Made by a program: the position numbers and the translations under genes. Source: Cetorhinus maximus (Eukaryota). Taken from it: a stretch of DNA of 64,000 nucleotides. Of this stretch, positions 1 to 64,000 are shown one piece after another. The notes under the pieces were generated by a model. That model was not told where the DNA came from, made no database searches, and worked only from the letters and a program-made list of their open reading frames with translations. How positions within the stretch are numbered: the stretch's first letter is position 1; every line of letters begins with the position of its first letter. The DNA lies in the NCBI RefSeq assembly GCF_964194155.1, contig NC_135902.1:51956001-52020000 (forward strand). The letters are read 5' to 3'.

Positions 1-116
1 TTAATTGGGTTGTGTAATTAGAGGTCAACATCTGATACTTATAAAAAAAGGAACTAATGCTACAGTAAATGCTGCTGCAAATTAAGTTCCTTTAAGCTGA
101 ATTAAATATTACTTAC

Positions 117-246
117 CTGATTGGGGTTACTAATTTTGTTTGCCTTTATTGGATCACAGGTCTCATAAACAGCATACATAACCAAACCACACAGGCAGGC
201 TGTTGTGAACACAATGATCATACCAAGCAAGTTCAGAAACACAGCT
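117..246 (-). CDS. SLC5A8-like exon (AVFLNLLGMIIVFTTACLCGLVMYAVYETCDPIKANKISNPNQ)
   Basis: Acceptor atttcgcAG, donor GTAAGT, 130 bp; GL..Y..Y..CDP....DQ pattern; phase compatible with the 141-bp exon. Confidence 0.93.
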
Positions 247-1359
247 CTGCGAAATCAGAAACAGTTGTTGGTAATAGTGAAGCAGGTTTACTCATTTTGC
301 ATGATACTTACAAAGTGACCTCTTCTTTTATACCCTTATGAGATGCTTCAGTATTAAAATCTGAACAAAATATGCCCAATACAATATAATCTTGAAGTGT
401 GTTAAATTCATGTAGACACCTGAAATTGAAAATATTTCTAATATGGAAATATGGAAAAACTCATTCTGGTAATTCAGGAGAAAAGAAAGCCAAGTTAAAT
501 TAGCCAAGAAAACCAAAGCTGAACATTATTTAAGAAATAATTTATTCATTTAAAATTATAATTTAATCCTATGAATTGTGGCCCTGAAATTGTTCAGACA
601 TTACAGAGTCTCCAAGCTGGACCTGTAGGAGAGTCCCCACCTGTCCTTACAAGGTCATCAATGCAAATAGGGGAGAGAACTCTCTCACATGGGAACAACA
701 TAGCTATGTCTAGACTCAACAGGTGTACCTGGAAGTAGAACCCACTTAGGAGTCTAAGCTAGAGTTGGGGCAGGGTCCTGGAACCTCCCATTTCCCATAT
801 GCCCCAAGATTGGCAGGGAGGCATTTATTTTCTGGGGTAGCCAAATTGCTTTCCCACTGCCCTTCCCCCCACCCGAGCCCCTCCCACCATACCTAGCCAG
901 TTTACTGTATACTTCAGATATGCCCAAGAGCCCACTCATGGACACTTCTCTCCAACCCTGTGAGCAATGACGGGTAAACTGTGGAGATCTACAGAGACCA
1001 CAATCCTAGTGTGACTGCTGGGATCTCAACACTGTAGATTCAAGGCAGTTGCTTAGTTGAAGCAAAAATCAATTGATTCAACATTGTGCTTGGTTCCACG
1101 GGAGAGTGAAAATATCCTCTGAAGATATGGACCATAGCAGCGTGCGTGAATTATCAAAATCAGGTTTCACATCTTTTTCAGGAAAAAAAAGTATAAAGAC
1201 AATGTGGAAAATACACACATCAATTGTTTGCCTTCTGTAGGTAATGTTTTACATTAAAAAGTTCAACTTTTTGACATTATCGAATAGTTTGCTTCTACTT
1301 CTTTCAATTTAGTCTACTGTATTTGCTGCTCATTATGCAATGTGGTCTCCCCTTTACTT

Positions 1360-1435
1360 AGGAGACAAAATGCAGACTGGGTGACTGTTTTGCGGAACAT
1401 CTTTGTTCAGTCTGCAAGTATGACCCCGACCTCTC
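1360..1435 (+). mobile_element. Penelope-like GIY-YIG endonuclease fragment
   Basis: Translates GETKCRLGDCFAEHLCSVCKYDPDL, the typical GET.RRL.DRF.EH segment of PLE GIY-YIG domains. Confidence 0.65.
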
Positions 1436-1451
1436 GGAATGATTATTAAGA

Positions 1452-1649
1452 TGTTGGCACGTTCAAACAACAACTGGTTTATTTTATAAAACCGAACTAT
1501 GTACAGCTATCCATAACTAGACGTTACACTGCTGAAGCCATGAACATTTTCCCTCTCCTCTCCTAGTCATGCATTTTCTTACCTCATCATTATGGGAGAT
1601 GCTATTTTCACAGTCCCACATATTAACCCTTGCAGACCCGAATACTACA
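1452..1649 (-). mobile_element. Short LTR fragment, same family as 19274-19548
   Basis: cagtcccacatattaaccctt and tagtcatgcattttcttacctcatc match the reverse complement of parts of 19298-19361. Confidence 0.5.
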
Positions 1650-1725
1650 GATTTGTCTTTATCTTTACCCTTATCCTCCAAACTCTCTTGTCATGTGTCA
1701 TTTAAAAAATGCTATGTCTTCACTT

Positions 1726-3015
1726 TGTTATGAATATCTAATTCATGGTTCGTGTGTTTTAGAATATAACTTTTAGTTTTAGGAATTAAAATGTAGAAAA
1801 TGGGATAAATGCAATTGAAGCAAACTTAGAGTCTATTACACTTAAAAGGTTGAGGCCATGCTGACTCAAAAGGTGAACAGCTAGAAAGGTAAGAACATAA
1901 ACAGAAGGTGGGGTTACTTAGCTAAAGAGCCGGAGACATGGTGTCTGCAATGCTTGCAAGAACAAGGGCAGTCCAGAGTGATGTTTTTGTTTTGGGAGGT
2001 AGAGCTAAATTACTTTAAAAACATTCAGTAAACCCTGAAATGTTGTAAGCCCATTTACTTTATCAGGTCAAAGAAGTAATTGTAAATGAGGGATAATTAA
2101 TCTAAAGGTTAGTTTGAGGACAGCCTAGAGCAGGCTACATCATCATATGGGTGGAGCTTAGGGAAGTTATCTGGTTTCAATTTATCTGGGTGCTTGCTGA
2201 GACATTTAGTTGCAGTTTGGATCTCGTGCAGTTTGCAGCCCACTAAGAGATAGCTGAAGTAAATGGTAGTTAGCTGGGCCTGCGCTGTAGGCAGAATAAA
2301 AACTAACTTTAGTATTGATGGTGTGGAATGCAAGTGAGGATTAATCTCAGTTTGAATCTTTGTGATGGAACTGAAACTGGAAGATTGTCTAGTTTGAAAC
2401 TAGTGGGAGAATCTACAGTGGTCCCTACAGAGTCTTGTGAATAAAGAAATCAGCAAACAAATTGGTTTGGAAGTATTGAAAAGTAACCAGAACAAGGGAC
2501 TGAGGCATCCAGAGTCAAGAGAGGATAAATGAAAATTTTACCTCTGAGAATAGCTGGAGCTAAGAAGAATTCTCCAGAGGACTGTGGCTTACTTATGGGT
2601 GGTCCTTACAGAAGAGAATAACTTTAAGATTTAAGACCTGAAGAAGTCATATGGACTTGAAACGTTAACTTTGTTTCCCTCTCCACAGATGCTTTGCCAG
2701 ACCTGCTGAGTTTTTCCAGCATTTTCTGTTTTTATTTCAGTTTTCCAACATCCGCAGTATTTTGCTTTTATTATAAGTTTGATGTGTCTTATGAGAGAAT
2801 GGAAGGAAGTAAGAAGTAAATCTGAGTGCTTAACATACATAGTTATAAGCTATCATGTTAACTTACTCATATTTACTTTGTTTAATTTGTTCCATATACA
2901 ATAAAGTTTGTGTTTCATTAAAAAGAAAGTGAAATCTTGTGTATTAGTACTATTGGTTAAAATGAGGTATTTAGATTTCTCTTTAAATGTTAATGGTCCT
3001 TAACCAGATCTAACA
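1726..3015 (+). mobile_element. Solo LTR with 4-bp target site duplication
   Basis: TGTTA...TAACA termini; ACTT on both flanks (1722-1725, 3016-3019); AATAAA near 2900. Confidence 0.75.
2635..2772 (+). repeat. Penelope-type terminal repeat, family A, with hammerhead-like core, inserted in the solo LTR
   Basis: CTGAAGA-agtc-atatg-gact-t-GAAA-cgttaact followed by the conserved ctctccacagatgct...tttgcttttatt tail. Confidence 0.7.
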
Positions 3016-3559
3016 ACTTTAGGCAGTTCACTATGAAAATTTGAGTCACACCTGAAGCACCTATTAACTGTTCCTTGCGCATTCCTGGGATTCATTCACC
3101 CATTATTGTTGTTCCAACTTAGTCTTCTAGTGCAAAGCCAGATCTGCTAAAGGTGTGTTCATCTTCATTCTGCCTGTTTCTAATCTTTCTATTCTATTGA
3201 TACCTGTGTCCTGTATCTGGATTATTTTCAAATATCATTGAGTCCTCTTTTCTTTGAGTTAGAATGGAATGGCTCAAATAACAGTTTCCCCAGGAATTTT
3301 TTCAAGGCTGCAGTCATTTGATCCAGAGTTTTCTTCTCTGAGAACCAAACAGCAGTTAGAACCAGGAGTCTGTCCATATGAGACACTTAACATAATCCAG
3401 TAATTTAAAGCTAGTACTGATCTAGGAATCCCTGAATTGAAATTCAACTTTTTTATGCGATCTTCTTCTATACATTCTTCTATAGAATGGCCACCTGTTT
3501 TCCGAAATCTATCAAATTCTGACCATTCTTCATGGTCATTTAATAGATCTAACTCTATT

Positions 3560-5790
3560 CCTAAGGTTTAAAATATTACAGCAATTTGTGATAAGATTAA
3601 TAAATATATGAAAGAAAATAAATAATCGAATATAATAATTAAGTAATTAATTAAAGCACATAAATATGGAGGACATGCAGCATCTGGGAGCTCCTGGATA
3701 CCAGTGTTACCCAGGGCAAGCATGTCTGCAATAAGTGTCTGTGGCTTGAAGTGCTTTGGCTCAGAATCATTGAGCTGGAGGCTGAGCTGTGGACACTGTG
3801 ACACATCAGGGAGAGTGAGAATTACCTGGATGCTTTGTACCAGGAGGCAGTCACACACCTTAGAATAGGGTCTTCTGATTAGGAAGGTGGTCAGGGACAG
3901 GAGGGTGCGACTGCAGCTGAGACAGGTAAGGAGACCCAGTGGGCAGGAGCACAGGAGTGTCAGCCTATGCAATTGTCCAACAAGTCTGAGGTTCTTTAGC
4001 TTGTTTGGATGAGAGTGGGGGCTGAAGGGGTGATGAGCTGATTGACCATGGCACTGTGGTATAGGAAGCCATTCAAATGGGCGGAGCACAGAGGAAGGTA
4101 GTGATAGTAGGGGACAGTACAGTAAGGAGGATTGACACTGTTCTCTGTAGCAAGGAGCGAGGGCCAGACAGCTATGTTGTCTGCCCGGTGCCAGGGTTCA
4201 GGATATTTGCTCAGGACTGGAGAGGAACTTGCAGTGGGAGGGGGAGGATCCAGTGGTCGTGGTCCATGTAAGTACCAACGACAAAGGCAGGACAAGGAAG
4301 GAGGTTCTGCATAGTCAGTACGAGGAGCTGGACAGCAAATTAGGAAACAGAACCTCAAAGGTAATAATTTCTGGATTATTACCAGAGCCACATGCAAATT
4401 TGCATAGGAGAAATAAGATTAGAGAAATGAATGCATGACTCAAACACTGGTGTGGCAGAGATGGGTTCTGGTTCATGGGCCACTGGCACCACTGTTGGGG
4501 AAAGTGGGATCTGTACCATTGGGATGGTCTACACAGGAACCATGCTGGAGCCTGTGTCCTCATGAGCCGCAAAACTAGGGAGGTGGAGGGGTTTTAAACT
4601 GAATAATGGGGGCAAGGGATCAAATTTGGGAAGCTGTGGTAAACCAAAGAGTAGAGACAAGGCAAGAGGGAAAGATACTAATATGGGAAATGATAAATGG
4701 ACCGTGACAGGAAGGGACAAAGAGTACAAATCTAAGAGTAAATCAGCAGATAAAGCTAGGTGTGACAAAAATAATAAAAGGACAAAACTAAAGGCTCTGT
4801 AATTAAACGCACATAGCATTTGAAACAAAACAGATGAACTGAGAGAACAAATAGAAATAAATAAGTACGATCTGATAGCCATTGCAGAGACATGGCTACA
4901 GGATGACACAGATTGGGGCCTGAATATTGAAGGGTACGTGACATTTAGGAAGGACAGGAAGTTAGGAAAAGGTGGAGAGGTGGCTCTGTTAATTAATGAT
5001 GGTATTAGCACTTTAGAGAGGGATGACCTAAGTTCAGGAAACCAGGATGTAGGATTGGTTTGAGATAAGAAACGAAAAAGGCAAGAAGTCACTTGTGGGA
5101 GTGGTGTACAGGCCCCTGACAATAACCATATGGTAGGACGGGGTATCAAAGAAGAAATAATGGGAATTTGTCAGAAAGGTATGGCAATAATCATGGGGGA
5201 TTTTTCATCTGCATAAAAACAGGAGAAATCAGACGGGCAAAGATAGCATAGATGAGTTCATACAATGTTTTCGGGATAGTTTCTTAGAACAGCATGTTCT
5301 GGAGCCAACCAGAGAGCAGGCTATATACCTAGTATTGGGCAACGAGATAGGATTAATTGATAATCTCATTGTGAAGGCACCCCTAGGTAGCACCGTTCAT
5401 AATATGATTGAATTTTACATTCAGTTTGAGGGAGAGACAAGTGACTAGTATTCTAAACTTTAATAAGGACAATTATGAGGGCATGAAACCAGGACTAGCT
5501 AAAGTGAACTGGCAATTTAGATTAAGCAATAGGTCAATAGAGATGCAGTGGCAGGCATTTAAGGGGATATTTCAGAATTCACAGAATAGATACATTCCAA
5601 CAAGAAAGAAAAATTTCAAGGGAGGATCCAACATCCATGGTTAACTAAAAAAGTTAAAGATAGTGTCAAAAAGCATAATTACACAAAGGTGGGTGGCAGG
5701 TTGGAAGATTCGACAATAGGAAAAACAGCAAAGAATGACTAAAAGATTAAGAAGGGAAAATTCAAGTACGAGAGAAAGCTAGCTAGAAAC
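3560..5790 (+). mobile_element. CR1 LINE 5' half (ORF1 zinc finger + SGNH esterase; ORF2 APE endonuclease), disrupted
   Basis: VVIVGDSTVR, CLPGARV, VVVHVSTND, SKVIISGLLP (esterase); YDLIAIAETWL, IIMGDF (APE); many stops and frameshifts. Confidence 0.9.
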
Positions 5791-5793
5791 ATG

Positions 5794-6453
5794 AGCCAGG
5801 ATTTCCCGGTCGATGAGCGGGGGGGGACGGGGCCCACTCGCCGACGCGTAAAATGATGCGGGATGATGGCGGGTGGAACTCTCAATGTCACCCCACCCCA
5901 TTTAAATTTGCAGGTAGTTGGGGGCTCAGCAGAATCAGCTGTGCACCCGCCAACCTGTCAATGGGCAATTGAGGCCATTGACAGAGTCACTAAAGTAATT
6001 AATGGGCCTGCCCGTCCAACCTTAAGGCCAGGAGCCCTGGCGGGCATTAGAAAAACCATGAAACCTCATCCATGGGCGGGATAAGGTTTCATGTGAGTTT
6101 TAAAAAATGTAATTAAAGTGTATTTAAAAGTGATGGACATGTCCCAACTCATGTGACAGTGTCACATGAGGGGACGTCAGAGAAATTTTTCTTCCTCTAT
6201 TTTTCAGATGTTTTACTGTAGAGTCGATCTCCCTGAGGCAGCACTTAGCCTCAGGGAGGTGAGTGCGCTCTTTCGTGCACATGCGCGAAAGAGCGCACTC
6301 TTGACTCAGAGAATTCCTCCCCCCCCGCCCGCACAGGGAGTGCTCAGCTCGCAAAATGGCGGCGTGCCCCCCAATCGGGGGCACCGATTGGAAGCGCATC
6401 TCTGTGCGCCCGCTCTTCAACTTCCCCCCCACGATGAGGGGAAAATTCTGCCC
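5794..6453. mobile_element. Harbinger-derived MITE
   Basis: Ends agccaggatttccc / gggaaaattctgccc; left part resembles the reverse complement of the Harbinger subterminal region 11350-11528. Confidence 0.7.
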
Positions 6454-6454
6454 A

Positions 6455-6630
6455 AACTCTCCAAACCTTTATTCAAAAAGAGAGAGAAACAGAAAGCAAG
6501 AAACTATAGGCTTAACATCTGTCATAGGGAAAATGTTAGATGCTATTATTAAAGACGTTATAACAGGGCACTTAGAAAAAAATCAAGGCAATCAGACAAG
6601 GTCAACATGGATTTATGAATGGAAAATCAT
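6455..6630 (+). mobile_element. CR1 ORF2 fragment (RT N-terminus)
   Basis: PLFKK...NYR, LTSVIGKMLDAIIKDVITGHLEK. Confidence 0.8.
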
Positions 6631-7115
6631 GGGCAGAATTTTTACCTCGGCGGGCAGGCGCGTGCCCGACCCGCTCGAGCATGAAATGACGTGCATTGAC
6701 GTCAGGCGAGCGTTCCAACGTAAATGTGCAGTCGCGTGATAGTTTGGTCGGCGGGCGCAAGCGGGAATTGGCAGCGCGCCCGCCAACAATTAAAAAGCCT
6801 GTTAAAGCCATTAAAGTAACAGTTAAAGTTAAATTTTTCGCTGCCCGTCCAACCTTACGGTTGCCAGGCAGGCGAAAAGGCCAAGTGGCCCTTGAATTTT
6901 TGGAACCTCATCCATGGACGGGATGAGGTTTTCAACATCAAATAAAAATAAAATAAATTATTTTAAATTTCGCTTATAACAGGTCCCTTTTCATGGGTAG
7001 AATTTTCCCCCCGTTGGGTGGGGTATGCGGGGGCGGACGCAGGCGGGTGTGGACCAGATCGGCGCCCCCGATCGGGTCTGTGCTGCCATTTTACATGGGC
7101 AGGCCTTAATTGGCT
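6631..7115. mobile_element. Harbinger-derived MITE fragments (two TIR starts, at 6631 and about 6995)
   Basis: GGGCAGAATTTT and GGGTAGAATTTT TIR motifs; internal similarity to the ends of the 7946-11528 element. Confidence 0.7.
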
Positions 7116-7199
7116 GCAGGGGCATTTAACAAGTGTTGATTTAGTTTGTAGAGAAAAAGGCACATATGATACTTGAGTTGAATCATGATAAGGCAATTA

Positions 7200-7655
7200 T
7201 TTTTGGAGAAGCAGTTAATCTGCAGTAGGACATTTGGCCCTGAAAGCCTACTCCGCCATTCAATAAGATCACAGCCGATCTTCCACCTCAACTCCAACTT
7301 CCCACACAATCTTCATATTCCTTAATTACTTAGTACCCCAAAATCTATCAACCTCTGTCTTGAATATACTCAACAACCAAGCATCCACAGGTCCCTGCCT
7401 GGGGTAAAGAATTACAAAGATTCACAACATTTTGAGTGAAGAAGTTTCTCCTCATCTCAGTTGTAAATGGTTGTCCCCTTATTTTGTGATTGTGGTACTG
7501 TGTTCTAGATTCCCCAGCCTGGGGAAATATTTCTTCAGTATCTACCCTGCCAAGCCCCTTAAGAATTTATATGTTTCAATTAGATCCCCTCTCATCCTTC
7601 TATACTCCAGAGAGTATAGGCCTAGTCTAATCAATCTCTCCTCAGAGGACAATCC
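7200..7655 (-). mobile_element. CR1 3' end fragment
   Basis: Reverse complement encodes EMRRNFFTQNVVNLCNSL and carries the CR1 3' UTR. Confidence 0.8.
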
Positions 7656-8205
7656 CAAGAACCAATCGAGAAATCACTTCACTTCATGAGGAATATGGAA
7701 GGAAAATAAAAGCACTTGAAATGAAACTGGAAAAAGTTAAAACAAAGGGAACTGAAATGCAGGATAAATTAAAGATGAAACTTTCTGAACAGGAGATTAA
7801 ATTAAAAGCAGAATTGAAAAAGCAGCAGAAGGAACTTGTTCAAAAGGAACAAATGTTCAATAAAAAGCTGGTGGAAATGTCACATGCAGGCTCTATGAGA
7901 ATTAATGAAACAGTGAGTCAGCTGGAATCTAATCACAATCAACAAAGGGAGAATTTTCCCCATATTGGGCAGGGAGTGCGGGCACTGGCGGGCACGGTCC
8001 CGATTTTGTGCGGGCGGGCCAATTAAGGCCCGCCCAGCGTGTTTGGTGACTCCCGGGGGCTGCGGGAGTGGGCGGGCGCAGGCAGAACGGCAATCGCTGC
8101 CAGGTCCAATGGTGACCCGGCGGCCTGTTTAAAGGCCAAGCTGCAGCCGCACCAAGACTGATGTACATAGCCAGAGGTTGGGGGCAAGGCAAATCATTAA
8201 GCGAC

Positions 8206-9490
8206 ATGCAGGAGGGTAGGACTGGTGGCCAATGTGCGCCCAGGTTCTCTGAAATGTGCCTTGCTGCCCTCCTCGAGGAGGTGGCAGCACGGCGGGATGT
8301 GCTTGTCCCCGAGGACGGGAAGAGGAGGCCACCTTACTTGACAAAGCATGCATGGGAGGAGGTTGCGGAGATTGTGAGCTCCCACGACGTGGTGTAGCGT
8401 TCATGGACCCAGTGTCGCAAGCGCTTCAATGACCTGCTGCGCATGGGAAGGGTGAGTAGCATGTTGGCATCATTGGCTGCACCCATCATGTAACCTTCTC
8501 CCCTGCTGGCTGTCGACCCATGTCTGAGTGACCTGAATGCAATGCGTTAGTGACGGCAAGTGTCCTTAGCTGGGCGGCCCACCAGAGATTGCCTATGCGT
8601 TCAGCATGAGAGGGTTGAAATGAGATGGGTTCTGCACCCGCAGCATGTGGGGCATGAATTTGCACCATTGGAAGCGTCACACCATCTCTGCCAGGCAGGC
8701 ACCAGCGCAGATGCTCACACCTCGGTGGGCATCATATCTTCTGCTAGTGTCCCGGGTCACAGCGGTGAGAGCACTTCACAGTTGCTGGAGCAGCTGGCGA
8801 AGACAGAGAGTGCCGATGGCGCCTGAATGGAGGACTGAAGGGGCCCAGACACATGTTCAGTCTGTGGCAGATGATGAGCCTCTGGAGTGCTCACATGTAG
8901 CCAGGTGCTCGGGAACATCTGGTGGAGGTACACGAAGCTCTGCTTGGCTTGGTGTCAGCGGTCGGGGAGTCCACGTGGGCCGTGGCCGATGCATTGAGCA
9001 TCATGGCTGAGCGCCAGGCTTCCTCCATGGAGAGGTTGGCAGCTCTCATGCAGAGGCAGCTCCAGGGACAGGATTGGGGGTTCCTGGGGTTGCGCTCGGA
9101 CCTGCGCGCCCTCACAGGGGCAACGACCTCGTCTGGTCGGTGCCCGTGTGGGCGGTGGTTTAGCCACCAGGTATCCCACCTTGGTGCCCATCCATCTACA
9201 GTGAGCAGAGAGGGCCAAATGGACCTCATGTCGGTGGAGCAGCTGCCTGGCACCTCTCAGGGTGCTACGAATGAGGGCAGCAGCTCCTCCGTCCCTCTGA
9301 GATGACTGGGGAGATGCCAGCTGCGGAGCTGGCATCTCCCTCCCAGGCGGGTCCATCACAGGCTCAATGGGCCAGAGGACGTCTGCCAAGGTCATTGGGG
9401 CCAACAGGGCATCAGAGAGAGCAACTGTCTCAGATGCCATTGCCAGCGACGGGGCACCACAAAAACGTAGCACCCGCAAACGAAAAATGA
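8206..9490 (+). pseudogene. Harbinger Myb/SANT-like DNA-binding protein, disrupted and spliced
   Basis: APRFSEMCLAALLEEVAARRDVL...AWEEVAEIVSS...*RSWTQCRKRFNDL; GTGAGT donor near 8452; in-frame stop and frameshifts. Confidence 0.85.
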
Positions 9491-9749
9491 AGGCACCTTA
9501 GGCACACCCCCGGTTCATCACTGGTGGTTTTCTGTTGCACCCCCCCCCAAGAGTTGATTAGAGCTTTGTGTGAAGTCCAACACATTTTTATTTCTGTAGT
9601 TTGACGAGACTTTGGTCACAAAATTAAATTAATGTTGTCTCAAATGGCTGTGGGTTCCTCTTTATTTGGAATGGTGCATGCATTCCTGAGATTGGATGAG
9701 TGATTTGTGTGTCTTTCAGATTTATTGACTGCGCCCATCGCCAATCCTC

Positions 9750-11055
9750 CTATCCAGACAGATGAGGTCTCCAGGACGGAGGATACATGCCAGGCCTGTG
9801 TTGCACATCCATATGTGCTGTGCTAGCTAACCCTTGGATTAGAGCGTCCCGGGTATCCCTGCCTCCCTGGAGCATGCCCGGGTCAGCCTGTGCCCCCTCA
9901 TTATTTCCCTGTGTGTGCTCAGCCTCGGACTCGCTGCTGGACTCATCGTACTCAGCCCCAGCCACTCCGACTACATCGTCTTCATCCACAGCGTCCCCCA
10001 CTTTGCAGAGCTAGATTGTGCAGAGTGCAGCATGCAACCGCTATAAGCGACACTCGATCTGGGGGGTACTGGAGTGCGACCCCGGAATGGTCCAGGCATC
10101 TGAAGCGCATTTTGAGAAGACCGATGGTTCTCTCCACCACAACCCTTGTGGAGGCGTAACTTCTATTATACTGCTGCTCAGCTTCTGTTCTTGGATGGCG
10201 GAGAGACGTCATGAGCCACTTTCTGAGGGGATAGCACTTGTCTCCCAGCAGCCATCCATCCAGCCTGGTTGGGGCACTGAAAAGCCCTGGCACCTGGGAG
10301 TGTCTGAGGATGTAGGTGTCGTGGGAGCTGCCTGGGTACCTTGCGCATACTTGCAGGATCTGCATCCTGTGAACACACACTATCTGCACGTTCATGGAGT
10401 GGAAGCCCTTCCTGTTGACGAAGGCACCGGGCTCACCTGCTGGCGCCTTGATGGCCACATGTGTACAGTCTATAGCACCTTGGACACGGGGGAAGCCAGC
10501 AATGGCTGCGAAGCCTCTGGCTCACTCTGTCTGGCTGGCCTCGTCCTAGCGGTAGTGGATGAAGGTCAGTGCACGCCTGAACAGAGCGTTTGTCACCTGC
10601 TTGACACAAGTGTGGACATCCGATTGGGAGACACCAGAGAGATCACCCACTGAGCCCTGGAAAGAGCCAGAGGCATAGAAGTTGAGGGCAACTGTGACCT
10701 TTAGAGAGACAGGCATGGGGTGTCCGCCCACACAGTTAGCTGATATCTCTGGACCAATCATCTGACAGACAGTGTTGACTGTCTCCCTTGACAGACGGAG
10801 CCTCCTTTGGCACTGCACCTCAGGCATATTGAGGTAGGTGGTTCACGCTCTGTATATCCTGGCAACAGGACAGTGTCGTCTCCTGCGGCCCCTTGCACCT
10901 TGGACTATCCCTTGGCCCTGCACCCCTTGTGACTGCGCCTGTCCTCCCAAAGGTGGCTCCCCTGGGGGCTGAATGTGCACTCCTGGCCTCCTCCCCCTTC
11001 TAGCCCTCCCTTCCTCCTCAGATGAGGTGCCTCCAGTGGAGAGATTACCTCCCAT
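9750..11055 (-). pseudogene. Harbinger DDE transposase (HARBI1-like family), disrupted
   Basis: [61 protein letters not shown]; several stops, some from CGA>TGA. Confidence 0.93.
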
Positions 11056-12357
11056 TCCCAGGCTCAGGGAGGCTTGCTGAAACCTACAAATCCTCACTGA
11101 ACAGTGCTGACCTGAAGGTTATAAGTGCAGTCCAAGCAGTTGCTATGTGTTTGAGACTTCTCCACCTCACACACGCAACTTTCAATAACCTCTGAGCACT
11201 AACTGTTAAATGTCTGGATTCGCAAAAACAATGATCCCTCTTTCCCACCCGTGGATGAGGATCATTAAAGTTTCGGATAGCCGCAAGCCCATTGTGCCCG
11301 TGCGACGAGCACGGACACCTTAAAATCCAGGACTATTGGAGCCATAACTACCTTAATTGGCCTGGTAATGACTGGCGGCTGCACAACGGACACAGTCACG
11401 CGCCCGCCCAGCGAAATATCGCAATGGCGCGTGGTGACGTCGGGACGCGCGCCTGACATCATCGTGCGTCATTTTACGTGTCAGCGTGCAGGTCCCGCCC
11501 CCTGCACGCCAACGGAAAAATTCTGCCCCAAGAATTGAAAGCGCTAAAACAGAACCTCGAAGTCTCCAATAATGAAAAGGAAGAGCCATCCATGAAAATA
11601 ACTGAACTTACAGAGGAGGTTGCTTTACGAACAAGTAAAATACAGCAACTTCAATGGGAATTAGAGGAAGCATCGGTTCAGGTTGATACTTTGATAGAAA
11701 ACGAAACAGCCCTTAAAGCTAAATTGCAGACCTTTGAAGAGACTAACAGTCAAACTTTGCTGGAAAGAACAGAATTAGAAAACAGTCTAAGTGAAAGAAA
11801 CAGACGAGCAGAGCCAGGGTAAGGTTCATGAGCTTAGCAGTTTGTTGAAGGAAACTGAGGAATATGAAAAATAGAAAGAATGCAAGTGAAATCAAGAGCC
11901 AAGTAGAGCAATTAATTAATTATTTTAATGAAGCAAATGCAAAAATAAAGCTACAAACCAATGACTTTAACATAAGGTGTACTGATAAAATGAACATTCT
12001 TCATGAGTGTATTAAAGGCTACCAAAGTCAAACTGAGAAGGTACAAAAGGCAGTTGTGAAAGGGATCAACAGAGTTAGTGGACTAGAAATTAAATTTGAA
12101 GAGGTAGCAAATCAGAATGCCCTATTGAATGATCCAGTAGAGCATATGACACAACAACTGAAAAATGAACAAGAAAACTTTAAGGCATTGCAATCTGAAC
12201 TGCAAAATGTTACTGCAACACAAAACACACTGCAGCAAGAAAGGAAACATCACCGTCGAGTTTGGATGAGGAGGAGACATGCATCGAACAGTATAGGAAA
12301 AAATTGTCGGAAAGTGTAAGTGCGCATGAATCCATCACAGAACAGCTAAAGGGAAAA

Positions 12358-12582
12358 CTACCTATCACTGGCCATCTATCCAGCTCTCTTGTCCCAACCG
12401 CCCCGCTTAAACCAACTTATCTTTCACCCCTTTTCTATTTTTCCTTAGTTCTGTTGAAGAGTCATGCGGACTCGAAATGGTAACTGTGCTCCTCTCCGTA
12501 GATGCTGCCAGACCTGCTGAGTTTTTCCAGGTATTTTTGTTTTTGTTTTCGATTTCCAGCATCCGCAGTTTTTTGCTTCTAT
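12358..12582 (+). repeat. Penelope-type repeat, family A (hammerhead core mutated to CTGTTGA)
   Basis: agtt-CTGTTGA-agagtc-atgcg-gactc-GAAA-tggtaact plus conserved tail; interrupts the GOLGA4 fragment. Confidence 0.7.
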
Positions 12583-12974
12583 CTCAGTTATCTGCAAGCA
12601 TTGAAACTGTTTCTAAAGAGAAAGTTTCAGCCCCTGAGCAAGCGGACCAGTATAAGAACAAGTTAACAGAATGGAAGAAAAAAAATGGAATCAAAATTAG
12701 TGCAGCATAACAACAAAATGAAGGAACGTGAATCAAAATTTGAGACTTCTAGTAAAGAGAATAAAAAGAAGGGTGGCCAATTATCAAAATTGACAGCAGA
12801 GGCAAGGAGCAAAAACACAAAGAAAACTGAGTTAAATCCAGTAGCAATGATGTGGAACAGGGCAAAAGGAAAATTTAAGAAAAAAAAGAGCAAAATCCAA
12901 AAGCAAGGAAAGGGATAGAAGTAGGAGCAAAGGTGAAAGGAACAGAGATATAGAACAAAAAAAAAGTGATGATT

Positions 12975-14158
12975 ACTAAGAAACACTAATCTATACTGAC
13001 CATAATCCGCTGGTGTTTATCGAAAAACTAAAACTTGAAATGCGAAACTGTTTAGATAGAGTTTATTGTTTCAAACATTCAACGTGAAGATTGTTCACAT
13101 TGCCGGGAAAGATAATGTAATTGCGGATGCATTGTCCCGGGTATAAATTACTGAAGTCAATTAATACTTAAGATTGCATAAGGGGAAAGGATAAATGAAT
13201 GCATGCAACTCTTGTGTTTGTTGTCCATATGTCACATACCTTGTGATGAAACACTCTTTTTTAAATGGCGTTTCATCATTTTAAGGATGGAGGCATGTAA
13301 AGAAGTTTTTTTTTATTTTAAATTTTTCTTGGACTGTGACTTTAAGGTTGGACTGTGGCTTTAAATTTTTTTTAAAAGTTCCCTGAAGCAGGAAGTGAAA
13401 ATCTACATGTTGCTACTTCTTTGAACAGCATGTGCCAGGTTGGACAATGGTGCCAGAAAGGACATGGTTTAAGAGGGAACTGCCTAGCAATGGCGTTTGA
13501 TTGGCTGCTGACTAGGTGACCAGGGTTTTGTGATAGCAATAGCCAGCAGAAGGATCCCAACCTGACCTAAAAACTTCTAAAATTCTGCCATAGTAATTAG
13601 CTGGCTATTCCTCACATCTTCATATCCTGTTTTTTGAGAAACTCCTGTCAAGAGAAAAGGGGAGAAATCACTAGTAGAGACATTAAAAGCAGGTTTCAAC
13701 TAGTAAACTACAGACTGGATGTGCTGAAAGATCACCTCACGTCAGCAGTACAAGTCTGCAAGGAACTTGGAAGACTTCATCTAACCCTGTACTCCGGATT
13801 GGTGCTGTCGAACTGTTTTTACCTCACCCTTAAAATCCTTGTTCTGTGTGTCTTATGTGTGTGTGTGTTTGTGAATAGGGGTTATAAAGGGGTAGAGTAA
13901 GTTATAGAGTTAAGAGTTAGCAGTTCATATTTCTTTCTTTTGTCATTGGTTGAAAACAATTTGTTCAATAAACAGTTATTTACTTGTTAAGTTTACAAAC
14001 CTGGTACTTGTACTCTGTTAATTTAAATTAAATTAAATTACACAGTTAGGTAAAATTGGGGCAATTTGGTGGTCTGATTAAACTTTCTCACATTTGTCAT
14101 GGCTCGGGGAGCAGTGGGGCTTGACATTACAGTGCACCATCCCCAGTGAGTCGTGTCA
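12975..14158 (+). mobile_element. Gmr1-like Gypsy LTR retrotransposon 3' end: RNase H C-terminus, PPT, 3' LTR (13296-14158)
   Basis: YTDHNPLVFI...KIVHIAGKDNVIADALSRV* with no downstream integrase; purine tract aaggatggagg; TG...CA LTR with AATAAA near 13967. Confidence 0.8.
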
Positions 14159-14284
14159 AGCCTCACTGAGACTAAATTTATGAGTAAGTCCATTAAAAGA
14201 TGTCAACTGTTAAGGTACAATTAATTTCACATGTATAAAGAACTCCACAGAAAATCTGCAATAGACATTTAGAAATTTGGACAC

Positions 14285-14925
14285 TTTTTAAAAAATTCAT
14301 TCATGGGATGTGGGCTTCACTGGCTGGCCCAGCATTTATTGCTCATCCCTAGTTGCCCTTGAGAAGGTGGTGGTGAGCTGCCTTCTTGAGCCGCTGCAGT
14401 CTATGTGGTGTAGGTACACCCACAGTGCTGTTAGGAAGGGAGTTCCAGGATTTTGACCCAATGACAGTGAAGGAACAGCGATATATTTCCAAGTCAGGAT
14501 GGTGAGTCACTTGGAAGGGAACTTCCAGGTGGTGGTGTTCCCATCTATCTGCTGCCCTTGCCCTTCTAGATGGTAGTGGTCATGGGTTTGGAAGGTGCTG
14601 TCTAAGGAGCCTTGGTGAATTCCTGCAGTGCAGTACAGAGTAATGGAGTGTCAGTGGTGGAGGGAGTGAATGTTTGTGGATGTGGTGCCTGGATGGTGTC
14701 AAGCTTCTTGAGTGTTGTGGGAACTACACTCATCCAGGCAAGTGGGGAGTATTCCATCACACTCCTGATTTGTGCCTTGTAGATGGTGGACAGACTTTGG
14801 GGAGTTGGAAGGTGAGTTACTCGTTGCATGATTCCTAGCCTCTGACCTGCTCTTGTAGCCATAGTATTTATATGGCTTGTTAATGGTAAGCGCCAGGATG
14901 TTGATAGTGGGGGATTCAGTGATTA
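14285..14925 (-). mobile_element. CR1/L2-group LINE 3' end (shares its tail with the DeuSINE)
   Basis: AGQRLGIMQRVTHL...IYKAQIRSVMEYSPLAW; 3' tail agggcaactagggatgagcaataaatgctg...cccatgaatgaa is shared with the SINEs. Confidence 0.8.
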
Positions 14926-15055
14926 TTGAATTCATATTTCACCATCTGCCATGGAGGGATTTGAACCACAGTCCCCAGAGCATTACGCTCGGTCTCTGGA
15001 TTACTAGTCAATAGTAATAGTTACTAGACAATACCACTACGCCATTGCTTCCCCA
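14925..15055 (-). mobile_element. tRNA-derived SINE head (SacSINE1/DeuSINE-like)
   Basis: tggcgtagtgg A-box and ggttcaaatccc B-box on the minus strand; matches the heads of 35996-36372 and 56872-57239. Confidence 0.75.
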
Positions 15056-15107
15056 CACATTCTTAACTAAGAACTAAAACTTGGATTTTAATTACATGAT
15101 AGCTTAC

Positions 15108-15248
15108 TTTTTTGCTTCATTTTCACTCTTACAGGCCAGGTATCTTTGTACCTGTGCTTGATTACAACTATATATTGTTGTCCATCCAAATGTGCCTCCT
15201 ACTAATATGGTCCAAAATGTGTATCTTCGCCTTGGATCTGGATCAAAA
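15108..15248 (-). CDS. SLC5A8-like exon ([46 protein letters not shown])
   Basis: NQAQVQRY motif of the NIS/SMCT/SMVT group; acceptor ttattccAG, donor GTAAGC, 141 bp. Confidence 0.96.
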
Positions 15249-15679
15249 CTGGAATAAAAATGTTCTCTAATTACTTGACCAATTACAACTCCTCTTATGG
15301 TGTTGAATTTTACCCTATCCAACTGTCAAAATCAATTGGTGCACAGTTAAAGATGAGCAGTGTACTTGCTCAGATTCCAATCATTCTGATTTTACCTGCA
15401 GGGTTCTAGGTGGATGAGGCTCCTGCCCAAAGTAGGCAGGTGTCTCATATAATTATGCAAATTGGAGTCCTATTACATCAATAGGACCATGATATTGAAC
15501 AAAATCAGCACTCCACTCTAGTTGCATTAATACCAGATTATTGATTAAATTTATGAGCTTTTAAGTGGTCAATTTAGATGTAAGAAAGGCCAAATCCTCA
15601 TGCATTGATATGACTGAGTAGCACAACTCTCCATCGTAAGCATTCCTTTCACCAATAACACACAAGTCAAAATACTCAC

Positions 15680-15834
15680 TCTAAAAAATTAATCCGGCCA
15701 CCATTCTCACCAATGTTCCACATCTTGCCAAGCCCGCCAACATGAATTGATCCCTGAATCAGCACAGTCAGAAGGCTAATCAACATTATACTGAGCTGGA
15801 ATACATCTGTCCAGACAACAGCTTTGATACCACC
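15680..15834 (-). CDS. SLC5A8-like exon (GGIKAVVWTDVFQ...GGRINFL)
   Basis: SSF signature GGxKAVxWTDxxQ; acceptor ttctcAG, donor GTGAGT, 155 bp. Confidence 0.96.
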
Positions 15835-16454
15835 CTGAGAAGAAATGACAAATAACAATAGATTTAAATCAATGGTCAAATAAGAGGTGGTAGTTCTAAA
15901 TTACCATACAGTAGCTCTTGATAAAAGAAATCAATTCAATCATATCTTGTCCTATGTGTCTCCTGTATGATTGAAGTATATTTATTATTTGAACCATTTA
16001 AATTATGAGGCTGTGCAATATACGACCAGGGTTGATGACTGAAGCAGAGGCTATAGCCCAGAATCCCTTCAGAACTGATCACAGGGTTTCCACCCCAATT
16101 CCAGAAAAGTTAGGTGAAGGAACAAACTCGCTGAGTCGAACAGCCTAGTCCCATGTCGCAATTTCTATGCAAGTTATACACTCTTTAAGTTAGTATGCCA
16201 TTTACATACATTTCCATCTACCTGTACTATTCCCAATCCCATTTGCTCCTTCTGTCATTCCTGTTTTAAACCAGAGCAGCGGCTTTCAACATCACAGCTA
16301 CTGAATTGGAACAGTCAGCTGTAATATTCCATTGGCACACAATGGCTGGTTGAATGTTCTCTGACAGAAGTTTTATGATTTGAAAACATGGATCTCTTGC
16401 CAGGAAAAGGAGAGTGGCCTGTTAAATTTGAACAGAGCTTTAAATCCTACATTC

Positions 16455-16790
16455 TAGCCTCCACTAAAACTGCCTATTTTCATTTCTGAAACCTTGCCTG
16501 CCTCCACACCTTACCTCATTCATGCCCTCAACATCTTCAGGCTCAATTATTACAATGTACATTACATAAATTACAGCACCCTCTCCAGACATACTCCTCC
16601 TCTAGTCAGAACAGTTCTCTTCTGACCCTGGGATACTTTTAAGCTTTGTATTTTGTTAACACTATTCTCTCCTGCAAATGGCTATCCTTATGATCTTGCC
16701 TTCAGCCAACTTCCTTTGCTCTTCTCTCATTGGTGCTACTTCTGTGAGGTATGTTATTTTAAAATACTATATAGATGCAAATAGTGTTAA
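16455..16790 (+). mobile_element. Degenerate L2-like LINE 3' fragment
   Basis: TKTAYFH...LIHA...RLNYYN remnant and a tatatagatgcaa tail. Confidence 0.45.
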
Positions 16791-16807
16791 ACAGTTGTTT
16801 GGTAGTC

Positions 16808-17015
16808 AGAACTTGAGTATTGCTGAAAAAAAAGATTTGCTATTGAAGGTTTTCGTCTTGCAGTCATCAGGACAGCTCACAAGATAAACCAATAGTAAAG
16901 GAAACAACAATTTATACTGCATGAGAAGAGAGTGCTGATTGGTTGGAAAGTGAGCTATGATTGGTAGAGGCTTTGCCCTGGAGAATGCAACACAGAACAG
17001 TTAATTCCCAGGCTT
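16808..17015 (-). repeat. Penelope terminal repeat, family B, with hammerhead-like core
   Basis: Minus strand tgtc-CTGATGA-ctgcaagac-GAAA-accttc; homologous to both ends of 24238-25324. Confidence 0.7.
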
Positions 17016-17019
17016 TTAC

Positions 17020-18855
17020 ATAAAAACATAGAAAATAGGAGCAGGAGTAGGTTATTTGGCCCCTTGCTCAGCCATTCAATATGATCGTGGCTGATCCTCT
17101 TATCTCAACACCGTTCTCCCTGCGCTCTCCCCGTACCCCTTGATGCCTTTAGAGTCCGGAAATCTATCTATTTCCTTCTTAAATATATTCAGTGACTTGG
17201 CCGCCACAGCCTTTTGTGGTAGAGAATTCCATAGGTTCACCACCCTCTGAATGAAGAAGTTTCTCCTCATCTCGGTCCTAAACAGTCTACCCTGCATCCT
17301 GAGACTGTGACCCCTTGTTCTAGACCTCCCCAGGCAGAGGAAATATCATCCCTGCATCCAGTCTGTCCATCCTTGTCAAAATTTTATATGTTTTAATGAG
17401 ATCTCCTCTCATTCTTCTAAACTCCAGTGAATATAGGCCTAGTTGGCCTAATACTCCTCATATGACAATCCTGCCATCTCAGGAATCAGTCTGGTGAACC
17501 TTCGCTGTACTCCATCTATGGCAAGTATATCCTTTATTAGGTAAGATCAAAACTGAACACAATACTCCAAGTGTGGTCTCACCAAGGTCCTGTACAGCTG
17601 CACTAAGAAATCCTTGCTCCTGTGCTTAAGCATTCTCGCAATGAAGGCCAATATACCATTTGCCTTCTTAACTGCTTGCTGCACCCGCATGCTTGCTTTC
17701 AGTGATTGGTGTACAAGGTCACCCAGGTCCCTTTGTACATTAACATTTCCCAATCTATCACCATTTAAATAATGCTCCACCATTCTGTTTTTCCTACCAA
17801 AGTGGATAACTTCACACTTATCTACGTTCTACTGCATCTGCCATGTATTTGCCCACTCACTCAAGCTGTCTAAATCACCTTGAAGCCTCTTAACACCCTC
17901 CTCATCGCTCACATTCCCACCATGTTTCATGTCGTCAGCAAACTTGGAAACATTACATTTGGTTCCCTTATCCAAATCATTGATATATTGTGAATAGCTG
18001 GAGCCCAAGCATTGATCCCTGCAGTACCCCAGTAATCACCGCCCGACACTCCGAAAAAGACCCATTTATTCCTACTCTCTGTTTCCTGTCTGCTAACCAA
18101 TATTACCCCCAATCCCATGTGCTTTAATTTTACACATTAACCTTTTATGAGGCACTTTATCAAAAGCTTTCTGAAAATCCAAATACACCACATCCACGGG
18201 TTCTCCCTTATCTATTCTTCAAGTTACGTTCTCAAAAAACTCCAGTGGGTTTGTGAAACATGATTTCCCGTTCATAAATCCATGTTGACTTTGTCTAATC
18301 CCGTTGGTATTTTCTAAGTATCCTGTTATCACATCCTTTATAATAGACTCCAGCATTTTCCCTACTACTGATGTTAAGCTAACCGGTCTGTAATTCGCTG
18401 TTTTCTCCCTCCCTCCTTTTTTAAATAGTGGGGTTACATTTGTCACCCTCCAATCTGCCGGGACTGCCCCAGAATCTACAGAATTTTGGAAGATGGCAAC
18501 CAGTGCATCCAATATTTCCATGGCCACCTCCTTTAGTACCCTAGGGTGCTGGGCCCTGGGGATTTATCAGCTTTCAGTCCCATTAATTTCTCCAGCACTA
18601 TTGTTTTAGTAATACTAATTTCCTTCAATTCCTCCTCCTAACTAGACCCGTGGTTCCCTAGTATTTCTGGGAAGTTATTTGTGCCTTCCTCCTTGAAGGC
18701 AGAACTAAAGTAGTTGTTTAATTGCTCTGCCAGTCCCTTATTCTCTATTATAAATTCTCCCATTTCGGACTATAAGGGACCTACATTTGTCTTCCCTAAT
18801 CTTTTTCTTTTTACATACTTGTAGAAGCTTTTACAGTCTGCTTTTATGTTCCTTT
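17020..18855 (-). mobile_element. CR1 LINE, 5'-truncated (RT to 3' end)
   Basis: DWRVTNVTPLFKKG...NYRPVSLTSVVGKMLE, QHGF, KFADD, LVRPHLEYCVQF. Confidence 0.93.
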
Positions 18856-18884
18856 ATTCCATTAGGCCAATTGCAGATGATATT

Positions 18885-19030
18885 TTTTTATTCATTCATG
18901 GGATGGGGCATCGCTAGCTAGGTCAGCATTTGTTGCCCATCCCTAATTGCCCTTGAGAACTGAATGGCTTGCTAGGCCATTTAAGAGTCAACCACACTGC
19001 TGGTGATGGCCATGAAAACATTGTAAATTG
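18885..19030 (-). mobile_element. DeuSINE 3' fragment
   Basis: Tail matches 57120-57239. Confidence 0.7.
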
Positions 19031-19049
19031 TCATAAAATTAATCCCCAG

Positions 19050-19190
19050 GGCTGAAGAAGAGTCATACCGACTCGAAACTTTAACTCTGTTTCTCTCTCC
19101 ACGGATGCTGCCAGACCTGCTGAGTTTTTCCAGCACTTTCTGTTTTCATTTCAGATTTCGAGTTTCCACAGCATTTTGCTTTTATTTTGA
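19050..19190 (+). repeat. Penelope-type repeat, family A, with hammerhead core
   Basis: CTGAAGA-a-gagtc-atacc-gactc-GAAA-ctttaact. Confidence 0.7.
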
Positions 19191-19273
19191 ACTTATAGCG
19201 ATGTAAGACTTGAAGCAAACAGTAAGTAAACTAATGTCAGTCTATATCAAGGAGATAAAGACTTGGGGGGAGA

Positions 19274-19548
19274 TGTCGGAGAAGGATCTGGTATTTAAAG
19301 GGTTAACTTGGGACTGAGTACAGTACTGCCTACACGGTGATGTAAGAAGGCACATGAGCTAGAGCTAAGGGCAGCCTAGAGATAGGCAGCAACCTGTAAG
19401 GACCTAATATGGGGTCTTCTCCATACCTTTACCTGCTACTGTAAATATGTACATAGTTAATACTGTTAATAAAGATTTCTTTGCAACTTCAACAAGACTG
19501 CTTCATAGTATCCAAGCAGTACACATCACAGACAGCAACAACATAACA
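19274..19548 (+). mobile_element. Short solo LTR
   Basis: TG...ACA termini, internal AATAAA, homology to 1452-1649; no clear TSD. Confidence 0.5.
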
Positions 19549-19899
19549 GATCAGTGAGCTGTGAAATTAGTGGAGTACCCAATTCAGTTCTCCAATCCTG
19601 AACAGAATTAGGTTTTGCTGGCTGTTGAAGGACAATGCTTGTTATATGCAAATTACCATTACTGCATAGTTGCGCTGCTAGTACATGCTGTAACCTTTCG
19701 ATGGCTGTTTCTACAATCCATCAGTTGGATAATTCTGTTTCAGGCGCCTTAATAAATTTTATTTCTAGGATGATGGTGGTGATGGATTATTTCCAAGCCC
19801 TTGCAAAGCATCTGGATTCACCTCCCGCACCTCGTCTTCAGTGGAATCTGAAGCTACATTTTTGGGTTTAGTGAGATTTGAAATTGGAACCTGACCCTG

Positions 19900-22800
19900 T
19901 GATCTCTGCACAAACTGAACTTGTATTTCCTTTGTGGATTTCGCAAGTGCTGCTTGTCTTAGGACATATCATCTTCCCTTCTCCATTTACCTTGGTAATG
20001 TGTTTTTTCCCAATCTGTCCCATGTCCTCTGGGACACTAATACCTCCAGGTGGCTATCCAGCCTCTGCTGCACTCCTCTGAGGCACTTCAATTGGGTGAG
20101 GCATCTCCAACGCTACTCTGCCTGTTTATTTGGGAACCTTCATGGTCCCTATTTAAATCTGGAAAGAAGATTCCTTCTAACCAAACCTAGCATGCATTTG
20201 GTTCTACCTCTGCTGCTTCTGTCCCAGCACTTTTTCTCTCCTCTGTCCTATTTTGGCCCTTTTAAATTCTGCAGGCCCTACACTGGCCTCTGTAAATTTG
20301 GCTGTTTTAGATTCTATGGGCTGTAACCTAGCCCCTGTGAATTCTGCTGGCTTTTCTTTAGCCTCTCTAGTCCTTACTAGTTCTATCGCTCCCACCTGCA
20401 AACCGCCCCCCAGAGTTTCCTCAGCTGTCTGCAGCTGATCAGCATTTTGCTTGTTCCCATTGTTTACCCCAGTCTCTGTGGACTGCTCGGAACCCTCTGA
20501 ACACAAGACTGCACCTCCAGTTAAGTCAATGCCTAGACATAGGTTCGCCTCTTGCATTGTTGAGCTTGGTATTACCCTGACCATCACTATTCCAGAGACC
20601 AATTTATTCTGCAGGTAAATTTTAATTAAGGGAACTTTCAAACATTTGCCAGTAAGCCCTTTTACCAACACTGTGGTATTTGTTCTGCTTTCAAGTGGCA
20701 TCTCTGCAACTTTTGCTAAAAGTCAAGTTTGAAGACAGCCAGTGTCCTTGAGGATAGCTAATTCTTTTCTCAAAGCTGGACGTACAAAAGTAGTCATTGT
20801 CCCTGTGTAAAATACTCTGGTAGGTATCCTGGTTCACCCTGGTTACAGTTGAGCTCAAGTTCACTACCCTCATGGCTACAGATACTGTCCTGACTGCAGT
20901 GCCCCCTATGCGAACAATATTCTTTAATATGCCCAAGTTTCCCACACTGAAAACACACAGAACAGCCTCCTGGTGACTTATCATCCAGGATCTTTCTTTT
21001 AAAAGTGGGAGACTTAATTGCTTTTCTTTCCCTGCTCTACTTTTCTCTGGGGTTTGTTTCTGTTTTGTCTATCTCCACTTTATCTCTCCCTAGCTTGTAG
21101 GAGTTACTAAACCCAGGTTTACCTGGAGTTAGAGGTTTGTGGGTCAATTCATAGTTTGCTGTGATAGCTGTGTCTCTGGCTCTTGAAACCCTTTGTTCCT
21201 TCACGTGAGTTTTAATGTTGTATGACAGACAGTTTTTGAACTCCTCTAACAGGATTATTTCCCTTAATCCTTCATACATGCAGTCAATTTTAAGTGCTAG
21301 CACCCACTGGTCAAATGTTAACTGTTCAATTCTCTCAAACTCGAGGAAAGGTTGAGTGGGCTTGTTACCAGTGCTCCGGGATTATTGGCAGTATGCCTGT
21401 GGTAAGTGTTCAAAGGCACTTAGAATAGCAGCCTTTGTCTGGTTGTAATTCTCAGAATTGTCTGCAGGCAGCATGGAATAAACTTCGCAGGCTTTCCCTA
21501 TCAGTTGACTTTACAGTCGGAGAGTTTAAATCTGTGCTAGCCAATTTAACTGATCTGCCAGCTTCTCGAAGGCTGTGAAGAAGGTTACCACATCCTCTTC
21601 TTCAAACTTGGGAAATAGTCAGGAATACTTTCAGAAATCAAAATTTATTTTTGACCTGGGAGGGGTAATTGAATTACCAGTGGCATATCCACTAGGTAAA
21701 GACAAGTTCCCACCAGCTGCTTCAATCTGCCTTAGTTCCCTATCCTTTGGTGCTGGTAATTCTTTCTCCAGCTGGAAGGTTCGCTCCCTCTCTCATTCCT
21801 GGAATTCTCTCTCCTTTTCCTTCTGGGATTCCCTTTCTCTCTCTTTCTCCCTTGCCTGAAACTCTAACTCTACCCTCAGCTCCTCTAGGTGAATTTTGGC
21901 TAAGGTAACTTGGTCTGTTTCAGGTTCTATATCTTCTGCCTGTTCCAAGTCTGGGGTGAGGCTAAGATGCTCAGCCAGCATCTTTAATATCATGGGTGTC
22001 CATGCTTTATGTTGTATATTAAGTTCTATCTGCTTAGCTATGGCTTTTAGCTGTTCTAAGGTTAGGGATGATAATTTAGCCTAAATTAAGTTCTCTTGTT
22101 GTTAGAATGCTTTTATGTTGAAGGCAGCCATTTGAATCTCTATTGTTAGTATTCACAAAGCTTACTGCTGTAAACCCTTTTTGTTTTTTGTTTCAACAAT
22201 ATTGGCTATGTCACTCTTTCCTTCGACTTCCAATTTTTGTTTAAAGTCAGATTTGGTTTGTTTGCTCCAATGGATTTTAATCCAGGACTAGCCCCAGTTC
22301 TGCCACAGACAAAATATGTGCTCTCTTAAAGCCCGTAATCAGTATGCTTTTTCTGGAAAGAGGTGGATCTTTTCTTAAATAATTCAGCAGCAAACTAGTG
22401 AAGGCTTAAAATAAAGATTATTTATTCTCACACATTTACCCCAAATTAATATGACATCATACACTCAGTCTCATGCTCACACATACACACCAATGTTTGT
22501 ATATGGATAAAGATAGTGCACGTTCACAAATTATAGTTAATTCGGTCTCTGATTTATGATTTCTTGTCCTCCACGGTTGCAGGCCGGTGGTTTCTTGAAT
22601 TGATTTGTTGATTTAAAGTTGAAGTGAGGATCTTGTAAAGCGAAGGGTCCACAGCAGCTTGTGAGGTTTATTGTAGTCGAATATCCAAGGGAATTGGTTC
22701 TCAAGAAAACTTTGAAACTGGAATAGTTTAAATACTTTTGCTGCTTTAATGTCTTGCAGCTAGTTTCAGAGTCTGGTTCTCAGACTGGCTAATGGTTCCT

Positions 22801-23361
22801 GAAAGGCAAAATGGCACAGCCTTTCTATTCAGCTCTTGTCTTGTTGGTGTTCTGCAGCCTGCCCACATCTTTTCTGGATCTTGGGATAATAAAGGATCTC
22901 AGTATCAGAAGACAGTTTTGGTCACATGGTCAACAGCCACTGTGCACCCAGAATGGCCTAAAGCTAAAAGGCCATTCATATACAATAGGAGATAGAAGGT
23001 GGTCTTTCACATTTAACTGGTGGATAATTGGCCTCATCGTATCTCCTTTGTTGAACAGAAAACCTGGAAACATAGAGTCAAGGAGTCCATAGTTTCGAGT
23101 AAGCTTCAAAAAATAGCAGGTGTGATTCCACAAGCAACATTTGTCTTGGTATGCCCATTCCAGGGAGAGGCCCTCACCCATGGTTATGCAATTCAGAACT
23201 TTCCAGAGGTTTGATAGTCTGTGTCATCTGACCCCTTGGCAGCCATCCTGACAATTCATGAGCATCCATTTTAAACAAATAAAAGGCAGTTCCAGAAGTT
23301 TTTATCTGAGCTCAGTCCATGTGTAAAGTTATAAAAATGACATGCCTTTACTGGCATGACA
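19900..23361 (-). mobile_element. Gmr1-like Gypsy element 5' part: LTR (22301-23361), tRNA-Pro-type PBS (22280-22296), Gag with SCAN-like capsid and CCHC knuckle, protease
   Basis: PBS tggggctagtcctggat resembles TGGGGGCTCGTCCGGGAT; PKFEEEDVVTFFTAFEKLA, LREIILLEEFKNCL, CFQCGKLGHIKEYC, ILKDTGC protease site, LCLGIDLTGG; disrupted. Confidence 0.85.
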
Positions 23362-23831
23362 TAATTTTCAAAATGGCATGCTGAGCAAATCATATACTCA
23401 TCTACCTTAGAAAATAACTCTAATTTTGTGTACCAGCAAGAATTTCCAGGCTGTACAGATGAGAATTGGAAAATGGATGTAAGAGACATAGAAAGAGGTG
23501 TGAAATAAGAAATAAGAGGTGTGAAAGAGGTAAAGAAAAGACAGAAAAAATTACAGAGCAACATATAAAATATTTCTGTAATATTTTTGACTGTTAGTAA
23601 CACCATGGGAGATTAAAGACATTAAATAAGCTATGGTAAAACAAAGATTTGCTAATTGGCAGTTTTTACCCCAGTTTGTGAACTTCTATTCTTCATGGCA
23701 AACTTATTCTCTATTTATTTGATTCAAGTGTATAACAATGCATAGAGCAGAAACTATACCAAAACTTTCAATTATAATTTGCATGTTCTTATAGGTGAAA
23801 AGGAAGTTCACTGTCAGTATGTAAAACCAGT

Positions 23832-25597
23832 GGATTCAAAATTCCATGGGGTGCCCAATGTACTCCCACCCTAACTTGGAGGAGACAAAATGTGCTCGGA
23901 CTCGAATATGCCATATCTTGGCCATACTCGTAAATTTCTTGTGGTCAGTTTGAGGGTGAAACCTTCACACATCCCTTAGAAGGCCACTGATGTGGAATGG
24001 GCAGAGCCAAAGGTGGGTCTTCCATCAATGCGAATTGCCATATTCTCACCCTAATAGAATCACGTGGATGGTTGGAGGTCAATATATCAAAGAAAGACAG
24101 AAGTGGACTACATTCAGGGGGAGAGTCAAACTGGGGTTCTGGTCCAGACCCCCAAAAATTCCAAAATAATTTTAAAAATGTATTTCAATGCAGCCCTCTT
24201 ATAAATGGTATATGGAAAAAACATTAAAAAATTAATTGAGTACTGCTGAAAAAGAGACTTTTTTGTTAAAGCTTTTCACTTGCACTCATCAGGATAATTC
24301 ACAAGAATACCAAAAATTTATACAGTGTGAGAAGAGAGTGCTGATTGGTTGGCAAGTGGAATCTGATTGATAGAGGTGTTGCCATGGAGAATGCATCGGT
24401 TGATAGTGACTTAACTGCCAAGCACTATTTGAAATTTAAATCAGGCAGCTCGACTTTGATTGGTCAAGGCATTGCCCTGAGGAATGAACCAGTGAATGGC
24501 TGTCACTTATTTTGTTTAGCTGAAACAGGTGCATGTCCAAGTTCTCTCTGTCTGCAAAAAACAGGCCCCTGTGTATTAATGTATGTAGCTTCCAGTACAA
24601 ACAACTGAAGGGATGCTGTTTGATACGATCCACCAGTCTTTGGGATGTACGGCCTACATACCTAGCATCACACTGCCACTGAAATTCATATATCGCATTA
24701 ATCATTTGTGTGACAGGCAAAACATCTTTTTGGCTTGACGGCAGCTTCCTGATAGTAGTAAATACCGCTCTATTGCTATTGCATAGTAGCAGGGTGAAAC
24801 AGCTGGCTTCACCTGCTGCTCATATTTTTGAGATACTTTGCCCTTCCAGGGTAATCTGAAGTAGACTGGGCACTTTTTAGGGCCAAAAGTAGCAGCCTTA
24901 GACCCGTTCATGAGTTTGCATGATATACAGCGTGAATTAATCTGATCAGAGTAGCCATTATCTTGCAGGATTGCCTTTGATGCACCCGATTTTGGCATCA
25001 TACTTGCATGGTGAGCAAATGGCTGAGGCCCTATTTAAAGGTTGCAGATAAAGCCAATCTTATTGCGCGTGGAACTGTAAGAATCCCAACAAGTATATTG
25101 ACCAGTATCAAATGTGTCATGTGTCAAATGAGAACATGGACACAGCATTGCTATCTGTATGCAAGTTCTGTATGGTCTTCCACTTGCCAGCCAATCAGCA
25201 CTCTCATCTAATATAGTATAAATTGTTGTTCCCTTTATATCTGGTATTCTTGTGATAGTCCTCTGAGTGCAAGACGGAAAGCTTTGACAAAGTTGTATCT
25301 TTTTTCAGCAATACTCAAGTTCTGCAAAAACATAAATTACGTTACAAGAGGAGCCGCTGGAGAATGTTGTGTTTTTCAGGAAAAAAACTCACTCTCCCTC
25401 CCAGAACGGACAAGTCATGTCTTTGGAGCATGACAAACACCTAAGATGTGCCCAAATGGTGCAGATGCTAGCCAGCTCCATGTAAATTAGATGAGGACCC
25501 CCCCCCACTAATCACACATACTCCAGCCGGGTCCATAGTAGACAGCAGCAGCAGGTATTATCAGATCAGGAAAGCAGTCCATGGAATTTTGGGACCA
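23832..25597. mobile_element. MITE (about 18-bp TIRs) hosting a Penelope insertion
   Basis: ggattcaaaattccatgg ... ccatggaattttgggacc inverted termini. Confidence 0.55.
24238..25324 (-). mobile_element. Penelope-like retroelement, 5'-truncated, with inverted terminal repeats
   Basis: ILQDNGYSDQI, CPVYFRLPWKG, AIYEFQWQCDARYVGRTSQRLVDRIKQH (GIY-YIG); 24238-24365 is the inverted counterpart of 25175-25324. Confidence 0.88.
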
Positions 25598-25655
25598 TTG
25601 TCTCCTTATATCATGGTTACTAACTCCAGTAAATATTCAAATTCAATTTTCTTAC

Positions 25656-25723
25656 AAGTGCTGTGTACAGTGTACATAAAAGCGCTGTTGTTACAATGGA
25701 AATCCACAAGTTTAATCCAGTAA
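25656..25723 (-). CDS. SLC5A8-like exon (TGLNLWISIVTTALLCTLYTAL)
   Basis: Acceptor ctctttttcAG, donor GTAAGA, 68 bp; matches the TG.DLW...CTFY.L exon. Confidence 0.92.
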
Positions 25724-26211
25724 CTGAAAAAGAGACAATTGGGAAGAACAGTTAGCATAATGATTAGTGTTTGCTGTAATGGGAAAGTCAAACATAGCAG
25801 TAATACAACCATTTTATGTGAATGCCATAAATTTCCAATTACTGTGCGAAAATGTGAGCTTTATTGGCAGTAATTTCTTACATGTAATCAAGACACTTAA
25901 TAAAATGCTTCTTATGATAACACATATAGGGCCAAAAATCCCCAGCTCCTTCAGAATACTCCCACTGTAACTTTGGTGCGAATTTGCCAGCAGGGCAGCA
26001 AGTAGGCCAGGTCCAGGATACATTGGTACTAGCCAAAAGTCAGGGTTCCTGATTGGCTATTAGGAGCAGAGTCTCCATACAAACTAAACATGGCCATTGG
26101 CATAAATGGTGGAGAGGCCAGAACAGGAATTCCCCACATCAGTGTTCCTGCTTTCGTGACTTTCAGGGAAACCCTTTGTAGCTTCAGTGTAGCTGGAACC
26201 TGTGAGACCAG

Positions 26212-26871
26212 GGGCAGGATTTTCCCTCCAGGGGCAGGAAACTGTGGTTGGACTGTTTCCAGGACCTGAGCCAGTCCCTGGGGAAACAGTCACTTATTGT
26301 GATTTTCATGGGAACACCCCTTTAACTGGCTTGGAGATGGGCTAACCATCCAAATAAGCACTGTGGGCAGGATCTCAAAGCTGAGCCCTTCCATCAGAAG
26401 CCTTCCAGCTTGAAAGCAAGAACAGGTTGCAATACAAGATAATTAAGGTTGAGGACACTTCAAGATGGGGGCTCTCTCAACTTCTTTAGACTTAAATTTT
26501 AAAAAATGGATCTTGCCATCAGGCCACCACAGGTTACGGGGGTGTGGCCGTCCATTACAGGGTGGCCTGGTGCTGTTCCTGCACCTGCTGCCACCTCCAG
26601 GCATACGATCTGGCCCCTACTGTGGAATGTTGGGGCCAGCAGAAAAACCCCAGTTAGCCACCTTTAATTGGCACCTTTAACTGACTTTAAATGAGCCGTG
26701 TCAGCTATCTACCGCTTGTAGATGGATAGCCTACCGGCCCCTCCATCCTGCCTCTGCAAAAATGGTCTGGAGAAGTAATAGAACTAGGAAACCAGCAAGC
26801 CAGCTGGTGGGACTATTTTTAGCTCTCATCTGCCTCCGTTCCTGGCCATGCAGGGGCTCAAGATCCTGCCC
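26212..26871. mobile_element. Harbinger-type MITE with 3-bp TSD
   Basis: GGGCAGGATTTT...AAGATCCTGCCC termini; TSD CAG on both flanks. Confidence 0.75.
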
Positions 26872-28559
26872 CAGGAGTATCTATCTGGAATAAGGTGAAG
26901 TGTTCCAGATGTTTCATTACAATATAAATGCACTATATTAATGCATGTTGCAACTATTTTTTACTCTTTTAAAGCAATAAAGTTCTGCTTTGGTGGGGCT
27001 CATACCCTGGCACAACATAGCCTCAACAACGAGTGCCTCTGATGTGCCCTCTTGGTGCAGTTCTTTGCTAGGGATAGCAGCAGAGATTTCCACAGTCAGA
27101 ACAAGATGAAACTCTCAGTTGACTTTCAAGATCTTAAATTTTATGCATGTCATTAGTTGCAATAAATTGCTAATAAAAAACGTCCTTAATACTCATCCCC
27201 TTGGATAAAGATTTGAATTAGAACCTTCAGATTTGGAAATTGAGCTTATGCATGGATTGTAAGACATGCTACATCATGGAGTGGTGTGATTATATGAATC
27301 TACAACAGTATTGGCGCGACCAGACCACAACATGCAGACGACATGCAAGTAGTTGTGCAGTGATGACTTTGCATCACTTTGTAAGATCAGCTGAAGCTCC
27401 TTACTTCTGTTTGCTCCCTGTCCAGATTGGAACTCAAGGGCGTGATATCCAGAGATAGCAGCTTAAAAGGGTTTCTGTTTGTAATGAAGGTGGTCTGTAC
27501 ATTTTCAAATGGAAAGTTTTCCTATTTTGAGAATAGTAGCAAGAAGGGGGAAGTGTAGAACTATTCATTTTGATAAGGCAGCTCTGCAAAGAAGGATCAC
27601 CCTCTGAACAGCAGCCAGATTTCAAATAAAAGGTGGAGTTTGGAATGAGTAAATGCAGAAAGAAGTTTCCAACATCCAAAGGTTACAGATATGCAAGCAA
27701 TTTTACGAATTCATGAACATCGACAAGGTACTTCGCATTATGAGGGCTGTGACAAGAGTAACATTGCAACTGGTTAACACGAGCATGGCCATGTTTTAGT
27801 AGGATCAGCTATGCTGTGCCACACATTCTTCTTTTTTCCAGGTTTTCCTGGGCCTGTCAGGAAAATGGTCAGGTGGAACTTCCGCCCATTAAGTGATTCC
27901 ACTAACACCATGCAGCAATTTCCTGGAGGATGTCTAATTAATTATGTAAGATGGGTTAAAGACAGGAATCCCTCTGCTGAGTGGCTCCCTATCACTGGGA
28001 GAGAGGTAAATCCAGTTTAGCTGCAGTGCTTAAAAGGCTGCTGCAACTTAAATGGCCATAAGGAATTGGAATTGATAAAGAGGCAAAGAAAGGACAAGAG
28101 CAAAGAGAGGAAAATGTTAGAAGGTGGACCCACATTAAGGCTTGTCTGTTGTGGTCAAGGCACCAAGGTTCTTGGAAGATTACATGGGGATGATTTTGAC
28201 AGAGAAAAGGGCAAAAGAGAAGGCAAAGACTATTTGGAGCCCAGGATAGGAAGCTCCAGGTAGCAGTATTAGGGGAAATCTGGAGGGATGTGAACAAAGA
28301 CAATTATTGTCCTGTCAACTATCCGTGAATAACAGTACGGTGTTGTAAACATTTTAATGACTGCACCAACTTAACCAAAGTAAAAGAAGGCATGTCTATT
28401 CATGCACACCTTGAAATAATACTGCAGGCTTAACTCATCTCCTCACTAACCATGACTGTGTAATTTATCATTACATCCTTCCTAAGCAGTTAATATAAAG
28501 ACACTCCTTCATAGCCATCCATTACTCCCTCTCTTACCATTCCACTGTTCTGATCCTAT

Positions 28560-28655
28560 GGCAGAATTTTACAGTCCCGAAGTTAATGGACTTTTGAACA
28601 CTTTGCTGCATTTTACGGCCCTGCCCCCATTGCAATGGGGCTGTAAAATTCTACC
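28560..28655. mobile_element. Miniature (about 96 bp) Harbinger-type MITE
   Basis: ggcagaattttacagtccc / gggctgtaaaattctacc inverted ends. Confidence 0.65.
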
Positions 28656-29444
28656 TCTAGTTTCCGAGTGCAAGAGTGGTGGTCTTCCAGTTAAAAGCAA
28701 AACAAATGTTGTGTAACCTGCATCTGAAAGTATGATCATTACAGCATGTCTGCAGTACCATGGAAACATTCAATTTTGAATTGATCCATAGTCTTTCCAG
28801 ATCTTCTTCTTCTTCTTCATTGCAAAGGAATAGGGTGGGTGAAGCATTATGATGATGGCGGATCATCCACTACCTCCAGTGTGATGCCAGCACCAAACAC
28901 ATCTTTACCTCCAATTCTCTTTCATCATTCAGAGTAGTCCATTATTAATTTTTTTCAAAAATATACTTTATTCATAAAATTTTTAAAAGCACATTACATA
29001 ACAGTTCAAATTGGTGCTTCTAAGTGCAATATCATATAGCATATGACACTGAGGTGCCTCAATAAACTTGAAATTACAGGGTATATTTACAATATACAAT
29101 TCAACTATACAGTCCGAGGGGTTTTATGGGATACATAGTTGGTGGCTTTTCCTCAATGAGCCTTTGTGATCTAAGCTTTAGTGCGTCCCTCAGCATATAG
29201 TCCTTTGACTTTGAAACGTGTCACTCTGCAACATGTGATCATCTACAGTGCATTGCACTGGAAGACCAGAAAGTTTCAGGCAGACCAAACAAGTTTCACC
29301 AAGTTGATGGTTCTTCAGCAGCAGTCAATTTTATGAACTCAGTGTTCATCCCTGGGAACAGCCCATAGAGCACAGAGCCTGTGTTATGCAGCTGCTCAGA
29401 ATGAACTACAACAAAAACCACTGCAAATAGTCGTTTGGTAGTAC

Positions 29445-29612
29445 AGGACTTGTGTATTGCTGAAAGAAGAGACATTTTATGAAGTTTTTTGTCTTGCATT
29501 CATCAGATCAATTCACAAGAATACCAATGTAAGGGAAACAACAAACTAATACTGTATGAGTGCAAGATGAAAATATTCAACAAAAAAATCTCTTTTTCAG
29601 CAATACTCAAAA
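29445..29612. repeat. Inverted pair of family B Penelope repeats inserted in Tx1
   Basis: tattgctgaaagaagagac... mirrored by ...ctctttttcagcaatac; degenerate hammerhead cores on both strands. Confidence 0.65.
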
Positions 29613-30349
29613 AACCACTGCACCTCTTTCCAGGCCTGCTTTGCAAAGGCACATTCCAGAAGAATATGAGTAATGATCTCTTCCCCACCACAGCAGTCTC
29701 CAAGGCAGTGTGGGGAGGCAGTGAGACTTTGGGCATGCAGGATGGATCTGAAGGGAAGGGCCATTTTTACCATCAGCCAAGCTATGTCTTGGTGCTTCTT
29801 TGAAAGTTCTGGTGATGAGGCATTCTGTCAAATGATTCTGAAAGTGAGCTCACGGAACTGTCAATAGGATGGGGTCCACCATCACCTTTTCCCACAGGAC
29901 CTCAAAGATATTAAATGCAGACTTGCAATCAAAGGCAAGTTTCTGCATAAACATTTCCACGAGGAACAGGTGGTGCAGCATTGGTCAACTAACTGAAGTG
30001 TTCTGTGGCAATATGGCCAGACCCATCCTTTGCAATACCAAGACAGATAAAAGCTCAGCATGGTGATTTTGGTGAACTCTTGGTGTTTGTGTACCAAGGT
30101 CAATGCACAGCTTGATGCAACTGCATACAAAGATGGCCATCAGGATGAGGACGGGATAGAGTACAATTATCCCCCCTTTGTCTACAGATTCGTATGTCCT
30201 GTCCCAGTGGACAAGGTCCATTTTTAATCTCCAGATTAAGTGGAAGATGACTCAAGTGACCCCCACGGCACAGTACAGTGTGGGCCAGACCTGCACCATG
30301 TATAGCAACATTGAGAGCGTCTTGGCACTGTTTGTCCTTCAAGGGAAAG

Positions 30350-30850
30350 ATGACTGTGTCTATCATATGCAGTGTATGTTAGGGTTCCAGTGGGTATGTA
30401 GGTAACCACTAATGCTGATCTGTGACCGCTGCAAACAGGGCAGGATACCACAGACGACTGAACTTTGGAGAGCTGCTGGCTTGGGATTTCCTCTCTTGGC
30501 ATTTTCACTCTGCCTCTGATATGCACTTGCTTTCAAAGAAGGCCCCTCTCTTTTTTGACTTGGTTGCACCAAGTGCAGCAATCATGGACGAGCTTGGGGA
30601 CGATATCAAAACTCCTAAGGGCAACCTTCTGAGTGTCCTTCTAGCACTTCCTTTGACCGCCATGAGAACACACCCCTGACTTAAGTTGTCCATAGAACAT
30701 TTGCTTTGGTAAATGAATGTGAGGCATCCTGACAACATGACAAGCCCAACTCAATTGTGACTGTCTCAATATGGTGTGGATACTTGGCATGCCAGCTTGG
30801 GTGGGCACCTCAGTGTCTGGTATTTTGTTCTGTCAACTGATATTCAGAAG
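30350..30850 (-). mobile_element. RTE LINE 3' fragment
   Basis: HLPKQMFYGQLKSG...GGQRKC*KDT pattern, also seen at 45470-45570. Confidence 0.65.
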
Positions 30851-30869
30851 CTTCCAAAGCAGCTCAAGT

Positions 30870-31272
30870 GAGCATCTATGGAGAGAGATACAGAGTTAAT
30901 GTTTCGAGTCCATATGACTCTTCTTCAGAGCTAAAGAGAAGTAGAAATGTGATAGATTTTATTCTGTTTAAGAGGGGATGGAGCAAGTGAAGCAAGACAG
31001 AAGGTTAGGGATAGGTGGGAGCTAAGGAGAGATTGACAAAGATGTTATAGACGCAAGACAAAGGGAGTGGGCTTCACTGGAACATTGCACACATGTCCCT
31101 GACCTTCTATCTTGCTCCATCCCCTCTTAACAGTGTAAAATCCATCGCATTTATACTTCTCTTTAGCTCTAAAGAAGAGTCATACCGACTCGAAATGTTA
31201 ACTCTGTTTCTCTCTTCATAGATACTGACATACCTGCTCAATTTTTCTAGCATTTTCTCTCTTTATTTCAGC
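30870..31272. repeat. Head-to-head inverted pair of family A Penelope repeats
   Basis: 30871-31010 is the reverse complement of about 31095-31227; hammerhead cores at 30894-30932 (-) and 31165-31203 (+, CTAAAGA). Confidence 0.75.
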
Positions 31273-32638
31273 TCCCAAAGAATATAGCCTTGATCCTGTG
31301 GTGCTCATCAGTCTGAAAACTGACAGCACATTCAAGCAGATGCTGACTTTGTCCATACAAATGGGAGGCTTTGACTTGAGTGCCTCTGCTACCCTGGATT
31401 CTCACCCCTCTTATGCCTACATCCTTCCCGATGGACTCGGCCAAATGTTTGTTACAGCAAACAAATAAGACAGAGGAGAGGAGACAGCTTGACTCCTGAT
31501 TTAATCAGAAAGCTTTCAGATTCCTACTCATCGATTAAAACTGCACTACTGATGTTTTCGTAGGGAAGGTAGATCTAATTGCTGATTCCCTCCACAAATC
31601 CAATTTTGGAGGACACATTCATCATGTAGATGTGCAGTACTCTGTCAAAGGCCTTCTCCTGGTCCAAGTGGATGAGGCAGGTGTCCACCCACTCTGTCCC
31701 GCACAGAGGCGATCCTATTCCTGAATAGCACGAGTCTATCAGAGATCTGTACGGTGCAGATCCAAACAGGGTTGATCACCAACATCAGAGCAGACTTGGC
31801 CTGATTCTCAATGAACTTGGACAGAATTCTGTAGTCCATGTGAAATGGGCTGCCAATTTCTGTTTTCCTCCCTCTTCTCCTTGTGCTTGTAAACGAGGGC
31901 GATGATATCTTTCCTCAAGTTCTGACATGCTGCTGGCAGGAAGCATACTCTTGTACAAATCCAGCAGGTCTAGACCAATCTAGTACCACACAGAGTTAAA
32001 TACAACCAATCTGGTATATCATCACTTCCAGGAGTTTTATTCATCTCAAAGGACCTGATGGCCTTTCTCAGCTCGTCCAGATTCTCCCATGTACTGTACT
32101 CTCAAGACCTCTGTGATAGAAGATAGGAGGGACTGGGAGGCTGTGATGTCAGTGGGCTTTACATCAGACAGTCTGGCATAAAAGGATTTGCTGATCCTTA
32201 GTATGCCAGGCTGCAATGACATTATCAAGCCATCTTCTTCCTTCAGGCTGCTAATCGCAGAGCTCTACATACCTTTTCGAAGAAGAAATGCAAGTACACC
32301 TCATCCTGTTCCACAAAATAGGCCGTAAGCCAGAAGATGATCTTGGAGGACTCCACTGCAAAGAGTGAGGCCTGATGGCTCTTCCCCTCTTAGAGATCAT
32401 CCTTGACATTGACGCCCATCGATTGAAATAGGGCCAGATTCTGCATGTTTTTGTGGAGTCAGGATATTTCCCTATATCATTGTCTAGCCTCTTGAATATC
32501 TTTTGCGGTCAAAGAACCTCTTGATGTTCACCTTGATCACTGCCCGTCAGTGCGTCAGGTACTCAGATGTTTCGAACAAAAACAAAAATAGCTGGAAAAG
32601 CTCAGCAGGTCTGACAGCATCTATAGAGAGGAATACAG

Positions 32639-32677
32639 AGTTAATGTTTCGAGTCCATCTGACTCTTCATCAGAACT
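32639..32677 (-). ncRNA. Minimal type I hammerhead ribozyme motif (best family A copy, within repeat 32575-32680)
   Basis: agtt-CTGATGA-a-gagtc-agatg-gactc-GAAA-ca-TT-aact: stem I agtt/aact, stem II gagtc/gactc, intact CUGAUGA/GAAA core. Confidence 0.7.
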
Positions 32678-34710
32678 TCTGGGGCTTACGGTTCATTAGT
32701 CAGAGCACAGCGTTTTTGTACATTATGTCTGCTATAAGGAGGCGACTATTCAGCCCTTTTTCAACGTTGGATGGTGAAGTTCCCTCCCCGCAGCAGAATA
32801 TCCAGGCCAGAGGAAAGGGAATCATTTCCTTCTGGCTAGATCAATGGCCTATGGACCACCATTGCGACCCTTGCTCGTAGATGCTGAGGTGCAGTACTTT
32901 GCACTCCCACAGAAACAGCAGGTCAATTTTGACTTTGACAAGGTACTCCAAGGTCGAAACACATTGCACAGTAGACTTAACGCTGCACAGATTAAATGGA
33001 GGCAATTTTTAGATCCATTAAAACTGTGTGTTGTCTACCAGTCCAGTTGTCTGCAGTAGTCCTGGCCTTTTGGCGTGTTTCTGCATTACCATAGCATTCG
33101 CAAACTGTTTCTCTATTGTTAGGCTGAGAAAGCCACCCTGGTCCACCCTGATAAGGAACCTCTGCCAGGCGACATTGAGGGTGTCGTGCAAGCAAGACTT
33201 TGCTGCTCCTGACTTCCTGGAGCTGGAGTGTGCTGGGTGCTTTATTACTCCCAGCTTCCCAGGGCTAGGGTGTGCTGGGTGTCTCACTGCACATTGCACA
33301 TTTGGGTTGGGCCACGCTGGCCCCATCGCTGTTTCCAGTATTTGAGCTCAGAGATCTTCTCCTCCTGCTCCTTAGTACTTTGCCACTTTGGCTGTTATAA
33401 TCTTTCATGTCCTTCCTCATCCAAACAAGAGCAGTCGCTATAGTCCGTTTCACTAGGGAGCCACCTCTTGCCACTGGTTTAGGTGGTGGCTTGTTCCTTT
33501 TTTTGGGTTCTCTTCTTTGTGGCTTTCCTTGTAACCACTTGCTATTCACCCATTTGCCCCTCTTCTGGTTCCTCTTCTACTGCTTCTGTTTACTGAGGAG
33601 AAGCTCAGGAGACAGTGTAGCTGTTTCACATTTTGCTGCAGCACCCTTTTCCTTCTCCTTCTTCTTGTCCCTCCCTATGCCCCTCTTTTTCCGGTTTTCT
33701 TCCCTGGGGGATTTAATGGGGGGAGGCTTGTTCTCCTTTACAGCAGACATGCTAGTCATTCCTTCCTCATGCCTCCCCTTGGGGAGCTGCCTTTTTTTTG
33801 TGTAGAAGTGGTCTTCCCCAGCACAGGTTGCAGCATTTAGTCTGCCTGCAGTCCTTCCTGCTTGCAGATGACTGCACTGCAGTTGACCACCACTTGAAAT
33901 TTGTCACAGGTGTGACCAGCTCTGGGCTGCCCCACATAGACTAAGGAGCCCTGACTTCCCCTAATGGCAAAGTTGGAGGGAAGACAGAGGATGGTTCCCT
34001 TGCCACCCACCTTCAAGGTTACCTTGTCCTGCCATTTGCTGATTCAAATCCTGAAGGGATCCTTGACCTCAGGTGTTGTTCCCAGCCACCTGGACATAAC
34101 TGACAAGAAAATTCAGCACATCCACACAGGAATATGTAGTTTGTAGAGATGGATGGCACAACACGGTTCCATTGTTACGTTAGAGTAAACAGCAGCTTCG
34201 CCATAAGGATCAACAGTGGCACCTGGCTTCCTCTCTCCTTGAACACCTCGAGTAAATTCACACATGCAGTGAATTTTCAAAGATCGTGTCAAAGTATCCA
34301 CTACTGGGGAAATTTGCAGGCAGCTGATGTCCACAGCTTCAAATCCACAGCATTCAAAAAGGGCTCTCTCAACAAAGAAGGTGTGGGCCATGGGTGAACC
34401 TCCTTCAGTATTTTCCACCGCCTCCTTAACAGTGTCACGCAGCCCTGATTGAGAGCTCAAGTGTTGTTTCTAACCATCATTTAAAAACTTACATTGGATT
34501 GGCACCAAGGCCCGAGCCAGAAAGAAAGAAACAGCCACACGAGAGTTCCAACACTAAAACGGTGAAAGGCTGAAGCCAATATTGAAACCTGCAAAAAAAA
34601 TAAAATGAACACCAAAGAATCACGATTCACACTCATCCAGAGCGCGATCGTGGTCTCTCCCCTGCCAGACTAGGAACTGTGTCTACTCTCCCAATAGAGA
34701 TTGGAGGGTT

Positions 34711-34927
34711 TGTTACGATTCAGATAGCCAGGCAGTGAAGAACAGAACTGGAATCAAGTATTTACATGCTTGTAACTTTTTATTACAGAGACACACATTA
34801 CATATCATGCACTTCCAACCCAACAACCAGTCTCAGCCTGCTCTTGTATATGTATGAGTGCAGATGAATCACAATTAATTCCCACCACCTGAATATAATT
34901 AAACTCCCAATTAATACACAATAAACA
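34711..34927 (-). mobile_element. Possible short solo LTR
   Basis: TGTTA...AAACA termini; AATAAA on the minus strand; no TSD found. Confidence 0.4.
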
Positions 34928-34934
34928 ACTACTG

Positions 34935-35092
34935 TTCCATCACCCCTTCGGCACCCTTCACTTCTGCCTTCCAGTCTATCAGAGACCATTCCTCTTGTTC
35001 TTGCCTCTTCCCTTTTCCTGCTCTTGCACTTAACTAAACCCTGTTACATCAGTGACATTTTCCAGTTCTGATGAAGGGTCTCAGACCTGAAT
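34935..35092 (+). repeat. Family A Penelope repeat, truncated by a CR1 tail
   Basis: agtt-CTGATGA-a-gggtc-tca-gacct-GAA(T). Confidence 0.6.
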
Positions 35093-35384
35093 GGAATCAC
35101 AGAATCAAAGGATTGTTACAGTGCAGGAGGAGGCCATTTGGCCCATTGTGTCTGCAGCAGCTCTCTGAAAGAACAAGTTTACTTGGTGCCATTCTCCCAC
35201 CTGCAAACCCTGACATTCTTCCTCTTCAAATAACATCTAATTCACTTTTGAATGCCTCAATTGAACCTGCCTCCACCACATTCTCCACCACACTCAGGCA
35301 GTTCATTCCAGACCTTAAATATTCACTGCGTGAAAGAGTTTTTCTCATATCGCTTTTGCTTTGTCTGCAAATTACTTTAAATCT
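35093..35384 (-). mobile_element. CR1 3' end fragment
   Basis: Reverse complement carries the conserved CR1 terminal segment and (gattct)-type tail. Confidence 0.7.
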
Positions 35385-35582
35385 GGCAGCATCTGTGGAG
35401 AGAGAAACAGAGTTAACGTTTCAAATCTATATGACTTCTTCAGAGCTGAAGAGTCGTCATATGGACCCAAAACGTTAACTTTGTTTCTCTCTCTAGAGAT
35501 GCTGCCGGACCTGCTGAGTTTTTCCAGCATTTTGTGTTTTTATTTCAGATTTCCAGCATCCACAGTATTTTCCTTTTATTAC
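35385..35582. repeat. Inverted pair of family A repeats fused at the hammerhead cores
   Basis: agttaacgtttc...tcttcag-ag-ctgaaga...aaacgttaact; both copies share the central agct. Confidence 0.75.
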
Positions 35583-35599
35583 CAAAGTTAAACTGAGCT

Positions 35600-37500
35600 G
35601 GGCTTATCTTTACATCATTTTTTGAACAAGGGTGTAACATTTGGAATTCTCCAGTCCTTTGGCACCACCCCTGAGTCCAAAGGAGATGGAAAAATGATGG
35701 CCAGTGTCTCCATAATTTCCACTCTTATTTCCCTCAGTATCCTTGGATGCATCTCATCTGGTCCTGGTGCCTTATCAACTTTAAGAACAGATAGCCTATC
35801 CAATGCCACCTCCTTATTAATTTTAAACCCTTCTAGTGTCTGAATTGTTTCCCCTTTCACCATGGCCTGGGTAGCATCTTCTTCCTTAGTAAAGATAGAT
35901 GAAAATTATTCATTTAATACCTCACCTATGTGCTCTGCCTTCATGCGTAAATTCCCTTTATGGACCCTGAACAACTCTGCTCCTCCTTTTATCACCCTTT
36001 TTAAAAAAAATTCTTTCATGGCATGTAGGTGTCGCTGACTAGGCCAGCATTTATTGCCCGTCCCTAATTGCCCTTGTTCAGAGGGCAGTTAAGAGTCAAC
36101 CACACTGCTGTGGGTCTGGAGTCACATAGGCCAGGGCAGGTAAGGACAGCAGATTTCCTTCCCTAAAGGACATTAGTGAACTAGATTTTTTTTCTTTTAC
36201 GACAATCGGCAATGGTTTCATGGTCATCATCAGGCTTTTAATTCCAGATTTTTGTTGAATTCAAATTTCACCATCTGCCGTGGTGGGATTAGAACTCAGG
36301 TACCCACAGCGTTACTAGAGTATTCTCTGGAATACTAGTCCAGTGACAACACACTATGCCACTGCCTTCCCCTATCTATGTGCCTATAGAAGATTTTGGG
36401 ATTCCCTCTCATGTTAGCTGCCAGTCTCTTTTCATACTCCCTTTTCGCGTCTCTTATTTGCTTTTTCACCTCCCCTCTGAATCTTCGATATTCAGTCTGG
36501 TTTACAATTATATTTTCTACTTGACATCTGTCATAAGCATACTTTTTCTTCCTAATCTTAATATCTACTTCTTTCATTATCCACAAAAGCTCTGTATTTG
36601 TTCCCTTTCAAGAGAACAATACTTTGACTGTGCCTGAACTCTCTCTTTCCTTTGAAGTGAGTCCACTGTGCAGCTGCTGCTGTTTTTCCTGCCAATCTTT
36701 TATTCCAGTTTATTCAGCCCAGATTTGCTGTTATATTTTGAGATCCTGCTTGCTACTTTCCTACCTAGCTCTCTAAATTCTGACTGTAGGACCACATCCC
36801 TCTTTCTGCCTATGTCGTTTGTACCAATGTGCACCATGAGTGCGGTCTACGCACTCTCCTGCCTCAGGGTGCTCTGCAGCCAGTGACATCCTTGGCCCTG
36901 GCACCAGGGAGGCAACACACCATTCTGAATTCATGTTTGCAGCCACAGAAACGCCTATCTATTCCCCTAACTATCAAATCACTTATCACTATTGCTCTTC
37001 CAGGCATCCTTGTGCCCCTCCCCAGCCCCCGAACTCCATACTGCTGAGCACCCAGAGTGCCATGGACTTGGCTCTGGCTGCACTCCCAAGCTGAACCATA
37101 ATACTCATCAGTATTGAGAACTGAATACCGATTGGAGAGTGGGATGCACTCATGGGACTCCTGTGCTACCTGCCTGTTCCTTTTTGACTGTCTGGTGGTC
37201 ATGCACTCCTCTCTCCCTGCATACTCTTAAGCTGCAGGGTGACCACATCTAAAGACATGCTATCCACGAAGCTCTCAACCTCACGGATGCACCGCAGTGA
37301 CGCCAGATGCTGATTGCTGCTCAAGTTCTGAAACCTGGAGTTCAAGCAGCTGCAGCTGATGATACTTCCTGCACAAATGGTTATCCAAGACATGGGAAGT
37401 GCCCTGGAGTTCCCACACAGCACAGGATATACACTCTCGAGGTTGGAACAGCTCCGCCATTTCTCTATTTATTAACTAATAACCTTGCTGCTGCTAGTAA
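35600..37500 (-). mobile_element. CR1 LINE fragments (ORF1 esterase and ORF2), internally deleted
   Basis: IPLSNRYSVL, MVCCLPGARAKDV; DKAPGPDEMHPRILRE, DWRIPNVTPLFKK. Confidence 0.85.
35996..36372 (-). mobile_element. Full-length DeuSINE (SacSINE1-like)
   Basis: tRNA-like head, central gtcctttagggaaggaaatctgc Deu-type domain, LINE-derived tail. Confidence 0.8.
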
Positions 37501-37612
37501 AAACTTACTACTGATAACAAACCTTAACAAATACCAATAAAGCTTTACCAATACTGACAAACCTTGCTGCTACTAATAAAGCTTATCATTACTGACAAAA
37601 CCTACTAAAACT
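37475..37612. repeat. Imperfect tandem duplication at the CR1 5' end
   Basis: aaccttgctgct.cta.taaa..ctta..a.tactga.aa occurs twice, with a partial third copy. Confidence 0.5.
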
Positions 37613-38644
37613 TCATTTACTGGACATCCGAGGAAAAGACACTGCTGGAGGCCTACGGCTACTGGACCCTGAACAATGCATCACATGGTGGGTGGATCCT
37701 CATGTACAAGGCTCCGCTGTGAGGCGGCTCTTGGAAGGTGGGAGGTCTGCATGAAGCAACTTCAACTTCACTGGGGCTTTAGATCTTCATGGACTCTGCT
37801 GATGATGCGGACCTGCTTCGGAACTTCAGCAACTTCGCACCATCTTCCAGGCACTTCGCCATGGGCGAGTACAGATGACTGGTGAAGTGGTGGGGGGGGG
37901 GCACGAGGGTGTCGGAGGAGTTTGAAGTTCAGATTTTGGCGGGGGGAGGAGCGAAGTTGGTGGGGGACTTGGTATAAAAGGGGGAGGAAGGTGTAAGGGC
38001 AGGTGTACAGTGGAGGGGGGGAAGGTGTATGGAGAGAGGATGTTGTAAGGCGGGGGTGGGGGGAGGGAAATGGAATGTCCAGGTGAAAGGGCAAAGGAGG
38101 GGTCTGTGGACTCAATGTAAGCCTCCTGGGGAGTGAACTCAGGTTGGATGTGGTAGAATGGAATAGTGAGTGTGAGAGGGGGGAGAAGGAGCTGGTAGGG
38201 TGGGAGGTTGAGTGTGCATCAGTACCAGTAGAAGGGGCAAGGGTGGTTGGTGAGGCCCTGGAGGCAAACACAGACCATAGGGGTGGGAAGAAGGAGGTCA
38301 ATGTGGATGGGGATTGGATTTTCAGGAAGGAAGGGAACATGCATGTTCACCTGGACATTCCTGAAGGAGGAGGGTTTGGGCTGTAGGGTTAAGGTGGGGA
38401 AGAGGTCACCTATGATGGGGGGAAGGGCATGGGCGACTGGGAGAGGGGAAAGATAGGGGAGCTTATCAAAAACTAAATGACTACCATGCTGTGCAAATCG
38501 AAAGTGAGTGGAGTCTTATGTTAAACAGGCACATGTGTTGCATGGGAGTGCAAACAGTGGGTGGATGGAGGTGGGCTGAAAGGGAACCCCAGCAGACAGC
38601 ATTGAAAATGCTCAGAGCAGTGAGATGAGTGTGATGTGGTTGTT

Positions 38645-38765
38645 GCTGACTCTTAACTGCCCTCTGAAATAGCCTAGCAAGCCACTCAGATCAAGGGCAA
38701 TTAGGGATGGGTAACAAATGCTGGCCTTGTCAGCACCGACCCCATCCCACGACAGAATATTTTTT
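38645..38765 (+). mobile_element. DeuSINE tail fragment
   Basis: tgactcttaactgccctctgaaatagcctagcaagccactcag... Confidence 0.7.
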
Positions 38766-39718
38766 AAAATGTGAACGGTTTGCGGAAACAGTAGTGGCAA
38801 CGCTAGTTGATCCAAACACCAAAAACAAGATTTTAGAATTCCTGTGCCTATCATCGACTCTAACTGTAATTCTTATAGTTGAATGCTGAGTATGCTTTAA
38901 AGGAGCCAAATCATTCTTCACAGCACATCCACTGAGAAATGCTTTCATTTGGAAGCATTTCCCCTGCAAATGGATTAAATGGCTTATGCTGGGCATTAGG
39001 TTGTGGCTGTCAGTTCATCGGTATTGCTCCTGCATTTTGTGTTGCCCTCTCCATATACCCGAGAAGCACACACCATTCTAGGTGGGGCCACTGGCCAGCT
39101 TTCATCCTCGGCCTTCCAATTTTGGGTGGCCACCACTAATTAGACAGAGAACACAAGGGGCAACCTGTTAATTGGCCACATCCTTCAAGATTGTGCCGGA
39201 GAATGCCCTGCTGACTCAAGCAGGGTTGGGACCCAGAAATGGTCCCAGAACACAGATTATGCCAATTCCAGTTACTGTATTTATGGTCCCACTGGATCAA
39301 TGCAGCAAATGTTGATAACCCCTCTTGGTGTGGAGATTGTGATTAGGAAAAGGGAGCGTTTTAATTCTCTACACTTCCTTTTCTATCCTCCTTGAGTAAA
39401 AAGGCACAACTTGTTGATTATGTAGTTATTCAAAAAGGCTTATTGATATGCAAGTTATGTCAATGTGACACAACAAATACCCACCAAATGTAATTGAACA
39501 ACTAGGTTGTTAGTTACTGTATAAAGATACAACCACATTAACATCACTGCAAAATAAATTACCCCCACCCAAAAGAAATTATGTATTTATACACAGCAGA
39601 AGTTCAACCCAAATCAATATTTTGACATTTCTAGATTTGATTCAACACAAAACATATTCATAGCTGCATTGACTATGTAATAACTAAAGCAAATATCACA
39701 AGAAAATGTACAACTTAC

Positions 39719-39770
39719 CTTGACTGAGTGCTAATGAGGGTGCATAAGTCACGATACCAAGATAAAAAAA
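39719..39770 (-). CDS. SLC5A8-like exon (FFYLGIVTYAPSLALSQ)
   Basis: Acceptor tttccAG, donor GTAAGT, 52 bp; matches the YTGIVIYAPALAL exon. Confidence 0.93.
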
Positions 39771-40660
39771 CTGGAAAGTAATAAGAAGTCATATTAACTA
39801 TGATTTGAAATAAATTATTTATGCTGAAAGCTGTCATTCTGATCCTTCGAACAATTCACGTGAAATGAGTAGTCATTTTATCCACTTGACATAAGCAGTT
39901 ACCTTAAGATTAGAAGTCTGATAAGAATCCATTGTCTAATGTGCTCACTATTACAAAATCCTCAATTACTTTTGTAATATTAACAAGGAACACTTAGTAC
40001 ATTCATATGACGGACCCCAATAAGCTTTTTTCATGCAGATGTTATCTTTTGTTTTAAGCTGGTTAATCGAGGGAATTCTTATCTGGAATCCCTTGTGGAG
40101 AATGTCAGAAAATTTGGGAAGTGAGACCTATCATTGCACACTAATTGGAAAATGCTCTCAAAGGGTAATTTTGTCTTACATCATCCAATGCTCCTCTATT
40201 ACAGGATCTTCCTCAGAGCTTCTCCTGCTGCACTATTATAACTTTGTAATTCAGCAGAAACTCTGTTTACATGCACAAATGCTGTTTTCCACCAAACTTT
40301 TCCCAGGAGTTACTGTGGCAAAGCGGGAGAAACCCCAAGGATAATCCTGGTGAAATAGTTTTCAGAAGACGATGAGGACAACAATGATAACATTCCGACC
40401 CCATGTAATGCCGGCAGTTCTGCTCCTCTCATTTTCACTCCCTTCATCACCGGTCTTCTCTGTCCAATGCACCAACTCAGAGACTGTGACAATGAGAGCT
40501 CAAGCTCAGAACACAGCACCAGCTGAGTCATACAGCATGAGGAAGTCGGAGGAGTGGCTAAAGACTCAAATCTCACTGATACAAATGTGGAAAGAAAGAT
40601 TTCCCATGAACATCACCCAAGTCTGCACGATGTGCAGTAGATGGCATGGGTCACAGCCTC

Positions 40661-42738
40661 ATATTCATCCCTAGGAAGAAGAAGCATACTAAAGGGAGGA
40701 TGAAGCAACCATGGCTGACAAGGGAAGTCAGGGACAGCATAAAAGCTAAAGAGAAAGCATACCATGCAACGAAGAGCAGTGGGAAACCAGGGGATTGGGA
40801 AGCCTACAAAGACCAACAGAGGACAACTAAAAAAGAAATAAGGAGGGAGAAGATTAAATATGAGGGTAAACTAGCCAGTAATATAAAAGAAGATTGCAAG
40901 AGTTTTTTTAGATATATAAAGGGTAAGAGAGAGGCAAAAGTGGACAATGGGCCTCTGGAAAATGACGCTGGAGAAGTAGTAGTGGGGAACAAAGAAATGG
41001 CGGAGGAACTGAATAGGTACTTTGCGTCAGTCTTCACGGTGGAAGACACGAGTAACATCCCCAAAGTTCAAGAGGGTTGGGGGGCAGAGGTGAGTATGGT
41101 GGCCATTCCCAAGGAGAAGGTGCTAGGAAAACTGAAAGGTCGGAAGGTGGATAAATCACCTGGACCAGATGGATTACACCCCAGAGTTCTGAAGGAGATA
41201 GCTGAAGAGATAGTGGAGGCGTTAGTGGTGATCTTTCAGGAATCACTGGAGTCAGGGAGGGTTCCAGAGGACTGGAAAATCGCTAATGTAACCCCCTGTT
41301 TAAAAAGGGAGTGAGGCAAAAGACGGGAAATTACAGGCCGATTAGCCTGACCTCGGTCGTTGGTAAGATTTTAGAGTCCATTATTAAGGATGAGATTTCA
41401 GAATACTTGGAAGTGCATGGTAAAATAGGGCAAAGTCAACATGGTTTCATCAAGGGGAGGTCATGCCTGACAAATCTGTTAGAATTCTTTGAGGAGGTAA
41501 CGAGTAGGTTAGACAAAGGAGAGCCAATGGATGTTATCTACTTGGACTTCCAGAAGGTCTTTGACAAGGTGCCGCACAGGAGGCTGCTCAGTAAGATAAG
41601 AGCCCATGGTGTTAGAGGCAAGGTACTAGCATGGATAGAAGATTGGCTGTCTGGCAGGAGGCAGAGAGTGGGGATAAGGGGGTCCTTCTCAGGATGGCGG
41701 CCGGTGACTAGTGGAGTTCCGCAGGGGTCAGTGTTGGGACCACAACTTTTCACTTTATACATTAATGATCTAGATGAAGGAACTGAGGGCATCCTGGCTA
41801 AGTTTGCAGATGATACAAAGATAGGTGGAGGGACAGGTAGTATTGAGGAGGCGGGGAGGCTGCAGAAGGATTTGGACAGGTTAGGAGAATGGGCAAAGAA
41901 GTGGCAGATGGAATATAACATGGGGAAGTGTGAGGTCATGCACTTTGGTAGGAAGAATAGAGGCATAGACTATTTTCTAAATGGGGAGAGAATTCAGAAA
42001 TCTGGAGTGCAAAGGGACTTGGGAGTCCTAGTCTAGGATTCTCTTAAGATTAACTTGCAGGTTGAGTCGGTAGTTAGGAAGGCAAATGCAATGTTGGCAT
42101 TTATTTCGAGAGGACTAGAATATAAAAGCAGGGATGTGCTGCTGAGGTTTTATAAGGCTCTGGTCAGACCACATTTAGAATATTGTGAGCAATTTTGGGC
42201 CCCGTATCTCAGGAAGGATATTCTGGTCCTGGAAAGGGTCCAGAGGAGGTTCACGAGAATGATCCCAGGAATGAAAGGCTTAACATATGAGGAACGTTTG
42301 AGGACTCTGGTCTATATTCGATGGAGTTTAGAAGGATGAGGAGGGATCTGATTGAAACTTACAGAATACTGAAAGGCCTGGATAGAGTGGACGTGGGGAA
42401 GATGTTTCCATTAGTAGGAGAGACTAGGACCCGAGGGCACAGCCTCAGAGTAAAGGGAAGACCTTTTAGAACAGAGATGAGGAGAAACTTCTATAGCCAG
42501 AGAGTGGTGAATCTATGGAATTCATTGCCACAGAAGGCTGTGGAGGCCAGGTCATTGAGTGTATTTAAGACCAAGATAGATAGGTTCTTGATTGGTAAGG
42601 GGATCAAAGGTTACGGGGAGAAGGCAGGAGAATGGGGTGAGAAACTTATCAACCATGATTGAATGGCGGAGCCGACTCGATGGGCCGAATGGCCTAATTT
42701 CTGCTCCTATATCTTATGGCCTTATGGTCTTATATTCA
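40661..42738 (+). mobile_element. Relatively young 5'-truncated CR1 LINE (RT to 3' end)
   Basis: Long ORFs 40646-41314 and 41311-42036 with YLDFQK, SGVPQGSVLGP, KFADDTK; (CTTATGG)n tail; candidate TSD ATATTCA (40661-40667, 42732-42738). Confidence 0.95.
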
Positions 42739-43259
42739 GTAACATCAGGGAAACTTTTTCCTCACTGCAGACACCAATGGAGAATATGGCAACTTTTTGG
42801 AGTCTGCAACTGATCCCCTCCTCCAAACTCATAGCAGCAGCCCAGTATATTAGTACCTCCTCCAAATCAGAATCACAGCTTGCAGCCCAGGAGGTTCTAG
42901 GGGACAAGCTTGCGCAAGTGGTTACATTTCATCCTTCAAATGCCCTGGCTGGCTTACAAGAGACAATCTCTCAAGGCTTTCAGGATCAATGGGGAACATC
43001 ACATTTTCCACCCTGATGATCGGTGGCTGTTCTGCACCTGGACCCAGCACCAGTGGAACGGCTGGAGTGCACTTATATGGAACTGCAATTTTTCAGATAA
43101 TAGAACATGCCTGGCCTACAGCATATCCCCATATAATTCAAATGCCGGTGTTTGCCATTGCAAGGGATTCAGGAAAAAAATAAACCAAAGCCACGTTTAG
43201 GGCTCCCAAACGGTGCTAACTGAACAACAGCTGAGATGGCGATAAAAGCAAAATCCATA

Positions 43260-43740
43260 CGATTACGTTGGATATACGGTGCAGTAACAGGCCATTTGGA
43301 CCAACCAGTCCATGTCGGTGTTTATGCTTTACTCGAGCTTTCTTCTGTCTTTCCTCATCTAAATCCATCAGTGTAATCTACAATTCCCTTCTCCCTCATA
43401 TGCTTGTCTAGCCTCCCGTTAAATGTAAATATACTAACCACTTCAACCACTCCCTGCGGTAGTGAGTTCCACATTCTCACTATTGTCCAGGTAAAGAAGT
43501 TCCTTTTGGATTCCCTTTTGGATTTCTTGGTGACTGTCATGTTGATGGCCTCTAGTGTACTCTTCCCACAAGTGGAACATTCTCTCTGTATCCACACTAT
43601 CTAAACCTTTCATAATTTTAAAGATGTCTATTAGGTCACCCCTCACCCTTCTTTCTTCAAGAAAAGAGAGGCCAGTCTGTATATCCTTTCCTGATATATA
43701 TATCCTTGTAACTCTTTTCTTCACTTTCTACTGTGCATCT
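43260..43740 (-). mobile_element. CR1 3' fragment
   Basis: LEERRVRGDLIDIFKIMKGLD, RMWNSLPQ. Confidence 0.8.
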
Positions 43741-45129
43741 TTATACTTTATATAATTGTTATTAACGCTAGCTGTTGAAAGATGGTTATTTTAAAACAGC
43801 TCCTTTAACTTAAGGTAAAACAGAATGTTCTAGATCAAGGGATGGTGGTCATACTAATCCTCTACACAGATTTAGGCCCATGGGAAAAGAAAACCAAACC
43901 AAAATCTATTGAAAATTAAGTGACAGTTTAAAAGGACAGCTGATTTTTGGATAGAGAGAGAGAGACAGCCAAGGCTGTGAAAAGCAGGAAAAGAACTGAG
44001 AGCAACACAAGCAGGATAGTGCTGAGAGCTGGCTCACTGTTTAAAAAGAAGACGGAACAGGCGGGGATTTTGGGGATTCAAGATACAAGGAATTGCTGAG
44101 GTGGGCCTTGCTGGTGGAAATCGGATCTGGGGGACTCAAGATGAGTGGGCCAACTCTTGAAGGACAGTGCAAGTTACAACTTTGGTGGTAGGGAGAAGTT
44201 AACCTGCTGGAAATCTGGGATTAACTTGGGACTCGTTCTTGTAAGGCTATATATCTGCCAGAAGTGAGGAGCACAGTGAAAGGAGTTGAAAGGCATATCT
44301 CGATTGTGTTAGTTAATGTAAAAGTATCTTTTCTTTAGTTCAATGTTTTAGTTGCCTGTTATGTAATGTTTTATTTAGTGTTGATTTTCATTTGTTTGTT
44401 ACAGTAAAAGTCTTAAATTGTGAAATCTTGTTCTTTGGTTATTGCCATCGGTTCCTGGGAAATTCATGGCCCAGATCTTCCCATTCTCTGGATGGTCGTA
44501 CCCTGGAGGTGCCCTGGAAGATGGACTGGGGGTCCCCTCAGAAGTCCCCATGCATGGACTACATGGGAATTGCCCGCAAAGTTTCAATTTGCATTGGGCA
44601 ACTCCCCTGCATCTGGAACCCTCCAAAGCATATTTAACGTCGGAGACTTCGGATGGTTCAAACTTACTTACCAGAATAGTTACCCGGCAAAACTTAGAAG
44701 GATTAAAACCAGTTCTAACTCCCAAGTAACCATACTACTTACCCCTCCTGACTTCCCACTGGGCCCTCCACTGACTAACCCCACCCAACCCTTCGACTAC
44801 CTAGCCGACTAGGCTATCTCCTTGACACCCGACTACTGCCCAACCCCTCTCCTCACCTCAGTGGCTAGGACATTTAAACTTATCGGGATGTGACAGCTAG
44901 TGTTGTAAAAAATGGGATGTGACATCGCTTTGCCCAACGTTCTGACACTCCAAGAGAAGGACTCCAGAAGCAGCTATGCCCCACATTTCCCAGCAGGCCC
45001 AGATGGGAGTCCATGCGAGAAATGTGGAGCTCCAGTCTAAGGTAAGAAAACAGGAGTGGAGTGGCAATGCAGCAGTGATTGACTCTCTATGGAAGATTCA
45101 ACTTTTAAAAATAGATGGGGTTATCAGTC

Positions 45130-48100
45130 TCCACAGGCATCGTACAAATTATCATCATTGACTGTCCCTCAATTCGAGGGTGACTTCTACTCAAGGTCGC
45201 AAGTTTCTGCCATAGGTCTTCATGTGACTGAACAGGCCAATTCTCCACACACAAATCTTTGGGTATATGGGGCAGGATGTCCCACGAGGTAGTGAGAAAG
45301 GGATTGTAGGATTTGCTTCCTTTTTCTCCTTTCTTTGCTGCTGCTCTGCCTCACCATTAAGACATTGTAACTCAAATTGTGATGCAGTTTGATGGAAAGT
45401 TGTCACTATTTTGAACAATTGGTAATAACCTCTCCCCCCAGTCATTAATATCAATGCTGCCATGCTCAGAAGAGAGCTTCAAAGTATCTCTGAAGCATTT
45501 TCTTTGTCCTCCCCTGAAATGTTGGCCATTTGAGAGTTGAAAAAATAGGTCTTGATGGAGGAAAAGCTTTCTGGCCATCTGGACACAGCGTCCAGTCCAT
45601 CAAAATTGATTTTTCAGGAGTTTTGCCTGAATGTTTGTGGACCCAACTTCAAGAAGGACTCCAGCATTTATTTAACAGTCCTCCCATTGAATCTAGAGGA
45701 TACAGTGAAGGCATTGCTGATGGAATTTTTGTCGCTCTTTTTTGTGTTGCTGATACACAGGTCTCACTGTCAGTATAGCAGTGTGGTGATGACAGGTGTT
45801 CTGTATAGTAGAGCTTTTGTTGACTTGGAGGTATTTATTGTCAAACACTCACTCCGTAGATTGTAAAAGGCTGACCTGGCACAGCTGATCCGATGTTGAA
45901 TCTCTGTCAATGGTAGGCTTTTGAGAAAGGTAGCTGCCAAGGAAAGTGCTCAATATAATCCAGAGTCTCTCCTTCAATATCTAAGGGAGGTGAAATATTT
46001 GACTGACCAGGTGTAGGTTGATATGAGTTTTATTTGAGATCGAGTGTGGCTTGCAAATCTGATGCAGAGTGGGCAATGACACTGCATTCTTCTGCAAACT
46101 GTAAATCATGTCTATCTATGGCAGTCAGTTTAAGTTTTGGCACCGAGACAACTGAGGTTAAAGAGTTTTCCATCTAGGTAGTATTTAATACTAACAATGG
46201 AGGACAGTTGGACCTTGATGAGGTGAATAGCCAATGTCAGGCTGATTGTAAATAGCATTGGGGCTATCACCCAGCCTTGCTTGACCCCAGTCTGGATTTT
46301 GAAGGCATCTGTTTCAGATTTCCCACTCAAAACAGCTGCAGTCATATTATTATGGAAGAACTGCAGGATTGTGATGAAGTTTCTTAGACATTCAAATCTT
46401 TGGAGCACAAACCACAGAGCCTCAATTTACTGAGTCAAATGCTTTGAACAGGTCAATTAATGCAGTGAAGGATTCCTGGTGTTGTTCTCGACATTTTTCT
46501 TGGATTTGGCAACAAAGACCCAGTCAAAGGTTCCTCTGGAAGGTCCCTGGGAGGATTTCCTCAGCCATAAGAATTAGGCAACTCAAAAGAATGCATGTCA
46601 GGATTTTCCCTGCTGTGGACAAGAGGAAAATACCGCAATAGTTTCCACAGCATGATTTATCTCCCTTCTTGAAGGTAGTTACAATTATCACATTCCTGAA
46701 GTCGGGAGTGGGGGGAGGGGGGCAGTTCTTTTTCCTCCCAAATATGTAGGATGGGCACATGAAGTTTTGGTGAGCAAAAGCCCATCAGCTTTGAAGACCT
46801 CAGATGGACTACAATTGGGGCTACATGCTTTGTTGTCTATCATCCATCTGATTGCTTGGTGGTGGTTCATCCATGGACTCTACCTCGGTATGCGAGATAG
46901 CCTGTTGAATAATCAGCTACTACTTTGGATTTGCAGTTGAAGATCTGTTGAAAATGTTCTTTCTAGCTTTGACGGATGGCATTGTCATCCTTAAGAAGAG
47001 AAACACCATCCTGTGGTCAATAGATGGCCCTGCCGGCTTCAAAAAAACTTTGCACGTCATAACAGTCAGCATATTGTTGGAACTCTCGGGCTCTCAACCC
47101 ATCCATGTGTCCTTTACCTTCTGTATTTCTCTTTGAGCATCAGCATTGAGCTGATGGAATGCTGCCTTTTAACTTGTTCTGCTAGACAATTAAGGCTGCT
47201 CAGTTTTGTGCTAAGAGATCACATATTTCAGCATCCTTTTCATCAATCCAGTCCCAGTGATTGTGATGCTCAAACCCAATGGTCTTGGCACAGGAGTCCA
47301 GTACAACTCACTTAATTTGATTCCACGGTTTTGCAATTGAGTTGGATGTGTGAAGATTTTCCAGATTAGTTGTGAGCTGCACTTGGAATTCCTCTCTTCG
47401 GTAAAGCTGCTTGAGGGCTGAGACATTGATCTTCTTCCTCTTGGACTTTGTGATGTCTTGGTGCTAGGCAGATGTTCATCACCAATTTAACAAGTCTGTG
47501 ATCTGTCCAGCATGCATCAATCCCCCACATGGATCGAGTTATACAGAAATCACTTAGATATTTGACCTGAAAAATGATATAATCCAGAAGGTGCCATTTA
47601 TATTGGCTTTTGCCACCCTGTTTTTCCCAATGGTTCCACTCCAGACATAGAAGTCACGATCAACCCTAGCATTAAAATCCCCCAGAAGAATGATCTTTTC
47701 CTCCTTTGGGATGGCAGCGAGGACTTCAGCCAGATCTGAACAGAACATTTCTTTAACATCTGCATCAGAGTCAAGGGTCAGGGTATAAGTGCTGATGATG
47801 GTAGCACATTGATTATGGCTGAGCAGAAGCGTTATGAGTCTTGCATTTATACAATTGGGGAATTCTGGCAGTGCATCCAAGATCCTATTCCAGATGGCAA
47901 AACCAATTCCATGGACATAAGGATCGGTCTCAGCATTTCCTTTCCAGTAAAAGGTATATCTGCTAGCTTGTTCCTTCAGCTGCCCCACGCCAGGAAGGAG
48001 GGTCTCATTGAGGGTGGAAATATCAAGTCAGAGTCTTAAGAATTCATGTGATTCAATTGTGGTTCTTCTCAAGAGCAACTGTCTGGAAAGATTATTTGAA

Positions 48101-48650
48101 TTTCACAACTTGAAATGTTAGAATGGTGATCCTGCAGGGTGTGGTTCCTCGGTGAGAAAAAAGTGGGACAGCCTATCTTTAGGCAATTTTTTTCTGGCCC
48201 CCTTCCTATTTGGGGTGAGCAGTGGATACCCTGAAGAGGACTGCTCAATCACATATCCTGCTGCCCAAAGGCACCTCTGTCCCAACACAACTGTCCAACA
48301 ATCTTCATGCATTTGCACCTTTACGTCCAACTTTGTTTAACATAGGGACCTTGGTGCATTGTCATTGTCCACACAATCTTGATTGATTGGTGGTGGGAAT
48401 TTGGTGATCTGTGGAACCACAATGACCAGGATCACCTTGCCTCTGGAGCCGTCTTCTACCTTCGCAGCTGGTGAGATGCAAAGCCTTCCTTTGCTTGTTC
48501 TGACGTTTTGGATGCACTTTGTCTGGCAGCTCCCCCGACCCTGCCACCATAGGTGGCCCTGCCAGGAACAAGGAGCTCCTAATGCCATTGTTCAAGGAAT
48601 CGGGACACACAAGCCTTTCTGCCACATCAAAATGGCAATCCATGGAGGGG
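45130..48650 (-). mobile_element. Near full-length degenerate RTE-clade LINE
   Basis: APE (YTFYWKG...HGIGFAI, IILLGDFNARV); RT (FKKGDKSCCGNYCGIFLLSTAGKIL, TGVKQGWVIAPMLF); C-terminal GGQRKCFRDTLK; 5' UTR about 48100-48650. Confidence 0.88.
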
Positions 48651-48654
48651 ATTG

Positions 48655-49225
48655 AAAAAAACATGGTGACCAGAACTGCATGCAATACCCTTTAGTGTGG
48701 TCCAACCAAGGTTCAATACAGGTTTAGCATATCTTCCCTACTTTTCAGTTCTAGCTCTAGAAATAAGCCCTAGTGCTTGGTTTGCTTTTTTAATGGCCTT
48801 GCTAACCTGTGTCATAACTTTAATGAATGGTGTATTTGTATGGCGAGATCCCTTTGTTCCTCTACCACACCGAGAGTCACACCTTCCAAGTAATAAGTAA
48901 CCTCCCTATTTTTCCTACCAAAATGTACATTTCTCTATGTTGAACTTCATTTGCCAGTTATTTGCCCAAACTTCATATCCTCCTGTAACTTGTTACAGCG
49001 CTCCTCAGGATTGCTTACCACTGCCGCCCCTCACATCCTTCTCACCCCCCAATATAGGGTAATCCACAAATTTAGAAATTGTGATTTTGATCCTAAAGTC
49101 CAAATCGTTAATGTAAATTGTGAACAGCAGTGGTCCTAGCGCTGTCCTTGCACAACACTACTCTCCACCTTCTGTCACTGTGAGTAACTATGCTTTACTG
49201 CCAATCTCTGGTTTCTGTCTTGAAA
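48655..49225 (-). mobile_element. CR1 RT fragment
   Basis: Degenerate match to the CR1 RT C-terminal region. Confidence 0.65.
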
Positions 49226-49368
49226 TCCACAGCAAACAAAGAAATGGCCATCAGTAGCTTGAAAATCTCTCCCATACCATAACAAGAAATTGTTAGGAAA
49301 TTATTAATATCCATTATGCCAATCACAAATAACGTGAAAAGTATTTTTAACTTTACCTTTGAACTTAC

Positions 49369-49434
49369 CATGTGTATTAAGAAGCAACAAACAACTTGAT
49401 ATCTCACTAATTGTCCAAATCTTCTATTAAGATA
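49369..49434 (-). CDS. SLC5A8-like exon (YLNRRFGQLVRYQVVCCFLIHM)
   Basis: Acceptor ttctccatAG, donor GTAAGT, 66 bp; equivalent to the YLELRF exon 2 of SLC5A5/SLC5A8. Confidence 0.9.
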
Positions 49435-50297
49435 CTATGGAGAAAACACAACAGTTCTAATTTACTTTCAGATTTACATCCCAAAACATCAGAAAAAAGC
49501 AACTACTCTTATGCCAGACAAACCTGACAGTTAAGGTTCCTCCAATATATGCTCATTAACATTAGTCTAGCCACAGTATTAACTTGACATTTAGAATCAC
49601 AGTCATCTTTTTTGCAAAGTTTGATACTTCTTAATACCCAACTGTCATTACAGGTCTTAATAGAATTGGTACGTCCAAAGAAAACTATGTATAAACATCT
49701 TGGAAGATGCCAGAATATCCATAGTGCATGGAATGGAACAAAAAATGAGCGCAGAACTAACTCAATTTAGCAACTGAAGAGAAGAAATCAACCTTCTAAT
49801 CCCTAAAAAAAAATCAGGCGTGCTAATCAGAGAACAGCTATAAAGATTCCACAAACTATGTTTCACTAACATTGACGAGCCAATCATTGTGGAAGAAAAA
49901 CAGCCTAAGGTAACAATGTTAATCTTAGGGATACACTATTCCCCTAAGCACACTTGCAGAAGAATAATGTGGCTGAGCACTGTGTCATGGACATAATGTA
50001 TCTGCTCTCTTACTGCCCATAATCAGTATGTTTTGCACAGAAAGAGGTCTGTCTGCCTTTTCTTACCCTTGGAGTGTGGTGTATTCCAATTAAGTAATTC
50101 AGCAACAAACTTTTAAGAGTTTAAAACAAAGGTTATTTATTCTCACACACTTAACCCGAATTAACATCACCCACTTGGTCTCACGCACGTACACAACACA
50201 AATATTGGGCACAGAGAAAAATAGTGCACAGATTACAGTTACTTCAGTCTCTGATTTATGATTTCTGGTCTCCCATGGGACAGGCCTGTGGTTGCTT

Positions 50298-50640
50298 GAC
50301 AAAAACAGAATTACCTGGAAAAACTCAGCAGGTCTGGCAGCATTGGCGGAGAAGAAAAGAGTTGACATTTCGAGTCCTCATGACCCTTCAATGGAAAGCA
50401 ATGAAGGTGAACAAGGCAGAAGAGACAGGCGGAAATCCTGTCGGAGAGCAGAGCAATACTTCTTCAAGGTAGGCATTTCTTGAAGAGGAGTGGCAGTCAA
50501 TTAAACACAGAGATAAAAACAAAAAGCTACTGCGGATGCTGGAAATCCAAAAGAAAAACAGAATTACCTGGAAAAACTCAGCAGGTCTGGCAGCATCGGC
50601 GGAGAAGAAAAGAGTTGATGTTTCGAGTCCTCATGACAGC
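50298..50640 (-). repeat. Two tandem family A-related Penelope repeats with truncated hammerhead cores
   Basis: aaaaacagaattacctggaaaaactcagcaggtctggcagcat...tttcgagtcctcatgac at about 50300 and 50555. Confidence 0.7.
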
Positions 50641-50943
50641 CTTTCCCTACAGCTGTTGTCTTGTCTGTATTCTACTGCAGTTTGCCCTGCTCTCTGAATC
50701 TTTAGATAAAACTCGCTATCTCAAGGCAATTTCAATCGCATGACCAATGCTGGCAATTGTCCAACCAGAATGGTTTGGGAATCCAAAGTCATCAGTACGT
50801 AATAGGGGCTAGATGGTACTCTTTCACACTTTTTTTTTATTCTTGCATGGAGTGTGGGTGTTGCTGGCTAGGCCAGCATTTATAAATTGTGCATAACTGG
50901 TCTAGTCAGCTTTCTTTTGTTAAATTGCAAACCTGAAGATGTA

Positions 50944-53469
50944 GGCCAGAATTTTCCATCCCCATTGGCATCAGGGTCACGGTGGGCTTGAGCGGACAAT
51001 ATGGCAAGACGGCCAAAAATCACGCTATCATGAAACCAGTTTGTAATCGTCCACTCCACCCATCAATGCCGGGCCGCATTTCCCGCTGCCGCACGTCAGG
51101 AACATCATTTTAATACATTTGCATCTAATTATAAGCCCTGCTCACTGGAATTATGCCCCCACGTCAAATTTACTGCCCATGTTAGCGGGAAAACACGTCA
51201 GTCCAGACCACGTTTTGACAGGTGTGACGTGCAGAAGTCGGGACTTACCATTAGGGCCTTGCTCACATCATGGACATCTGAGGAGCAGAAGATACTGGAG
51301 CCCTACAGCAACTGGACCATGTGCATCGCAGGCTGGGTGGTTTCGGATGGATATGGCTCCACCACGAAGCAGCTCACTGAAGGCGGGAGGTCTCCGTTGA
51401 TGTCTGGGGTATGCTTCAGGACATCACAATCTTGGCCATGGGCTGCTCTGGATGATCATCGGCAGTGGGGATGGGGAGGAGTGACAAAATATGTTCACCC
51501 CTGCAACCAATCGTGATCAAAAATTAACTTTTCTAGGCCTAAAAATTTTTGGGTGCTGCCCTGACATCCACACCAAGGGTAGAGATAGCCTGTGCAAGGC
51601 TTGGCCCTGTTGCCTCGATGACTTCAGCATGGGTCCTCTGGAGACCCGAGGCCTTAAGGTGGCTTCGGCCGTCCTCCTGCAGGCCAGCTGCTCCCTCTGC
51701 GGTGACAGGAGATGAGGTTGAGGGGGGTCACAGACAAAGGGGACTCAGAGGTAGGAGACAGCCTCAGATTCACGAGTAGATCACCCAGGGGTATACAGCT
51801 GCTGCTCCTTCTCCCTGTGGGCCCAAGGGCCCCAGCCTGACTCCCTGAGGGGAAGGAGCACTTGGAGGTGCCCCATTTCACTCTCGCATTGCCACTGCAG
51901 GAACTCACCCATGGCTACCACAATGGGGTGCAGGTCTGCGTGCATCTCCGCGCTCTGCTGGACCAGGGTTTCCATGGCATCCGCCATCCTCCCCATGGAG
52001 ACCGCAATGCGCACACAAGTGGGCACTACTTCAGAGAGCAGGCGGACACACTCCTCCAACTCAGGTGCCACTCTGTTGAGGGCTTCCAACAGCTCTGCGT
52101 GATGTTCCAATGCGTTCTGCTGACTCTCCACGATGAGTTGGAAAGCCGAATCTAGAGGATCGTCACTTGACTTGGACTTCACTGCCTCTTCCCCAGTAGT
52201 CCTCCGAGTGCCGGGGACCTCGGCCAAACCTGCTTCCTCCTGCTGCGAACACTTGTCTGTGTGATGACCACCAGATTGTGAAGCTGAGCCTGCTCTAGAT
52301 CTAGGTCCCACCGAGGTGTGTGTCTCTGCGCTGGTGGAGGGTGTGGGTAAGTGCTGTGACGGGTCTTCCAGGATGTTTATTTCCAGCTCTTCAATGGAGG
52401 AGGTGGTGTTCTCTTGGCGGTGAGGACCTAGATGGAGCTGAGGGACTGGCTGGCTGAGGGTGTCGGTCACTTGGCAGAGCTCCCTGTGAACCAAAGTTGA
52501 GATGATTAGTGCATGGCAGCAGTCAAAAAGGAGAGAGAGCACTTACAGTTCAATTGAGGAAGGGATGATGTGGTGCAGGATCCTCACGTGGGTGTTCATC
52601 GTTGACCTCATTGTCACTGCAGGCACAATCCATGTCCTCACCAGTCAGCACGATGGCACGCTCCTCAAAGTGAGCGAGGTGTCTAATGTGGGCCACTCCA
52701 CCTCCAGTCTGGGGCCTCTGTTGTTGTCAGCCAGCTTCTCCTGCATGAAAACAGATGGAGAGAGCGTAAGCAGGACGCATGGCGCTGCGTGGTATGTTGG
52801 TGTGGTGAGTGAGCCATGGACAGAATGGGGACGCAAGCTCCAGAGGATATGAGCCTGATGGAAATGTGAGGGTGTGAGTGAGAGTTTGTGGTGCTGTCCT
52901 ATGAGGTGCAAGAAGCCTGTGGATGTGTGATGGGTTTGAGTGAGTATAAGTTGAGAGTGATGAGAAGAGTGACTTACCATGGCGGAACGGATCAGACCAT
53001 TCATCCCCTTCCTGCACTGGATGGCTGTCCTCTTTTGTAGGGTGTTGGTGCTGACCACCGCCTCCCATGCTGGACTGTGACCTTCATTGCTGGTCTTCCC
53101 CCAAAGTGGAGGTAGAGGGCATCTCGGCGGGCCTCCGCTGCTCAAGGGAGGCATCGCTAAATTTGGGGACAGCATGTTTCCTCCCTTTGGCAGCCATAAG
53201 TTCCCAGCAGCTTCCTATCCCTTAAAAGAGTGCTAGCTCTGTGCAGGGGTGGCCTTTAAATACGGCGCCTGGCTTGCTGAAGGCTGGGGAGACAGCAGGG
53301 CCACCCCGCCAGCAACCCGGCACAATTCCCAGGAATTAGTTATTAATGAGGCGGCACACTCCAGGAATGGGACAATAAAGCGTGAAAAGTCACCATTGCA
53401 GCCGGCAGGTAAAACGTCCTTTTCCCCACCTGCTCGCACATTTAGTGCAAATCTGGGATGATTCCACCC
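50944..53469 (-). mobile_element. Non-autonomous Harbinger retaining a spliced Myb/SANT gene
   Basis: GGCCAGAATTTT / ATGATTCCACCC termini; near-TSD gta/ata; AWEAVVSTNTLQKRTAIQCRKGMNGLIR, donor gtaagt near 52975, QEKLADN exon, PSTSAETHTSVG C-terminal ORF 51781-52542; no DDE motifs. Confidence 0.75.
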
Positions 53470-54019
53470 ATAGAGTCTAGGAGTCCATTGACTTTGTGTT
53501 TCAGGTAAGGTTCGAACAACAGCAGGCGTGAATTCCACAGAGGGGTGCTGCTAGGGAGAGGCCCCCCCCACCCAGGGTTACTCAATTCGGAACTTTCCGG
53601 AAGCTTGATAATCTGTGTTGAATAAGCAAAATTCACCTGACCCCCCTTGGCAGCCATCTTAAACAGTTCATCAGTGTCCATTTTAAACAAATGGAACAGT
53701 TCCAGAAGCTTCCATACAAGCTCAGTCAATGCGTAAAGCTACTTGGCATGACATGCCTCAGCCACAGGGGGATAAAATGGAATTTCAATTACATTTTAAA
53801 CTGCTTTCCTGGTAAAGCAACTTTGGTGTAAAAAAAGCCTTCTCCCTCACCCGCCTTCCACTGCCAAGCGTATATTGGCAGCGATGGCAGATTGAGGCCC
53901 TTAATTGGGCAGTTAAGCACCTCAATAGGCCTAAGGGCGGGCAGCCTAGTGGCCACCTTACTACCTACCCAACCTATTTACATGTCCCCATCAAAAACAT
54001 GGCCACCAGGGATACTGTA

Positions 54020-54800
54020 AAATTCCCCTTCCCCCTTAATTTCACTCCTGAAATTCTAGCTCTAATTTTTAGACTATTTCCCCTTATCCCAGACTCCCCA
54101 GTCAGCAAAAATAGTTTCTATTTACCCTATCTGTTCCACTGAAAACTTCAATCAAATCACCCCTTAACCTTCTGGATTCCAGAGAATACAAACCTGGTTT
54201 GTGTAATCGCTCCTTATAATTTAATGCTTAGATCAATTTAACCCATGTATCATTTTTGCAAACTTAAACTGCAGTCCCTGCAACCAATATTTCCTTCATC
54301 AAGGTGTGCTGCCCAGAAATGCTCATGTCACTTTGTGGTCTAACCAGGGCTTTGTATAGACATCTATTGCCTCTAGATAGAAAGGTCAGCAGTCCAATTA
54401 GCCTTTTTGATTATTTTCTGTGCCTGATCATGTAATTTTAATGATCCATATACCTAGATGTCCAAGTGACTATGAACCTCCAACATTTCTGGCTTTTTAT
54501 TATTTAAAATGTACCCTGTTCTATCCTTTTTGGATCCAAAGTGGATATTTGCCTGTATTGAAATCCTAGTTATATAATCAATTAATATCTTTGTAATTTT
54601 ATGCTTCCATCTCTATTGCTTACAATGCCACCTAACTTTGTCATTGGCAAATTTGGATATGTGGCTTTCTTTCCCATCTTTAAATTGTTAATAAATTTTC
54701 TAAATAGTCAAGGCTTTTACACAGATCCTTGCGAGGCACAACTAGACACATCCTGCTAATTAGAGTACTTACCATTATCCCAAATTTCTGTCTCTTGCTG
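54020..54800 (-). mobile_element. Old CR1 fragment
   Basis: Degenerate RT C-terminal similarity. Confidence 0.6.
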
Positions 54801-55518
54801 GTCAACCCATCACCGGAGGCTCCCAGCCTCTGGGCTTTTTGAACATTGGGCACAGTATTCTCTGCAAAGGAATCTCACTCGGATACCATGTTTTACAGTT
54901 ACAGACTTTGAAGGGTTGCTGAAGAGAAGGGATATTGGCGCATTCTGTGCTGTGAAACAGCCACACAATATTATAAAAAAATCTTTGCACCAATTTTTTG
55001 GCTTGAGAAATCCACCTCCCTAAGAACAATTGCACAACCCACAGTCAAAACAATTCCAAAGTCCCCACTGTCATTGAACCTCTTGTATCCAGCATAAAAA
55101 TGATGCAAAATAGAGGGAAATGCTTCAAAAGACACATTTTTCTCATTTGTATTTCATTTCAACATGTCCAAATGAGAAATGGGGTTATGCACAGAAAAGT
55201 GGGGATCTCATAGAGCCGATGCCAAGCGATTTTCCTTCCTGATCTGGCAAAATCATTAGTGCACATGGGGAAGCAAATGCAAAATTTAGGCCCAGGTCTA
55301 ACACATAGTCAATGGTACATAGTACAGGGAAACCTAAAAGTAGAGGCAACGAAATTAGCATAGAAGTCTGGCAAAGGAATTTCACTGTCGATATCAGAGT
55401 CATAAAATCGTCCATGCTTCAATCTTCCTTTGTACTAGTGAAAGGATGCAAGAGTTCAATAGTGAAAGCAAAATAGGGAGAAAGTGGAAAGTAAGAACAG
55501 AACTTCAAAATAGCTTAC

Positions 55519-55658
55519 CTCATAAGTACTGATAATGTTTAGTCGGTAGAAGAGCGGAATGTCGATTCGGCAAGTGGCTATCATTGTCAATAACCAGGTG
55601 AAGATAAACATAAAAAATATCATCCCAAAGCTGTATACTTCAGCTGGATTTCCAATAA
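55519..55658 (-). CDS. SLC5A8/SLC5A12-like sodium:solute symporter, most 5' coding exon in the window (IGNPAEVYSFGMIFFMFIFTWLLTMIATCRIDIPLFYRLNIISTYE)
   Basis: Acceptor ttgttacAG, donor GTAAGC, 140 bp. Matches the SLC5 G(T)P(A/S)E...P(V)FY.L.I.S.YE segment and joins in phase to the 66-bp exon. Confidence 0.88.
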
Positions 55659-55879
55659 CTGTAACAATAATTAGAAACTGAACATTAATCTTAAAAAGAA
55701 TATTTTTGCACTAACTCCATTTTAGTTTTGTTATTTAATATCATCGGCATATAAATTTTGAACTTTCCTAAGCTGTTATTTTTAAGTTGTCATTTTTTCA
55801 TTTCAATCTCACAGGGGTACTGGCAGCAAGGCTCACATCTCATGAAAGACTAAAAAAAGGGCCAGCATTAATTGGCTCC

Positions 55880-56850
55880 ATGGCTCAAAGCAAAGGTCAA
55901 CAGGTATTTTTGTGACTGGAAGGCTATTTCCAGTTGGGTTCTCTGGAATCAGATTAAAAAGTTTGCAGATGCTACAAAAATTGGCAATGTAGTAGGTAAT
56001 GAGGAAGAAAATTGCAGGAAGGTATCAATGGACTGGTGAGGTGGACAGATAAGTAGCAAATGGAATTCAATCCAGAGAAGTGTGAGGTAATGCATTTGGG
56101 GAGGGCAAACTAGGCAAGGGAATACACAATAAGTGGTAGGATGCAGAGGAATGTACAGGAGCAGAAGGACCTTGGAATGCATGTCCACAGATCCCTGAAT
56201 GTAGCAGGACAGGTAGATAAAGCGGTTCAGAAGGCATACAAGATAATTTCTTTTATTAGGCAAGGTATAGAACATAAGATCAGGGAGGCTACGCTAGAAC
56301 TGTATAAAACATTAATTAGGTCCTAACTAGAGTGCTGCACACAGTTCTCTTTATTTCATTACAGAAAAGATGTGACCGCACTAAATCACAGGGGAAATTT
56401 AGGAAGATGTTGCCAGAACTGGGAAATTTTAGCTATGAGGAATGTTTGAATTACTGGGTAATTTTTCTTTGGAACAGAGGAGGCTGAGGGGAGATTTAAT
56501 TCAGGTATATAACATTATGAGGGCCCTAGGTGAGTGAATAGGGCAAGCCTATTTCCTTTAGCAAAGAGGTCAATACCAGGGCATAGATTTAAAATAAATT
56601 GTAGGAGGGTTAGAGGGGAGTTAAGAGAAATTTTTCAACTAAGGGTGGTGGGGGTCTGGATCCCACTGCCTGAAAAGTTGGTAGAGGCAGAAAACTTCAC
56701 ATTTAAAAAGTACTTGGACATACACTTGAAATGCCATAACCTACAAGGCTTGACCTGGAATTAGGAAATGGGGTTAGGTTGGTATTTCGGCCGGCACAGA
56801 CATGATAAGCCAAATGGCCTTCTTTTATACAGTAAATTTCTATGATTTTG
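55880..56850 (+). mobile_element. CR1 RT C-terminus and 3' end
   Basis: KFADATKIG, QKDLGMHVHRSL, LELYKTLIRS. Confidence 0.85.
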
Positions 56851-56871
56851 TGATCTACTGGCAGTGTGGAT

Positions 56872-57239
56872 GGGAACAGTGGCAAAGTGGTAATGTCACT
56901 GGACTAGTAATCCAGATCTAATGCTCTTGGGACAAGGGCTCAAATCTCACCAAATTTAAATTTCATTAATAAAACTGGAATATAATGCTAGTCTCAGTAA
57001 TAGTGACCATGACAACTATCATCAATTGTTGTAGAAGTCCATCTGGTTTACTAATACTCTTTAGGGAAGGAAATCTGCCATCCTTAACCCGTCTGGCCTC
57101 CTTGTGACTCCAGACCCACAGCAATCTGGTTGGTTCTTAACTGCCCTCTGAAATGGCCGAGCAAGCCACTCAATTAGGGATGGGCAACAAATGCTAGCCT
57201 TTTCAGCACATCCACGTCCCATGAAAGGATGAAAGAAAA
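56872..57239 (+). mobile_element. Full-length DeuSINE (SacSINE1-like)
   Basis: tRNA head, tttagggaaggaaatctgccatcctta Deu-type domain, LINE tail. Confidence 0.8.
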
Positions 57240-57249
57240 GGTGCGATTT

Positions 57250-59300
57250 GAAAGTCGCAATCCCGCCACCTCTGGAATGCAATGTAATTTTCGATAGGAG
57301 GACAGGAGGGGAGTATCTGGAATCCACTATACCTCCAATTAAGTGCCTATTAAGTTTGTTGTTGAGCCGATTAGAAGGGCTTAGTGGGCCAGTCTCAGAT
57401 TTTCTATTGGCAGGCATAGATAAAGGCATTGTCTGGGGCATGTCAGGGTGCACCTGGCATGCACAGCATGGAGACATCAGGGCTGATGGAGGCACTGGTC
57501 AATTAATTTATTAAGATTGACAGAGTTGCCATTGGTGGTGCTGAGAGATTGTTACTTCTCACCAATGAGAGGTTGGAGTCCTGAGAGGGGCACAGGTTAC
57601 TGACCTGGGCGTCAGTGGCTGGTAGAGAAACCTCTGCTGAACATAGTGCCAATTGAGGGAGTGTAGATGAGAACAGGGTACTCTGACATAGGGCAGAGTA
57701 GTAACAAGGACCCTCAGCAGAAGCATCGTCCTGCTCAGGGCAATATCAGAGGACCACACAGGGGGCCTGCAAGGAGAAGAAGGTGGTACCTAAGACATTA
57801 GGTGTAGCATCTACGAGTCAGCTACATGCAAATGACAGAGCACTAGCACTGTAGGAGGCTGTGTCTTTTCAAATAGCTGGGTCTGTCTCAATGTCCAAGA
57901 CCAATGGGAATCACCTACCCACAGCCGTCAAGGTGACAATCACCCTGAATTTTTCTGCATCAGGCTTGTTCCAGGAATCAGTCATGGACCTGGTGGATTC
58001 TCGCAGTCAGCGTCTATCATTCCATCAGGCAGGTCATGGTTGCCCGATTGTAGAGGGTGGAGGAATATATCCACTTTGAGACATACCAGCCAGCAGAGGC
58101 ACAGAGGGCTTAACAGCTTTGCCATCATCGATGGAATTCTCCAGGTTCAGGGGGTTATTGATTGTACCCACCTAGTCATCAAGACACCAACAGGCCAGTC
58201 AGATTCCTCAACAGAAATGGCTTCACTCATTAATGTTCAGCTTGTGTGCGACTACAAGAAGCACACCTTGCAGGTGTATGCCTGGTTCCCAGGCAGCTGT
58301 GAGAGTCCCTGTATTCAGGCCAATATCCCGATTCCATTGGTGGCTACTAGGAGATAAGGGTTATTCTGTGAGGAGATGGGTCCTGACACCCGTCTAGCAC
58401 CCAGACATTGAAGTGGAAAGGCACTATAACCAAAGTCATCTACTTACATGAACCTGCACCAAGCAGATCATCAGTATCTTGAAAATGTGCTTCCATTGCC
58501 TTAACCAGTCAGATGGTGCCCTCTAGTATACTGTCCATCTTGTTGTCTGCTGTTCACTGAACAACATGACTAGATAAAGAGGCCTGGAACTGGTTGAGAA
58601 GGGAATAATACACCACTCTTTCTTGCAGAAATACAGGGTTTGGAGGGATAGGAGCCCAGGGCATATGCATTGGAGGGAGGCCAGCAACTCCATGCCAGGT
58701 GTCACAACAATCAGCAGGTTGATCTAGCAACCCTTCATCCGAGTGATTCCCAGGCCTATGTCAGATGACTCCCATCCTGAACTTGAGCCACTGGGACAAG
58801 TTTTCCAATGAGCACACACTTAGATAACCCCATTGCTACCCATAGATGTACAGTATGGGGTCTCCACTACCACCATACCCACATCACAGAGGGGCACAGG
58901 CAACAAGAACATGGCCCTGCATCAGTGCAGGGGCAGCATCAATTGCAAAGCCTTGCAGCAGGGATGGCTGCTGAGTCGAAGGAGCCAACAAGTCAAGGGA
59001 TAACAAATGTACCACACGGGGTTGCCCTCTCATCGGCCTCTTCGACCACCTCAGCTGTTTCATGGCGATCTTGAACACTGAACAAGACCATTGGCTGAGA
59101 CATAGCTTGCATCCACTCCTCACATCTCTGTGTCATCAGTGACACTGAGCATTCCATGCAACAGAGGGTCTCACTTTGTATGTCACTAACTCAGAATGGT
59201 GCTGCATATAGATCTGCAAAAGGGAGGCAACTCTCTCTCGAGGAAGGAGCTCATGTGCTTCAACCCCTGTGACATGACAGGCACATGCACTGCATTGCCC
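57250..59300 (+). mobile_element. Old Harbinger: degenerate transposase on +, possible Myb C-terminal remnant on -
   Basis: VKVTITLNFSASG, QVQGVIDCTHLVI, NVQLVCD, WLLGDKGY. Confidence 0.75.
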
Positions 59301-59369
59301 TTGACTCCACAAAGCCTCATGGATCACTAACGATTGAGAACTCATCTGCCTCTCATACTCTGGAAAGAC

Positions 59370-60075
59370 CTCTCCGTGACACCCAAGGATTAGCATTTTT
59401 TTACTTTGAAAAGCATGATCTCCATCCTCCAAGGGGAACTGCCCACAGAGACTCTGCCTCACTCTCCTCTTCCTGCCCAGTGGTGATGGTGACCCCACAG
59501 TGGTTCCCAAGCCAGGAGAAAGTGGGTCAGCCTATTTTTAGGGCACCCTTTCTAGCCCACTCACCATTTGGAGTGAACAAAGGGTATCCTGAAGAGTACT
59601 GCTCAGTCACAGATGCAGCCACCCATAGACACCTCTGATCCAGTGCAGGTGTCCAATGACCTTCATGTGTCTGTCACCTATGTGCAGATTCTTGACTGGA
59701 GAGTCCCAGGTTCACAGCCAATTCTCTATCGACACAGGGCTTGGCAAATGGACCCTGGTAAGAAGCCTGCGTGTGACCTTAGGGTGCAGTCATTGTCCAC
59801 ATGATCTTAACAGATTGGTAGTCCGATTCTGGTGACATGTCGAATACCTTGCCACTGCAGCCTTCTTTTGGCTTTACAGACGGTAGGATGCATAGTCTTC
59901 CTTTGACTGTTCTGCCATTGAGGACTTTTTGGATTGCACTTCGTCTGGTACTTCCACCTGATCTTGCTGCCATGAGTGACTCCATCAGGAGCAAGGAGCA
60001 CCTGACAGCATCACCTAAGAGATCATCGGAGCACACAAGCCTCTCTAGCATGTCATGGTGGCTACCCATGGAAGC
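59370..60075 (-). mobile_element. RTE 5' UTR fragment, second copy
   Basis: 59500-59950 aligns with 48125-48530. Confidence 0.65.
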
Positions 60076-60077
60076 CC

Positions 60078-60640
60078 AATGCAAGTATGTCCCTCCTTAA
60101 ATAAAGGAGACCAAAACTGTATACAATACTATGGGTTTGATCTCGCCAATACCAATTATAACAAGACTTCCCTAATTTTACATTCACCCTCATTACAATA
60201 AAAAGCCACCACTTTATTTGCCTTCCTACTTACTTGCTGTACCTGCATGCGAACTTGTGTGATTCAAGTATGAGACCAAACAGGTCCCTTTGTACCACAG
60301 TATTCTGTAGTCTTTCTCAATTTAAATAATATTCTGATTTTCTATTATTTCAATCAAAGTGGATAACCTTATATTTTACCACATTATACTCCACCTGTCA
60401 AATTTTTGCCCACTCACTTAACCTAACTATATTCCTTTGCATGCTCTTTGTGTCCTCTTCACAAGTTGCTTTCCCACCTATCTTTGTATTATCAGTAACT
60501 TTGGCTACAATACACTCAAGTGATTAATATTGATTGTAAATAGTTGAGGCTCCAGCACTGATCCCTGTGACGCATCACTGATGACAGTTTGCCAATCTGA
60601 AAATGACCCACTGATCCAGACTCCCTCTATCCATGATAAT
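60078..60640 (-). mobile_element. CR1 RT fragment
   Basis: SDASQGSVLEPQLFTININHL. Confidence 0.75.
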
Positions 60641-60674
60641 ATATTAACTCCTGGATTTACCTTTGGCTCAGAGT

Positions 60675-61082
60675 AAAGTCCTGTGTATTGTGCTCCAAAG
60701 GTTTGGAAGTCCAAGAAACTTCATCAGAATCCTGCAACTGCTTCACGATGATATGACTGCAGCTGTCCTGAGTGGAAGATCTGAAACAGATGCCTTCAAA
60801 AACCGGACTAGGGTCAAGCAAGACTATGTGATAGCCCCCATATTATTTGCAATCTACTTGACAGTGGCTATTCACCTAATCAAAGATCAACTGCCCTCTG
60901 GTGTCAATATTAAATGCTGCCTAGATGGAAAATTCATTAACCTTAGTCACCTCTGTGCCAAAACTAAACTAACCACCATAGAAATACATGAGTTAGTTTG
61001 CAGATGACTGCAATGTCATTGTCCACTCTGCACCAGATATGCAAGCCACTCTCAGTCTCTTCCAATTCTGCACACAAGAGAC
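60675..61082 (+). mobile_element. RTE RT fragment
   Basis: LQRFGSPRNFIRILQLLHDDM...VKQDYVIAPILF; inverted homolog of 46030-46410. Confidence 0.8.
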
Positions 61083-61579
61083 TAGGGGCGGGATTTTCTG
61101 GCCCCGCCTGCCGCCAGGACTGTCTAGTCCCGCTGAAGGTCAATGGGCTTCTGACTAGGTCACTGAATCTCCCGCCGGAAAATCCAAGCCAAGGTCCTCC
61201 TTGAATGTTGCCAGAAAAACCTGTAGGCCCAAGGCCTGCAGCCACTAATTTTTTGCATTCTTATTTCTGCTTTACTCTTGATTTTAAGCCTATAAAAATT
61301 ATTTAAAGTTATTTTGTATTAAATCTTATGTTGACCTTAACCCAGCTATGATTATTAATTAATCAAAGAACAATCGGTAATTATAATCAGCAGTGACCGG
61401 TTTTCCCAGAATTGTTTCTTCATACTGTCCATGCACAGGTCGTTATTTAGACTACATCTTGGTTTTCCATTTTTCAAGCTAGAATACCAAAATAAGTTGT
61501 CTTTTGTTTATCCTTTCTCTTACTGCATTCAGTGACCCTTGGGCAATGAGTAACCGTATGGTGGTCACCTAGTACAGTC

Positions 61580-64000
61580 ATCAGAAGATGCAGTTTGATT
61601 GATGGACATACACTTGAAAGGTGACAGGTGGGAAGACACCATCAAAAGATGCATAAGCAAATTGGATATTGTGAAGTCTGTGTGGTCTTGGAGTGCCTGT
61701 GAGAAGAATTGATAAGAACTGAGATTCGTTTTGGGAAAGGACTGACCTCAGGTGGTTAGTGTCAGTGTGGGAGATGGATGGGGCACCCAGTATCCCAGTT
61801 AGGTGCCTGTCCAACAATGGCAAGCAGGGAGCTCCAGAGCAACCTCACATTGGTGCATGAGCTGCCTGTCGTCTTTGTGGGCTCCTCTCAGGGCACTCTG
61901 GATGACGGCAGCAGCACCTCCGCCCCTCTGCCAGTGACTGTGGCATCTGATGAGGCTGCAGCGACTGGGGAGATGCCAGCCGTGGCACTGGCCACTCCCT
62001 CCCAGGCAGGGCCAGCTTAGGCTCCACTGGCCAGAGGACGACCACCAAGGTCATCAAGGCCACCAAGGCAGCAGAGTTAGCAGCCTGTCTCCAATGCCGG
62101 TGTCAGCGAGGGGGTAGCACCAAGATGTAGCACTCACAAGCGTAAATTAAAGGCACCATGAGCACAAGAGGTGCAGGTCACAGGTGATTTTATGATCATT
62201 TATGTTTACTTTATGTATACTGGTCTGGGGTTGATGACCAGAAATATTTATGTAAATATTATTGAACTGTCTGAATGAGATAAATTGTGTTTTTGTCATC
62301 ATGGCCTGAGTATGCTTCACCTTTTTATTTCATTTGTGTGGGGAACACCAGTATGTAATGCTGGATGTAGGTGGCTCTGAACTTTATTGCACTGAGTATT
62401 CTGTGTTCAAATGAAAGGGTCCTTTCAGACATCCAGGATGGAGGCAGCAGTGGTTGGAGCTGATCTTTGGTAGCCTAGCTGAAGGAGCGTTGGGTCAAGG
62501 CATCCCTGGTGTACCAAGGTCTGGCTCCATGCCTCAGCATTCTCCTCAGTGCTCATCTTCAGACTCACTACTGGATTCATCATCTGTGGCCTGTGCAGCT
62601 GCATCAAGGTCCTCTGCCTCCAGTGGGTCCCTTCTTGTCAGTGCCAGATTGTGGAGAGCGCAGCATGCAACCACTATCAGTGACACCCGCTCTGGGGGCT
62701 ATTGTAGTGCTCCTCCTGTACGGTCCAGGCATCAGAAGCGCATCTTCAGCAGACCTATGGTCCTCTCTATCACTGCCCTTGTGGAGGCATGACTTGTATT
62801 GTAACACTTCTCTACCCCTGTTCTTGGGTGGTGGAGAGGCGTCATGAGCCACCTCTTCAATGGGTAGCCCTTGTCAACCAGCAGCCATCCATCCAGTCAG
62901 GCTGGAGCACTGAAGAGCCTCAGCACCTGGGGGTGTCTCAGGATGTAAGCATCATGGGTGCTGCCAGGATGCCTTGCACTGACTTGCATAATCTGCATCC
63001 TGTGGTCACACACTTATCTGCAGGTTCATGGAGTGGAATCCTTTCCTGTTGACGTTGGCACCCAGCTGACCTGCTGTCGCCTTGATGGCCACATGTGTGC
63101 AGTTGATTGCACCCTGGACGCAGGGGAACCCAGCAATCACTGCAAAGCCTCTGGCTCACTCAGCCTCATCCGTACAGTAAAGAATAAAGGTCAGGACCTG
63201 CCTGAACAGAGCTCCTATCACGAACTTGATGCAACTGTGGACAGCTGATTGGGAGACTCCACACAGATCCCCACTGATCCCTGGAAAGAGCTGGAGACAT
63301 AGAAGTTGAGGGCCACTGTGGCCTTCAGAGCCACTGGCATGGGAGTGTCAGAACTGATCTCAGGCCCAATCATCTGGCAAATGAAGGTCATGGTCTCCTT
63401 TGTGAGGTGGAGCCTCCTTCGGCATTGCACCTCAGACATACTGAAATAGCTGCATCGCTGCCTGTAAACCCTGGCAGCAGGATAGTGGCGTCTTCTGTGG
63501 CTCCTTCCGCCTTGGACTTCCTGCTGGCCCTATGCCCCTTGTGTCTGCGCCTCTCCTCCCACAGATCCCGCCCCTGGAAGCTGCATTGGGACACCTGGCC
63601 TCCACTCCCTTCTGCCTCTCTCTTGCTCCTCAGAGGAGGTGCCTCCAGCGGAGACCACAATCTCCATTACCAGGGTAATGGAAGGCTGTCTGATACCTGG
63701 AAGGGTCCACGGTCCAAATCCTCTGAGGGTCTTGCAAACGCCAATAAGTCCTGAAATGAAACCTGGAAATGCTAAGAATGAAGCCCAGACAGAGACCAAT
63801 AAGCAGCCAACGATCTAAAAAACTCCTCACTACTTACCGGCAATGCTGCTGACCCTTTTTATCCCACCCATGGATGAGATTTCTGAAAATGTCGGCTGGC
63901 CGCCTGCCCATTTTGCCTGAGCAACGAGCACAAAAATCGCACGGGCAAGGAAAAAAAATTGCCATCAATAGGACTGTTAAGGGTCTTAAGTGGCCTCTTA
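61580..64000. mobile_element. Harbinger of the 7946-11528 family, running off the window end; transposase on - (about 62420-63680), Myb C-terminus on +
   Basis: VALNFYVSSSFQGSVG, degenerate IDCTH motif (NCTH), LLKMRF*CLDR; GEMPAVALATPSQAGP matches 9302-9360. Confidence 0.85.

What the first reader, a model, noticed from the sequence alone, without database searches (positions are those of the whole stretch)
32639..32677. Dispersed family of minimal type I hammerhead ribozyme motifs (family A)
Seen: a 150-200 bp repeat occurs about 11 times (2638+, 12447+, 19052+, 30894-, 31165+, 32639-, 35064+, 35411-, 35446+, 50360-, 50612-). Its consensus is agtt-CTGA(T/A)GA-a-gagtc-N5-gactc-GAAA-cgT-T-aact. 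The stem II arms stay paired while the loop varies (atatg, atacc, agatg, atgcg, tca), stem I pairs as agtt/aact, and stem III is reduced to the palindrome AACGTT. Known: Penelope-like elements carry minimal type I hammerheads whose palindromic stem III works as a dimer. Inference: this abundant repeat is a ribozyme-bearing PLE terminal repeat, possibly mobilised alone like a retrozyme. Most copies here carry core or CpG mutations.
Basis: partly seen in the sequence, partly recalled or inferred. Interest (0 to 1): 0.7.

Follow-up and report, generated by a model that had tools for sequence, protein, structure and literature searches.

The report
Shark Penelope retrotransposon hammerhead ends
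These repeats are worn-down end pieces of a Penelope-type jumping gene in what is likely a shark genome, each carrying the small hammerhead RNA motif already known from such elements (predicted, not shown, to cut itself); the one unusual point is that the youngest branches of the family kept spreading after replacing a normally fixed core letter, which likely slows the cutting.

Summary
Observation confirmed: 10 of 11 listed copies are one family; 35064+ is a sister-family fragment. They are 5'-truncated ends (pseudo-LTR plus tail) of an autonomous Penelope-like retrotransposon with RT, a C-x4-C-x2-C linker and C-terminal GIY-YIG (Neptune/Nematis type), in a likely shark genome. The motif has 61,923 exact core matches genome-wide (control 0). 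No window copy is intact; 32639- keeps core and stems but has lost the dimer palindrome. The retrozyme idea is not supported: copies are truncation products, 21 of 21 head-to-head pairs show the two-site PLE tail, and the one tandem junction is unique. 0 of 30 young copies start at the cut site, so uncut RNA is the likely template. Covariation is weak (one two-sided change). The twist: along one lineage core A6 became U, then C; 75% of exact matches lack A6, the youngest subfamily (5,055 identical motifs, open ORF) has C6, while ten other core positions and both stems held. One insertion joins an 18S rRNA piece exactly at the cut site. The scan already noted this family, including the A6 change, on other pieces of this genome and in other genomes. 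Cleavage untested.

The parts
32575..32677 (-). Focus copy: 103-bp 5'-truncated PLE end, starting at the first base of stem I and ending at the short-tail site (+102 from C3); subfamily S2 (A6 U7). Hammerhead motif 32677-32639, predicted cut after 32643; core and both stems intact, stem III palindrome broken (G16.2>A)
2638..2779 (+). Copy starting at C3, long tail; 2-nt deletion before stem II, 5' arm of stem I missing
12360..12591 (+). Copy with 96 nt of upstream pLTR, long tail; U6 subfamily (S3); C15.2 and U16.1 mutated
19052..19189 (+). Copy starting at C3, long tail; core and stem II intact, 5' arm of stem I missing, G16.2>U
30871..31069 (-). Left arm of a head-to-head pair; 150 nt upstream pLTR; S1 subfamily; G16.2>A; ends at +61
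31071..31089 (-). 19-nt piece matching the endonuclease-coding part of the same element, at the junction of the pair
   Evidence: sequence compared by eye with L003
31096..31271 (+). Right arm of the pair; G5>A and C15.2>U; ends at +106
35060..35091 (+). Fragment of a sister-family hammerhead (stem II GGGUC/GACCU, loop UCA), cut after GAA by another repeat; not family A
35383..35453 (-). Left arm of a fold-back pair joined at the hammerhead front edge; 2-nt deletion, stem II decayed; ends at +66
35437..35579 (+). Right arm of the fold-back pair; G12>A; long tail
50390..50637 (-). Copy truncated inside the core (+10), GUC cut-site subfamily (S4/S5-like); tail continues into the ORF start (ATG at 50476, 28 codons)
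50299..50391 (-). Second copy joined directly behind the ORF start by an internal deletion, truncated at +3, short tail; junction unique in the genome
1290..1433 (+). Decayed GIY-YIG fragment of the same element type (tblastn E 6e-11, one stop)

Best explanation
The repeats are 5'-truncated end pieces (pseudo-LTR with a minimal type I hammerhead motif, plus tail) of an autonomous Penelope-like retrotransposon with a Neptune-type protein, likely copied by the element's own reverse transcriptase from RNA that the hammerhead had not cut. Shown: the motif lies about 400-450 nt behind the stop of an RT/GIY-YIG ORF and about 180 nt before the ORF start in tandem copies; 3' ends fall at +95-100 or +138-151; head-to-head pairs carry one end of each kind inside one 13-16 nt target duplication. 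Inferred, from the Anolis element (PMC11167929): the protein nicks both target strands and starts cDNA at two internal sites of the RNA, one per strand; synthesis usually stops early. The many copies that begin at the hammerhead's front edge likely come from running off the RNA's 5' end or stalling at the fold. The hammerhead likely cuts slowly, as a dimer through the ACGU palindrome and with protein help, to trim tandem transcripts; it is not needed for each insertion. Younger subfamilies replaced core A6 by U and then C while keeping the fold, which is predicted to slow cutting further. All ten window copies are decayed and likely inactive.
For: ORF link: 21 of 30 loci found with an RT-thumb piece have the motif ~1.2 kb downstream on the same strand; tail-to-ORF tandems in 8 of 30 loci found with the ORF's 5' part; L268 has a 645-codon open frame with RVT_1 (E 4e-7) and GIY-YIG (E 3e-4, just under the curated cut-off) and the C-x4-C-x2-C linker; nearest named homologues are shark and ray proteins at 62-69%. 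Ends: 62 of 68 young copies end at the two tail sites (31 each); 21 of 21 inverted pairs have one long and one short arm and 20 of 21 share a 7-18 nt flank word. Uncut template: 0 of 30 copies picked by sequence 3' of the cut site start there, 7 of 30 start at -11..+18; starts at the cut site 18 against 17 at a control position. Front-edge pile-up: 14 of 30 A6 copies and 7 of 10 window copies. A6 series: 15,734 A, 27,886 U, 18,303 C or G by subtraction, of 61,923; tree of the endonuclease region is a ladder ending in the C6 subfamily with end branches 0.0025-0.01 against 0.02-0.07 for S1; ten other core positions unchanged across five subfamilies against 12 of 33 other motif positions (Fisher p 0.023). 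A6C lowers Mg-dependent cleavage in other hammerheads (PMC7151607, PMC3088659).
Against: No cleavage assay and no raw RNA reads (only contigs). Core conservation is not significant against the flanks (0 of 10 against 17 of 90, p 0.14), so the fold may be kept for protein binding rather than catalysis. Covariation in the family is no higher than shuffles. Single motifs fold no better than shuffles (z -1.4 to +1.4), and in S2 and the focus copy the best fold mispairs the core. Only 3 of 17 tree branches are strongly supported, S4 looks older than S3 by divergence (0.067 against 0.039, n=5), and the root is a midpoint. No single full-length intact copy was seen; start and end of the ORF come from different loci. 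Neptune versus Nematis was not resolved by a tree.
Confidence: 0.86

Rival explanations
1. Short copies are a separate non-autonomous family (SINE-like or retrozyme-like) transcribed from its own start at the hammerhead front edge and mobilised by the PLE protein.
For: 5' ends pile up at -17..+18: 14 of 30, 7 of 30 and 7 of 10 in three sets. Non-LTR retrozymes derive from pLTRs and are reported in one cartilaginous fish (10.64898/2026.07.22.740005, parts 1-2 read).
Against: 5' ends are ragged, not fixed, and grade into copies longer than 1.5 kb; short and long copies occur in the same subfamilies; the window's only direct tandem is a unique deletion junction (1 match genome-wide); nearby pairs are mostly inverted, not tandem (listing). 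A genome-wide tandem-array scan could not be run.
Confidence: 0.07
2. The motif no longer acts as a ribozyme in the young subfamilies; the fold is kept as a binding or promoter element for the PLE protein, and A6 drifted once catalysis stopped mattering.
For: A6 changed twice and the family went on to make about 75% of exact matches; cleavage is dispensable for insertion in vitro in the Anolis element (PMC11167929); Naiad elements lack canonical hammerheads (PMC8557442); no excess of copies at the cut site.
Against: The other ten core positions, including G8 and G12, did not change; the cut triplet alternated only between GUU and GUC, both allowed; natural A6C hammerheads keep low activity (PMC3088659, PMC7151607); one young insertion has an rRNA piece joined exactly at the cut site. 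This rival differs from the best explanation only in the role of the motif, not in what the repeat is.
Confidence: 0.3
3. Chance hairpin in an ordinary SINE or LINE tail.
For: No Rfam hammerhead hit; folding z-scores are unremarkable; covariation is weak.
Against: All defining min-HHR features sit in order at the pLTR position of a PLE; descriptor hits 15 against 0-1 in controls.
Confidence: 0.01

Closest known systems
Minimal type I hammerheads (min-HHR) in pLTRs of metazoan PLEs, including fish Xena, Poseidon and Neptune (Cervera and De la Pena 2014, PMC4209133, parts 1-2 of 4 read; Lunse et al., not held, known only from passages of PMC6765202)
   Same: Core, extra nucleotide between 9 and 10.1, G10.1-C11.1, palindromic 15.2-16.2, short stem I, thousands of single copies, close pairs on opposite strands.
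   Different: Stem II is 5 bp (7-8 in Schistosoma); copy number is far higher (61,923 exact matches against about 4,000 and 9,000 in coelacanth and Xenopus, by a different method); most exact matches have U6 or C6, which a CUGANGA descriptor would miss.
Poseidon element PAc of Anolis carolinensis (Frangieh et al. 2024, PMC11167929, parts 1-2 of 4 read)
   Same: Hammerhead at the pLTR/ORF junction; two RT start sites defining a tail; both strands cut and extended; unprocessed RNA as the template.
   Different: Here the protein has the extra C-x4-C-x2-C linker absent from Penelope/Poseidon; the ORF starts about 180 nt behind the motif, not in stem II; the tail is about 45 nt.
Neptune/Nematis EN+ PLEs (Craig et al. 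2021, PMC8557442, Introduction and passages read)
   Same: RT then CX2-5CxxC linker then GIY-YIG with CCHH; partial tandems; inverted 5'-truncated partner; tail at one end only.
   Different: No microsatellite targeting seen in 21 pairs (flank words are mixed sequence).
Natural A6C hammerhead of phage Bcep176 (PMC3088659 passages; PMC7151607 part 1 of 4)
   Same: Same core change; low Mg-dependent activity, better with Mn.
   Different: A rare single phage motif with normal helices there; here a minimal dimer-type motif fixed in a lineage with thousands of near-identical copies.
Non-LTR retrozymes (PMC7229834 passages; 10.64898/2026.07.22.740005)
   Same: Type I hammerhead, pLTR ancestry.
   Different: Retrozymes are tandem non-coding units with mostly canonical hammerheads and circular RNAs; these are dispersed or inverted truncations of a coding element.

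Membership tests
PLE minimal type I hammerhead | Core CUGANGA...GAAA with A15.1-U16.1 and H17 | tested here: met
   Met in S1/S2 and the focus copy; position 6 is U or C in S3-S7, a variant
PLE minimal type I hammerhead | Stem II closed by G10.1-C11.1 with one extra nucleotide after A9 | tested here: met
   95.5% of stem II cells paired in 31 distinct rows with stem II left free in the search
PLE minimal type I hammerhead | No stem III; palindromic 15.1-16.1 for dimer pairing | tested here: met
   ACGU in all five subfamily examples; ACAU (broken) in the focus copy
PLE minimal type I hammerhead | Compensatory changes in stems | tested here: inconclusive
   One two-sided change (10.4/11.4 U-A>C-G in S6), A-U/G.U at 10.2, stem I grows from 4 to 6 bp in S6; not above shuffles
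PLE minimal type I hammerhead | Self-cleavage as a dimer | not testable with these tools
   No assay; runs found were contigs only; one rRNA chimera at the cut site
EN+ Penelope-like element | One ORF with RT and C-terminal GIY-YIG bearing CCHH | tested here: met
EN+ Penelope-like element | pLTR in partial tandems, inverted 5'-truncated partner, tail at one end | tested here: met
Neptune/Nematis clades | CX2-5CxxC linker between RT and EN | tested here: met
   C-x4-C-x2-C in L268 and other copies; definition from PMC8557442
Neptune clade | RT phylogeny with reference Neptune and Nematis elements | not tested
   No named reference PLE sequences were on hand
Penelope/Poseidon clade | Linker Zn-finger absent | tested here: not met
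   The linker is present
Non-LTR retrozyme | Tandem units, two or more with complete hammerheads, amplified as a unit | tested here: not met
   The window's only tandem has two core-truncated copies and a unique junction; not scanned genome-wide
Non-LTR retrozyme | Circular unit-length RNA | not testable with these tools
   No raw RNA reads
Rfam hammerhead families | Covariance-model match | tested here: not met
   No hammerhead family among 11 matches at E<=10; expected for motifs without stem III

The most novel reading that the evidence does not exclude
One shark retrotransposon lineage tuned its ribozyme down in two steps (A6 to U to C) while strengthening the fold, so that the motif cuts rarely or only when bound by the element's protein or Mn2+; it still cuts in the germ line, and the freed end can be joined to other RNA fragments such as rRNA and inserted as a chimera. 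The dated subfamilies are then a natural allelic series for why Penelope elements keep a hammerhead.
Probability: 0.3. Interest if true: 0.65.

Novelty: new variant of a known kind. Interest (0 to 1): 0.4.

Why it matters
The pairing of minimal hammerheads with Penelope ends has been known since 2014, so the window's copies are ordinary relics. The role of these hammerheads is stated to be unclear (PMC8557442), and the one biochemical study found cleavage dispensable for insertion (PMC11167929). A lineage whose most recent waves carry a non-standard core gives natural A6, U6 and C6 versions of one motif to compare directly. It also means descriptor searches fixed on CUGANGA miss about three quarters of the exact-pattern copies in this genome. 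The one-long-one-short rule in 21 of 21 pairs is genomic support for two-strand, two-site priming in a second PLE clade.

Tried and rejected
Rfam scan of the window: no hammerhead hit; the MIR8007 hit at 35377-35512 is just the fold-back pair. Poseidon, my first guess: rejected by the linker motif. L061 looked like a pLTR-ORF-pLTR unit but the upstream copy is a separate insertion about 340 bp away. The 50.3-50.6 kb tandem as an amplified mini-element: unique. Apparent 5' ends near +28 in the sample as cleavage products: at least three share an unrelated upstream repeat end and look like interruptions; not resolved. Excess of copies starting at the cut site: none (18 against 17; of the 18, nine are fold-backs through stem I homology, six other inversions, one a deletion, two plain). 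RNA evidence: 22 runs, all contigs, one on record as RNA; no splice joint or end pile-up could be read; absence proves nothing. PDB search of the ORF: 0 hits; NCBIfam 0. Monomer and dimer energy folding did not single out the hammerhead fold; the dimer fold is non-nested and was not scored whole. Papers: no report of U6/C6 cores in PLE hammerheads in searches, none on Neptune in sharks in one search, none on rRNA chimeras in one search; but Lunse et al. (PMC5785218) and Arkhipova et al. 2017 (PMC5850863) were not held and the supplements of PMC4209133 were not opened, and any of these may already show such variants.

Full report
1. Observation. Self-comparison and a profile search give ten family members in the window; the eleventh, 35064+, is a fragment of a sister family interrupted by another repeat. 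Positions below count from C3 of the core as 0; the predicted cut lies between +30 and +31. None of the ten copies is complete: five lack or have damaged stem I or the front of the core, one has G5>A, one G12>A, two have a 2-nt deletion before stem II, and the focus copy and 30894- have lost the dimer palindrome through G16.2>A (some copies have more than one defect). Rfam has no hammerhead hit here. A descriptor written after PMC4209133 finds 15 hits in 844 kb against 0 to 1 in controls. The window's genome has 3.99 Gb; exact patterns match 6,710 times and, with position 6-7 and stem II free, 61,923 times, controls 0. A sample of 78 10-kb stretches gave 67 profile hits, partial and sister-family hits included, so the total is likely a few hundred thousand and the window is about twice average.

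2. What carries it. Upstream of longer copies lies the end of an ORF with a GIY-YIG domain. Of 30 loci found with an RT-thumb piece, 21 have the motif about 1.2 kb downstream on the same strand. Of 30 loci found with the ORF's 5' part, 8 show motif and tail running straight into the ORF start, the partial tandem typical of PLEs. L268 has a 645-codon open frame; its 598-residue element part matches RVT_1 and, just under the cut-off, GIY-YIG. It has two cysteines inside the GIY-YIG motif and a C-x4-C-x2-C linker, which PMC8557442 gives for Neptune and Nematis and not for Penelope/Poseidon. The nearest named homologues are shark and ray proteins, so the host is likely an elasmobranch. The window shows the link itself: the 50637- copy runs into the first 28 codons of the ORF and then jumps to the next motif, a junction found once in the genome, and the 30.9-31.3 kb pair has a 19-nt endonuclease-coding piece at its centre.

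3. How the copies were made. In 68 copies of the youngest subfamily, 31 end at +95-100 and 31 at +138-151; five end earlier and one continues into the ORF. In 21 head-to-head pairs (12 of them chosen by me from the listing for being close and inverted, not for their tails) one arm is long and one short in all 21, and 20 share a 7-18 nt word in both flanks, mostly 13-15 nt. This fits the Anolis element, which cuts and extends both strands and starts cDNA at two internal sites that define the tail (PMC11167929); assigning one site to each strand is my inference. 5' ends range from beyond -1500 to +18. They pile up at the motif's front edge: 14 of 30 A6 copies at -16..0, 7 of 30 young copies at -11..+18, 7 of 10 window copies at -10..+10. 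None of the 30 young copies, which were picked only by sequence 3' of the cut, starts at +31. A genome-wide pattern for starts at the cut gave 18 hits, a control three bases further 17; nine of the 18 are fold-backs through the 6-nt stem I homology and cannot be read as cleavage products. So the template is likely uncut RNA. A TATA-like word lies 30-37 nt before C3 in S1 copies, which would put a transcription start at the pile-up; this is inferred, and RT stalling at the fold is not excluded.

4. The core change. Position 6 is A in 15,734, U in 27,886 and, by subtraction, C or G in 18,303 of the 61,923 matches. With the core left free, the first 100 listed matches (counted by eye) have A6 in 16, while C3, U4, G5, G8, A9, G12, A13, A14 and A15.1 deviate in 2, 1, 0, 4, 2, 8, 0, 0 and 2; a script count on 30 of them agrees. 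These patterns need intact CpGs and so favour young copies. Subfamilies form a ladder in a tree of the endonuclease region, from A6A7 through A6U7 and U6 to C6U7 and C6C7, with end branches falling from 0.02-0.07 to 0.0025-0.01 (20 copies, midpoint root, 3 of 17 branches strongly supported). The last subfamily has 5,055 identical 34-mers, an open ORF, a two-sided U-A to C-G change in stem II and a stem I of 6 bp instead of 4. Ten core positions did not change along the series against 12 of 33 other motif positions (p 0.023) but only 17 of 90 flank positions (p 0.14). Formal covariation is not above shuffles. A6C is known to cut Mg-dependent rates strongly while leaving activity, more with Mn2+ (PMC7151607, PMC3088659). 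In the window, 12447+ has U6 and the two 50-kb copies belong to the GUC group; the focus copy is an older A6 copy. I saw this series; one search then showed that the scan had noted it on other pieces of this genome (28 hammerhead notes), and that 108 notes in at least 18 genomes cover such elements. Those notes are not independent support.

5. A hint of cleavage. Following note e1-8661026 I checked the 18 cut-site loci: one, L332, holds about 90 nt of 18S rRNA joined in sense exactly at +31, with element tail behind it and a 16-nt duplication around both; none of 17 control loci has an rRNA match. A cut RNA end ligated to, or template-switched onto, an rRNA fragment would explain it; one event is weak evidence and chance truncation is possible.

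6. Comparison and verdict. It works like, and by every testable feature is, a PLE minimal hammerhead (PMC4209133) on a Neptune-type element; it is not a retrozyme. What was read: PMC4209133 and PMC11167929 parts 1-2 of 4; 10.64898/2026.07.22.740005 parts 1-2 of 5; PMC8557442 Introduction and passages; PMC7151607 part 1 of 4; passages of PMC3088659, PMC6765202, PMC7229834 and PMC6155905; no supplements. Lunse et al., the paper most likely to list core variants, was not held, so novelty of the U6/C6 series is uncertain. Hammerhead numbering is standard knowledge; subfamily labels S1-S7 are mine. The window's copies are ordinary relics; the family is a new variant of a known kind. Interest 0.4.

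Noticed in passing
window 16789-16989, 24236-24395, 25178-25324, 29425-29610 and ORF remnant 24436-24819 (-): A second PLE family with a different minimal hammerhead (very short stem II, palindrome AAGCUU); the 24.3-kb copy lies directly behind a decayed ORF end that looks GIY-YIG-like by eye (no Pfam GIY-YIG hit), and 29425-29610 is a fold-back pair.
   Followed up: partly
L332:1428-1620 (-), G000:C24 near 64,682,000: Chimeric insertion: 18S rRNA piece joined at the predicted cut site of a C6 copy inside one 16-nt target duplication.
   Followed up: partly
+80 from C3 in S2-S7 copies, e.g. window 50637- copy; L271: Younger subfamilies have a CAG/GTA donor-like site in the tail and a pyrimidine tract with AG just before the ORF's ATG, which would make a ~95-nt 5'-UTR intron as in Penelope; contigs showed no such joint.
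   Followed up: partly
L124, L128, L135, L138, L147, L161 (sampled stretches): Six decayed copies begin near +28 behind a similar AAAAT-rich repeat end, as if another element had inserted at the TTA of the cut site; three were recovered by pattern, no upstream halves found.
   Followed up: partly
L316, L317, L319, L321, L324, L325, L327, L328, L330: Nine fold-back insertions share one junction made through the 6-nt stem I homology, leaving a complete inverted motif facing the post-cut sequence.
   Followed up: partly
window 9915-11085, 62549-63698, 58145-58298: Harbinger-type transposase remnants (DDE_Tnp_4, E 8e-39).
   Followed up: no
window 40610-42726 and 17019-18548: LINE remnants with RVT_1 (E 3e-35); a related copy in L272 has a 584-codon open frame.
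   Followed up: no
window 7631-8026 and 11457-12319 (+): Open frames with coiled-coil character, possibly host exons; only weak Pfam hits for the one tested.
   Followed up: no
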